A stretch of 63,454 nucleotides of DNA, counting the filler, from Choristocarpus tenellus KU-1152 (taxonomy: Eukaryota; Protista; Phaeophyceae): NCBI GenBank assembly GCA_964200185.2. It is 11 parts of 11 records of this genome, joined end to end, with 100 filler letters (N's around TTAATTAATTAA, not from the genome) between each part and the next. Parts side by side here need not be neighbours in the genome. Positions count along the whole stretch, not along the records: positions 14,771 to 24,630 come from CAXNAD020003326.1; 10 more parts are not named here. One strand, given 5' to 3'. A program made the translations under genes and the position numbers. The notes beneath the pieces were generated by a model, which was not told the origin of the DNA, ran no database searches, and saw only the letters and a list, made by a program, of their open reading frames with translations. Each line of letters opens with the position of its first letter. Position 1 is the first letter of the stretch. Shown here in pieces: positions 1-63,454 of this stretch.

Positions 1-412
1 CCCTTGGCGCGGGCCACACGAGCCCCCGCGGTGGGTCCCCCCCCCCCCCCCCCCCCCCAAGATACTTTGGGCCTGAAACCCATCACTAAGACAAAAAAAA
101 AGCTCAAACACACACGCTACACAAACTCACCCCCACAACTGATTTGATTCCGAGGTATGAGCGGAAAGGGAGGGTATTAAAAAGGATGATTGGTCCTCCT
201 ATGCATGCACACAGCGTCACTTCAAAACAAAATACTTCAAAAAAAAAAAAAAACACTACTCTGTTTGCTATCACGTTAAATTTTACTCGTATCATTATTA
301 TTATTATTATTATTGTATTCTACTTTATTACCATTCTTATGACGCAATTGCTACGAGTGAAGCAGCTCACTGGCAATAAATAAGACAACAAATGGAAACT
401 TAATATATATAT

Positions 413-443
<31 letters not shown>

Positions 444-695
444 TTCCACTGAAAGAAAAAGTTCGAGCAGCCAAACTCACCAGTTCTCGATCAGGGTCAC
501 CCCAATCATATTCCACACCCCCTCGAACATGAAGAACTGACACCGAATCTTCCTCCTCTACACTGCTGCAGCCCTGCCCAACGTTGGAGAATCTGGCATC
601 CGAGGGGGTTCTTTGTGAACACTATGATAATATACAAGATAATATACATGATAATATACATGAACATACGTGTGTGTGTGTGTGTGTGTTGTGTG

Positions 696-729
<34 letters not shown>

Positions 730-822
730 GTGCATAGCTACATAAATATTTTTGGAATCAATTTCTGATTCACCGAAGTCTACGTAAATGCAGTTGTCAT
801 GGGGTTTGCGAATTTGACAAAA

Positions 823-854
<32 letters not shown>

Positions 855-984
855 TATTTTTTCCAATCCAAGAAGCAGGGACATTGTCATGAAACCTCAT
901 TGTACAACTCAATATAGGGTAGTACTGGCTCCGACAGGAATTCACTCCTTTGACCCCAACTACTCCAATTACATCAAGAGTACA

Positions 985-1290
985 TAATTACAACTACTAA
1001 TAATATTACTGTTTTACTATTACTATTATTATTTATTACTGTGATTTTTCCACCATTATTACTACTACTGTAGTTTATTGTTATAATACTATTACCATTT
1101 ACTACAATTATTTTTACTATTATATTTATTATATGTTACTGTAATTTTTCCACCACTATTACTACTACAACAATTTGTTGTTATAAAACCATTACCATTT
1201 ACTACAATTATTGTTTTACTATTATTATTACTTATTATTATAATACTATTACCATTTTTTACAATTATTGTTTTACTATTATTATTGAGC
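985..1290. repeat. AT-rich degenerate (TAC/TAT)n low-complexity repeat
   Basis: Recurring CCATTTACTACAATTATT and TTTTCCACCA motifs. Confidence 0.8.
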
Positions 1291-1483
1291 AAAAGGTAAT
1301 TACAGGGGCGTAACACTGTCATTCGATCAGCACCTCTCACCTCCTAAGATCGCAAGACTTTATAGCACACAGTCCACACCTGCTGAGTGCATCTTGTCTG
1401 TGTCGTGAAAATCGAATATTCCGTTCACAAAAGCGAGTTATCCTTATCAACGCCTTTTCTTCAAGTGCCTTCATCATCTAATA

Positions 1484-2009
1484 TTAAAATATTGGATTAT
1501 TATTATACTCAACAATACTACTATCAAAGCAATGTTATACTCATCATTACTATTAGTAAAGTATTGAATTATTGTTATACTCAACAAAACTACTATCAAA
1601 CCATTGTTATGCTCATCATCACTATTATTAAAGTATTGGATTATTATTATACTCAACAATACTACTATCAAAGCAATGTTATACTCATCATTACTATTAG
1701 TAAAGTATTGAATTATTGTTATACTCAACAAAACTACTATCAAACCATTGTTATGCTCGTCATCACTACTAATAAAGTATTGGATTATTATTATACTCAA
1801 CAATACTACTATCAACACATTGGTGTACTCCTCATTGCTATAATTAAAGTATTGGATTATTATTATACTCAACAATACTACTATCAAAGTATTGTTATGC
1901 TCATCATTACTACAATTAAAGTATTGGGTTATTATTATACTCAACAGTACTATTATCAAAGCATTGTATTGTTAGTATCATACTCATTATTTCTACTATC
2001 AAAGCATTG
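1484..2009. repeat. 72-bp minisatellite, about 7 units
   Basis: The ATTG of the AAAGTATTG motif recurs at 1491, 1563, 1635, 1707, 1779, 1851 and 1923. Confidence 0.95.
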
Positions 2010-2546
2010 AATCATAACAATATTCACTATTACTACTTCCTCTGATCGGAATTAAATGTAACATATCTTTTGCAGACCATACCAAGAAGCTAGGTTTTTT
2101 TTTACTTGTTCATATGCTATGGGTGTATTGTGCAGACACTAAAAGGTCGCCCACAAAATCTCAAGCAAATGGTGCAGCCTACACCTAGCAATCATTCCGC
2201 TCATGTGGAAAGGTCAGGAACATAAGTGAGCGATCACATAGAGTGGGGTGCATCCTCCTGTGTGCACACTACAAACAACCATCCACAAAAAGCGGTCTTG
2301 AAAAGAGGGGTTTCCAACACCTTGATGCTTAATCTTACCGTGCCGTGTAATGTAACGAGGTAGTGATAACAATTAAGGCCTGAATTGTACAATATATGAT
2401 GAAATGAGAAATTCATTTCACTGATCACTTCAGAATTGGGCATGATCACAGTCATAGTACTATCAATTCATCCTCAAAATTGCAAAAAAACTATAATGTT
2501 TTTTCACCTGTTCTGAGGGGATCCCTTGCACCACTGAAAAAAACAC

Positions 2547-4163
2547 TTATCCTCCATGCATATATTTTCAGGGATGGCATTAGTAGGAATGGTCCCCGCA
2601 GGCGTGTCAGCAGGCTCTGGCAACATCAATTTTACCACCTGAGCATGGAATGATACAATGAGCAAAATACTTGATAAAAAGGTCTGAAACGAAAAGTGCT
2701 TCAGAGATTGCTAACGAACTAAGTGTGCATGCGTGTGTGTGTGTGTGTCTGTGTGTGTCTGTGTGTCTGTGTGTGTGTGTGTTTGTGTGTGTCTGTGTGT
2801 GTGTGTCTGTGTGTCTGTGTGTGTGTGTGTGTGTGTGTCTGTGTGTGTTTGTGCGTGTCTGTGTGTGTGTGTGTGTGCCTGTGTGTGTGTCTGTCTGTGT
2901 GTGTGTGTGTGTGTCTGTGTGTGTGTCTGTGTGTGTGTGTGTGTGTGTGCCTGTGTGCTGGTGTGGTTACATGCATGAGCGTGAATGCTACCGTATGCAT
3001 TAGCACATAGTTAAGAGGAGGAGGACAGTAGAAGATCAAGACAGTTCAGTCAAATACTTGAAGTGTAGTGATACGTTGTTGAAATCAACAGCAATATGGA
3101 TATCGGTTCTCAAATAAAGTATACACATTGGGATCTGAGCTAAGTGGGGACTAAACAATACCTCTGTGTACCACTTTCCCTCCCATTCAGAAGAACTAAG
3201 GAAATCACTGTGATGATACACAAACGAACGACTAGGTCATGACTATCTGGCAATACAAGATCGAGATGAGTGGAAAAACTTCTGCGGGCGAAAGACGGAC
3301 ATATCGGAGCCGCAAAAGCTATCCTATCGTCTCCAAGGTACTGTGTCAGTGAGATGCCTTCCAAGGACACTCACCTGGGTAATGGGCATAGAGTCTGAGC
3401 ATCTCTTAGCCAGGGAATTGGCGCCCACGACAACCACTAGTGAGTAAAATAACGCCAGTGTTCGGCAGCCTTGTTCGCAAGAGGTGGCGACATCGTTTGA
3501 TAGAGGATAGAGCAGCACACAGGAGGAGCACGGGTTACACTGTAGGTCCCTACAACTTAAGGGTGACACAATAAAGTTTGCAGACAGTCCCTGCGCAAGG
3601 AACATGTAGTGGCATGTCATGTGAGCGATCATTGGGACATATACCTGAATTCTGGTCAGCGGAATGAAGAAGGCAGCCATATTCGCTATTGAGTAATACT
3701 CAGTGGGAAATTCAAGAGTCATGCGGGAGACGTTCACCTGATCGATTTGCGGTGAGCACACTTGACGATCAATTTCAATTGTTCACCGATTCATCAATAC
3801 TAAGATCTTGCCATTAGGACCCCGGCATACCGGGTTAGATTGCTAGTGCCGCCCAACCTCATGTTCAACCTGGGTCGACTTGTGACGGTAGAGGGGCGTA
3901 TTGCTTGTGATAGCACGTCCGGTTTTAGACCTCTAGTGGGTAAAAATTGCATTCTTCTTCAATGAGGGTTCCAATACCGCGAAAGACGTTCGGTTGCACC
4001 CTTTTGTCCATTGGGACGGGTGTGTGCAATCCTTGAACAGTGCACGAGTTGAGGATATCAATGACTAGATATCTGAACCTTGCCTCCAAAGAGACTAACC
4101 TTTCCATCCTCCAGTCGAAGGTACCCAATGATATTTTTGACCAAACGGTGGTTGAGATCTCAT
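2547..4163 (-). CDS. Putative small multi-exon gene of unknown function, head-to-head with the transglutaminase-like gene
   Basis: Phase-compatible GT-AG exons assemble to [136 protein letters not shown]. No domain recognised, and one donor is weak. Confidence 0.33.
2730..2957. repeat. Compound (TG)n/(TGTC) microsatellite; other (TG)n tracts at about 669-733, 7876-7896 and 49544-49592
   Basis: Directly visible. Confidence 0.97.
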
Positions 4164-4460
4164 GCTGGTCCTGCAACTCTCTTGCGCTGGGTTTCGCATC
4201 TTCGTTCACCACTATATTGTAGTAGACCCCTATCTGCGTATCAAGACCAAGACGAGATTTCGAATACTTCGGAGGCGGTTTGGCGATCTAACATAATATG
4301 TTCAGTCAATAGTTGTAGCGATGCTGACTTATCATTTGGTAGTTATCATGTTTCATCTCACAAACTTACGTTATTTCATGAGAAGAGGGCTCAATCCCAG
4401 AGATATTATTGCTTTGATCCGAGCTAGTTGTATCTGCTTTATAACCTCTTAGAATCAAAG

Positions 4461-7400
4461 ATGTCTTTTCGCCTGAGTGGCCCTTCCCCAATTGTCCGTC
4501 AACTGTCCCAACGACTCGTGTTAGATGCTGGAGCGCGGACAGTCTATGACAAAGCCGTGGTCATCTTTCAGTACGTCCGCGATAATATCAAATTCGGCTT
4601 CACCAGGCAAGTCTGGGTCAGTTGAAGTGAAGGTGCCCTAGCCTTGGACGTATAGGCCAGGTTATCCTCCTTGCTGAGTGCCCTTCAGTTTCACATTCCT
4701 TACCCACCCCCTACTTCAACCAATTCAAATAGTTTGGATGGCAGTGGATTACTCAGTCTTCCAATATCCACCACTATTGGCACGTCGGGTACTGTTACCC
4801 CCATAAAATCTACAAACAGGAAAGCCCTCGAACTATAAGCGACACGGTGGGCAATTGGTGATGTGACCTTGTTGGGTATGGCAGAAATGTGTCATTTGCC
4901 TGCGGTATGTTTGGGCTTTTTTTATGTTTGTATCTACTCCTTGGCCACTTGGTAAAGTAGAGAGTTGCTGATAACGTTATATTGAGCTGCGAACTGGTAA
5001 GGGTTTGACTGCCTAAACTATATGTAAGTTGGCAGGCATTTTAGTTAACTGGCACAAAAAGTAAATTGAGTTGCACACATGTCATAGTGAGTCGATTAGA
5101 TACATTTGGGCATTGTTCTTTTCATTGTTCTTTTCTCCTACACCCTACCTTTTTTTTAATACACACCTCTTGAAATACATGGCAATAAGTTTCGATTTCA
5201 AACTACACACGAATTCCCTTGTATCTCTGCCCTTTTGGCACCTGGGGATCGTAGCAAATGTATGAAGGGTTCAAAGCAGCAACGTACTTTCCGCCTGTCT
5301 TTCTGCACTATAAATGCTCATTTTGCACAAAGATCGAAGAGATGTTCAACACAACCTTTATACTTCCATTATTCATGGGTCTGAGACCCCTCATACCAAT
5401 GCCAACACAATACTGTACTAAATATCATACACTTTTGGCGAACAGTATGTTCTACCCTCTCAGTGCTTATGTTACTCATGGGGGAGATAGAGACAAAATG
5501 TCACGGCTAGAGAGAGGAGTGCACATGTAGACCAATCTACTCAAAGTGTGTGATAAGGAGCCAAATATTCTAACTGTTCATGCTGTTCACATCACTCCAG
5601 TACAAGATGTAACAGAGCTTCGTACTTGTTCCGAACTACGACTTTCCCTACTTCAAGTGCTATTGCCACAATAATGCCCCTCCAACAAAGCAAAGACACG
5701 AATTATGATGATATTTTGAGCATCATTTCGCCGTTACTACATTTTGTGGCAACCCATGTTGTCATGCTCATTATGATATCCAATGCTTTGTTGCATGGCA
5801 AGAACATCTTGCATTTGACACTGGACTATATCGAGTCTGACAAGACAAAGATGAGATTGCATTGAAGTTCCTTCTCAAGATATTGCATTGATCCCCTATG
5901 TGCTTGTTGCCTCTAGAATTATATCCAGTCCCTTTTCGTTATCCAACCCTCCTCTGACTACTATTTGATGTTCGGTCAGTGGTGAGAGCGGAAAATGGGT
6001 TGAGATGTAAAAGTGTTGCACCTGTATGTATGGTGATTGCTATGCCAGATTGACTGGCCTTGGCATCGGTGTTGAAGAAGATCAAGAGGGATGATGTAGT
6101 TGTGGAGAGTGTTATTTATTCTCATGTCTCCCTTCCTTAGGCAGGAGAGTCAACTGATGCAATCTTGACTCTTGCGGTGCCCATCTCCACAAACTTGAAC
6201 AAAGTCCTCCCTACCACAGCAAGTTCTGTGAGCAAGACTTGAATGTCAATCAGCTCCTTTTTTCGTTCTTTCATTGTTTGTGTTCCTGCCTCCTACCTCT
6301 ACCGTTTTGGAGTACAGAAGGAGTAGACCACAAATGGTTGCGCCCGTTACTTGGGATTGTGGAAACCCACACTACAGCCAAAAACAGGAAAGTGGTGGAT
6401 GGTGGAATGGTCAATGTACCACCTAAAGTTTCCAATGATTTGGGTGAGCCAACATCCAAGCACAGCAACATTGTCAGATAAAGCTAAGAATCTCGAGAGC
6501 ATAACATCCTGATGGTCAAATTGATCCTATTACACCCACAACACGCAAAACTGTATGCTAGCTTCGAAGCTGAACATTTCATATATCAATTGTGCGACTT
6601 GACCTCCGTAACATCCAACCTAGATATAGAGAGTACTATCTGACATAAGCCCAAGGTTATGAAGGACTGTAGTATACAGTACATTTTCCTTCTGCAAGGT
6701 GTAACCTTGAACCTATTAATTCACTCCTGTTACTTTGCTTGTATCAACGCAGTCATTTTGATGAGGCCTCACCAGAGCAGACTCTCACATCTGGTAGGGG
6801 ACACAGCAACCCAAAAGGTGCCCTATTCGCCTCCATGTCAAATGCTGTGGGTATCGAAGCCCATCAGCACTTCGTTCGTCTGCACCCTTCAGTGCTAGAT
6901 GGGGTGCTGCCCAACCCCCTCCCCCCGGCCTTGCTTCACTCTTTTGTCGAGGTGCGGTTGCCCCATTGCATCGACACAAGAGTTCTGCTGAAGGTGTTCG
7001 GAAAGACCATGGAAATGATGCTACCGCCGGTGTTGATTCCTTAATAGCTGATGGCACAAATGCCACAAAGGTTGGAAGAGATGGTGAAGAGGTGAGCACT
7101 GCTACGGCAGCTACATCACCACCTGGTTTTCCTTCCGCTACTGCTGAGGTGGAAGAGGAGGAGGTTGGTGACGGTTATATCTCAGTCCGTGTCGATGGGT
7201 ACGTTGCTGATAGGAGTCTGTTTGATGCAGCAAAGCAGCTTCTGAATCTTGAGGGCAAGTCCATCGGATATAGGATACGCTCAGATGGGACTGTGGAGTG
7301 GGATGGAAAGTCAGATTGCTTCTGTCAGATGGTAGACAGTGCTGTGGGAAAGCCATTGGAGAGAGAGGGAGGGGGAGGGCAAGTAACGGAGGACCTGGGG

Positions 7401-7667
7401 TGCTTTGATGATCCCGTCATGTCATTATATCGAACAGAGGCGAACTTTCAGCGCTTGCCGTTTCTAGTGGGACTTCTCTTTGGAGTACTTGCCCGGGGCA
7501 TTAATCGCAGGATTGATATCATACGGATGAGTGTAGAGTGGAATACTGATAGAGGAGAAAGGGGTTATTTGGAAGAGATGGTTAATCAACTGAAAGTATG
7601 TCTTGTGACACACCAGTACTTTTACCGAGTGTGTATGAATGGTCTACTGACTTGTACATCTCTGTGA
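4461..7667 (+). CDS. Transglutaminase-like (TGc/PF01841-type) protein, possibly frameshifted
   Basis: Exon 1 is 4461-4606 (…KAVVIFQYVRDNIKFGFT) with a GC donor. Exon 2 starts at 6753 (SHFDEASPEQTLTSGRGHSNPKGALFASMSNAVGIEA…HSFVEV). After a frame change near 6961 it reads …VRVDGYVADRSLF…WDGKSDCFCQ…DLGCFDDP. Motif order matches bacterial-type transglutaminase-like proteins. A possible further donor follows 7595. Confidence 0.75.
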
Positions 7668-10600
7668 TGTAGTAACCGTAAACGTTTCGAGTGTTCATAT
7701 GGACGTAAATGGATATGGAGTAGGCCGTGACATGATGTAAATTGACCGTTTTTCTTCTGCCGGTTTTATAATACCTTTTTTTGTCACATTGAGGGGAAAG
7801 GTGTGTCGAGAGCCTCCTTGACTCCCTCAGTCCCATTACAAATTGTTCCTCTCGCTCCGCCTTAAACACTATATATGTGTGTGTGTGTGTGTGTGTAAAG
7901 TGTTATTCATTTGAAGTAGCCAATGGTCTTCTGAGTTTGCTGCACTATAATTTTGTGCCTTTTATTGCCTTCTTCCCAACTACTTACAATGCTCATTGAC
8001 TTTATTATTGTTGTCACATTTTCTGGCACATCACCACTACGTAACTGAGATCACTTGTTTTCGCATAGCTACTTTGCACTATAGAATATACGTCTACTCT
8101 GGTTTTTGTTTTGAATTTCTCTACCCCCGACAAACTCAGCCTGCAACAGTAGCCTAGCCTCTGTAGCACATGGCAACCGAAGCTCTAGAAACCTTTGTGC
8201 CCTCTCGGTGTGGGTGGTGGGTGAACTACTCGTGCTCTAGATAATGTACTTGTGTTGCATCAGATCTGTGCTCAAGATTCAATACCTTGATATTTTTCTT
8301 ATAGCAAGTTTTTTGCTGTCCAGAAAAGCCTGCATAAATGTTTTTCCGGTGAAAAAACTTAGCAGAAATGGAGTCTCTTGATTTATAGCTATGGAGTCAA
8401 GTATTCAAGATCTCGTTGTACATCCTCAAGTTCAGAATATATGTATTCTGCACAGCGACATCAAAATCTCCTGCTTTATAGTGTTATTGATGGGCATCTA
8501 ACAAATTGCATGAGGTTGTCTCCATCTTCAATATAGGTCGATTTGGGATATCATTGCTTTGTAATAATTGTTGTGATAGATCTTTGCAATATATTCCTTT
8601 TCAGAAGTAGACGAGGGTATGTGGCATTGCAACTATAGATTCTTCATACACATTTTCTATTCCCCGCCACTAGACACTCTAGAGCAGCTCAAAATGTGCT
8701 TAGGTATTTCAATAACACCCCTCCAAAATGTTATTGAAACTCCTTTAGATTTCTATCTCCTGAAATAGTATCCTTGGTATGCTCCTAGTCCCGTGTCCTT
8801 TCCAGGTTTGGAAACAGAAAAATGTGCTTTCCTCTTTTTTTTAAACATGTGAATTATAAATGGTACACCGTACTATATCGATACTCTCATGAGGATCATT
8901 GAGTAAAGATCGATTTCAATTACTTTGAAGCATATATACAGGTTCGTGGGTGCCCAGGGAGGGCTCAGTTTGTGTGTACTTGTAATGCCCAACAAAGTGA
9001 GCACTACCATCTTATTGACCATTCCAGCACAAAGTTTCTAGAGCTAGAAAGCTCCAAGTATTAACACATATGTATGGGTCTGACAAGCTTATCGAAGTTT
9101 ACAAGAAATGCACCTGCCTCAATTGGACCACACTTACCTTTCTTTGCGTTTGCACTACCCCACCAATCGTAGAATGTTATGTGGGACCATGCATCCGTTT
9201 ATACCTTCAACTTGGAAAGTGCATGTCCGATGAAACGATTTGGACAAGTAACATAGTAAGCTCTAGATCAACTGAATGAGTAGCTCACCAAGAACATAAG
9301 ATTTTCTTGACAAAACCGAGGGAAAGATAGATGTAAGTATATATCCTGCCTCCTTCTGCCTCCAATTGTGTCTTGCATATCACACATTGGGTTCGTCCAG
9401 CATCCCACCACTTGTTGCTCCGTCTCCTCCCTCAAATCTTTCTATTGACCGACCTCTCTGTCACTCTGGCGATGAAGCCTTTCTACTGATCTATATATAT
9501 ACTGTAGTATGTAGCGTAGCAACAGATACGTGATAATGATAGTATGACGTCATCATGTTATAAATATATTTTAATACCTTGCTTTAGTCTGGAACTAGGA
9601 ACTACTACATCAGCCCTACCCAGGCGCGACCCTTGTTCAGAGGTGCTAGTGACTACACAATGCACCCCTTCTCATTGACCAATATCTAACTACTGCTGCT
9701 GCACCGTGACAAATTTCATTGCCGTCCTGTGCATGCCTCGCATTCTTCCCACTTGTTGGGTTCAGTTATCCTAATGTTCACAGCTCCTCCTACTCCCTTG
9801 AGCTTCAAGTACTTGTCTGAGCGCAGTGAAGCCATGAAACCATGATTTAGGCCTTCCGAACAGGTCGAAAATACAAATGTGCTCCTTTAAGATGTGCTTG
9901 TCACAAGGTCCATTGAAGTCAGATTCCATAAAAGAATATCTAGCCTTCAACAGATTCAAACTCAAGCACTTCAATAACTACCGAAGTAGTCATTGCAATA
10001 GTGAAGTGGGGTTGGGATTCATATATCGCATAGGGGCACATTTTTGGGATGTGATGGAATGCTGTTTGCATATCTAACTGTGCTTTCTCGAGGTGCGAGA
10101 TTATGGGGACCCCCAAACGAATTCACTATGGCTGAGTACCTATTATTTGATATTCACACTAGTCTGAGAGGTTCCTAATCCTTGGTCAAAGGGTGGTCGG
10201 AGGAAAGCAGGGTTTTCATTGGACAGGGCAAACATGTCAAGACTTCAACGAGGGTCTGGTTGAAATATGATTTAACAGTACCAGTCCAGGGCTGTCAAAG
10301 ATGTATCCAGCCGTGGTGAATATGCCTGAAGAGGACAGGTCCAGGACCGTCACAGTTCCAATCGCACTGCGCCATAAATTGGTTTCATCGAAATATGTCT
10401 TGATGTGGCTGGTTCAGGTCCGTCAATAACAGAGTCGAACCAGGCCAAGGTTGGTCTGCGACCCTTATAAGACATATAGTAGAAGTCACAGACCTTTGTC
10501 GGTCAACCCAGGAAATTTTTAACTGGACCTGGCCACAAGTCGGCCTCAGTGAAATGTGTCTTTAATGAGTTGGCCCGGAGCACCCAGAGACCGTGGGTGT

Positions 10601-11608
10601 ACCGAGTGGGGGGCTAGCCTGTGCCCCCAGTCTCTGATCAATAATTCTGGTAACTGCCTGTCCAAATGAAAAGTCCTTGGAGGAAAAGCAATAGAAATTA
10701 ATCCTTGAAGAAGTACTAACAGAAAAGAATAAATGAAGCAGCGAAAAAAGAACTAACCTCAAAATATATATTGATATAGTTGTGGGGGGTAATGAAGCCG
10801 AACCCATTTGCAATCCATTAACACCAATACTTGGGATAGGACACCATTAGCAATATCACGCATTGCGAGATCCTATGGGAAAGAGGGGAACTAAAATTCA
10901 GTCACACACCTAGTCCATTCAATCCGAAACACTAATCATAACATATTCCACGTAGGAAACGTGGGTATGGACAGGGATAGTGAATAATAAAAGAGAGAGA
11001 CCATGAGAAAAGCAGGATATATAGAATAGTGGCAAGTGTGCACATGTTCTCTGATCTGCTTGGGTTGTCTTACCTGCTGCATTTAACATCACGTATATCA
11101 ACTTTCACAGCCTCCGCGGAATGTCACTAGTCCATAAAGCTCTTTGTGCTATCTATCAACACGCATACCAACGCTACTGCCTTGTTTTCCTTGTACTCCA
11201 TCCATCAACCGTGATCCCAAACTTCTAAAAAAAAGAGAAGTCAATGATCTCAAGACAATATTGGCATCTCTCAAAAGAAATAATGGTGATTTGCTAAGGA
11301 TGGAAAGATGTAGCTAAAAGTGCAAAACGCCCAATACCTGGGTACGTCTCATTTACTTTAACTCAAAAGCTGTGAAAAAAATAAAAAAAACAGGAAGGTG
11401 GGTGTCTCTTAAGCATGGGGTGAGGACCAAAGCACTACAGAGTCAGAGTTAAGGGTTACGACTACGTTAGTGGTTGGGTTTGGGGTCTAGGATTAGGGTA
11501 AGAATTAGGGTTATTTCGGTTGAGTAAAGTAATGAGGGTATATTGTTAAAGTATCCCCAAAATCATCAAAGAGGATAAAGGTGATAAACCCGGCAAGATT
11601 GCTTGGTG

Positions 11609-11708
11609 NNNNNNNNNNNNNNNNNNNNNNNNNNNNNNNNNNNNNNNNNNNNTTAATTAATTAANNNNNNNNNNNNNNNNNNNNNNNNNNNNNNNNNNNN
11701 NNNNNNNN
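11609..11708. other. Artificial 100-bp contig linker (also 14671-14770, 24631-24730, 29441-29540, 34410-34509, 39346-39445, 50457-50556, 53369-53468, 56600-56699, 60369-60468)
   Basis: Identical N-run + TTAATTAATTAA (stops in all six frames) + N-run at ten sites. Confidence 0.98.
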
Positions 11709-11794
11709 CGGATTTAAAACGTCAGCAAGAAAAAGAGTTGTTTGCCCGAACCGGCCGCTCCCCCACAACCCCCCCCCCCCAGATACTTTGACCC
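11709..11794. mobile_element. End of a third related element (family C; second copy at 53469-53535)
   Basis: AAAAAGAGTTGTTTGMCCGA…C-run…AGATACTTTGA occurs at both sites. Confidence 0.7.
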
Positions 11795-12297
11795 TCTATT
11801 CGCCAATACTTCTATAAACGGATGAAGTTCTAAGTTTGACTTGAGAGAGTTGATTTCTCTATTGTGTGAAACTTCTCCACATAATTCAGCAGGCATCCTA
11901 TATACACATTCGAGAAAATAAAAAAAGGATCGAATTTTTCACGTATTTGTCAACATCCTTTAAAATAATAAAATGCAACTCCGGGTACCTCTCTTGTTTT
12001 ACTTTGACTCTCTCTCTCTCTCTCTTTCTCATCGCACCAAATATCTCCTCCGGTGTATCTTCACCGCTGCACAAAATGTCAGCAAAAAAGGTGGGAAAGG
12101 GTTTCCAAATATTAATTAGTGGATGTTTTACGAGGACAAAATGGCTTCAAGTGGAAGTAGTGGAAGTACCCTTAGTCCCCTTTCTCTGTCAAGGTCCCTC
12201 CCTGTGCTGTATCCAGTACTTCCAGAAATTCCATGACAAGATCTTGCGCAGCTCCTTGTACCTGATTTCATCCCTCTATCGTGCAGCATACAATCAA

Positions 12298-12922
12298 TCA
12301 ACTGAGAGTTGGCATTCTCATATTTCCCCAGCGGTCCCTCCTTGATGCCCCAAATGAAAACTTTGGCCCTGTGGCGTAGGTCTCATAGTATTTGTTCACA
12401 TCATAGATGGGCCCAGGAGATCTGGCCCCGACTGCCCCATTGCCAACCTTGAATCGATCCTGGACTTTGTTCCCAAAGTAGACAGCTCCTCCCTTCTGTG
12501 GCAACCTAATTCATACATCGATTCACACATTGATTTGTGCCAAATGTAAAAAAAAAGTCACTATAGCAGCACTCACAATATGACTGAGGGGGTAGCGGGG
12601 AGTATAGTAAATATGGTAAAACAATAACAATAGCATGTACACCAATGGAATAGACTGCACGTCATATTGATCCAATAGGAAGCATTTACTCTTAAATATC
12701 CCCTGCCCTGCCAATCTGGCATCAATCACCTCGGCCAATAAATGGTAGAGGTTGAGGAGTTGAGGTTATCAGCCAAAGGCTTTCGATTGTCGATATTGAA
12801 GCCAGGGAGGACACGGCCCTTATCAGATCCCATCCTGAAAACGCCGTCAACATTATAAAGAACCCCTGGAGAAGCTGTGTTGAGGACTATCCCTTCCCGC
12901 ACTGCTACACCAAAAGTGATAT
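12298..12922 (-). CDS. Last two exons of a STPG/SHIPPO (ODF3-like) repeat flagellar protein
   Basis: Exons 12730-12922 (ITFGVAVRE…ASPGVLYNV…GFNIDNRKPL) and 12298-12505 (…YFGNKVQDRF…SPGPIYDV…GPKFSFGASRR…*) are joined by a phase-2 GT-AG intron. SPGPxY and PxFSFG are the STPG repeat signature. Confidence 0.72.
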
Positions 12923-13221
12923 CTGATCATGAACAAAATGGCATGGCAAGGGGTTGGAGGACTTATTGAGGAACGCACAGGTATACTTCACCAGGACCAG
13001 TGGGGAATCACAAACATCTTCTGCAAATAATAGTGTTGTACTGACAACAGAGATCCAGAAAAAAAATGTTCACAGGTCGATATTTTACATCTATACACAT
13101 GTTTGTCTCAGACGGAGGAAGTGTGCTGTTGCAGACTACGATATATCTCTCACAAGTTGGCTTTTGACCTTAGAAAGATCCGAAAATGACACTCTCTGCA
13201 GAAGTGGAGTTGAAATAGTCT

Positions 13222-13404
13222 GACCCAAAGTATCTGGGGTGGGGGGGGAGGGGGGTCTACACCAGGGTGCCCATCTGTGTAAAAATCAGGAAAAGTGCAT
13301 TTACATTATCCATCCGGCATACGCAACCAAATCACCCAAAAATGGCGCTATGAAAAAATTGACCCCAAATGGACATCCGCCACCCCCCCCAGATAATTTG
13401 AGCC
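13222..13404 (+). mobile_element. MITE family A, full copy
   Basis: TIRs GACCCAAAGTATCTGGGG…CCCCAGATAATTTGAGCC; exact 3-bp TSD TCT. Confidence 0.9.
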
Positions 13405-14451
13405 TCTCTTCCTTGGGAAAACCTGCGCCAAACCCCTGACATCTCCCCTGGATTATCTTTAATGCCACTAACTTGCAGTAGGAACAATTGTGGTTCTATT
13501 GGAAGAAGGTTGCTACTCATCATTGCTTCCTCACTGCATAAGTATTTATCATCTATTTTTTAATGGAAGGAAATTCTTGTGAGGTAAAGGAGCAAGGACT
13601 TGCTGTAGCAGTTTCTTCGGGGGCTAGTGCACTTACCTTCAAGGCTCATAGATGTTCTGTCCGATAATTACTGGCGATTACTATTAATATTTAGGACATT
13701 TCATATCATTTCACTTGCAGTAAGTATTGGATTAGATGCTGCTAAGTGAAGGGTCAGAGATTTTGATAAGGTTGAGAAGTATGTAGAGATGCCATAGGAT
13801 AGTGTAATGTTGTAGCATAAAACATATGATGTTCTCTTTCTCACACTTCCACTCACCACGACCAGTGTATCAAGGCACTTGCGACAAATGTCACCATATA
13901 CGTCACTGCATATGTCACCTCCTACACGGGTAGATGTAATAATGAGGTACATCTAACCAAGTTTACACGGCTTGTTGGGTGTTAACAAGAACAAGCCATA
14001 TGCACTTCACATGCATTTGAAAGGGGTAGCCTGCACCATACCTTGGACTGTTCTTTATATATATTATTCCAAGATCAATACACCATAAAAACTAATTGTG
14101 ATAGATGTAATACTATGTACTCTGGAGTACTCAGTTGTAGGTAACACATAGCACGCTTATGACATCAACAGAGACAATTTTGGGATTGAAGGGTGAGATC
14201 TAGGGTTGTCAGGCGTCAGATGGATAGTTGGTCTCTGCAATGAGACATCAAGAACTGCTGGCTGTAGAGTGTCCACAATTGGCGCCAAACAGTAATGTGT
14301 AGTAACCAGTGTCACTTGGCGTGCGAACAACACAAGTGAAGAAAAAAACACACTATTTTAGATCACCTCCATCTACAAGGAGTCTTGGTGGGACTTTAGG
14401 TGGCGGTTCATACCATATTTATTTACCCTGAAGTCCCTTCTGGTTGCATGT

Positions 14452-14632
14452 GGCTCAAAGTATCTGGGGCGGGGGTGGCAGCTGTCCATTTGGGGCTCAT
14501 TTTTCCATGTCATGATTTTTGGGTGATTTGGTTGCATGTGTCGGATGGATAATGTAAGTGTACTTTTCCTGGTCAGGACCCGATTAGGCACCCTGGTGTA
14601 GACCCCCCCCCCCCACCAAGATACTTTGAGTC
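14452..14632 (-). mobile_element. MITE family A, full copy, inverted
   Basis: Reverse complement of the 13222 copy; exact TSD TGT. Confidence 0.9.
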
Positions 14633-15264
14633 TGTCATGTATGGCATGTGCAAGGGTGCCCCATTCGCACNNNNNNNNNNNNNNNNNNNNNNNNNNNNNN
14701 NNNNNNNNNNNNNNTTAATTAATTAANNNNNNNNNNNNNNNNNNNNNNNNNNNNNNNNNNNNNNNNNNNNTAAGAACAAGGGCAAGTGCTAAGACGCACA
14801 AGACAATGGACCTGTTCCCTTCCTTCATGCGCCCCCTCACCTAGACACACTGGTTTGCCCTCTCTCAAGAAGAAAAGAAAAAGACTGACGACTGCACTGA
14901 TACAAAAAAAAACATCAACAGAGGCATTGGCAAACACAGAGTTAAATGGATGATTTTCAAAGAAGCGCTCACCGGGCCTTGACGTGTATACATGTAGTTT
15001 TGTGTCCTCCTCTGGCAAGTTCTTTATTTCAAAGGTATAATTACCACATGTTGAAGACAGACAAACCATTAGCATATGAACTCTATGATGAGTGCTCCCG
15101 TTCCGGCACTGGTAAAGAGGAAAGCTCTATACTAGAGGCCATAGGTGCCATTATACTATGTGAGCCAACTCGACGACTGTGGACTCACACAGGACCAAGA
15201 TCAAAAATACCCTGCCAAAAACAAGGTAATAAGAATGGTTAACTCCTCCACCCCTTCGTCCCAC

Positions 15265-15987
15265 CTGCATTCGGGCAGCCAGCTCCGTTACATTTGCTGC
15301 TAGCTTGGGGTCACGTTTCATGACCGACAGCACCCTTCTCATGTCCCTTTGCGACAGTCCTCTCTCGAGTAAGAACATCAGCATATTGTTTTCATGAACT
15401 TCAGTGGAGTCGATTTTCCTTCCCCTCTGCTCACATTTCCGCAACGATCCTGACTCTTTTCCTTTTCGGTTACGAAATTGGGGGGAGTTCGGAGAGCTAA
15501 CAGCCCTCCCCTCTCCATCACGGTCCCGTATCACCCTTGACCATCGCCAATCGCGGCTTTTCCATCCCCGTGAATCGCCAACCTCCCCGTCCATGAAGGG
15601 TATAGATTCTTCGATACCTAAATGCCGGAAGGGAATGGCATCTGTACTATCCTCGCTGACCGAAACGTTTGTACCTGTTGAAGTTCTGTTGTCAATTTCT
15701 GTCTTCCTCACAGCATACACTGCAACAGCACCAGATTTTACCGTAGTTCTCAATGGATGTCTACTTTCTCCTTCTTTGCTTGACCTCCCTCCTCTAAGCT
15801 GTGGCAATCCACGCCGGGATTGCCCCAGGCGCAAGCTTCCGCCCCCCATGCTCCACCCCAGGTCGAGGTGGCAGTGCTGGGAGGTGAGGGCTGTGGTCGA
15901 TCCCGACAAACCAGTGACGAACAAACCAACAGTTACCCCTCTAGGAATACCAGAGCAACCCCATGGTCTTGCTCTCTTTCCAGCCAT
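15265..15987 (-). CDS. First exon of a probable organelle-targeted mTERF-family protein
   Basis: ATG at 15987, then a hydrophobic signal-like N-terminus and a basic transit-like region. The exon ends in FLLERGLSQRDMRRVLSVMKRDPKLAANVTELAARMQ|GTGGGA, which resembles an mTERF repeat. Downstream exons lie beyond the contig end. Confidence 0.5.
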
Positions 15988-17063
15988 CGAGAGATCAGCA
16001 TCCACCCAGCCCTGCTTAATTCACGGCTACTACACCAGAGAACAGGAAGTCCAGCGAGGCACACGCCATAAGCACGGAGAAAGTCAAGAGAGCTCCACAC
16101 AGTGGTAGCAACACCACCTTTGCAAGGTTGGAAACAATGACATTTTTAAAATTTCATGGGAATCTCTCCTCTTGCCTCTCTCCTTCGTCACTCCTTTGAG
16201 AGATGGTGGGTGGTACGTGTACAGGACGATAGTACGACCTACGTAGCAAAAACCAGTTCATGTTGTTTGAATTGTAAAGAGATGGTGAGGCATGTTTGAT
16301 CTTTTGTCAACAACATTGTATTAACACTTCACTGAAAGTAATACATACCTACATAAATGTAATAGGTAATAATGGTTCACTAGAGGGACCTGCAAGAGCA
16401 GTAACTGGGCATAGTGGCCAATGTGCCTACACTGTACCATGCTTATAGGAAGTCCTGTCCAATTCATTTTACTTGGACTGCCAGATCTCTTAAGATCTCC
16501 CATTATATCAAGCACATTCTACAATCCTTTTGAAACTACACTCTGCAACAGATATTTGAACTGTTGGGACAGTGAGGTGGGACAACGACCGACCGGCACA
16601 TCCCTTAGAGATTATAACTAACGTCAGGTTTCACCACAGAAAAAGCTATCCTTTAGATGCATTTCCATCTTACGGATGCCATCAATGTATAAGGAATGGC
16701 GTTGCGATATGATTCAGACATAGTTGAAGGCTTAGCAATGGGCCGAATACTGCCTAACATGGGGAATAAATGTCCTCTATAGGGCTGTTTTCTCTTCTGT
16801 GTAGAATATTTTTAACGTGCTGAACTCTTTTGTTCTTCTAGAGCCCAATTCCTTTCTGCAGTTTTGAATGTTTTATACTGATAGGGATAGACTATCGTGG
16901 AAGGTTGTGCAGGTGTTACGTAGTTTAATTCATGCGACCTTGAACAAAGACAAAAGTTATACCTGCTAGGATTCTAAATGCTTGCAAGAAGCAAGCGATC
17001 CTCGTCTAGCAATGCGTTGCGTTCAGCAGGTGTGTCGAGTGTTGTCTTCCTCCTATACCATTG

Positions 17064-20000
17064 ATGCATGGAACCTGCACGCAATCGACATTATTTGCTG
17101 TTCTACCTACCAGCCCAACAAATTCTGTTGCACTGTTGTCGCCTTTATCTCCAAAGAGGATACAGATTGCGATACTCCCTCTACATCCTTCCTCGAACTC
17201 AATATTCAGGCTCCTGGAGAGGGAACAGATCCTCAAGTTAGGCTCCGGCTAAGGGCTACACCGTATGTACCACACAGGAAAGGGGACACAATTTGCCTTG
17301 CGCAACAAGAAGAAGCGAGAACGCTGGGAATGGTGTGTTGAAGTGTTCTTGGTTCTACAGGGCTCGTGCACATTCCCGGATTTTCCAAGCTTGACAACAA
17401 GGAGTGCGAGACACTTTTTTGGAGCACGACAAGCATTAATTCACATTGTTCCATTTGCCTCTGACCCCCCCCCTGTCAACCTCTTAGAATGCACCAGTGA
17501 CTGACCCAAATATCCATTCATTGGATCAATGCGTTGTTCTCATGGCAGGCTAGGAGATGCTGTCTTGATTGAAGTGATTGCACGCCTTCTATCCCATGAG
17601 GCGATCGAGGCACTTGAGAGAGGGAAGGAGGGAAGCAACGGAGTCCCTTCATCTTTGCACCCGCTAGAGCATCGTCTTGGCAGAGGAATAGCATTAGTGG
17701 TAAGCAATGCCAACCTCGCTCAGGTCTACATGTCGGAGCTTCCAGGCCTCACAGCCTTCCTGGGCTTGGGCGAAGAGCGAAAGCTTCCCCCTGATGGTCT
17801 TCAGCATACAACATTTGTGGAGGACACCATATTAGGGAGTCCTTCAAAGGGCATAGACAAGCGGTTGCCGGATTTGGTTGAATCTTTGATTGGCGAGGCA
17901 TTTGAAGACTCGCTCAGGCTTGCAGGGAGAGACTGGAAGGCTTGCCATTTTTCCAATGGTTGCAGGTACACAAGATCGGTGGTAGTATATCTGTTGTGAT
18001 TTGCTGATGAATGAAGCACATTAGTCACAGTTCATGCATTTCCTTTAGTAATTGCTTTGCATGTTGCATGTGTGCAATGGGTTGCTTCTCTTGGGTAGTC
18101 TCTTCTTCTGAGAGAGGTACATTCGATCATGACATGTATTGTTTGAGTCCTTGCTGTGACATTTTTTTTGTTATCCTACCCCCTTATTTTGACCAGGGCT
18201 GCTCTGGTAGGGCACCTTGTTGCTGCAGCTCTTAGCTCAGAGCTCTTAATATCATGGTTAGCTTCAAATGGTCCAGCAGAAAGAGACACAGATAGGTCAG
18301 AATGGCACACTAACAGGTTTTCTGCCTTAGCCAATGCATGTGGGGAAGAAGGCGATGGTGACCTTTTTGGTGCCGAGAATGAGCCTGACTGCTACAGCAA
18401 TCATGGGAAAGATGGTGACCTCCTATATTCAACAAAGAAAGCTAGTGTTAAGTGTGGTCTTGATACCCAGCCTGAGGGGGACAAGATGAAGTTTGCTGTA
18501 AATGAGTCCTCAAGTGACAATTGTGGCGTTCCTTGTGTCATGAACGACAAGAGATCAAATCAAGATAGTCCCAGTAGGTCAAAAAGTGATAAATCCCCCC
18601 TCCATCATCCGGACTCTCTTACTATCATGAGGGATCGCAGTGAGGTTTTCCTCAGTGGGAATATCCATGTTAACTACACTGCAGATAGGGATTCCAGTCT
18701 CATACCCACCCGTCCATTTCCCTCTAATGGGGATCCCCTTCATGCCACTGATGGAGATCCTAGCCCCATCCCTAACCCATCACACCCCAGGGTTCATGCA
18801 CTTACCTTCCCTGCTGATGTTGATGGTGATGCCATGACTGTTGCTGATGTAGGCAGGAGAGCTGTGTATCAACACTATGGTGCTTCTCTCTTGAGGTTCC
18901 GTGTGAGCCTGTGTTTGTATCTGTCAGGGTGTGAGGGGGTGCAGCAAGGCCCTAAGGAGCTCACGATGAGGCGTCAGCATGTTATGTGTGCTGAGAACCT
19001 TGAGGAAGTTGCTCTGGAGCTAGGCCTAGGGAAGGAGTTGAGCAACCAAGGATTTAGGCATAGTGGTCAGGACAAGAGGAAGAAAAATGAACAAGGTCGA
19101 GACTGTTATGGAGGGGATCAACTAGAGATTGCAGCACAAAAAAAAACAGTATGTGGGACTGGACCAGAGCAAGGACGGAGGTTGGGGGGAGAAATCAAAG
19201 ACCTCTCTTTGGCGAATGCCCTTCGTGTAGCAGTGGGGTACGCAGAGTTGACCAAGTTGGGTGATGCAGGATTCAGCTCCAAGGTTGTATCAATGTTGCT
19301 CTCTCACTCAAAGGTGGAATGTAACAGTCTGATCAGAGACCCCCAGGGAAACAGGGGGAGAGCAGGGGAAGTGCAAGGTAATGAAGAACTCAACCCGGAA
19401 CTAGAATTTTCCATTGGCGGAGAAGATAAGGGGGGTTCAGCTAGATGCCAGGGCCAGAAAGATCAGAGGTGTGAGACGGTGGGACTAGCCTACTGTTGCG
19501 ATCCCTGGCCCATAAGTGAGCTCCCTTTGGCGAGAAATGCGGCTGCACGACTATTTCACAATAGTTTAATGAAGGGTGGACTGAAAGCTGCCGCAAAAGG
19601 AGACTCGAGCAGGAAAGATGTTGGTTCTAGCGATGACCTCAATGTCTACAGCCCTACTGAAAGTAATGACTGCCTTCAACGGAAGCGAAAACGTGGGACA
19701 AGGTTTGTGAACCAGCCTCTGAGTGGCAGAGATGCAACTCCTGCAGCGATCCCTGAGAGGTACGTTACTCTGGTGGAATGCCTGCCTGGGGAACAGCGCC
19801 GTCTGCTAGCTCGACTGGGTCATCATGAGTATGTCAAAGTCCTCGAGACTCTTTTGGGCCAATTTGTCTCCTGCTCCCCCCCAGGCTCTCCAACCTCCAG
19901 TTTGATGCTGAATGTGGAGCCGGACTTGAACCTGGACCTGAACCTGGACCTGAACCTGGACCTGAATCCGGACTGGGAGTCAGCAGGCTTTCCCCCTGAC

Positions 20001-20549
20001 TGTCAAGATGGTGTGGTGTCTTCAAGTGTCCCTTTTTCCCGATTGAACCGCCTCCCATGTACTAGTACCACCTCCTTGCCCAGACCTTCAGGTGAGGGGT
20101 TAACAGAATTGCAGAGTCAAGATTGTAATGAGAGCACACAAGACGACGGTGGGGTCTGGTTGGCTTTTTGTTCAGGAAGGGCTCATCCGTCTCTTGCTGG
20201 GCTAGTAGAACCTCTCTGCCTCGCAGCACACAGTCCTGAGCAGCTTGTGTTGCCCATTCCAAACCCCTTCTATCGTCGAGTTCTCCATGCTCTTTGCTCT
20301 ATCCATGGTTTGTGCTCAAGTGGGGGTGAGATCAGTGGCGGAGGTGGGACAGGGGGTAAGATAGTGCGCCTCACTAAGAAGGAAGGCAAAGGTGGTCGGG
20401 GTAAGGTTAAAGGGCGGCACCGCATGGTTGAAGTGACTAGACCTGCAGTCAGGGTTAGGGAAGGTAATGTGGGGGCTTTGGGAGGGCTTCTTATCCCTGT
20501 GGAAACTCTTCTAGGTGGTGGGTTATCAGAAGACAGGTCCAAGGTTTGA
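17064..20549 (+). CDS. RNase III-family protein: active RNase III domain, degenerate second RNase III domain and C-terminal R3H module
   Basis: An exon ending at 17332 spliced to exon 17549-17965 gives RERWEW-LGDAVL…VVSNANLAQV…KRLPDLVESLIGEAFEDS. A phase-2 intron joins exon 18197-20549, which contains a second RNase III-like segment (about 18790-19310) and NPFYRRVLHALCSIHGLCSSG (R3H). The 5' end is uncertain because of an in-frame TAA at 17250. Confidence 0.8.
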
Positions 20550-23119
20550 ACCACTATGTTGTTGAGATCAGATACTGTGGTCTTTTGAAAGTCATATTCT
20601 GCCGTGTTATGCAGTTGTTGTGCTGCCTCTCTATAATCTCTTCTACCCTGCGGAAAGATATTCCTGAGTGAGGATACATGTCCCTGGGCTTCCTGTTCAG
20701 CTTTTCGGTTGTGTATGCGACCTATTTTGTCCTCTTCATGGCATGATGCTCTTCAGCAAGAGGTACGTAGGCATTTAAGTTATCCGCGTTCAGAGAGCTG
20801 GAGCAGTCCAGAATTTGCTTGATAGTCAATGGGGAGGTATTTTCCATGTAAGGTGCTGTTGTGCTAGTATATATATGTATAGGGATTGCTGTAGAGAGGT
20901 TACTTTGATCCTAAGGGTAAGAGGTCCATGCAAATCTTTTTTCAGCGCTGCCAAATTGGTGCGTGCTTTGTAGGACATGAAAAGTATACTCTGAGAGTTC
21001 TTTGTGAAGACCTTGGAGTTGCCAAAATATGGACAGCGTATATGTGTGCATAGTCGGTGTCACCAAGGTAATATGGCAACTGAGAAGGGTCAAGACCTTT
21101 TCCCACCCCGGGGTGAATGGAGAATATCTTTCTTTTTAGTTCTTTCCATTAGTGTATTTTCTTGAGGAGGATACCTTCTTTTTTTTGTATTCTATGCTAT
21201 TAATAACAGTATATGGAAAATCGATAGGATTTTGTGATAGTTGATTGTTCTCACTAGAGCTCATTTGAAGATTCAATAAATATCTTTTTCCTCGATGTGG
21301 GAATGCCACCTGTTGATGGTAGACAACTGCACTGATACTTTGATTTAATGTTTTGTTATTTTTTGTATCTGCACTTTAGTCTTGGACTAGGAGCCTACAT
21401 TGACGCTATCTAGCCCTGACCTGTGGTCAGAGATACTGCACACTATACTACTTCCCTATACCTATGAACTAGCTGTTCAACTACAACTAATTGCACTACC
21501 CTGTGTGTGCCTTACATCTTTCTGGTACACTGGGTTCAGCCATCCATCTTCTTGTAGCCTCACTTCCTACATCAAATCTTGTCCAGTACTTGCTTAGCAT
21601 TAATGAACCTTTCCCATCACGATTCAGGTTGTCTACATCCCTCTTTGTGATTTTAGCAACAGTCAGTTAGGTACAGGTTTACTGTTGTGATGTGGTTCCC
21701 ATGTGGTCCATTGCAATCAAATGTCCCTTTAAAATATTTTCTGACCTTGGCCGGGTTTGAACCTGTACATTCCTTTGATGGAACTGGGTAAACTGTCACT
21801 GAGCTACGGGATTGGTCAAGAGCTCTCATTAGGTACTGTGGAAAGCAACCTCCCTGTGCTGTTACTTCAACATGATGTATTTTTCCACATCAAAGCACAC
21901 AAAACTTACTTTGTTTGAAGTATATCTGCTGTGCGGTCTTACAGGTGATGATCTCAGAGGGGGACTCCTCGTTACAGAGACCTGTGGCCCACATGAGGTG
22001 ATCACAGGAGTGTGGGAGGGAAGGAGAGGGGAAGGTGTGAAGTGGAAGGAGGCCTGTCATGGCTGGGTGGGAGAGAGTGGTGGATGTTCGATGTGGAAGT
22101 CAAGAGGATTGAAGTTTGTACTTTGAAGCACTCCTGCAGTAAGTTAAGAGGTATACCTCAAACCACGTTACTTCCTGTGTGTGCACCGACCGTATTGCAC
22201 TGTGTGGGGTGCGACTGACTGTCGTCTACAATGGGTTTGTACGGTATGTTTGCGGTTGTTGAGTTGATTTTTTTTTTCTACAGCCTGTGCTCTGCACACG
22301 CCTTCGAACCCTTTTTGATTTCAACGGTGCTGAGGCAGCATCTTGACTGTAAGCGATGAACAAACTCGTCTCAAGAGAACATTCTGACAGGGCCTGACCC
22401 TGCTATTCACCTTGTGAATCCTCAATTCGGCGTTGACTTTCACACCATGTATATGATGCAGTCTGGACTGCCTCTTCCTGGGCTGAACCTGTATCATGTA
22501 TGCTGTTTTGTGATAGGGTTACAGTTTAGTCAGCAGTACTGTATGACTACGTAAGAAACTACTGACACTGTACGTTTAATTTTGTATATATACCCTTGGC
22601 GGTTCATGTTGCAAATGTCATACTCCTTCGCCGATCGTTGATTTATTGGCCTGTGGAAATGAGGAGGCGCCTGGATTAGTTCACAGCCTGCCCTGCAGAA
22701 GGGGCCCTATATATTTTTTTCTGTAGTGTGCGAAGGCACTTGTGTTTTGCCATGCTATGCAATGCCATGCCATGCAATGCACCGATGAGGTGCATTTTGT
22801 TGCGAGTTGTGGATCATGCAGGACCATCAGTGCTGCATCTGGTGAGGTCATTGCATAGTCCGGAGTAGATTTATCAAGGTGCGATTCGATGCCATGAAAA
22901 TGAGAAATGAAAGGTGTTCCAAAGGGGTTTCGATTTTGATCCTAATCAGAGGTTTTGGAAGGAGCGCTTCTGAACAAAGATGTCAAGAGGTGGCAAGTCA
23001 GCTCGTGACGGCTAGTGGACGAATGCCTTACCTGCCAGTAGTGCCTATGTGTAGATGTCTAAATACCCATGAATCTTCATGTACATCCACCCGAAAGTTG
23101 TTTTTTTAAATATTATTTA

Positions 23120-24430
23120 TCTGGTATCCGTGTTCCGATATATTTGGGCAAAGTGGATGTTCAGGCAAAGCTTGAGAGCTGGTGGTTTGGGTTCTCATGA
23201 CGAGGGAATACTGACACATTTGTTTCTGTGAATGTTTCCTATGAACTGTTGAAGAAGGCATCGGATCCACTTCTTTGAAGTGAATTAGACTTAGAATTCT
23301 AGTGGAACCTGTTGAGGTTCCAACTCTTAACAGAAAATGACTGGTGGATTGTGACCAATGAGGAGGTTTGCTTGGGAGGTTTGTGGTGGATTCATTTGAC
23401 CAAGTTTGTTTAGAGGCATGTGGTGTCTTTGAGGGGTGGTTTTGGTGTAGCAAACAAAGGTGTCGCACCCTTTTTCTCCTATTTTGAAAAAGGTTGATAC
23501 TTGTATTGCCCTTCAATGTTTCATCCATCACAACTAATATGTGAAACGCTGGAGTATGAACTGTGAAAGGACGGACTACGGAAAAATCAAGATCAATAGC
23601 TCAATCGCATTTCATGTTCTTATTCTGAGCTCTGCTGTAGAGTAGAAGGCCTGCAGTTCCACTTGATCTTGAAGACTTCAATTCTCAAAGTACCGTTTTA
23701 CTTAACATTGGAGTGCTTTGCGTTTGAACCTTTATGAAGATATGCTGTCAGGAGTGTTCGTCATCATTACACTGTCAGGTCTGGCCTAGAGGAAACAGTT
23801 ACAATAACTTTTGTCCCCTCAATTACTTGAAATGACACTAATCCATGGCTAGTCCTTTGTGCAGTCAGACCAGTACCACATGATTGTACATGGTATCCTC
23901 CAATTACGAAGCAATGAGACAATGGGTTATACTTCACTCGAGGAGCTCATTTGCCTCACAGGACTGTGCTGTATACTTTTTTGTTCTGAAGCCCTGGAGG
24001 CGTATGACTCTCTTGGGTAAACAGCCATAACCCTTGAGTTGTACAGTTCAGGTGTTGGTTGCCGATTGAACCACCCCAGCATTTGCACCTCTTTCAGAAT
24101 GTGGATTCACCTTCTCCATGCAGTAGAAAACCCCAAGTAATGAATTATTTTTTGTTACCACACAAAAAAAGGAAAATGGCCAGACCTACCCAGGTCAACA
24201 CACACATACTTCGGATACTTTCGTTCAAAAACTTACTCTGCACAACTTCTTCCAACATCCACACCTTCAAGACCATCCCATTCCAAACCAGCAATTTGAC
24301 AAAACATGCTTTGGTTTTGAAAAGGGGGGTCGGCATGGACAGTTTCAACTACTCCTGTGGTACAGAGTTTATTGCTGACAGAAAAAGGTGTATTCAACAT
24401 ACATTTGGCAGTATCTTGCATTATCATACA
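23120..24430 (+). mobile_element. Highly decayed Ty1/copia-like gag-protease relic
   Basis: Fragments GIRVPIYLGKVDVQAKLESWWFGF (gag-like) and EFIADRKRCIQHTFG (eroded W.xDSGAxxH protease motif); many stops. Confidence 0.3.
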
Positions 24431-25570
24431 CTATTGCGGACAAAAGCTGTCCCAACATATTTCTGGTCCCTATTTTTCCCCCTCTAGTTGCATTTGAAAT
24501 AAGCTGAGGCATATAATGTAGAGGCCCTCCTGTGAATCCGGCATGGGGTTAGAGGGCAAACAAGCAGTGTGTGCCCCTTCTTTACATTGGATAAGCTTAC
24601 CCCCCCCCCCCCCCCCCCCCCCGTTTATGCNNNNNNNNNNNNNNNNNNNNNNNNNNNNNNNNNNNNNNNNNNNNTTAATTAATTAANNNNNNNNNNNNNN
24701 NNNNNNNNNNNNNNNNNNNNNNNNNNNNNNCCCCCCAGATACTTTGGGTCTCATATTACACATTTACACTTGCTCTCATAGTGCATACCCACTCAAACAC
24801 AAAATAATTGTGAACATCAAATGCTACCATTGGAGTGATCAATGGTGACATCTTTGCATGTAAACAGGACCTGGAAGATGATGAAATTCTGCTGGGCATG
24901 TTGGCAAGGGGAATCTGCCAGGTGAACCTCTTTGATGGGAAGATGAGGAACATCAGCATAAACTAGTCAAATGGAATAGGAGGATCATCATGTGAAGATG
25001 AGGTTGGCATTTGGCACTATTTCATCATCAGCATGCTCCTGATATCTGAGGCAGAAACTAAAGGTCTCAGACCATCGCGAGTGCACCTTGATATATGCAA
25101 ACAAGATGATTCTGCAGACCCTCTCACGGTGTAATCAGGAATCGTTTCATTACGTCATTGGGGTAGTCTATTTGAGTTTGAAGCCTTAAGATTAATAGTG
25201 TGCATAAAACGAGAATGCAATTACAATTATGAAATGGAAAAGTTGAGCACTGTTGAATGTCTGACGGAATGAGGGGTGTTGCATCGACTTGCCAAGTACT
25301 GTAGTCTCACTATCCCTGTGAAACACACCAGATGGTAGCTATGAACCTGGTATGAAACCTGATTTTCACTGTATATTAACCCTGCTCAATAAAAAAACAG
25401 GAGCAGGATTTTTGAATGAACTCATAGTGGCTTTTAAGTCATTGCAAACAATTACTATTACTACTCTCAACCTCATTCACAAGGAAGCCCTGAACACCCT
25501 AACACGTCTGTAGCCAACAATACCATTGTCAGCGCATCCTCCTGACTCACCCGCACCATATTTCTGACAG

Positions 25571-28500
25571 CTAAGCAAGAAGCTTCCCTCCTACGGAGTG
25601 GTGTTATCATCCCTCAACGTAGCTGATCGTGAGATCGTGGTGGAGGAGGTGCTGAAGCAGCTGCACTATGCCCTCTCCCCCAGCCCACCAGAATGGCATC
25701 AACTTCGAGTGTGTTTTGATGCTGTCAAAGGACTAAGTATCATTCAGATCACCAGAATTCCAGGAGTCCTCTCCCACCCTCACAACAGGAGTGCAGACAG
25801 TTGTGGTGCTAGAAACGAATGCAGCGGACATGAAGGAGAGGGAGAAGATCAATACCAAGAAGAGACGGTGATGCTTGCACTTGATTTAAAGCTCCAAGTT
25901 TCCCCCCTATGTGCATTACTTATGTCCTGGATCATAAGCTAGATTCAATGAATGTTTGGTCATTTTCCTTTTCCACAGGCATTTAGTACTTTTCTGTCTA
26001 TTTCCATTTGCCCAGTCTCCTTTTGTGTTGCTGTCCGTGTATTTCGTGTGTCCTTCCAGATCTATGCTCTTCCCCTGGGCCCCACTCTACATCCCACTTC
26101 AGGTGTGACCACAAATCCTAATAAGGCAAGAGATATTTCGGAAGTTCTGGAAGCCCACACGCCACCCCTGCCTACTTCTGCCAAGAATTTGGCCGTTGCG
26201 ATGGCAGGATTCAATATTTGCACTATCCTTCGAAGCCTCCACCCTAGAAGGCGGTCGCCCAAAGGTCAGCTTGCCTTACTTAGCACAGTATCAGTCTCAA
26301 AACCAGGGTGGGAAAGCTTTGAGGATGGAAGGAGTGGAATCAGGAACGTGAATGGGGGAAGTGATTGTGGTTGTACATGCTGCTACCAATGTACACTAGA
26401 GGTTGCATGTGATAAGGAAGCTGGGGGTGTGTCCATCCGTCACTTCCGCTTGGAAAGTCAAGAAGGACAAGTGCCCAGGTGAGGTTTCATGGGTATCCAG
26501 GGGAGTTAACTTTAGTGCAGTACAATAATCAATCTACCCAAGTTTGATATTCGTGTCAAGATTATTGTGATAGGGAGCAACAACAGCTCAGACGTTTCTC
26601 TTGCATTGAATGATTTCCAGCAATATTTGTTAGGTTTAGGGCTTTGGTAGGACTATCAGGTTTGCCCACATCTTGGTCATGTTTCATGTGTGGCACAGTA
26701 TCCTGTGTAAGATCCGCACCTGCCGTATAGCACTGCAAAACTCACCATACTCCAACTGCGATGGTCGATTCATCACTTCTTAATCATTGTGGTGTCAGTC
26801 TTCGAAGCATTGGAGTGAACGGCTTAGGTATCTCCCAGTTACCAATCACCCTTAAAGATATTCACGAAGTTTGGACCCAAGATGAAGCTAGCTCATGTGA
26901 AGAAGCAAAGGAAGCATACAGGGAAGAGGAGGGGGAGGTGGAGGAGGAGGAGAGGGAGAAAAATCGGGAACAAGATCAGGATAGGAACACTGAAGATATT
27001 GAAATGAACAAGCTGAGCACTACTGGGTTGGAGGATGGCCATGTCAACATCTGCGCCATTTCTACCGGCTCAGAGCAGCAGGTTGCTCAGGGGTCGGAAT
27101 CTGACTTTGTACTGTGCCATCAGAGAGACCAGGGCTGTACTGCACTTGACGGAGAGAATGGGGAGAACAGAAAAACAAATGAAGAGCAATATGTAGCTGT
27201 CATAGAGTCAAATTGTCGAGATTCTGAGAGAGATGTGCACCTCTCAGAAAAGGGGGTGTCATGTGGCGAGAAAGGCAACTTAACTATGAGAGTCAAACGC
27301 TTGCAGAACCCAGAAAACCAAGAAAAGTATCTTCCTGGGATGCTATCTGGTTCATCAGAATTGAGAGGTAGCATTGCTGAAGATCATCACAAAGAATATG
27401 GTTCTCCACTGAGAAACCCCAGTCGTGCTAGGTTAGATTCCTCTGGTGTGGATCGATTGGGTTTATCACATGAGAACAATGATGGTGAAAAAGTCCTCCT
27501 CTCACAGAAGGAAGTGGAAAAGGAATTGACTTGGGCTATCCCTTCAGTGTTTGAGGCATCCATGACAATACACACGCCTGCAAAGCACGTGCAAGGCACA
27601 GTGGAGTGTTTCTGCTTTTCAACAAATACAGACTTTGTAGATTCAAGAGAGGTGAGAATTCCCTGCAAGGATGACCTGGGCACACAAACAGACAGGAGGA
27701 AATGTGTGTACACGGGGAAGGATGATAACATGGAAATGGAATCAGGGCAAATTAACAGGGTTACAAATTCAGATATCAGACCAGAGTCTGCATGGGGTAG
27801 TGAGCACCATTGTGTGTACCACTTCCAGGGTTCTGACATTCATCTACTATATGATATTAACCTCGAAGACAATGAAGTTCAGGAGCGTCTGGAGAATGTC
27901 CTTCACAACGAATATGGGGTCACTATCGATGAGGTCCTAGCTACATTTTCCCCTGGGACAGACATTGAATCCAGTGAGGAAGTCACTACAGCACTAGCAA
28001 ATGGAGTCCGTAAACTCCTTCTGGCATCACATGTTTCAACTAAGGCAGGAAAGACATCTCAGGTGGCTGGCGAGTTAGTGGCATTGAGAAGGGTGGGAGG
28101 AAGCTCCGTCATGGAACCTTGTGCTGTGCGACATAGGATCGAGACCGCACTGCATGGTCCACCACCAGACTGGCGGGAGCTAGTGGTGTTGGTAAAGGCC
28201 TGCAGAGTATGTGAAGTATACATAATTGGGAACAATGGTGAGAATGCCGGGGTGAACATGGGAGAGGTCGAGTCAGGTGCAGAGCAATTTGCCATGGCCA
28301 GAACAATATGGGACTGCTCAACTGTTCAACCTGATCATCTGAAAAGGTACATGGAGTCCAATGGTATGCCATCTTCTGCTGTGCAAATGCTAGAGTTCAC
28401 TGGGTTTTTCAAAAAACATTTAATTGATCTCTCGACAGTAATAGCTAAATTGGCGCAGCTGTCACCTATAACTGACTTGCCCTCCCCCATTACTAAAAAG

Positions 28501-29440
28501 AGCACCATGGTATCCAAGGGTGTCAACGTTGAGCAAATGTTCCACACAATAGAGGTGCCATGTCAAGGAGAGATCCGAGTTGAAGTTGATATTCCTCCAG
28601 CAGGGATTGGTGGGCTTCAAGAGATTCATGTACTGGTAGTTGGGATATCAGGATCCCCTGCTAATGTGAATCTTGAAGTTAAGTGGGATACGACGGCAAT
28701 CACATCCGCAGCAGATACAGTATCTGTTCACCACAATATACCTGGTGAAGAAATGAAAATGCTGGGAGTATCAATTTCAAAATTACGCCCTCTGCATGTA
28801 TCCCACAAGGGTTACCTCACGAACTCCCTTGTCCAACACAACATATTACAGCAGACTTCCTCCTCTCCCTCTGTTCCCCTCCAGTCCATATCATTGGGGG
28901 GGGGCAATGAACAACCATCCAACCCTTCTAGAAATCGCAAAGAGATCTCTCCAAACATTTCGTTCCCTCTTGACCCCAGCACCAGCATCACTGTTGGTAG
29001 TAGTAATGCGGTTGTAGGACCTCCAGACAGGAGAGGGACTGTCAAAAATGAGGGTAGTCGAGCCAAGGAAGGCGTTCTTGAGGTCGGGTCAAGGGTAGAG
29101 GCGAGGTTTCGTGGCAAAGGTGAATGGTATCCTGGAGTGGTGACTGCTGTATCTAGCATCAATATAGATGGTCCTCTTGATGGCGCAGACAGGGCAATTG
29201 GAATCACAGCCACAGTTAAGTATGACGATGGAGATATAGAGGAGGGTGTTCCACGTTTGCGGATCCGCTTCCCGGGCCAGAAACAGCCATGGGAGCTCAA
29301 TGAAGGTGCTGTGGTGGATGTAAGACGACGTGGGAAGAAAATCATGTCACCAGGGTGGATTGTTCGTGCCACATATGGGGAACGATGTGGAAGGGGTGGT
29401 GGAAGTAGAAGGGAGGGTACGTATGGCATCAAGTTAGTGG
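25571..29440 (+). CDS. Large multi-exon protein with C-terminal tandem Tudor/Agenet-like domains (partial at both ends)
   Basis: Phase-compatible exons 25571-25897, 26060-26478 and 26799-29440 (runs into the linker). The C-terminal LEVGSRVEARFRGKGEWYPGVV…VKYDDGDIEEGV followed by LNEGAVVDVRRRGKK…PGWIVR…TYGIKL is Tudor-like. Confidence 0.8.
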
Positions 29441-29689
29441 NNNNNNNNNNNNNNNNNNNNNNNNNNNNNNNNNNNNNNNNNNNNTTAATTAATTAANNNN
29501 NNNNNNNNNNNNNNNNNNNNNNNNNNNNNNNNNNNNNNNNCCCCCCAGATACTTTGGGTCCGTACATGGGTAAGGATGGAGGAAATGCAGAATTGAAGGA
29601 GTCAACTATGAATGAAACTGATGATGGTATGCGATGTTGAATATCTACTTCCAATCAGTGTACGTTATATGCTTTACTGATCTGTTGAT

Positions 29690-29929
29690 GGGTGAAAGTA
29701 TCTTAGAGGGTACGAGTTTTGCCCTGTTTATCTATTTGGGGCTTGACTTCCCATGGGTTTTTTTAATGAAATTTTCATACTCCAAAATGTGTACGTTATG
29801 AAAAGGTGTGTCCGGAACAAGGGTATTGACACTTCCTAACAAACATGATAGCCAAAATTACATCTAAATTACAACATTGGATTTTGGCCCCAAATGGACG
29901 CGCCCCTACCCCCTAAGATACTTTGGCTG
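29690..29929 (+). mobile_element. MITE family B
   Basis: GGGTGAAAGTATCTTAGAGGGTACGAG…CTACCCCCTAAGATACTTTGGCT; body shared with six other copies. Confidence 0.85.
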
Positions 29930-30367
29930 GGTCCTCCCATCTGGTTAGTGGGAATCACTGATATGTTCAATTGGCCGTATTTGCTTCAATGCTATGGACT
30001 TCATTGGGGTTGGTGAGATCGACAAGCCTTGCTGAATTGTGTAATCTTCACGTTTCCTCTTTGGCTGCTATAGGTGTGGACGATCGGTGTCATTTCCAAG
30101 GGTTTTTACAGCCAAATAATATGTGTTTCGAGTGAATCTTTCCCCCTCATCACCCCCAACATTGAATGTTTTCTAATGTACTGCTGTTTGTGAAGGAATT
30201 TCGGACAAGATAGACAAAATTAATTTGATTTGTTGCGATAAGGGTTGAGGGATGTTGTATGGGAATTGCTACAAGACTCACACCAATACGAACAATAGAA
30301 GTGTACAGTTATGCCAATAGGGTTATTTTCATGCTCCAACTTCTTCCCAACACTCTGTCCACTCTAG

Positions 30368-33300
30368 GTCCAAAAATGTATTACTATGAGGTCATTGAGT
30401 GCGGTAGGAGGATTCTACTTACCGGGGCACTAATCTTTATTGAGCCACAGTCAGCAGCTCAGGCTGCCATCGCCTGCCTTTTTGCTTTTTTGAGTCTACT
30501 TGGATTTGAGTTGCTCCGCCCACACCTGGACGAGGGGGATTCCTGGCTGTATCGCTTGGTGAGTATTTTTTTCGCTTCACTTCGCGCATTTTATTGTACA
30601 AAACCTTGGGTGCAGAATCATGATAAGAAACGTTTGGTTCTCGCTCAAGAATGTGGGAATATTATGCTAAATTTTAGATATGTGACAGTTGTGAGCAAGC
30701 AATATCGGAAGACAAAAGAAAAACTATCCTAACACAAGAAGCATGACTTACAGGAAGACCTCTGTCAAGAGGCTTGAGCGACCTGTCATTCTGGGGTCTT
30801 ACCTACCCCAGACCCAAAATAGACCTACATCCAAGCTGTTCCAAACATGTGCTGTGGGTCTGTTTGTGAAGGAGTATGATCAAAATGTGGTGGATAAGTT
30901 TGGCCAGGCAAAGAAATTTGAGCTCCTCTCTCACTACCACATGAGCGGGTTATTGTAAACTCCACTTTCCATATCAATTATTGGGAGCCCTCCTGCAGCC
31001 TTGAAGCATCTACATGTGCTGCTTCCTTCATGTGCTCCCTGACCATGTGTTCCAATATCCCACTACCAGCAGCTGGACTTCTCCACACATTGTAAGTGAA
31101 GCTCTACAAACCGCTTGTGTTATTTATTTGATGGCTACCCCAGCTCAAGGTCGACAGTGGGTCAAGGTAAACGAGAGGTACCCAGAGTTGCATTTGAAGG
31201 ATGCTGGCAAATATGTATAAACTCGGCTTTTATTTGACAAATGTGTGTAGGATATTTTCGGAATTGCTTGAATAGGTTTCAAACAATAGATAAAATCAGC
31301 CCTCTCATTGTTCTACATTCAGGTAGAAGCAATCTCACTTCTCCACCAACAAACAGACCAACCAGTCTCTTCTCATACCTCATTTGTCACTCCAATGGTT
31401 CGCCTAGCTCAGGTGGAGGATCACGTTTGCGATATGCAAGTCTCAGCATCAATATATTCCTCCTACTCCCCTTCTGTGACGTCGGATCCACATTACCCAT
31501 GCTTGCATGCAATGTACACTCTGATACTCTCTCCACATTCAACCCCCGCTCACTGGCTGGTTCCCCAGGGCCATACACAAATTCCATAGCATCATCTTGC
31601 TCAGACTCGTCCACAATTCCTCCACTCAAACCTGAAACACTTCCTCGAATATGAAACCCCATCGCCAGTCCTGTCAGACACCAGTTTGGTGTAAGGTTCC
31701 CACGCAAAGCCCCGACAATAGACTATTTGCCTTGAATTGAGACGTAGGACCTGCAGTGAATCGGAAGGTCGACTGGTGGAAAGTTTCGTCATCAAAAACA
31801 TGGTTTCAATATTATCCAAGCGTTTATCCACTCTCCCCTACCTCTTGAACTTAAGTGGCAAAATATGGGGATGAGTAGAATCACGATAAAACTTTTTGAA
31901 TGGGGACTTCCTGTAGGGATTATAAGGCGTGGGGGAACAGTGTTTTCTCAATGCCGTACAAATTTGAGGGTAGGAATCTTTCCAACATAATCAAGGGGCC
32001 ATCACTTGAAATGTCCATGATTCTCGGACCCTGTAGAACAGTGGTACCTCAATTAATAACATCACAGTTTGTGGGATGGAATCCTTGCTGGACTGTTTTC
32101 CTGAGTCCCTATGACGGGAGGATGATAGAACGTGAGAAGGGTTAGATTGATATGGCCACTTTGAGAGAGCGTGCAATTTGTAGAGTGATGACCAATAGAT
32201 TATGTAGGGTGATGACCCATAGATTATGCTGGGAAGTGAGTGAAAGTATGTTTGAGGGTATGAGTTTTTCCCTGTTTGCCCATTTAAGTCTTGGCTTCCC
32301 ACGGGTTATTAATGACATTTTATCCACTCCAAAATGTTTCGGAATAGGTAAAATGCGCATGTTATGAAAATGTGTGTCCGGAACAAGGATATCGACATCT
32401 CCAAACAAACAAAATAGCCAAAATCACATCAAAATTGGAACATTGGATTTTGACCCCCGAATGGACCTAGATACTGATTTTGGAAGAATATGATATACCA
32501 CTGTTCCACAGGGTCAGACAGTTCCAGTGACTCTCTTCCCCAGTCCAACAGTGGTATATTAGAATTTATCTCAAACATTGCAGGAGTGAAAAAAATGGAT
32601 ACTCGTCCCAGCATTTTTAGTTTCGATTAATCTGTGAATTCATCAAATCGGACCGATCCAATTGCTACATTTCACATCCCCATATTTTATTTGCACTTGG
32701 AGTAGTTTTTTTCAGAACTGGTGTTTTCAATGGAAGTATTTTCATCTAAATGCCACCAACGATTGTGGAATACACTTATTTCCGCCATGTTAGAAATCGG
32801 CAATTGGTAGAGCTGTGTATGATGCTATTCCTATTCCCTGACCAAAAACATCAATTCCACATACACCCTGAACAGTTTATATTTTCGGTCATAACGTACT
32901 ACTTTCATAACTGGAACTCTACATTCTTTTTTCTGTGTAGGCTTCAAAAACTAATCTTGAGTATCAACCTCTCCAGAGCACTCCAATGGAAATATTCCGT
33001 ACTATATATTTAACACGAGATTTTGGGTGTTCGTTCTCATTTCCACAATACTGGACATTAGAGAAGGATTTGGGATTCTGGATGAAGATGTGATTTTCCA
33101 TGGTTCCGATTCTGCCAGACCAGCTGGAACTTGAACAGTAGACTTCACAATAATTCTCTAGCTACTTCAAAGATGAGTCTGTAATAATATAGAATTGCGA
33201 GATACTGTTAGGATTGATATTTCGCTTTTTGTGTCAAGTTGTTCAAAGTACCTCTGTCCATCTCTCTCTCCGACATACAGAGGGGCATAAGTTCAAGGAT

Positions 33301-34055
33301 GTACTTACTCCTAAACTCGCACAAACCTGCTCACTAACGCTTTTTTCGTCCAATGTGGCATGATCTGTTCAAATTGACTTAACAAAAATGGAGCTTGTAT
33401 TTCTGCTTAGTTGTCTTGTTGTGATTTGCTGTGCATATAAACATCAGCTTGGTATCTTGACAACTTTGATGCTAAATTGCTTCGGAATAACCTTTGATAC
33501 CAATAGCACCTACCCCGTGTGAATCATGGCGGACTTCTTTTGCAGGGCTGTGTAATCGTGTTCTTGAGTAACTTCCTAGGCCTACTCATCAAAGTCGATA
33601 TATCAAATGATGAAGGCATTACCCAAGAGGTCTTCGGTGTCCTACTTGTCATGGTGAACATAGTATTGCTGTTGGCCATCTGGGGAACGACATATTTCAG
33701 TACGCAACAGATGGTTGATGAGACACGAGATAGGGAGGAGTACAACGACATGGCTGTTATGATGGGGTTCAGAAGGCCCGCACCTGCTTCCTCCCTTCAC
33801 CTGTTGGGTCCATCTCAGGCATACACAAAAACGAGAGAGCTCACTGAGGAACAGTGTATTCAGAGAACAGGCACCACCCTCTTCCCTGCATTGGAGGTAC
33901 TAGACGCTGAGGACATGCCACCAAGAAACTGGCGCGTTGGAGACATTTCAAGGGCCGCTGGTATACTGAACAGTCCCTTGGGTGCCGATGAAAAGGAAGA
34001 TGCAATGGTGGGGTTCGAGAGAGATCGAGTAGGGCTCTCTACTGCTTTTAAGTAG
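30368..34055 (+). CDS. Last two exons of a brown-algal adhesin-like / 'polymorphic membrane protein'-type gene with a multi-pass TM C-terminus
   Basis: Exon 30368-30558 (PKMYYYEVIECGRRILLTGALIFI…FELLRPH…DSWLYRL|GTGAGT) and exon 33546-34055 (GCVIVFLSNFLGLLIKVD…FGVLLVMVNIVLLLAIW) join in phase 0. The motifs are typical of this expanded phaeophyte family. Confidence 0.82.
32238..32476 (+). mobile_element. MITE family B, eroded right end, intronic
   Basis: Body GTGTCCGGAACAAGGATATCGAC…ACATTGGATTTTGACCCC shared with family B. Confidence 0.8.
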
Positions 34056-35601
34056 GTGGGCAGTAGCCACACAGCACCCTCAATAGAATTCATGCATTAT
34101 GTGAACGATTTTAGTGATGTTGGTAGAGGGAGTTTGTTGTGATATTTGGTCCTGCTGCCTCTAAGGTTTAGTAAGGGTTAGGGTTAGAGAGTGTTTTTTA
34201 TCAGAGTTTTTTTTGGTACCTGCAGCTTGGAGCAATGTGGTACTTCACCATATGCAGTGAGCGTGCTTAGCATTTTTTTAGTGTTTTGGTCAGTACAAAC
34301 TGGCGGAGGGGCTAAGGTCGAGTGAGGATGATTGCAAGAGCAACCACTGACATGGGGAAGAGAGAGGTTGGGAAGGGGGGGGGAGACAGTGCAGTTGTCC
34401 ATGGGGGATNNNNNNNNNNNNNNNNNNNNNNNNNNNNNNNNNNNNNNNNNNNNTTAATTAATTAANNNNNNNNNNNNNNNNNNNNNNNNNNNNNNNNNNN
34501 NNNNNNNNNCCCCCCCAAGATACTTTGACCCTGCGTCGTAAATCAAGCCAGCCCATTAGAGGTATTGTACCAACCTTGGGTGTCGCATCCCTGCTTCCCT
34601 TATTCTTTGATCCTTCTCCTGCCTAATATGACATTGCTGAACACTTTTCTTGTCCGTGCCCTGTTCTATGTGTATCTGGACAGTACAACGAGGGTGACAA
34701 CATAATTGGCATCCAGGAGACTCATGTGAGGTCTACACGCACAGCATCCCACAGTCCACAGACCTCATAATATGGCTGATCCTGGAATATAGTGCATTTC
34801 TATTTCTGCCATTGTTCATGCTAGCATGGGGTGTTTAGTATCTATTGGACTCCAATGACCTGACAGCTGTTGACATCACCTGCTCTTCTTCCTCAAGAGC
34901 CAAACCCTGCGCTAATTCCAGTTTCCTAGCATTCCACCCTATGGTTTCCCAATCCTACCACTCCCACCAGGATATCCTAGACTCAGCGTGTATTGACGTT
35001 TTGTGTATGAGTGTCTTCTCAACATTGCACACATAGTACTCTTCGAGTAGGTCGGAACTGGTTTGATTCAGGCTGAAGAACATGTGCTGAAGATTCGCTT
35101 GAAACTTCAAGAGTGAAATGGATATCATATACGGGGACAGATCCTTGGACACTGGTATATAGACTTCTACCTATATCCACTACAACCAACCCTACAAGCT
35201 TGATGCACCTATATTTTATGTACTTCCTCTTTGATAAGTGGAGTTTTTGTCTTGCAGTATACATTCTAGTTATCCTGATTTACATCATGTCTGCACGTGC
35301 AGCAATAAAATACTTTGAAGTACCTTAGTACAAATATATGCAATGAAGGGCAGAATGTAAGAGTAAGAAGCACACAACCAACACTCTGTGGTAAACAAAA
35401 ACAATATGGTACAACAATAACGATAGAGGTCAAATTGGATATTCCAACGTGCCTTCACCACCCACTAAACTTCATGTGCCGCATTCTTCACTTTGACAAC
35501 TGCAATCACGCAACAATTATTTTCATCAAATTCCACCAAGCTACACCATAGAGCACAACATCAATAATGTCACTCAATGCCATAACTGTGTTCAACACTA
35601 G

Positions 35602-37210
35602 GCCTTCCAATCAGACATGGCTGACACATTGGAGGGCATCAAGATGTCCGTTCAGCCAACTCTCATTCTAACTGATGTTAATATGGTGAACAACCAAGCT
35701 CTCCTGGCTCTTGTGGTAGCCCCTTTGGTGGAGGGTACGGAGCAGTTTGGAGTCAGGTGCAGAACAATATATGACTAGATTTTGAAAAGGTCGAGATCAT
35801 CTTCTTCTGCTGCGCAAGTGGATATGCCAATTGGAAGAAAATATTTATATCTATGCTAATAATTGTGCAGTAAACTTCAAGAAATTACAAACAACGATTC
35901 ACATGATGTATTCAGGTTCCCCCGCTCCTCGTATGCGTCAATTATGGCATAGGGAAGTTGTGATCCCCCCAAGTTCCTGTATGTACAACTTCCCCTCTTT
36001 GATGCAAAGAACCTGAGTCCCGGCTTGAATACCCATGACCTGTTCACAACCTTACATTGTGCCATGCCACAAACCCTGGTTTATTTTCATCCAACATGGC
36101 CCTTCAGATTATACACTATTCCAATAAAATGAGATCTCCCTGACCACCTATAAAATAATTTCTGTTTCAACCATATCATTACCTTTTGTTGCGCTGGTTT
36201 TTGTCGTTGAACTAAGTGAGGAAAATGGAGATGATACAGAGTGAATCAAGGTACACGAGAGGTACCCAGAGTTGTATTTAAAGATGGTGGCAAATATGTG
36301 CAAAGATTCGGCTTTTTTGACAAATGAGTATGTAGGATATTTTCTGTATTGTATCCAATTTTTTCAAACAATAGAGAAATCAACCCTGGCAAGTCAAACG
36401 TAGTACCTCACCCACACAAATATGAGTGAATTACAAAAATTGAGAAACTGACTTATAATGCAAAACTGCCAAAAAGTTGTGGACCTATGAAAGTACTACA
36501 CCTATATTTCCTGTTTTGTGAACTATGTCATGCAGCGGTGTAGAACCCATATTGTGTTGTAATAATGCAGCCCACTATTTTAAATGTGTGCCTAACCTCT
36601 GAGGAGGAGACAAGGCTGAAATTTTCCTTATGCTCTGAGTGTTGTCTCCTTTTTTACCTTTCCAACTAAGACACACTCCCAAACACTATTGTTTCTTCGC
36701 CAACCATTCTACTCAGTGACCTTCTTCTTTGCACACAATCCTGCTTAGGAGTTCTTCCTTGCCTTACTTACAAAACCCCAATCAAGAATTCCCTGTCAGC
36801 AAGCTTCATACATATCCTTCCCTCAATGGTCCATTTTGGTTGTTTAACTTGTTCACGCAATGCCCTTTACACCGTGAGTGTTATGACACCCTCTCTCAAT
36901 GTGCTCAAAGCTAATATATGGACTGTGCATTGACCTTGCGAATAACCTCTGTATCGGGCTGAAATATTGTATCATGGGGGTGGGCATAAATATTCCCTTT
37001 AGGATCATGAAGCGGTCCTGCTGGGATTATAATACTGCAATCCGCTCAGCATGTGCCAATCTCAGAGTAGAGGACCTTCTTGCGAGCAGCAGGTGCAGAG
37101 AAGGGAGGACAGGGGGAGTGCAGGAGGAGGAAGGAGGAAGGATTAGGTCTTCAATGGACGAGGGCTTTAACCTCCTGAGCTCTGTGGTTGATTTCCAGTC
37201 CATACAACAG
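35602..37210 (+). CDS. Two putative internal exons of an unidentified gene
   Basis: 35602(or 35615)-35756 (…DTLEGIKMSVQPTLILTDVNMVNNQALLALVVAPLVEGTEQFGVR) and 37003-37210 (IMKRSCWDYNTAIRSACANLRVEDLL…LLSSVVDFQSIQQ) are stop-free, AG/GT-bounded and phase-2 compatible. Confidence 0.42.
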
Positions 37211-40033
37211 GTGTGCGGAATGTCTTGATAGAGGGCACTTTGTCCAAGACTACTACACGAGAGAAAAAAGGTTGATGGTGTTGTACCTCCCATCTTCATC
37301 ATTGGTTTCTAACCATCAGTAATGCAATTCATAGGTGATAGCAGGGGTGGTTATCAAGATACATATATGTATATATTTTTTCTGCAAAACAGTTCACAGA
37401 TTTTCCTCATGACATGTGATAATCACATATTCAAATCGTAGGGGGTCGTGACAGTACATTCATACAAATGATTCGAAAATCTTGCATTAGAAGTTTAACT
37501 GAAAAGGGTGTGCGTACCCACAACTGATACAGTCATGCACATGGGATGCAAGGTCTATAATTATCAAGGAAACAGACCTGCAGTGTAGTCGCAATCGGAG
37601 AGCTACTTCTTCGTGACACTGAAAAAAAATGCAATCTCTGCGTGTGCATAACTTGTCGCAGCCATTTTTTAAAGCTAGTGGTTAGGCCTTCTTTCTCAGC
37701 ATCTAAGGATTTCTTTCAGTCATAAAATGTCTGTGAGAAGTGTAGCATGATGTGCATTACTGAACAAAGTGACTGTTGATCATAATACCGTACTTTGAAA
37801 GGTAGAACTCAAGACTTGTCATGGTAGTAGTGACTACCACACACAGTAATGAGCTCAGTGTTGGATGGGAGGGTTACCATATTGTGATCATTACTGTGGT
37901 AGGATTTTGACCATTGAAGTAGCTACCACACTGTAGTATAGAAGTGCCACAAGTACCATGGAAAGACAAAGGGAATTTGCAATGCACGTTCAGGAACACA
38001 ACTTGCGGTACAAATATTGTGCTACTACTGTATTATCCAAGCCTGGGACCAAATTGTATGGATGTATTGATATATTGTACACTGTCAGGGATCGTTTAAG
38101 TCTGCTTAGTTTTGATCTTAGCACCTTCGCAGTGGAAAGGTTTAGTGGCTCGGTAATAAAACAAAGAGGTCCCTTGGTGAGGTGGTCACAAGTGTAGTAG
38201 GAGGGAGAGGGGTTGGGGGGTACAGTAGGAAAGGGGCTGCCAAGGTTCGTTTGAGACAAATAGTATATATCCCTGCATAACAAGTAGCTCTCTCAAGGCT
38301 TGCCATGCGTTTCAAGGTGAGACTGTAGGCCAAAGGGTAAGAGGGGGTCTTGAAATTCCTTCCTAGCTTCTCCTCAACCACCCTTGTAGGGCTATGTAGA
38401 CCAGGAGCATAGCAGTGAGTGCACTTCTGTATATAGGGAACAATGGAAATTGTCGTATACTGTGTGGATCGGTTTTAATATGGAAGTAGATTGGAAACGA
38501 CAGCTATTGTATGTACAAGAAGTTATTGTTTCAATCTTCGTCTTATCCCTCCCTTGACAGGTCTGAAAAATGTCTGCTGTTGGGTATAATATCTTTGTTC
38601 TAGTATGTATTATTTGTTTTACCAGGTATATTTTATGCTGTTTTCTGTACGACATGCACAATGTATAATTTGACAAACTATTATTTGTGGGGTAGCGTTG
38701 GAGTTGCTTGTTACCCTCGCCACAGCTTTTTTATTAATGAGACGGGCAATAGAGGTGCATGGCCCTAACTCTAACACTAACACTGAAACTGACACTGTGA
38801 CGCCGACACTGACACTAACACAAACACAAACCCTAGCACCTCCCTACTCCGTTGGAATTGTCAAAAACGCTGCTGTGGCAAACTCCAACATCAAAAGATG
38901 AACCAGATTCCATTACTCTTGCGTATCCTCATGTTTCAGTGGCTAATTTGGAGGTTGCAACCCTATCAACGATACCAGACCTAGTCTTGTTTCGAATAAT
39001 TGATATTCTATCACTATTAAACAATAAAACCACCCAACTTAGAAGAGCAAAAGGTAGCAAAGCCTTCATTGAGGTCGAAGGGGACAAGATTAGAGGTCAC
39101 TGTGGAAAACTGCGGAACAACTGTACCATCCCTTCCAAAACTCAAAAATCGATGGAATCAATGTATGCCACAGTAGTAGTGCTTGTCACATAGTTTTGGT
39201 CTTTGGTTTTCCCCCTCCATGTCTACAAAATGTCAGAGGGCACAATTATAATGTACCGCACCGTGTAAAAAAAAAAAATTACCACTCCTGTACCATACAG
39301 TACCATACAGTACACCCTTTGTTTAATAATCGCGACTCCCGTACTNNNNNNNNNNNNNNNNNNNNNNNNNNNNNNNNNNNNNNNNNNNNTTAATTAATTA
39401 ANNNNNNNNNNNNNNNNNNNNNNNNNNNNNNNNNNNNNNNNNNNNATATATAGTTTTCATTGGTTTCCCCCCTGACACATCTGCAAAATGTCAGAGGACA
39501 TAATAATATAATAATAAGTCAACATTCATTCACACGTAGGTGATAACGGCTGGCTGGCGGGCAAATAATGATTCAGTGTATGTTTTACCGTGTAACTCAA
39601 CTACTAGCTTTCGGCGACGAGCCTTATATGCGCCAAGTTCTTCAACACGCTTAAACCCAATGTGCTGTGCAGGTCTCAAATCGTAGGTACCCCAGTATGT
39701 ACTTCGAAGCAATTTTTTTTTTATCCGATATAATTCTCCAATCCAAACATGCGTAAAACGTTGTCAAAGCCCACAACACGTATGTCCAATACACCTTAGT
39801 AACCCATTTTGTGTCCACAGTATTTACCAAAATAGTGACTCAAAGTGTTGATCTTATCATATGAAAGTAATGTTGCCCAGAGTGTATTCCTTAATTGTCT
39901 CTAGCTTATCACTTCTCTACTCATCCACTTACTGACCCATACCCAACCATACCCAATCACAACCCCATCATATACCATGTGGTACACAACAATGTATCAC
40001 TGACCCGGCCATCTACCTGCACCAATACCCTAG

Positions 40034-40333
40034 ACAAAGTCCTTTTCGGTGGCTGAGGTTGCACTGGATCGCGGTATACTTACAGGCCTTGCAGAAGCAG
40101 TCACATCACATGTGGTAAAACACTTCAAAAGGGCTGGGGGGGGGCGAAAGTCACTACAGGGGCTTGTGGTAGATATGGGAAACATGGTTGGGGGTGGGTA
40201 TGCTGACCTCCTTCCCAGGGCGAAGGGAATGGAAATCGTAGAGAGGATAGAACGGTCCAGAAGGGGTGAGGGGATAGGAAGAATTATACATATGCAACAG
40301 GAGAGGGGCAATGGTGATGAGAACACAGTATAG
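40034..40333 (+). CDS. Putative terminal exon of an unidentified gene, convergent with the kinase
   Basis: Acceptor CCCTAG followed by KVLSVAEVALDRGILTGLAEAVTSHVVKHFKR…ENTV*. Helical protein-like composition, no domain recognised. Confidence 0.35.
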   Translation, partial: TKSFSVAEVALDRGILTGLAEAVTSHVVKHFKRAGGGRKSLQGLVVDMGNMVGGGYADLLPRAKGMEIVERIERSRRGEGIGRIIHMQQERGNGDENTV

Positions 40334-40867
40334 GGGAGAGGTAACGTGAAGGATCAATATGTGAGGCCAACAAGATGAAGGGGGGACGAGGGTAAGGGGC
40401 AAAGCAAAGAACACAAGTACATTCTGTGGAAGACAATGGTTAAAGTTGTCCTGGCAGCAGGAGTTGGTAAATACACGTGGAGGAAAAGGGAGGGATGGGG
40501 TACTTAAGAGGTACAGTAGGTGGAAATGGGGAGAGGGGCATTTGAAAAGGGAGAGAGGCTGCTGCCATTGTCCTGGAGAGGAAGATGTTGAGAAGCTTGG
40601 CGCATGTAAAGGCTCGTCACCCAAAACTGGTAGTTGAGTTGCATGGTGAACATGCACTGAATCATTGATTGCCCACCAGGTGTCCAACACTGGCTCATCA
40701 TACCGTTGTTTATCATACCATTTGCACGTTACGACTGGTATTGTACAAAACCAAAAATAAACGTACATGAAATCTATGTTATATACCTGCATCAACACGG
40801 ACAACGTAAGGATAACACTAGGTTATTCGACAGAAGAGATGGAAAACAATATTTGCAAGTAAAAGAA

Positions 40868-41127
40868 GAGTCAAAGTATCTGTTAGAGGGTAGAGCCGCA
40901 TCCGTTTGGGGACCAAATTCAATGTTGCCATTTTGATGTGATTTTACCTATCGTGTTTGTTAGGAAGTGTCAATATCCTTGTTCCAGACACACCTTTTCA
41001 TAACATACACACCTTACCTGCGCCAAAACCATTCGGAGAAGGTAAAGTGTCATATAAAACTCGTGGGAACCCAAGGCCTAAACGAGCAAACAGGAGGAAA
41101 CTCGTACCCTCTTAGATACTTTCACTC
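40868..41127 (-). mobile_element. MITE family B, inverted
   Basis: GAGTCAAAGTATCT…AGATACTTTCACTC termini with the family B body. Confidence 0.85.
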
Positions 41128-41692
41128 AGAACACACAAGAATATCCAAGAAAATCCTTTCTTTTCTAAGAAACAAAAGCAGAAGGAGGCCGAAGCCCCGC
41201 AAAGGAGTGAGGAACAGAAGCACTTCCCAGCAGATACAGCATATACTCCGGAGTACTTACCAGGTTGCTGACTTTCCTATATTTTCTTAGCAGTTGTTGT
41301 CTTGGTTTGATTATCGGCTATCTATTACTAACCACTCATGGAAAATTGCAGAGAGTGAGGAGATTATTACCTACACCTACCCTCAGCATTATGGTATGCT
41401 GAGGGGAGATATTGCACAAAACTGAGGATAAAAACAAAACATAGTAATGCTGCGATACGAGTTGTGGGTAAACTTCACACAACACGTATGGCACATAGGT
41501 GACAAGGATTATTCCCCAAGGATTCTCAGCATCACCACCCTTGAATATTCTCGGACAACATCCGACTCTGCACCTCCTCTGAGGTATCTCTAGAGGTCCA
41601 TTGCAAATAATCGGTGTCAAATTTAAATGATGGACTGCTATGGCGTATATATACATCAACATAGTCCCAGAGCATGTCCAGCGTGGGTGTCA

Positions 41693-41930
41693 GTGCCAAA
41701 GTAAACGAGAAGTACCCAGGTTTTGGCCGATTTGCATTGAAGTCTGTTTTTCAATCTATTACAATTCACCCGTATTTCCATGGAGGGAGTTCTAAGTTTG
41801 ACTTGAGAGCGTTTATTTCTATGTTGTGTTAAGCTTCTCGACGCAACTCAGAAAATAAGCTACACGAATTTGTAAAGAAAAAAATGCACGTATTTGTCAG
41901 TATCTAGGTACCTCTTGTCTACTTTGACTA
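41693..41930 (+). mobile_element. MITE family E (related copies or fragments at 11795-12010, 31159-31307, 36244-36407 and about 61650-61951)
   Basis: TIR CAAAGTAAACGAGAAGTACC…GGTACCTCTTGTCTACTTTGACT; internal GTTCTAAGTTTGACTTGAGAG, or adjacent body sequence, shared with the other copies in both orientations. Confidence 0.78.
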
Positions 41931-42345
41931 TTTAGTAAGCGCAAATGATGAATTGTGTACCGTGGTACGGGTGATGAGCACAGTAATCTTTGCTCTAGGC
42001 AATGGCAAGAGAAAGGTTAATAATGAATGGGTGCTGCCAATATCCCTACAACAGACAACCTCTCACTGAACAGCATTATTGTTAAAGAAAATTCTCAAAA
42101 GACTCTCAGTTTGGCTTGTCCCCATTGGATTTCTGCATTGAAGAACTAGTAGTGCCGTACATTGTAGTGTACTTCAGTGTATATGGCACTTGGATGTGCA
42201 AAGTACAAAGAACTACGATTAAACGTGAAAAGGAAATAAATAAATTGTTGGTGCTCAACATGCTTTGAAGTAGAAAGGGACTTGGCATGAGAGGTGCTTC
42301 CATGTCAGTTTCTGTTCTCCTCTCATTCAATTAAATCTTCTCTCA

Positions 42346-42518
42346 GACTCAAAGTATCTGGGGGGGGGGATCTACACCAGGGTGTCCATTTGGGCCATGA
42401 CCAGGAGAAGTGAAATTCCATTATCCATCCGATGCATGCAACCAAATCACCCAAAAATCGCGATATGGCAAAATGGGCCCCGAATGGCCACTGTGCCCCC
42501 CCCCAGATACTTTGATCT
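42346..42518 (+). mobile_element. MITE family A, full copy
   Basis: Same internal sequence (CTACACCAGGGTGTCCATTTGG…CAACCAAATCACCCAAAAAT); exact TSD TCA. Confidence 0.9.
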
Positions 42519-42849
42519 TCATTAGGCTTCACTTGCTTACGTATTGCCACTTGCCTGATTAATCCAGAGTGTAGAGTTCTACCATAAGGTCCAAAGCTTA
42601 CTAATTCAGTAAAAAACGCACAATTAGAGTATTGCTATTTGGATATGTACTTTGTACCCAAAATAGTATTTTGCCTGAAGACTACTCCATACTATAACAA
42701 GCAACGGGTGCTAAATACCTCCTACATGGGAGACTCCACACTTAGCTACCCATACTCATGACCCTGGGCTGCGAATCCCCTCCTGTTGGGTAACAACAAC
42801 ATCCTCTAAAATTGACTGAACCAACCAACCATTAAACGTGAGCTGCTTT

Positions 42850-43140
42850 GAAGGAGGGGCGACTGGGCTGCATATACAACAGCCTCATTCTTTGACATGG
42901 GTTCGGTAAAGGCACAACTATAAAGTCGCACAATAATAACAACGTACATCTTGACAGGAAAAGGGTTAATACATAATGGAATCAACGTTCGGTGGGGGCT
43001 GGGGCTAGGCCTCCCCAATTTCTGACCAGATACTGTCACTAACTGGGCCTTGAGTCCAGCTTGCACCTTTCACCCCTTCATTACCAGAGGCCACCATTTC
43101 AAACACTGTTCTGATTCACCCTCAACACGATTCCTGCGGG
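42850..43140 (-). mobile_element. Decayed copia-like reverse-transcriptase relic
   Basis: GLKAQLVTVSGQKLG resembles the copia RT motif KARLVAxGxxQxxG. Confidence 0.3.
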
Positions 43141-43452
43141 TTTTGTTACCCTGCTTAGCTCACCAGAGTGGATAAACAATGGGTGCTCTAAGGTTTGTAT
43201 TTGTATTCCATACACGACATACATACATTCCATTAACACTTTCAGAAAAGTCTTTCATGAATCACTGTAGAGTCTCCTCGTTAGACACATCGAGCCAATC
43301 CTGCAATCTTACTCCCACTCACAAACGAGCACACGTGCTATACATGCACAAACATGCAAAAACATAATACACACACAACATAACATAGATATATGCACAC
43401 ATACATGTTCAAGTGCATGAACCAGTGCTGAGCCTATCCGACAAACAAAGAT

Positions 43453-46400
43453 CTACCATTCAGCAAAGACAGAGTCATCCCCAGTGAAGATAGGAACATC
43501 TTTGTGATCTCCATCATCCACTGCAGGAGGGGCCACCTCCTTTGGTGGTTTCCAAGGTGCCTGCTTGATGGCATGGATTACATTTGTAGCAGGTGTGCAA
43601 CACAATGACATATCAAAAGAGAATGGTGAGGGAGAAAGAAGGGTGTTGTTTGATGGCTCACAAATAGATTGGCATGGACCAGAAATACGCTTGTTTGGGG
43701 ATGAAGTTAAATATTCAGAGACATTATTTTCAGAAATTTCTTAAGTAGTGATACACGTAAGAGTAGTGAGAACAGTTGATTCGGGGAGGATGGTTGAAAG
43801 ATGTATAGGTAGAGCTGAAGAAGGTGGTCCAGACTTCAGAGTCAAGTCTGCAATGATGACCTGCAAGTAGAATGCACATAACACGTGTCAGACAAAACTC
43901 AGCATGCCAACAGAGCAACAATACCTCTACCATAGAACGCATTTAGTTTTAGAAACATATTTTTATTTTGTTTCCTTTCAATCGTACCGTCATCTTCTTT
44001 TGACGAAGCTCTTGCCACTTGATGCAAGCAAAGTACGGGTGGTTGCGAATGTCATCTGATCCACCTGCCAGGTTCCCTAATCTTTCCGAGGGATCAGGCT
44101 GCAGCAACTTCACAACAAGATCTCGCGAATCTGTGCCACCTGCCTGTAATGGGACACTCAGATGGGTTACAACTCGTGGAGAAGAGATACTAGACGTGGT
44201 TTGTTGGGGCTCACGATATACTGTTAAGTCCTGTCATTTTTACATGGATTGGACTTCACCACTTCAAGTTTACGTCTCAGGAAGTTGTGATCCTCAAAGT
44301 AAGAGATCAACGAAGAATTAATAGGAGTAGGTTGGAACTTCCATCTTCTTTTCCCACTTCGACTCAAGTGTGACTTTGGCTCAAGTGCAACTTTGACTCT
44401 CTTCACCGCTATTTTACTCACCAATGTTCCCCCCTGCTTCCACACAACTGAACCATGGCAGCCGCAAACATTCACTTCATTAATTGTGCCAGGCCTAGAT
44501 CTTGCATACTTCACCTTGGTGTCATAATTTTGGGGGAAGCTAATTCCATCCCTTTTTGTGCTCGCTATACGTGTGAACAGGGCAGTCATGTCGTTGGGTA
44601 GATTTGGTGGCTGGAATGGTGTGAAGCCGGCAATGAACTCATAGGTTAGAATTCCCAATGCCCAGCAATCGACGGATCTGCGGCAATTTGTAAGCGGTAG
44701 AGACAGAGATGTGAGGCTCAAAGGGTGTGTGCATATTGGGTACTACGAGCAGTAGCACAACGACCTATGCCAATCAGACAGAGGTTGAAGTGCATTATTG
44801 TTGTTGCTATTATGTGAGTATTTGCACAAGCGAACGGAAAGGAGGTAGTCAAGGCATTCATGTCTTACGTATTGCTTAATCTAGAAATAAATCATCATAT
44901 TCAACGAGAAACAATGGCTGCTATTTTTAGACCAGAAAAACGATGCTTGCATACAAATTTCTGCATTCAAGTGATGGAGAACTACTGTATTGACTATGCT
45001 CTAGTGCTCCTCGACCTCGCCCTTCACTACAGTCCTTTAGCGATTATGGAAATTCATTGAGTTTGAATTTTCAACTCGTTTTCCTTAATGTTTTTGTCAC
45101 TTACAGCTCCAAGGCGACAGTATCACAGTATCCTTTACACCACACACTTTGGGTTCTACACAAGCACACAAGTGCACAAGTGGGCACACAAATACACACA
45201 CTAATGAAAGCATCAGATATGGTTGGGGAGCCTTGCCATGAGTGAAGGCGTGTGCACCAGTTTTGTTGATGCCTTTATAATATGGGGAAGATCATGCCCA
45301 TATGCTCAATGCGATGAAATGGTCTGTACTATATAGTTTGGGTTGTGCCCGTAAATCAACATATGACCACACACACTCCCACTATACCTTTCTGTAGTGG
45401 TGCGGGGATGGTTCCTGTTCTTACCTGTCATGTCCGCTGTTGAAGATGAACTCCGGTGCAAGGTACTCTGGAGTGCCACACATTGTGAAAGACTTGGGGT
45501 GGATCTCTGGCTTACCATCTACAATGATTGTAAAAGGCATTTTCTTTGCAAAACCCAGATCAATCAGTCGTGGATACCCTTGACTGTCGACCATGATATT
45601 CTCAGGCTGAGTATTCCGCCATCCAGTCATGTGAGGGGGAAGGGTGGGAGGGGTTGGCAGATGTGTGGCTATGATGGAGGGCAGCAAACCAAAACAGATG
45701 AGTTTGCTCAAGCAATGACAGCCTGCTGAATTGGGCAGATGTCAAAGTGCTGCAGAGATACAAATGCAAATATAGTGATGCTCTTTTGGGATAGAGTACA
45801 ATTGCACGAAAACATTCACTTCAACCATACATATTGCGTCCACAACAAGGAAGGGTTTTCCTGCCTGTTGCTATGGTCTGACTCAGGTATGATACCTAAA
45901 GATTAGGACAGCATTGTGGCAGCAGAGGATCAGAGGATATTTTTTTGTACCTTTGTTCCCTTCTTTGTTTTTCCCTATCACAATCGAAAATCTCTCTCAT
46001 TATTTCCTTGCTTGATAACCTACCCATTTCTGATCTTTTTTAGTTATAGAAACCCTTGAACAATAGGATCGTCTCTATGCCACTTCCGCCAATTGGATAC
46101 ATTTACTCTTAGTTCACATTCCCACATCTGTCGCCTTGGCACCACTGGCTAGTTCACAGCATCTAAATTGAAACGGATAGTCACCATTTGACAATGATTT
46201 TGTCATGTTATCATCATACCTGCTTATACTTGTTCATTCAGATTATTTCAGGGCACAAAGTGTCAAAACGTTTGACTGCAGTATGCACAGGGTACTCCAA
46301 GGGGTCAGGGGTGGTGTGAGAAAGTACTCAAAAGTGTGCAGCAGATAGCAGAGAGTCATAGCATTTTTCTAGACGTGCATATATTTAGGTCTTTTCGGGC

Positions 46401-49400
46401 CTTCTAAATCTGCCATATCCGAAAAGCAACTAAAGGGAGATATATGTTTCTCTACGCAAGCACAAAATCGACCTTCAGAGTGCTAGGAGCACATGCACCT
46501 TAAGGCAATCACAGAGGTCCCTTACAATCAGTGGTAACCCCCTCTTGGATGCTATGAGTCAGAGGAGGGGCAATGTGTACTTCTCCTGTGGTACAACAGT
46601 AAGTACTGCCCTCTGTGAAGAAGTGGTTTCATCTCTCATGCGGCCTCCTCACCCCAAAACCATATGGAAGGCTCTTGTGGACTAACCAAATGTCAACACC
46701 AGTGGCCTACCTTGAGGTCCCTGTATGCAACTCCAAGATTGTGCATATAAGCTAATGCTTCCAATACACATGCTGCATAGAACCTGGACAAATACGGGGG
46801 AGGAGAGAGAAGGGAACTTATATAATGTGATGAAGGCCGACTAGTGAAGGTCATTGCCACACTTTGGTTGTTTTGCTCCTGGGGGTCGGAGGGAGTCATG
46901 CTAAGGTTGAAGGAATAGAAGGGGGTGCAGGGCGAGTGTAGCATCTTGTCTCAATTTGGTGTGTAGACACTGTTGTTGATGTAAGCATTTTTTAAACACC
47001 ATTTTTTCTACCATCAACCATATAATTAGTGATTCTGGTATGATATACAAGGAATGATCACTGTCTGTCCATAACAGGTAAAATGGCCGAGTACTGCTGT
47101 TGTGCTCTTTGGATGTGGTAGACTTCATTTCGGGGAAATGGGGGGGAGTGGTCAAGTTTGTATGAAAAGTGGGTATGTCCAGTAGTACAGCGGAGGGTGG
47201 GCAGTGTCACTGTGTGGTGTGAAAAAGGGGATGTAATACACTTGAATATAAGAACAGTAGGTGATCACAATGTATCAATGACAAGCAAGCCAATAATTTT
47301 GTTTTAGAGTCTATCAACGCCTTACCAGCGACACAAGCCTTGTGTCCTCTCTATTCTCCAAAAAAGCAGGAAATCACTAATTCTAATAAATTGATCGCAC
47401 TATCTGGAGTGTGGGATGAATAAGTGCTCTATCTCTCCTCCCTTGATACTACCACCACTCAAGCCATATCTCAACTCAGGTCACACATATCACATACGCT
47501 TGCCTTCCATGTTCAATAGGGAGACACCCCTCTTTGAACCCACTAGTGCCCTCGTAAATGATAGACCACATTTCCCCAGCTGTGACTGCTTCCATAAGAA
47601 AGTATATGGAGTTATCATCCTGTGGATCAGTTTGATGATGTGGAAGGTGCTATTTGTGGGTGTGTGTGTGAATTGGATTGAGCGGTTTACAGTATCTGGA
47701 ATGTAGGAACGGAAATTCTATGCTGAGAATGATTGGGTTCTTTTTAAAGTACAATATCATAGTGTTGAGTTAGGATGGTAGTGGGTATGAGGGGGCGGTA
47801 TATAGCCATCTCTTTTTAAAACGGTGAATCATACGGAATCCACATGAGAGGCTGTAAGACCACCCTCAATACTTTCAATTTAGCAAGTACAGGAACACAG
47901 TGTGGGAGTGACTTGTGCAGGTTTGAAGTGTTGAAATATGGGTATGGATCACTTGTGTTGTATTGATCTCAAGATACTGGGTGCTAGTGGCTGGTTTCTT
48001 CAGTTGGGTGTCCGTTGAACTTGAGAGATACGTCGATGAGTGCCCTGCATACGTTCAAAGTTGAGACCCAAAGGAACGCACCTGAAATAACTACTACTTC
48101 GTCTGAAGTAGTACCATGGTAGTTTTAAGCTAGCCTTGGCAGAAACAAAAAGTAGTATATATTAGAGTACAAGTGTTGCACCTGAAATGTGCTGTAGAGC
48201 TGCAGGATGAGACTGTGTTCCATATTCTGTAGGAGCAGACGCTCATCCTTAACATGTGCCAGCTGCCCCCTCTCGATTACTGCCTTCTTACTAAGGGCCT
48301 TTAAAGCAAAATGGGGTATACCTTGCAGGCTCGATCGCTCTTGCTTCTCCCTGTATATGGCAATTATTCAAGGTGGTGTTGCACATGTGAATGCTGAATG
48401 TGTGCTATTCATCCCTATTCGATTTAGTGGAGGATGTAAAAGAAGAGCTTGCTATACCTCAGCTTACATGGTTCCAAGGGAGAAAGGCGATACAACCTAC
48501 GGTACCTGCGTCCACTATCTGTAGATATAGATGCACCTGTTTTGATCCCTTCTAACAACCCCCTTCTCCTCTCTACTCTTCTTTACTAAAGTGAGCAAAC
48601 ATAATTTGCATCGTGCTAAGGCAGGATGTTGAAGAACCAGCAGCAAGGTAGAAAAATCCAAAATTATTCCACCAAAAGAGTGCCTGGAGAAGTACAAGTC
48701 TGTCCTCACGTGTCCTTGAAGGTCACCAGGGTCACCCTTCCAAAACTCCCTGTTCCAAGGAAAATCTCTGTCTGGAAGTCGTCCATAGTGAATCTTTCGC
48801 AAGAATCCTTGTTTGCGAACCTTTCCGTTGGCATGTGGGAGATACATATGCTCGGAAGATCAAGAGCACAGCTTTATCAGGTGCAATAGCCCCGAGGAGC
48901 AGATTGAACGCTTTTTTTTTGGTGCACAAATCGCGAAACCCCACCCCGATTTGTATGATACACTCCTTAGTAGTGAGTAAACACGTTATAGGTCTGTAGC
49001 TCCTCAATCCCCACATGGTACCATTTACTACTACAATAGGTGGGACACAGAGTTTTACTCGATTCACTGCACTCCTTTCAGCTCTCATGTCCGGTGCTAG
49101 TACGAAGTCTCTAGCCTGTTTTCAAAATAAACCACATACCAAATGTTTATATGTCGCAGCAGCATATATTTGAAATGTTTTTGGTGTGTCCATCACTTGC
49201 TCAGTTCATAGTGTACTGTTTGCTTGTTGTCAAGAAAATCAGGATCCAACTACTATATCCTCAAGACACAGAAGACAGTACTGGAAAGAGTTTTACAGCC
49301 CCAGCTCTGCTTCCAGTTTGACAAAACACACAAAATGTCATACTCAAAGAAGAAATGCCATCATGTGCCTGTACATATCACTGGCAAGTCTTGTGACTCC

Positions 49401-49528
49401 TCCTACCTTTGGCTTTTGACCCTTCGAAGCAAACTTTGTCGACCACGAAGCTGCAATGAGAATGCATCTCGAATGTTTCCAACAATTGACTCAAAACGCT
49501 CCACAGTGAAGTAACTGATGCGAAGATC
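43453..49528 (-). CDS. cGMP/cAMP-dependent (PKG/PKA-like AGC) protein kinase, nine 3' exons
   Basis: Exons 49407-49528, 48710-48871 ([12 protein letters not shown]), 48182-48350 (FALKAL…HVKDER), 47504-47619, 46711-46783 (AYRDLK), 45425-45606 (PEN…IDLGFAK…[12 protein letters not shown]), 44515-44677 (VDCWALG), 43988-44143 ([19 protein letters not shown]) and 43453-43560 (APWKPP…FAEW*). All phases are compatible. The first exon resembles the end of a cNMP-binding domain. Confidence 0.95.
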
Positions 49529-49542
49529 CTGGTTGTAGCAGG

Positions 49543-49596
<54 letters not shown>

Positions 49597-50277
49597 TTGT
49601 GTGTGTATGCTCTTCTTTGTGTTTACGAATATCTATATGTACACCTGGGAGTGAGTGCACTTAATCCCCATTGCTACCTTGAATAAGAATGGTTTTGAAT
49701 AAAGGTACAAGAGGCTTGTCTCAAGGTTTGTCCCTTGCAACAGTTTATTCAGATACCTTTCATTCCTTCCTCCTCCTACTCTGTGTCATGTTTCTGTCTT
49801 GTCACATCCAGGTATTATCCATCTACAGTTGCTCCCTAACTCCCTTTCGATGCCTCCAAATATGCAAAGGACTATTTCACCAGAATTCTACTCGCTAATG
49901 GGGTTTGGGTAATCCATATGCCAGTGGTAGTGATGCTACAAAATCATAACGTCCATTCCGCCCAGGCTTGGTATATGACCCCACTCTGCAACCAGGGGGG
50001 TAGGTGACCTATACAAGTTGACACCTACTAAGCACTAGCATAGGAGTCTAACACACTAGAACCGGCTGCACAACTGAGAACCTGAACTGGTAGAGATCAT
50101 CTCCAACAAATATGTGAAATGTTTTGGTTGTAGACCAATGACCCTCCATGACCTATTCATTCTTCTGGTAGAACCATGACGATTTCCAATGGATAGTCAT
50201 TTATCAAATGTGCAACTCAAAATGAGCAGGAACAGCACAAGTGAGGAGGAGGGCCGTGGATGAGACATTTTCATGTA

Positions 50278-50456
50278 GAGTGAAACTATCTTAGAGGGTA
50301 CGAATTTTTCCCTGTTTGTCCATATGTGGGGCTTGGCTTCCCATGTTTTTTTTAATGACATTTTCCGACTCCAAAATGTTTCGGAGTAGGTAAAATATAT
50401 ACATATGAAAGGTGTGTCCGAAACATAGATATTGACACTTCCTAACAAACACGATA
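50278..50456 (+). mobile_element. MITE family B, truncated at contig end
   Basis: Left TIR and body run into the linker. Confidence 0.85.
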
Positions 50457-50619
50457 NNNNNNNNNNNNNNNNNNNNNNNNNNNNNNNNNNNNNNNNNNNN
50501 TTAATTAATTAANNNNNNNNNNNNNNNNNNNNNNNNNNNNNNNNNNNNNNNNNNNNCCCCCCTAACAGATACTTTGGTCCACCTTACCCACTTGGGTGCC
50601 AAAGTAACCCCCACAAAAG

Positions 50620-50975
50620 CGCAACACCACAGTGATATCAACTACATCCCCAGAGAGATGGTTGTACTTGGTAGAGGCTGTGTTGCCAGCAGAGGAGAAC
50701 AAGCATTCAGATACGGCTGAAGTGAATTGCGAAGGCAAATACTTACATCCCCAAACTACTCAACTTTCCAAAACCTCCTCCTTTGCCTTCCACCAGTTGA
50801 GGAGACCACCAGCCTCTCCACCACGTTCGCGTTCACCGGCTGCATACCGTGGTATACCTCCAGCTGGCATTGCAGTTTATCCTAAGTCTCGTAGGGGATC
50901 TCCAACCTTGGCATATCGTGGCACTTCCCCCACCTCCATCTCTACAGGAGGGTATCCCATCTTCCTGCTGCTGTG
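50620..50975 (-). pseudogene. Degenerate hAT transposase C-terminal dimerisation domain
   Basis: The minus frame reads GLLNWWKAKEEVLES*VVWGCKYLPSQFTSAVSECLFSSAGNTASTKYNHLSGDVV, matching the hATC pattern L.WWK…KYL…TS..SER.FS.AG…L, with in-frame stops. Confidence 0.72.
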
Positions 50976-52784
50976 AGTGACTTCTAGGTAGCCTTCTCCA
51001 GCAAACAGGGGATTTGAAAAATTGAGGATGGAGCTTTTCATTGAGGATGGGCTTGACCCAAAATTGACTGGGAGAAAGTGTAGATATGTTTTTTTTTACC
51101 ATGATGAGGAAAAGAGGTTACAAACTCTTGAACTTCATTCAGTGCTGGGGGAAAATTTCACAGTCAATACCTTAACTTAATCGATTTCCTCAATGTCCCC
51201 CACCTTTCCTTCTTCTATACCACTCTCTTCTTTGTCAATGTCACCTTTGCTTGCGGTAGTCAAGTACATGTCCAGTGCACTCTCCCAACTCTCATCTGCC
51301 ATGATGACCAGCATTATACGAAAGTATTGATCAACAGGAGTGGATCTATGGCCACTAATTCTTCAACCCTCTCAAGTACACATCGTCTATTATGAACACC
51401 ACCAGGTCATTAGTCATTGTTAACAACGTGTACATTTCAGTTGGTGTATGACTGGCTCACTATTACATCCCAAGTGCTGTGAATTTTCGTCAGTGACACC
51501 CACAGGAAAGAACATAAAAAGTATTTGTTTATTCCATCGACATGTTCTTAGACACGACATTTCTCCCCCCACAGAAAATGTCATAGTTTGAACGACCAAA
51601 GAATCTGTCCATATGACGCAATAAGAAAAAGAAAATCGCATCATAACAATACCATTATTGTCAATATCGTATCAAATATCAAATCGCTCCAATGTTTTTT
51701 AGACCCATTGCTAAGTGAGAGTGACTATCTATAATAATACATTTTAAGGGCATATTATATACCAAAACGAATCTAAAACAAAAATTCTACTTCCAAATAT
51801 CTTATTTCAATGGTGTGGAAGTATGTAAGGCTGACAACAAAGAGGTGGGGTGACCCTCCCTTGCAATGTAAACAACGTGTACGGAGTGAGGGAATGAGGT
51901 AGGATTTGATTCCGTAATCGGCAATGTGATATTGCAACTACGATTGCAAATTATTTTTAACGTACCACCATGTTGAACTGGTGTATCGGATGAAACGATT
52001 TATGGTTGTTGAATTTTGATCGAACAAATTGAAATTATGGGGGTGAAACTTCAAGTTGAAGGATCCGGTTTCGAGTTTTAATCAGATACGGATGTTGAGT
52101 AATCCTATTATACACTGTGCCATGTATTACATGCACTTTGAATTAACTATTCGTGATTTCAGGGTTCAATGATTGGAAGATGAGGTTGGAGTTATGGCTA
52201 GACAGTTTGGTCGAGTGAAGGTATTTTGCATCGTCGAAGGTGTTATGCAATCTTCATCCTCGTATGTATTCTTGATGCAGGGTTATTGAAATCGACAATC
52301 TTCAGCAGTTATTTGCAAAATGTATGTACTTTTTGACTAAAAAAGGAAGCGGGAACCAATATTCCAGAAGTCCGACATTCGATACATAAATAATTTATTC
52401 ACCTGTCGTACAAGCAGGTGAGACCTTGGTCTCAAGTTAAGTTGTTACCGAGGGTAGGGGAGGATACTAACTTGAAGCGAATACATTCTTACAACTACCA
52501 AAACACTACCATCATCACCAAGGAACTATTACGTGACCAGAGTCAGAAATACCAAGATCTCTCCAGGTGGAAGCGAGAGTGAGTAAGGTTAACGCCAGAC
52601 ACCATATCCCTAACCCTAGAAAATTCAAATGTCGTCTCGTTTTTACTGTATGAGTTGATTTCCACGTACAACCCGCTAAGAATGGTACATACTATGTGAG
52701 CACTATGCGTTTTCCATTATTTGTGTCACTCAAGTATTTTAGTTTTGTCGATTACATGTGTTCTTATTGTTTCGCTTGCATACA

Positions 52785-52961
52785 GGCTCAAAGTATTTGG
52801 GGGGGGGTTGGCGGCTGTCCATTTGGGGTCAATTTTTGCATGTCGCAATTTTTGGGTGATTTGGTTGCATATGTCGCATGGAAAATGTAAATGAACTTTT
52901 CCTAATTTTGACCCAAATGGACACCCTGGTGTAGAACCCTCCCCCCCAGATATTTCGGGTC
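52785..52961 (-). mobile_element. MITE family A, full copy, inverted
   Basis: Same internal sequence; flanks ACA/ACT (one mismatch). Confidence 0.88.
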
Positions 52962-53535
52962 ACTGCATATATTTTATTCCCCAAATGGGACCCTAACAAG
53001 TTTTGACGCCTTGCTTGGATGTTACACTTTTGAAATACTACGTCCACATTTTCCGTTAAAATATCGCAAACTGTTACGCGTATAACATGATCATTTAGGA
53101 ATGATTAGGTCTGAGGGTGTTGCGGGCACTAAATAATGTTGCATACATTCAGCCTCAGTGTCATGAGAATACCGTTTTGTTGCTTTTAACATACACATGG
53201 TTGTGCCATAGAACATGTAATATGATAAAATTATTATATACTTCACACTTTGTGTTACTGTTACAGGCGCCATTCAATGCTCACCTTCCAGGATGTACAA
53301 CTCAAATCCAACGACCTCAAACGACGCTACGAGGAAAGTCCACAGATGATAACCACGTTCGGTGTCTGNNNNNNNNNNNNNNNNNNNNNNNNNNNNNNNN
53401 NNNNNNNNNNNNTTAATTAATTAANNNNNNNNNNNNNNNNNNNNNNNNNNNNNNNNNNNNNNNNNNNNAAAAAAGAGTTGTTTGACCGACACGGACGCCC
53501 CCTCACAAACCACCCCCCCCCAGATACTTTGAGCC

Positions 53536-53812
53536 AGCGAAGCAGACGGATGAGGAGAAGAGGGAAGGTGCACAGCATTTCCACATAGAACAATATTTCA
53601 GACCAGATGCGCAGCAATAGGGCATTGACCTTGCCCAATATTTTGATGTCAGTGGCATGTTCGGCCCTGGTGGCCTTGTGCATTCTGAGGACCAGAGAAC
53701 GTAGGTATGACGGAGATTGCTAGAAAGAGTTTCGAAATTTACGGCGCGTAGGGAGGAAGGAAACCTTGAAGACTTGGCCATTGACATGATTGCTCAAGTA
53801 CAAGGAAAGTGA
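53536..53812 (+). pseudogene. Decayed ORF of unknown origin
   Basis: Protein-like frame (…HFHIEQYFRPDAQQ*GIDLAQYFDVSGMFGPGG…RRLLERVSKF…) with three internal stops. Confidence 0.3.
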
Positions 53813-56557
53813 AGGATTTCGCTTCTACCCTAACATGGCACTAGCATTGAGGGTGCTGCTCTCCATTTCTGGCATCTCGTGGTGTCTGGGAGAGAGGCTT
53901 CCGTACCTCTGGACGTCTCATCACCGGCGCTAGGGGCGGCCTTGACGGATGCTTCAATGAGATATTTCTGTTCCTTCATAATAGATTGAAAGAGATGGTT
54001 CCTGTGGAAGTACCAAAACTGACAGAAGAAAGGGTCCAAAACGTTATCCCCTTGTGACTATCCCAATCACACCAAGCCCTGTTGTGCTATATACATGAGG
54101 GAGTTCACGGTGGATTTCAATAAATATATCGTGTGATCCTAAATGTAGAAATATGCGAGGTTTTCATCGAACAACACATTGAGATGATGAGTCAACAGGC
54201 TTCTCATACATGATACTGCATGGAAGATGTGTTATGTGTGATGAGGTTTCTTGTATAGGTACAATTATATTTGGACATGATCCTTTTCCTATGAACGAGA
54301 GGGTGTGATTTGTATACGATTTACTGTGTACGATAAATCAGAAGAAGAGGTTTGTTCACAAGTATTAGCTATTAGTATATTGTAAGATTTGCACATAATT
54401 CGTTCTCATAAATCACAAAGCTGGATTTATATACCCAGTTCATATTTTCTCGTAGTATTAGAACACGAGGTAAAATGTGACTTGAGAATATTGTTTGTCC
54501 TAAATTACAAAGGTGGATTTGTACATGATGGTAGTTTCAACGAAGAAATCGGAAGGTAAGATACGCGCTAATAAAGATGAAGTAGAGAGAAATCAGCAAC
54601 GGACAATTATCTTCTGTCAGTGCTCTCGCTCACTCACCCTGGCACAGACCAATTACGCACGTCGATAGGAAAGTGAGCAGTATCTACAAGCCATGCGTGC
54701 ATGCAAACCAACGAGGATATGACAAGTGAGATAGATGCTGATACAAAGAAGATCGTGTAGTCCAATTATTAGTCGTAGAAGTGTGACAGATAGTTTTGTG
54801 TTCGACAATAATGGATATACATACCACAGTCACAAAACAAGATCTATATATAGGCATGGATGGCCCATTGAGCTGTCCTATTCCTATTTTTATACTACTG
54901 AGATCACATTAGGCCCCCATATACCTGACTGAAATACAGGGTCACCCCCGTCAGGAGCCTGGCGGGGGCACATGAGAATACAAGTGATTGTCCACATATT
55001 TGGAGCAAAATCACCCTCCAGGGTGCTAAAAGTACATCAACCACATACATACAGTGGAAGGCAGTTCACAAGGACCTCAAACACTCAAAGGATTCTCTTT
55101 CTAACGCAGGATAGTATGTAGTCCAAGACCTTTCCACTACATCTGAGTATGTTACGGGCACTAGCACCTTTGGAAGAAGCGACAGCACTTAACACAAAAT
55201 CTTTTCAGCACAAAACCAGGTCTATTGCAAACAGCACAAGAAATTTCTCGCTGTGGTACGTGTGAAACGCAAAATTTTACAAGTCCTCGAAGAGCGCACC
55301 CGTTTCCACACTCTCTATTGGCGAGGGGCAAGAATGACCCATCTGCTTCCAAGGATACATGCGGATCCCAATCAAAGAGGTCAAAAAGAGCTCGAGAAAA
55401 TGAAAAGGCAAAGACGAACCTAAAAAGGAACCTACCGAAAGAAGGGAAGAAGAGGCGCAAACCAGAGGAAAAGACCAACAACAGCAAAAGAATAATAATA
55501 ATAATAATAAGAATAAGAAGAGGAGGAGCTCAGGCACAAAATGACAACCTATGCGTGGACGCAGCCGGCATTGGTGATGACCTTGACCACCCGTGCATGC
55601 ACCGGCTCTAATCCCTCCTCGACTCTTCTCGAAAAAGAAGAAAAGAAACCGATCAGAAGTCTTCATTGATTTTTTTCGTGCTTTGCAAACGCTGCCCAAA
55701 CCATGCTTACACCACCAGAGCAATTCAAGTAACGAGTCAACAAAAAACCTAGCCGTAAGACTAACGCGATGTAACTAACCCCCACACAAAATAAGCAAAA
55801 AAAAGAAAAAAGATACGGACGATGAGAGCAAAATTTTAATTCAATCAATGCCGGTAGAAAAGAAGAAGAAGCAGTGTTACAATCCCCTCTCCTCCATGCG
55901 GTCACCACAATATCAGCTGTGATGATGACCCTTTGTCCTACCAGAGGCTCGCTGTTGTTGCACTCTAATTACTACAATAGCAAATATTTTCTTCATCCCG
56001 CCCCGATCGTCAGTGCCCCCAATCAAATGCTAGGGCACTGCATTCAATGTGCAGTCAACAGCAAAAGGTATGTCCGTCCGTCTCTCCCAAGGGGAAACAA
56101 GATCGATATTTATTTATTTATTTCCCCACTTCCTTTCACACTAGACGCCCCCAGGACTCTCCACCTCAGTTGCCTGTGGGGCCCCCGCATTCAACCTCTG
56201 GCTCAACTGAAGTCAACAAACAACCCCCTCGAGTCAAGCGTGGTACAAAAAGCCACCCTCTTTCTCATCCCCATCACCAGGACCCCCAACACACCGTAGT
56301 TCAACTCGTACTCTGCTTCCCAGAGTAACTGATAAAGAGAATCTCCTACCTGACACAACAGCTTGGGGAGCAACAGCCATACATGCACAGAGCTTATCCA
56401 ATCACCGTCCCAGTAGAACTCATACCTCCAATCACCATGCTAGTCGCCTCGCTCAAAAGCCTCAAAAGCCACTACCTAAAATATCAACCAAAACTTGGAA
56501 TACCTGCAGGGAGAAAAAGAGGGGAAAAATGTCCCCAAAGGACTCTGCCCACAGGTA

Positions 56558-56588
<31 letters not shown>

Positions 56589-57249
56589 AAAGAAATTTGN
56601 NNNNNNNNNNNNNNNNNNNNNNNNNNNNNNNNNNNNNNNNNNNTTAATTAATTAANNNNNNNNNNNNNNNNNNNNNNNNNNNNNNNNNNNNNNNNNNNNT
56701 ATTTTTGTCCAAATGGACCCCCTGGGGTAACCCCCCCCCCCCCCTCCCAGATACTTTGGGTCCTGACGTTGTTGAGGAGAGGAGGGGACGATGTTGACGT
56801 CAAAAACGGGAGAGAGTAATGGAAGTACGATAAGAAGTCAATCGAACAGAGCAAACGATACGGTTGACGTGGTGAACGTGTTTGATTGAGGTGGCTTGCG
56901 GGGCGAAATAGTTTGAAAGAAGTCCATGTCGAGGACGCCAGCCTGTCGGTAGGTTTTTTCAGTGACACGTTTTGGAGGCAGAAACGAGGTGGAGATTGAC
57001 CAAGATCGTTGTTAACAGTTGAAGGAAACGATGAGCTATTCCCGCTATTAGCAACGAAAGACTAGAACTGACAAAACAGCATCGTTTGTTGTAGGGAAGG
57101 CAACTCTGCCGCTCATGATGATGACGAAGACCCACCACCAATCCTACCAAGCATCAACTATTTTTTCTGGTAAAAGCCATTTCAGCCGTAATTACGAACA
57201 CAGGAGGCACACTCACGGCTCTGACCCGTTGCAGAGGTTTCATTCCGAC

Positions 57250-58923
57250 TACCGTCGAGATGTTTGCCCTCAGCTTCTGGAAGGGCCCCACTTGTTAGTC
57301 GCTAGATGAAACCTTCTGCAGAAGTTGGGCCACCTCCCTCTTCCTCTCCTCGTAGTGGGGCTTGACCCAGAGTTCTCGCATATTGCACTTCTCATATGCG
57401 AGCCTATCTATTTCCCTGGCAGCTCGTGCATCATTCACATAACATCCGAAATTCAGAGCATTTTTGCAACAATCAATAAGTACGGTGCCGAAAAAGACGC
57501 TGACAGTATATTTTACAATTGAGGGGCGCATGGCGACGTATGGGTGCACAGGAGATACGGAAAAGGCAAAAAAAGATAACCGCTGCAACTGCACCATTTA
57601 CCAACCTTTGGAGCTCTGGTGTCCACTTCTCCTTGGGCACAATCTGCCTGGTGCGCGAGACAACCATCTCAGACATGTGCGTGTCCGATTCGATGTCCTT
57701 GTAGTCCCTCGCCGTAGGAATCCTCCCTTTGAACGACTTGTACCTGCTAGAAGGGAATGGCCATGAAGGACGTCAACGAGAACGATGTACAGGTAGGTAA
57801 TGATGAGGAAAGGGTCACCACTGCAGAAAATATTATATGGATCGATTGTCGTAGTTCAGAAAAGACAAGAACGCACATACACAGGAAACACACACTGTTC
57901 GTAGAATTTCCACAATACTACGAAGGGTTCTGAGTGAAAATATCTTAGAGGGTACGAGTTTTACCCTGTTTGTCCATTTGGGACTTGGCTTCCCACAGGT
58001 GTTTTATGACATTTTCCTACTCCAATATGTTTCGGAGTAGGTAAAATTTGCACGTTATGAAAAGTTGTGTCCGGAACAAGGATATTGACACTTGCCCAAA
58101 AACTCGATAGTTAAAATTACATCAAAATCGGAACATTGGAATTTGACCTCCATATGGACACGGCTCTACCCTCTAAGATACTTTGGCTCAGCGTGCGCTC
58201 AACCACACTCTCGGTCGCGTCATTGAAAGCTATAAGCGTGGTGTGCAGTGGGCGAATGGGACAAGGGGTAGGTGGGAAGCGGTCGCGGGACACACGCGGC
58301 ATGCAGTAATGAGCAACATGTTGCTGTGGACAGAAAGACCACGAGGGATAAAAAATTTCAACAACGAAAAGATCCTCAATGGGCTGACTGACTATGAACC
58401 AAACCAAGGAAACTCGGCAACAACTTCGTACATCAGAAGATTCATCAGGCGATCATGGAACAACGACAACACTCCATCACCCACCGTTGGCAATTAGCCT
58501 CTCTTCTGCTTGGTTGAACTCCATGTAGACCCGCATCATGAAAGCGCGTTCGTGATCAAACTCTCTCTTCAGCACCGTTATTCTATGGTTTCCGTCCAGT
58601 GTACGTCCTTGAATGGCAAGCGCAGTTTCGGCGGTGAGCTGGTCCCCATTACCTAAACAGTCTCGCTGGATGACGACAGACGGAGCAAATTATTCCAGCC
58701 AGCCTTTCTCGTGGATAGACTTGCTAACGCGCGCAAGGCCACGCTCGCTCAGTGGACGCACCATCTCCGTGTATGTGATGTTGCCGAGTTTCATCTGGTA
58801 CGTGCCGAGGGAGTGATGTTCTAGGAGCGAGGACATGCCCTTCATATTGCTGTCCCACATTCTCGATCCGTTGGCAGCGCCATCGGCGGGCGGGTGGGTT
58901 GTTGTGGAGCAAATGCTGGACAT
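57250..58923 (-). pseudogene. Disrupted multi-exon gene with a ParB/sulfiredoxin-like N-terminal domain
   Basis: ATG at 58923; VRPLSERGLARVSKSIHEKGWLE*FAPSVV…TLDGNHRITVLK (DGxHR motif at 58582-58599); in-frame TAA at 58690; donor after 58485; exon 2 (AFNDATESVVERT) interrupted by the MITE at 57932-58189; further exon-like segments from 57743 and near 57420. Confidence 0.62.
57932..58189 (+). mobile_element. MITE family B inserted in the ParB-like gene
   Basis: GAGTGAAAATATCTTAGAGGG…CCCTCTAAGATACTTTGGCTC; interrupts a putative exon. Confidence 0.88.
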
Positions 58924-59175
58924 GGCGAAGATTGGGAGGGTGTGACGGGGATCGACAAATAACAGGTGCGAGTGGTATGTACGGAAGGGAATGAATAGAA
59001 ATGAGGGGTGAGGGATGGGAGGTGCTGCTTTATTTCATCTGGTCGGTCGGTCCTCAAAACTCAGATTTGTCTTTCCGTTGACAATTGTGTCATAAAAAAT
59101 ACGAATATCGAACAGCATACGATTTCATATTGGAAAGAGACAGAGAGTGTTCGTTTTTTGTGACCTTTTCGTTTC

Positions 59176-60296
59176 GTACATTTCAAACGTATTGGATCAA
59201 TGAAGGATGTGGTTTGTATTTGTATTTGTTGATGTAACTATTAGAATATTATTATTATTTCGTAAAAACCCTAACGCACGTGTTTTGGGTCTTCAAGGGT
59301 TTAGGAGATCCAATCGGATCTTTAAAACTCTAGATCGCCTTTTTGTCGTCTCCAGTATTTCTAAGAATACTAAAGTCACCAAAAAGAGGTTTAGTATTTA
59401 AATAAATTGTGGGTAGCAATTGGAAGTGACCTTTTAGTTTCTGAAAATTGGAAACGTGTGAGACCCATAAAGTGCGTGCTTTGTATTTTCAAAAATTGTA
59501 AGAACGGTTATTACTGGATTTACTATTTCTAAAAATCCGAATGCACGTGTTTTGGGTGTTCAAGGGTTTAGGGGATCCGATAAGAACCGCTTTTTGTCGT
59601 CCCTAGTATTTTGAAGAATGCAAATGTCCAACAATTTAAGATTTTGTACTTCAAGAAAATAGAGGGTGCCAGTTTTTTTTGGGCCTTTTGGTTTCTGAAC
59701 ATTGGAAACGTAGAAGATCAATGAAGTATGTGCTTTGTGTATTTTTTTAATTGTAAATACGGATATAATCGGATTTGCAACTTCCGAAAACCGTAATGCA
59801 CGGATTTTCAGGATCATGGATCTCAGGGTGGTCCCACGAATCGCCCGGAGCTCAAACAAAGTTGGTTTCGGAACATTGGAAACGTACAATATCAATTAAG
59901 TATGTGCTTTATATATTTTTTTCATTGTAAGTACAGATAAGATCGGATTTACAACTTCCGAAAATCGTAATGCACGGATTTTCAGGATCATGGATCTCAG
60001 GGTGGTCCCACGGATCGCCCGAAGCTCAAACAAAGTTGGTTTCGGAACATTGGAAACGTACAAGATCATTAGGTATGTGCTTTGTATTTTCAAAAAATTG
60101 TAAGTACAGATATAATCGGATTTACAACTTCCGAAAACCGTAATGCACGGATTTCCAGGATCATGGATCTCAGGGTGGTCCCACGGATCGTCTGGAGCTC
60201 AAACAAAGTTGGTTTCGGAACATTGGAAACGTACAAGATCAATTAAGTATGTGATTTGTATTTTATAAAAATTGTAAGTACAGATATAATCGGATT
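59176..60296. repeat. Tandem array: about 3.5 units of 174 bp preceded by two diverged units of about 255-265 bp
   Basis: GAACATTGGAAACGTA at 59697, 59871, 60045 and 60218; diverged homologous starts at about 59176 and 59443. Confidence 0.93.
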
Positions 60297-60368
60297 GAGT
60301 GAAAGTATCTTAGAGGGTACGAATTTTGCCCTGTTTGTCCGTTTGGGACTTGGCTTCCCGTGCTTTTT
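60297..60368 (+). mobile_element. MITE family B, left end, inserted in the 174-bp array
   Basis: GAGTGAAAGTATCTTAGAGGGTACG abuts the fourth array unit. Confidence 0.82.
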
Positions 60369-60747
60369 NNNNNNNNNNNNNNNNNNNNNNNNNNNNNNNN
60401 NNNNNNNNNNNNTTAATTAATTAANNNNNNNNNNNNNNNNNNNNNNNNNNNNNNNNNNNNNNNNNNNNCTAGCAGGAGGGCTGGGCGGCGGGGGGCGGGG
60501 GGGGGGGGGGGGGGGGGGGGGCCCGGTCAGGTTCCTCACAACGAATAGGCCCTGTTGAACATGTCAGTGCCAGCAATCCCCCAAGCTCAACCCTAGTGCA
60601 GGTAAAAAAATGAACACGCCTTCCATACGACAGTCGATACCATCAATCTGATTGGTGAGCACGCCTTCCTACAATGCATTGCATTGACACCTATGCCATC
60701 TGTCATCAATACGACTTCAACCCTCGGCATAGAAGACTGTTGCACCC

Positions 60748-60790
60748 TAATAACCCTAACCCTAACACTAACACTAACCCTAACGCTAAC
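60748..60790. repeat. Interstitial telomere-like (TAACCC)n degenerate tract
   Basis: TAACCCTAACCCTAACACTAACACTAACCCTAACGCTAAC; similar tracts at about 11450-11512, 34165-34186, 38763-38835 and 62997-63010. Confidence 0.75.
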
Positions 60791-61456
60791 GCGGTACAGC
60801 AGTACTTTCACACACACCACAGTCAACAGGAGTCTGTCAGTGGGTGCAGGCTCTGGGCGCCCAGAGCCAACTCCCACCGAGACAAACTACCTCTAACATG
60901 TAACCCTTGAACATCTATTCGATGAGCCAACACCCAGTTTGGGACAGGGGTTTGGTAATATACTGAGAGGCGAGGGGGGTAGAAAATGTTTTTGTGCTGG
61001 AGCTGGCAACAGCAAGGAACCTGCTGGACTGGCTATGCATAACATGTGGGGACCATGTTGCACAAGCAGGAACTGGAGAAACACAAAACCGTAGGACAAA
61101 AAATGACTCACCATAAATGGGAGACCTTCTGATACCCTTATGGCATCCATTTCTCCAACAACCTGCCTCCGTCGAACCCTGCACACCCTAGCCTCTACAA
61201 GGCACCCTTCGCCTCTCGTGAGCAACGCCTGCACACATTTTGAGAGAGCCAATGTTAGCCCAATGTGGCAGGGGAGGGAGATCATTTGATCAGAATTTCC
61301 TTCTTTGGAGAGTAGTCTGCACTATGTGGGGGAGGGGGTAGGGGAAGGGGTAGGGGAAGGGGTAGGGGAAGGGGTGGGGCAGAAGGAGAAAAAAAGAAAA
61401 CTTTTTTTTTAAATGATGTGCATTATGCTTAGGAGGACATCCTCTGTACTGCATGA

Positions 61457-61600
61457 CAGTACTAGTACATGGCAGTACTAGTACATGGCAGTACTAGTAC
61501 ATGGCAGTACTAGTACATGGTAGTTCTAGTACATGAAAGTACTAAGTACATGGAAGTACTTACAGTACTAGTTCATGAAAGTACTTGCAGTACTAGTACT
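61457..61600. repeat. 16-bp tandem repeat with a palindromic core
   Basis: (CAGTACTAGTACATGG)x4, then degenerate copies. Confidence 0.92.
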
Positions 61601-62514
61601 ATTAATAGCTCCATCGCGTTGTGCTCTAGAGCAATTATTTTCCCATCCTCTCCCACTTGTTGAATACTGAGTCAGAGGTGCATTTTAAAATACGTTTTTG
61701 AATAAAATCTTAAATAATTTTTTTATGTACTGACAAATATATAGAGATATAGATACATGCACAAAAATCAGCTCTTTTTTCAAATGCACATTAAAAAATA
61801 TATATTGGAAAAATTTGAACACAGAAATGAATGAGCTCAAGTCAAACATAGAACTATGTACATGTAACCATTGGTCAATTGCAAAAGATTTAAAAAAACA
61901 TAAAAATTTAAGAACAGCTCAGGCCTGGGTACCTCTTCTATACTTAGACTCACATCAGATTTGCCCTCCTCTCTCTAGGTAAGCTACTTGCACATTATTA
62001 GTACAACATTAATACTGCTGCTATCTGTTGAGAGCACTATGGAGACTGATTCAAACAGTGGGGGCACTACTATCAAGGCCGAACATACTCCCAGCATCTC
62101 ACATCTCGGTTTCACACATAACCTAGGTCATAGATACTCACAACCAAAACCGGACCTGCAAATCAGAATCAAGCAAAGACTCGTTAGTGTGTTGGTGAGA
62201 TAGGACAGGGGTATCTACTGTCTCAGTATTTTCAACAGAAGAAGCGCACCAGACCTTGATGGGTGTTCCACACCATCGAGGGCGTTCCACACCATCGAGG
62301 GCGCACAAATACTGCCAAAAACCTATGTAGGTATACCTCAACAACAGAAAAGGGTTTACTGACACCTATCCTAGAAATGTGCACCTCTAGAGTAAAAATT
62401 CAAATATATATATATATATATATATCTGCTGAGCGAGTGTACTTCTAGTACAACCCAGAGCCAACCCAGAGCCAACCCAGTGCCAACCCAGAGCCCCAGG
62501 GACGGAGGAGACTT

Positions 62515-62773
62515 GAGTCAAAGTATCTTAGGGTTAGGGTAGAGCCGCGTCCATTTGGGGGCCAAAATCCTATGTTGCGATTTTGATGTAATTTTGGCCA
62601 TCAGTTTTGTTAAGTGTCAATATCCTTGTTCCAGACACACCTTTTCATAACGTACACATTTTACCTCCTCCGAAACATTTTGGAGTAGGAAAATATCATT
62701 AAAAAAACATGGGAAGCCAAGCCCCAAATGGACAAATGGGGCAAAACTCATACCCTCTAAGATACTTTCACTC
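62515..62773 (-). mobile_element. MITE family B, inverted
   Basis: GAGTCAAAGTATCTTAGGG…CCCTCTAAGATACTTTCACTC. Confidence 0.88.
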
Positions 62774-62842
62774 ATTTCAATATACTGGTCCCTAAACACC
62801 CAAGTGAGAACCAAGAGATGAGCTTAGGCAGGTTGAACTATC

Positions 62843-62968
62843 ATAAAATAATACAACAATCAACACCATTATAGGTATATTATAATATTATAAAATAACA
62901 CAACAATCAACACCATTATAGGTATATTAAAATATCATAAAATAACACAACAATCAACACCATTATTA
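62843..62968. repeat. About 45-bp tandem repeat x3
   Basis: AAAATAAYACAACAATCAACACCATTAT recurs three times. Confidence 0.9.
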
Positions 62969-63380
62969 TTAGTACAAACGGCGACATGGTTCTTGAGGTT
63001 AGGGTTAGGGATCTTGACAGCAAAACAAAATAAGATAGCCAGAAAATTTATCAACTCCCTCAACACTTCAACATAATCACATCGCCTGGTTTTAGAGCCA
63101 GCCCAACACAGAGCAAGACAAAACGACCCAGCAAAAATTGCTCTGAATGACGCTCATGATAATCCCCTCCAAATTTTGACGCTTCACTAAAAAAAAAAAA
63201 TTAAGAACAAGCAAGCAACCAAGCAACCAAGCAAACAAAATCCACACAACTTCTTCCAAACCAGAGTTCAACTTCTGATACCTCCTGCTCCGAAAGACAT
63301 TGCAACCCACAACGAAACAAACATTTCCAGAAAAAAAAGAAAAAAAAACATCCTATGCCTATCACTCTCATGCCATTTGA

Positions 63381-63454
63381 CCCCCACTCCCCACCCCACT
63401 CCCCACTCCCCACCCCACTCCCCACTCCCCACTCCCCACTCCCCACTCCCCACT
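63381..63454. repeat. (CCCCACT)n heptamer tract
   Basis: Directly visible; runs to the window end. Confidence 0.95.

What the first reader, a model, noticed from the sequence alone, without database searches (positions are those of the whole stretch)
17064..20549. Atypical Dicer/Drosha-like protein: active RNase III + dead RNase III + R3H
Seen: splicing 17332 to 17549 creates ERWEWLGDAVL, followed by VSNANLA and KRLPDLVESLIG. All four metal-binding acids of RNase III (E41, D45, D114, E117 in E. coli numbering) are therefore present. The signature is split by an intron, so the ORF track hides it. Inside the 797-aa ORF a second segment follows the same helix pattern: VHALTFP…RRAVYQHYGASLLRFRVSLCLYL…ELTMRRQHVMCAENLEEVALELGLGKEL…LANALRVAVGYAEL. 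Here the acids are replaced (QHYGA for EFLGD; ANALR for ADxxE). The C-terminus carries an R3H motif (NPFYRRVLHALC…GL), preceded by a segment resembling the R3HDM4-associated region. Established: tandem RNase III domains form an intramolecular pseudo-dimer in which each domain cuts one strand, and R3H binds single-stranded nucleic acid. Inference: a one-strand nicking or ss/ds-junction RNase with R3H instead of dsRBD, and no PAZ or helicase visible. I know of no described protein with this architecture; it could be a lineage-specific small-RNA or rRNA processing enzyme.
Basis: partly seen in the sequence, partly recalled or inferred. Interest (0 to 1): 0.88.

Follow-up and report, generated by a model that had tools for sequence, protein, structure and literature searches.

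The report
Half-dead tandem RNase III with R3H
This is a real, spliced gene of a brown-alga-type organism. It encodes a 945-residue RNA-cutting enzyme with one live RNase III domain, one permanently dead RNase III domain and an R3H-like tail. The design is conserved across brown algae, but I found no paper that describes it.

Summary
Contigs of one public run (X3) skip exactly the two proposed introns, 17333-17548 and 17966-18196, both GT..AG. The first junction rebuilds the RNase III signature ERWEW|LGDAVL.

An in-frame TAA at 17250-17252 inside the transcribed exon puts the start at ATG 17265. The protein therefore begins at the RNase III domain, with no helicase or PAZ. The CDS is 17265-17332 + 17549-17965 + 18197-20549, or 945 aa.

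An exhaustive search found about 20 relatives. Every one that carries a source name is from a brown alga (Discosporangium, Nemacystus, Ectocarpus and others). They have the same architecture, and Discosporangium has the same intron positions.

- **Domain 1:** all four metal-binding acids are kept in every sequence that covers them. The Discosporangium orthologue passes Pfam Ribonuclease_3.
- **Domain 2:** the acids are lost in every member. It is still predicted at pLDDT above 90 as an RNase III fold, and it packs against domain 1 as in Drosha or Dicer (VIA Z 14.6; complex score 0.75 against 0.00 for the controls).
- **R3H:** probable but below threshold. The "R3H-assoc" resemblance is not supported.

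Most likely this is a nuclear enzyme that cuts one strand of an RNA duplex, or a site next to a duplex. Activity and substrate are untested. I rate it a new variant of a known kind.

The parts
16485..16576 (+). 5'UTR exon. Its 3' end is defined; its 5' end is not known.
   Evidence: X3 contig 13 covers 16485-16577. The joint 16574>17208 (cut +2, GT..AG) is. GT at 16577 was read.
16577..17209 (+). 5'UTR intron of 633 nt.
   Evidence: joint; GT..AG read.
17210..17264 (+). Untranslated start of the first coding exon, with an in-frame stop TAA at 17250-17252.
   Evidence: The stop lies in the ERWEW frame inside the exon covered by X3 contig 15.
17265..17332 (+). CDS exon 1: M..FALRNKKKRERWE plus the first two bases of Trp. 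This is the first half of the RNase III signature (the E38 and E41 equivalents, at 17319-17330).
   Evidence: The orthologues P0001 and P0014 start the same way.
17333..17548 (+). Intron 1 (216 nt, GT..AG, phase 2). It splits the RNase III signature.
   Evidence: joint in X3 with a 124-nt side, and X3 depth 0 in the bin 17346-17539. The same position and phase occur in Discosporangium locus L001.
17549..17965 (+). CDS exon 2, the core of RNase III domain 1. It carries LGDAVL (D45 equivalent, 17550-17567), VSNANL (17700-17717) and PDLVESLIGEAF (D114 and E117 equivalents, 17868-17903).
   Evidence: DKRxPDxVExxIGEAFExSL is invariant in 8 sequences. The orthologue passes Pfam Ribonuclease_3 at 31.4 bits against a cut-off of 27. 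Atlas feature leads point to RNase III.
17966..18196 (+). Intron 2 (231 nt, GT..AG, phase 2).
   Evidence: joint (26-nt side). The same position occurs in L001. Orthologue proteins are continuous across it.
18197..18275 (+). Start of CDS exon 3: the last helices of domain 1 (R-AALVGHLVAAALSSELLISWL).
   Evidence: It aligns with VDRLLSxALSTE of all orthologues. These are helices 152-174 of the P0001 model, at low pLDDT.
18276..18824 (+). Poorly conserved linker, predicted disordered.
   Evidence: One search shows no conservation. pLDDT is under 50 in the equivalent part of P0001. There is no Pfam hit.
18825..19340 (+). Domain 2, an RNase III fold with the catalytic acids replaced. QHYGA (18870-18884) stands for EFLGD, and ANALR (in 19212-19241) for ADxxE. 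A variable insert lies between the helices.
   Evidence: Pfam Ribonuclease_3 gives E 2.7e-4 to 3.8e-4 (21.6-22.1 bits, below the cut-off of 27), with profile position 7 on the Gly of YGA. The orthologous segment of the P0001 model has pLDDT above 90. It matches Rnt1p (Z 8.3, rmsd 2.8, 107 aligned), Drosha (Z 14.6) and Dicer (Z 12.3). Atlas features score 0.89.
19500..19556 (+). Conserved box DPWP..LP.A...AA..F, role unknown.
   Evidence: W and A are nearly invariant.
19680..19694 (+). RKRKR, a basic cluster that looks like a nuclear localisation signal.
   Evidence: Conserved in alignment A4. The nuclear role is inferred.
19752..19865 (+). Conserved three-helix box (P.(R/H)Y..L...LP...R.LLARLGHH.YVKVLE..L..F), fold family unknown.
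   Evidence: pLDDT is 80-91 in P0001 636-675. There is no Pfam hit and no PDB sequence hit.
19920..19974 (+). In-frame microsatellite coding (LN/LD) repeats, in a disordered spacer.
   Evidence: It is absent from the orthologues.
20244..20441 (+). R3H-like domain: LVLPIPNPFYRRVLHALCSIHGLCSSGGE, a Gly-rich loop, then RHRMVEVTR. R-x3-H is R 20274-20276 and H 20286-20288.
   Evidence: Pfam R3H gives E 0.052-0.18 in the window and matches 11 of 16 orthologues at E up to 0.1, best 0.0019. R and H are invariant. UniProt names the Ectocarpus orthologue an R3H domain-containing protein. The model is strand-strand-helix-strand-strand at pLDDT about 85 in the core. Fold matches to R3H domains are weak: 2lrr Z 4.1, 2cpm Z 4.0.
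20490..20549 (+). Conserved C-terminal motif LIPVETLL, a short tail and the stop codon (20547-20549).
20550..20762 (+). 3'UTR, followed by a 3'UTR intron at 20763-21944.
   Evidence: X3 contig 17 runs to 20764. Its loose 26 letters match 21947-21972 exactly. GT..AG was read.

Best explanation
The + strand carries a three-coding-exon gene for a 945-aa member of the RNase III superfamily. The family was found only in brown algae and in this window's organism.

**Anatomy (shown or predicted)**
- The N-terminal RNase III domain keeps the full set of metal-binding acids.
- After a disordered linker comes a second RNase III domain. Its acids have been replaced in every member of the family.
- The two domains are predicted to pack through their signature helices into an intramolecular pseudo-dimer, as in Drosha and Dicer.

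**Mechanism (inferred)**
- The processing centre would have only one working active site.
- The enzyme would therefore cut one strand of an RNA duplex, or a strand at a single/double-strand junction, rather than dicing both strands.
- A conserved RKRKR cluster suggests that it works in the nucleus.
- A conserved helical box and a divergent R3H-like domain replace the usual dsRBD. They probably hold single-stranded RNA beside the duplex.
- The substrate is unknown. Pre-rRNA, snoRNA or small-RNA precursors are the obvious candidates.
For: - **Gene model.** Joints in X3 contigs lie at both coding introns and at a 5'UTR intron. An in-frame TAA lies upstream of ATG 17265. The CDS is 2838 nt and stays in frame. 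Discosporangium has the same exon structure.
- **Family.** The exhaustive search found 20 relatives. Every one that carries a source name is from a brown alga.
- **Domain 1 is live.** ER.EWLGD, VSNANL and DKR.PD.VE..IGEAF are conserved. P0001 passes Pfam Ribonuclease_3 from profile position 1 at E13.
- **Domain 2 is dead but folded.** The consensus is LRLYGAALL...ELTMRRQ.VMC.ENLEAVA...AR.WMRVAVG. It has Ala at the D45 position and an invariant Arg at the E117 position. Pfam gives E = 2.7e-4. The AF2 model has pLDDT above 90 there.
- **Fold matches.** All 25 Foldseek rows are RNase III proteins. VIA gives Rnt1p Z 8.3, rmsd 2.8, 107 aligned, for domain 2 alone. It gives Drosha 9asn_A Z 14.6, rmsd 3.8, 170 aligned, model 6..491 against chain 959..1256. 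It gives Dicer 7xw2_A Z 12.3. Both of the latter alignments reach from domain 1 into domain 2.
- **Pairing.** The complex test of P0001 1-171 with 330-495 scored 0.75, against 0.00 for the best of 3 controls. That mark was reached by 51 of 78 solved complexes and 2 of 108 mismatched pairs. The runs agree in at least 64% of contacts and the partner's pLDDT is at least 65. The interface is the two signature helices.
- **R3H.**
- **Precedent.** A live RNase III paired with a degenerate one that cuts one strand is reported for KREN and KREPB4-10 in PMC9181182.
Against: - No activity, substrate or localisation data exist.
- The structure and complex predictions were made on the Discosporangium orthologue. 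It is 57% identical to the window in exon 2 and 38% in exon 3. The window's own joined protein was not searched or folded.
- Most of domain 1 is modelled at low confidence (pLDDT 30-60).
- The Foldseek E-values are above 1. Helical models can reach Z of about 14 by chance.
- A pass in the complex test can come from the model's memory of solved RNase III dimers.
- Profile comparison of domain 1 with domain 2 is not significant.
- Profile and single-sequence searches against PDB sequences found no RNase III or R3H entry.
- R3H stays under Pfam's cut-off, and the fold matches (Z about 4) do not stand above unrelated rows.
- X3 is not on record as an RNA run. The joint at intron 2 has only a 26-nt side.
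- A domain 1 homodimer was not tested.
Confidence: 0.6

Rival explanations
1. The protein dimerises through its live domain 1, like bacterial RNase III, Rnt1 or budding-yeast Dcr1. That gives two active sites and ordinary double-strand cleavage. The dead domain 2 would be only an RNA-binding or scaffold module.
For: Single-domain RNase III enzymes are homodimers (established knowledge). Domain 1 has the full catalytic set. The linker between the domains is about 180 disordered residues, so pairing within one chain is not forced. Homodimerisation was never tested here.
Against: The full-length model and the two-chain test both place domain 2 on the signature helix of domain 1, which is the canonical dimer face. 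Domain 2 has kept that helix and its fold under strong conservation despite losing catalysis. Tandem RNase III domains in Drosha and Dicer pair within one chain (established knowledge).
Confidence: 0.2
2. The protein is a non-catalytic RNA-binding or chaperone protein. It would be like plant RNC1 or the RNase III-like mitoribosomal proteins, using RNase III folds only to hold RNA.
For: Domain 2 is certainly dead. Domain 1 is very divergent outside its motifs, and phmmer finds no RNase III in the PDB.
Against: All four acidic positions and the surrounding motifs of domain 1 are conserved in every sequence that covers them, across deeply diverged brown algae. That conservation is hard to explain without catalysis.
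Confidence: 0.08
3. The finding is an artefact. Either two neighbouring genes (a small RNase III gene and an R3H gene) were joined wrongly, or this is a truncated canonical Dicer or Drosha whose helicase and PAZ exons lie upstream.
For: Most public models of the orthologues start at MVDRLL, the beginning of the long exon. The joint at intron 2 has a short 26-nt side.
Against: The joint is GT..AG and preserves the frame. The independent full-length models P0001, P0014 and P0028 are continuous across it, and Discosporangium has the same intron position. An in-frame stop at 17250-17252 within the transcribed exon excludes an upstream coding extension. The orthologues begin at the same residue. 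No helicase, PAZ or dsRBD hit occurs in any member.
Confidence: 0.03

Closest known systems
Drosha and Dicer (bidentate RNase III enzymes), including minimal protist Dicers with little more than two RNase III domains
   Same: Two RNase III domains sit in one chain and are predicted to pair through the signature helices. The best structural matches are human Drosha (Z 14.6) and human Dicer (Z 12.3), with alignments that reach from domain 1 into domain 2. Minimal two-domain Dicers of Trypanosoma, Giardia and Tetrahymena are reviewed in PMC3145265.
   Different: Here the second domain has lost its catalytic acids in every family member. There is no dsRBD, PAZ, platform or helicase. An R3H-like domain sits at the C-terminus. 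Only one strand could be cut per binding event.
Kinetoplastid editosome endonucleases KREN1-3 paired with the degenerate RNase III proteins KREPB4-10
   Same: A live RNase III domain is paired with a dead one, so that only one strand (the pre-mRNA) of a duplex is cut (PMC9181182). This is the closest match in mechanism.
   Different: That pairing is between separate proteins of a mitochondrial complex, and those proteins carry U1-like zinc fingers and PUF motifs. Here both domains are in one chain, the protein is probably nuclear, and it has an R3H-like domain. No sequence relationship was detected.
Class 1 and 2 RNase III (bacterial Rnc, Mini-III, yeast Rnt1, budding-yeast Dcr1)
   Same: The RNase III fold and the catalytic motifs of domain 1 are shared. 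Domain 2 superposes on Rnt1p (Z 8.3), on Pichia stipitis Dicer 7dey (Z 7.5) and on K. polysporus Dcr1 (Z 7.0-7.2).
   Different: Those enzymes are homodimers with two active sites, and most of them carry a dsRBD.
Plant chloroplast RNC1 (two RNase III domains, both non-catalytic); from my own knowledge, not checked here
   Same: Tandem RNase III domains retained after loss of catalytic residues.
   Different: In RNC1 both domains are dead and it acts as a splicing factor. Here domain 1 keeps its full active site.
R3H-domain proteins (Smubp-2, SPAG7, bacterial KhpB/Jag, PARN, R3HDM4)
   Same: The conserved R-x3-H lies in a strand-helix unit followed by GL.S.S.G and a last strand. Pfam R3H hits are sub-threshold. 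Structural matches are weak: 2lrr, 2cpm and 9lrg at 18-26% identity.
   Different: A long Gly-rich insert precedes the last strand. The domain is never above Pfam's cut-off. In the papers I searched, none of these proteins is reported fused to RNase III domains.

Membership tests
RNase III superfamily (Pfam PF00636), domain 1 | Signature ERLEFLGD with the E38, E41 and D45 equivalents | tested here: met
   ERWEW|LGD is read across the junction confirmed by contigs. ER(Y/L)EWLGD occurs in P0001, P0014 and P0028. The Pfam profile starts at position 1 on E13 of P0001.
RNase III superfamily (Pfam PF00636), domain 1 | Second acidic pair D114 and E117 in the D..E..(I/L)GA helix | tested here: met
   PDLVESLIGEAF lies at 17868-17903. 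D, E and G are invariant in 8 sequences.
RNase III superfamily (Pfam PF00636), domain 1 | Score above Pfam's gathering threshold | tested here: inconclusive
The window's exons searched one by one give no hit, because the domain is split over three exons. The orthologue P0001 passes at 31.4 bits against 27. P0014 and P0028 do not pass (14-15 bits, with long inserts).
RNase III superfamily, domain 2 | RNase III fold | tested here: met
   The orthologous segment of P0001 has pLDDT above 90. It aligns to Rnt1p at Z 8.3, rmsd 2.8, 107 residues. All 25 Foldseek rows are RNase III proteins. The window segment gets Pfam E = 2.7e-4, below the threshold.
RNase III superfamily, domain 2 | Catalytic acids present | tested here: not met
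   QHYGA and ANALR are found in the window. Across the family the D45 position is Ala and the E117 position is an invariant Arg.
Drosha/Dicer-type bidentate RNase III | Two RNase III domains forming an intramolecular dimer | tested here: met
   This is prediction only. The alignments to Drosha (Z 14.6) and Dicer (Z 12.3) reach from domain 1 into domain 2. The complex score is 0.75 against 0.00 for the best control, and the interface is the signature helices.
Drosha/Dicer-type bidentate RNase III | Both domains catalytic, each cutting one strand | tested here: not met
   Domain 2 lacks the acids in all members.
Drosha/Dicer-type bidentate RNase III | Accessory dsRBD, PAZ, platform or helicase | tested here: not met
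   No Pfam hits to any of these occur in the window pieces or in 25 relatives. The CDS starts at domain 1, after an in-frame stop.
R3H domain (Pfam PF01424) | Invariant Arg and His spaced by three residues in the strand-helix unit | tested here: met
   YRRVLH is present. R and H are invariant in 16 sequences. The model places them at the start of helix 41-53, after two strands.
R3H domain (Pfam PF01424) | Score above Pfam's gathering threshold | tested here: not met
   The window scores 12-14 bits against 26.8. Of 16 orthologues, 11 match at E up to 0.1, best 0.0019. UniProt names D8LKV8 an R3H domain-containing protein.
R3H domain (Pfam PF01424) | R3H fold | tested here: inconclusive
   The matches are 2lrr (Foldseek rank 3, TM by target 0.56; VIA Z 4.1), 2cpm (Z 4.0) and 9lrg (Z 3.7). 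None stands above unrelated rows of Z 4.0-4.9.
R3H-assoc (Pfam PF13902, R3HDM4-type) | Pfam match upstream of the R3H | tested here: not met
   There is no hit at E up to 10 in the window pieces, or up to 1 in 17 orthologous segments. The only lead is a shape match, TM 0.43, to a fungal cluster in which 28% of members carry PF13902.
Editosome KREN/KREPB RNase III proteins | U1-like zinc finger and PUF or dsRBD modules; mitochondrial editosome context | tested here: not met
   No such Pfam hits were found. The likeness is one of mechanism only.

The most novel reading that the evidence does not exclude
Brown algae and their kin evolved their own class of nuclear RNase III. It would be a monomeric nickase with one live and one dead domain, aimed by an R3H-type single-strand binder instead of a dsRBD. 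It would perform a step that other eukaryotes give to Rnt1 or Drosha-type enzymes. One example would be the first, single-strand cut of pre-rRNA, snoRNA or pri-miRNA-like hairpins in a lineage that evolved miRNAs and multicellularity independently.
Probability: 0.3. Interest if true: 0.8.

Novelty: new variant of a known kind. Interest (0 to 1): 0.62.

Why it matters
RNase III enzymes are classified by domain architecture. A natural enzyme with a live and a dead domain in one chain, and an R3H-like domain in place of a dsRBD, fits none of the usual classes. It would be a cis version of the editosome's live/dead pairing, and so a natural RNA nickase.

Brown algae evolved miRNAs and complex multicellularity on their own, and their RNA-processing machinery is barely known. 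This family was found only in them and in this window's organism. Most public gene models cut off its RNase III exons, and the Ectocarpus model lacks the signature exon and is named only as an R3H protein. This is why the family has gone unnoticed.

The work gives a testable candidate with clear predictions: a monomer, one strand cut, and nuclear localisation.

Tried and rejected
- **Joined protein left out.** All searches used single exons by reference, or stored orthologues.
- **Blank sequence searches.**
  - phmmer of exon 2, exon 3 and P0001 domain 1 against PDB sequences found no RNase III.
  - Profiles of domain 2 and of the R3H region against the PDB found nothing. The mid box gave only chance rows.
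  - NCBIfam found nothing.
  - The word-based search with exon 3 found nothing, although the exhaustive search then found 20 relatives.
  - The word-based search with P0001 domain 1 found only three more brown-algal fragments and no canonical RNase III.
- **Internal duplication.** hhalign of domain 1 against domain 2 was not significant. Its only aligned stretch was VSNANL against VMC.ENL.
- **Rfam.** Nothing in the piece reached a gathering score.
- **Neighbouring ORFs.** There were no Pfam hits of note, so the neighbours say nothing about the taxon.
- **Sequencing runs.** No run on record as RNA holds the stretch. X3 behaves like cDNA, but its kind is not recorded.
- **Literature.** I found no paper on RNase III with R3H, and none on the Ectocarpus accessions. 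Reviews of stramenopile and macroalgal small-RNA machinery do not mention this family.
- **DUF3871.** It tops the Atlas feature list for domain 2 and appears for exon 2. I did not follow it up; it is only a lead.


Full report
**1. What is in the sequence**

The piece 14771-24630 looks eukaryotic, with GC of 40-55% and GT..AG introns.
- ERWE at 17319-17330
- a Trp codon split TG|G by an intron from 17333 (GTGTGT) to 17548 (..CAG)
- LGDAVL at 17550-17567
- VSNANL at 17700-17717
- PDLVESLIGEAF at 17868-17903

The long ORF holds QHYGA (18870-18884), VMCAENLEEVA (18981-19013), ANALRVAVGY (19212-19241) and NPFYRRVLHALCSIHGL (within 20244-20330).

**2. Transcript evidence and gene model**

No run on record as RNA holds the stretch. 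Three runs of one study do hold it.
- Runs X1 and X2 are colinear with the genome.
- Contigs of X3 skip 16577-17209, 17333-17548 and 17966-18196. All three are GT..AG once the stated cut offsets are applied.
- X3 depth is 0 in the bin 17346-17539. X3 therefore behaves like cDNA.

The second has only a 26-nt side. It is backed independently by orthologue proteins that run continuously across it, and by an intron at the same place in Discosporangium.

In the ERWEW frame a TAA sits at 17250-17252, inside the transcribed exon 17210-17332. Translation must therefore start at ATG 17265. The CDS is 17265-17332 + 17549-17965 + 18197-20549. That is 2838 nt, or 945 codons plus the stop.

There is no room for an upstream helicase or PAZ.

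Everything below uses single exons by reference, or stored orthologues.

**3. Relatives**

The word-based search with exon 3 was blank. The exhaustive HMMER search found 20 representatives, 13 of them with E below 1e-30. Every relative that carries a source name is from a brown alga:
- Discosporangium mesarthrocarpum (P0001)
- Nemacystus decipiens (P0014)
- Ectocarpus siliculosus Esi_0031_0069 (UniProt D8LKV8, named "R3H domain-containing protein")
- Ectocarpus sp. 12 (P0028)
- Sphacelaria, Undaria, Scytosiphon, Hapterophycus, Laminaria and Ascophyllum

None has a functional name. Most public models begin at MVDRLL, the start of the long last exon. The Ectocarpus model lacks the signature exon. 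The RNase III part has therefore been hidden by gene calling.

The Discosporangium locus has the same three coding exons. Its first intron splits ERYEW|LGD at the same phase.

**4. Domain 1 (live)**

In every sequence that covers it, ER.EWLGD, VSNANL and DKR.PD.VE..IGEAFE.SL are conserved. The last block is invariant in eight sequences.

P0001 passes Pfam Ribonuclease_3 at 31.4 bits against a cut-off of 27. The match covers residues 13-128 on profile positions 1-95. This fixes the E38, E41, D45 and D114/E117 equivalents.

The window's exons score nothing on their own. That is expected, because the domain is spread over three exons. Atlas feature hits for exon 2 point to RNase III, at 0.87-0.90.

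**5. Domain 2 (dead)**

The family consensus is AGR..VLRLYGAALL.FRVSVFLF ... GP.ELTMRRQ.VMC.ENLEAVA ... AR.WMRVAVGRAAL.

Pfam aligns the Gly of YGA to the Gly of LGD. On that alignment D45 is Ala, E41 is Gln (window) or Arg (most others), and E117 is an invariant Arg (E = 2.7e-4, below threshold; 4 of 16 members hit).

An AF2 model of P0001, built on 25 sequences, gives pLDDT above 90 for this domain. All 25 Foldseek rows are RNase III proteins, although their E-values are above 1. VIA aligns the domain alone to Rnt1p at Z 8.3, rmsd 2.8, 107 residues.

It is not met.

**6. Pairing of the two domains**

VIA's best rows are:
- human Drosha 9asn_A: Z 14.6, rmsd 3.8, 170 aligned, model 6..491 against chain 959..1256
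- human Dicer 7xw2_A: Z 12.3, model 7..487 against chain 1309..1845

Both alignments reach from domain 1 into domain 2.

A two-chain test of P0001 1-171 against 330-495 scored 0.75, with 0.00 for the best of three controls. That mark was reached by 51 of 78 solved complexes and 2 of 108 mismatched pairs. The runs agree in at least 64% of contacts, and the partner's pLDDT is at least 65. The interface is the pair of signature helices.

A pass of this kind may reflect the model's memory of solved RNase III dimers. It shows likeness, not binding. A domain 1 homodimer was not tested.

**7. The C-terminal half**

- A conserved RKRKR cluster (19680-19694) precedes a conserved three-helix box (19752-19865). 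The box has pLDDT 80-91 in P0001 and no Pfam or PDB match.
- The R3H-like domain (20244-20441) has an invariant R-x3-H, GL.S.GG and a last strand RHR.VEV.
- Pfam R3H stays below threshold, at 12-14 bits in the window. It recurs in 11 of 16 orthologues, best E 0.0019.
- The window's own model is strand-strand-helix-strand-strand.
- R3H domains appear in the fold searches with the highest identities: 2lrr at Z 4.1, 2cpm at Z 4.0 and 9lrg at Z 3.7. They do not stand above unrelated rows.

I take R3H as probable, at about 0.8. There is only one weak shape lead.

**8. Mechanism**

What is shown or predicted is one active site in a Drosha-like pseudo-dimer.

What is inferred from established RNase III mechanism is that each domain cuts one strand. 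This enzyme would then nick one strand of a duplex, or cut beside one, with the R3H-like domain holding single-stranded RNA.

The closest match in mechanism is the editosome pairing of live KREN with degenerate KREPB proteins (PMC9181182). That pairing is between separate proteins and shows no sequence relationship to this family.

Nuclear localisation is inferred from RKRKR alone. The substrate is unknown.

**9. Novelty**

The proteins are already in databases as unnamed entries. I found no paper on RNase III with R3H, none on the Ectocarpus accessions, and no mention in reviews of stramenopile or macroalgal small-RNA machinery.

I rate this a new variant of a known kind. My confidence is about 0.85-0.9 in the architecture and about 0.6 in the whole statement, including one-strand cleavage.

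Noticed in passing
window 20763-21944, with 21945 onward: The X3 contig that covers exon 3 runs past the stop codon to 20764. It then continues with 26 letters that match 21947-21972 exactly. This is a GT..AG intron of 1182 nt in the 3'UTR, about 213 nt after the stop, or else a splice into a downstream + strand unit.
   Followed up: partly
window 15600-16204 and upstream: A 4084-nt X3 contig covers 15600-16204 and runs on to lower coordinates, so there is another transcribed unit upstream. The long overlapping ORFs there (15151-16005 on the - strand, 15404-16108 on the + strand) have no Pfam hit.
   Followed up: partly
window 19920-19974: An in-frame 12/24-nt microsatellite codes (LN/LD) repeats in a disordered spacer. 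A short X1 contig breaks off at 19966 with unlike sequence, so the repeat may vary between copies or may break assemblies.
   Followed up: no
P0016 (Ectocarpus Esi_0031_0069) and most Logan/ENA orthologue models: The public gene models lack the N-terminal RNase III exons. Most start at MVDRLL, and the Ectocarpus model lacks the signature exon. This explains why the family is annotated at most as an R3H protein.
   Followed up: partly
L001 4482-4700 (Discosporangium): The orthologue is marked partial. The frame in fact runs on through the last R3H strand (RHRTVEVSR) and is then shifted within long G runs, before the conserved LVPVETL motif. This looks like a homopolymer error in the assembly.
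   Followed up: partly
window 17550-17964 and 18825-19340: Atlas feature searches list DUF3871 (PF12987; bacterial and phage clusters) beside RNase III families for both domains. DUF3871 may itself be an RNase III-like fold.
   Followed up: no
window 24600-24622: A run of 23 C lies at the very end of the piece, which may be why the contig ends there.
   Followed up: no
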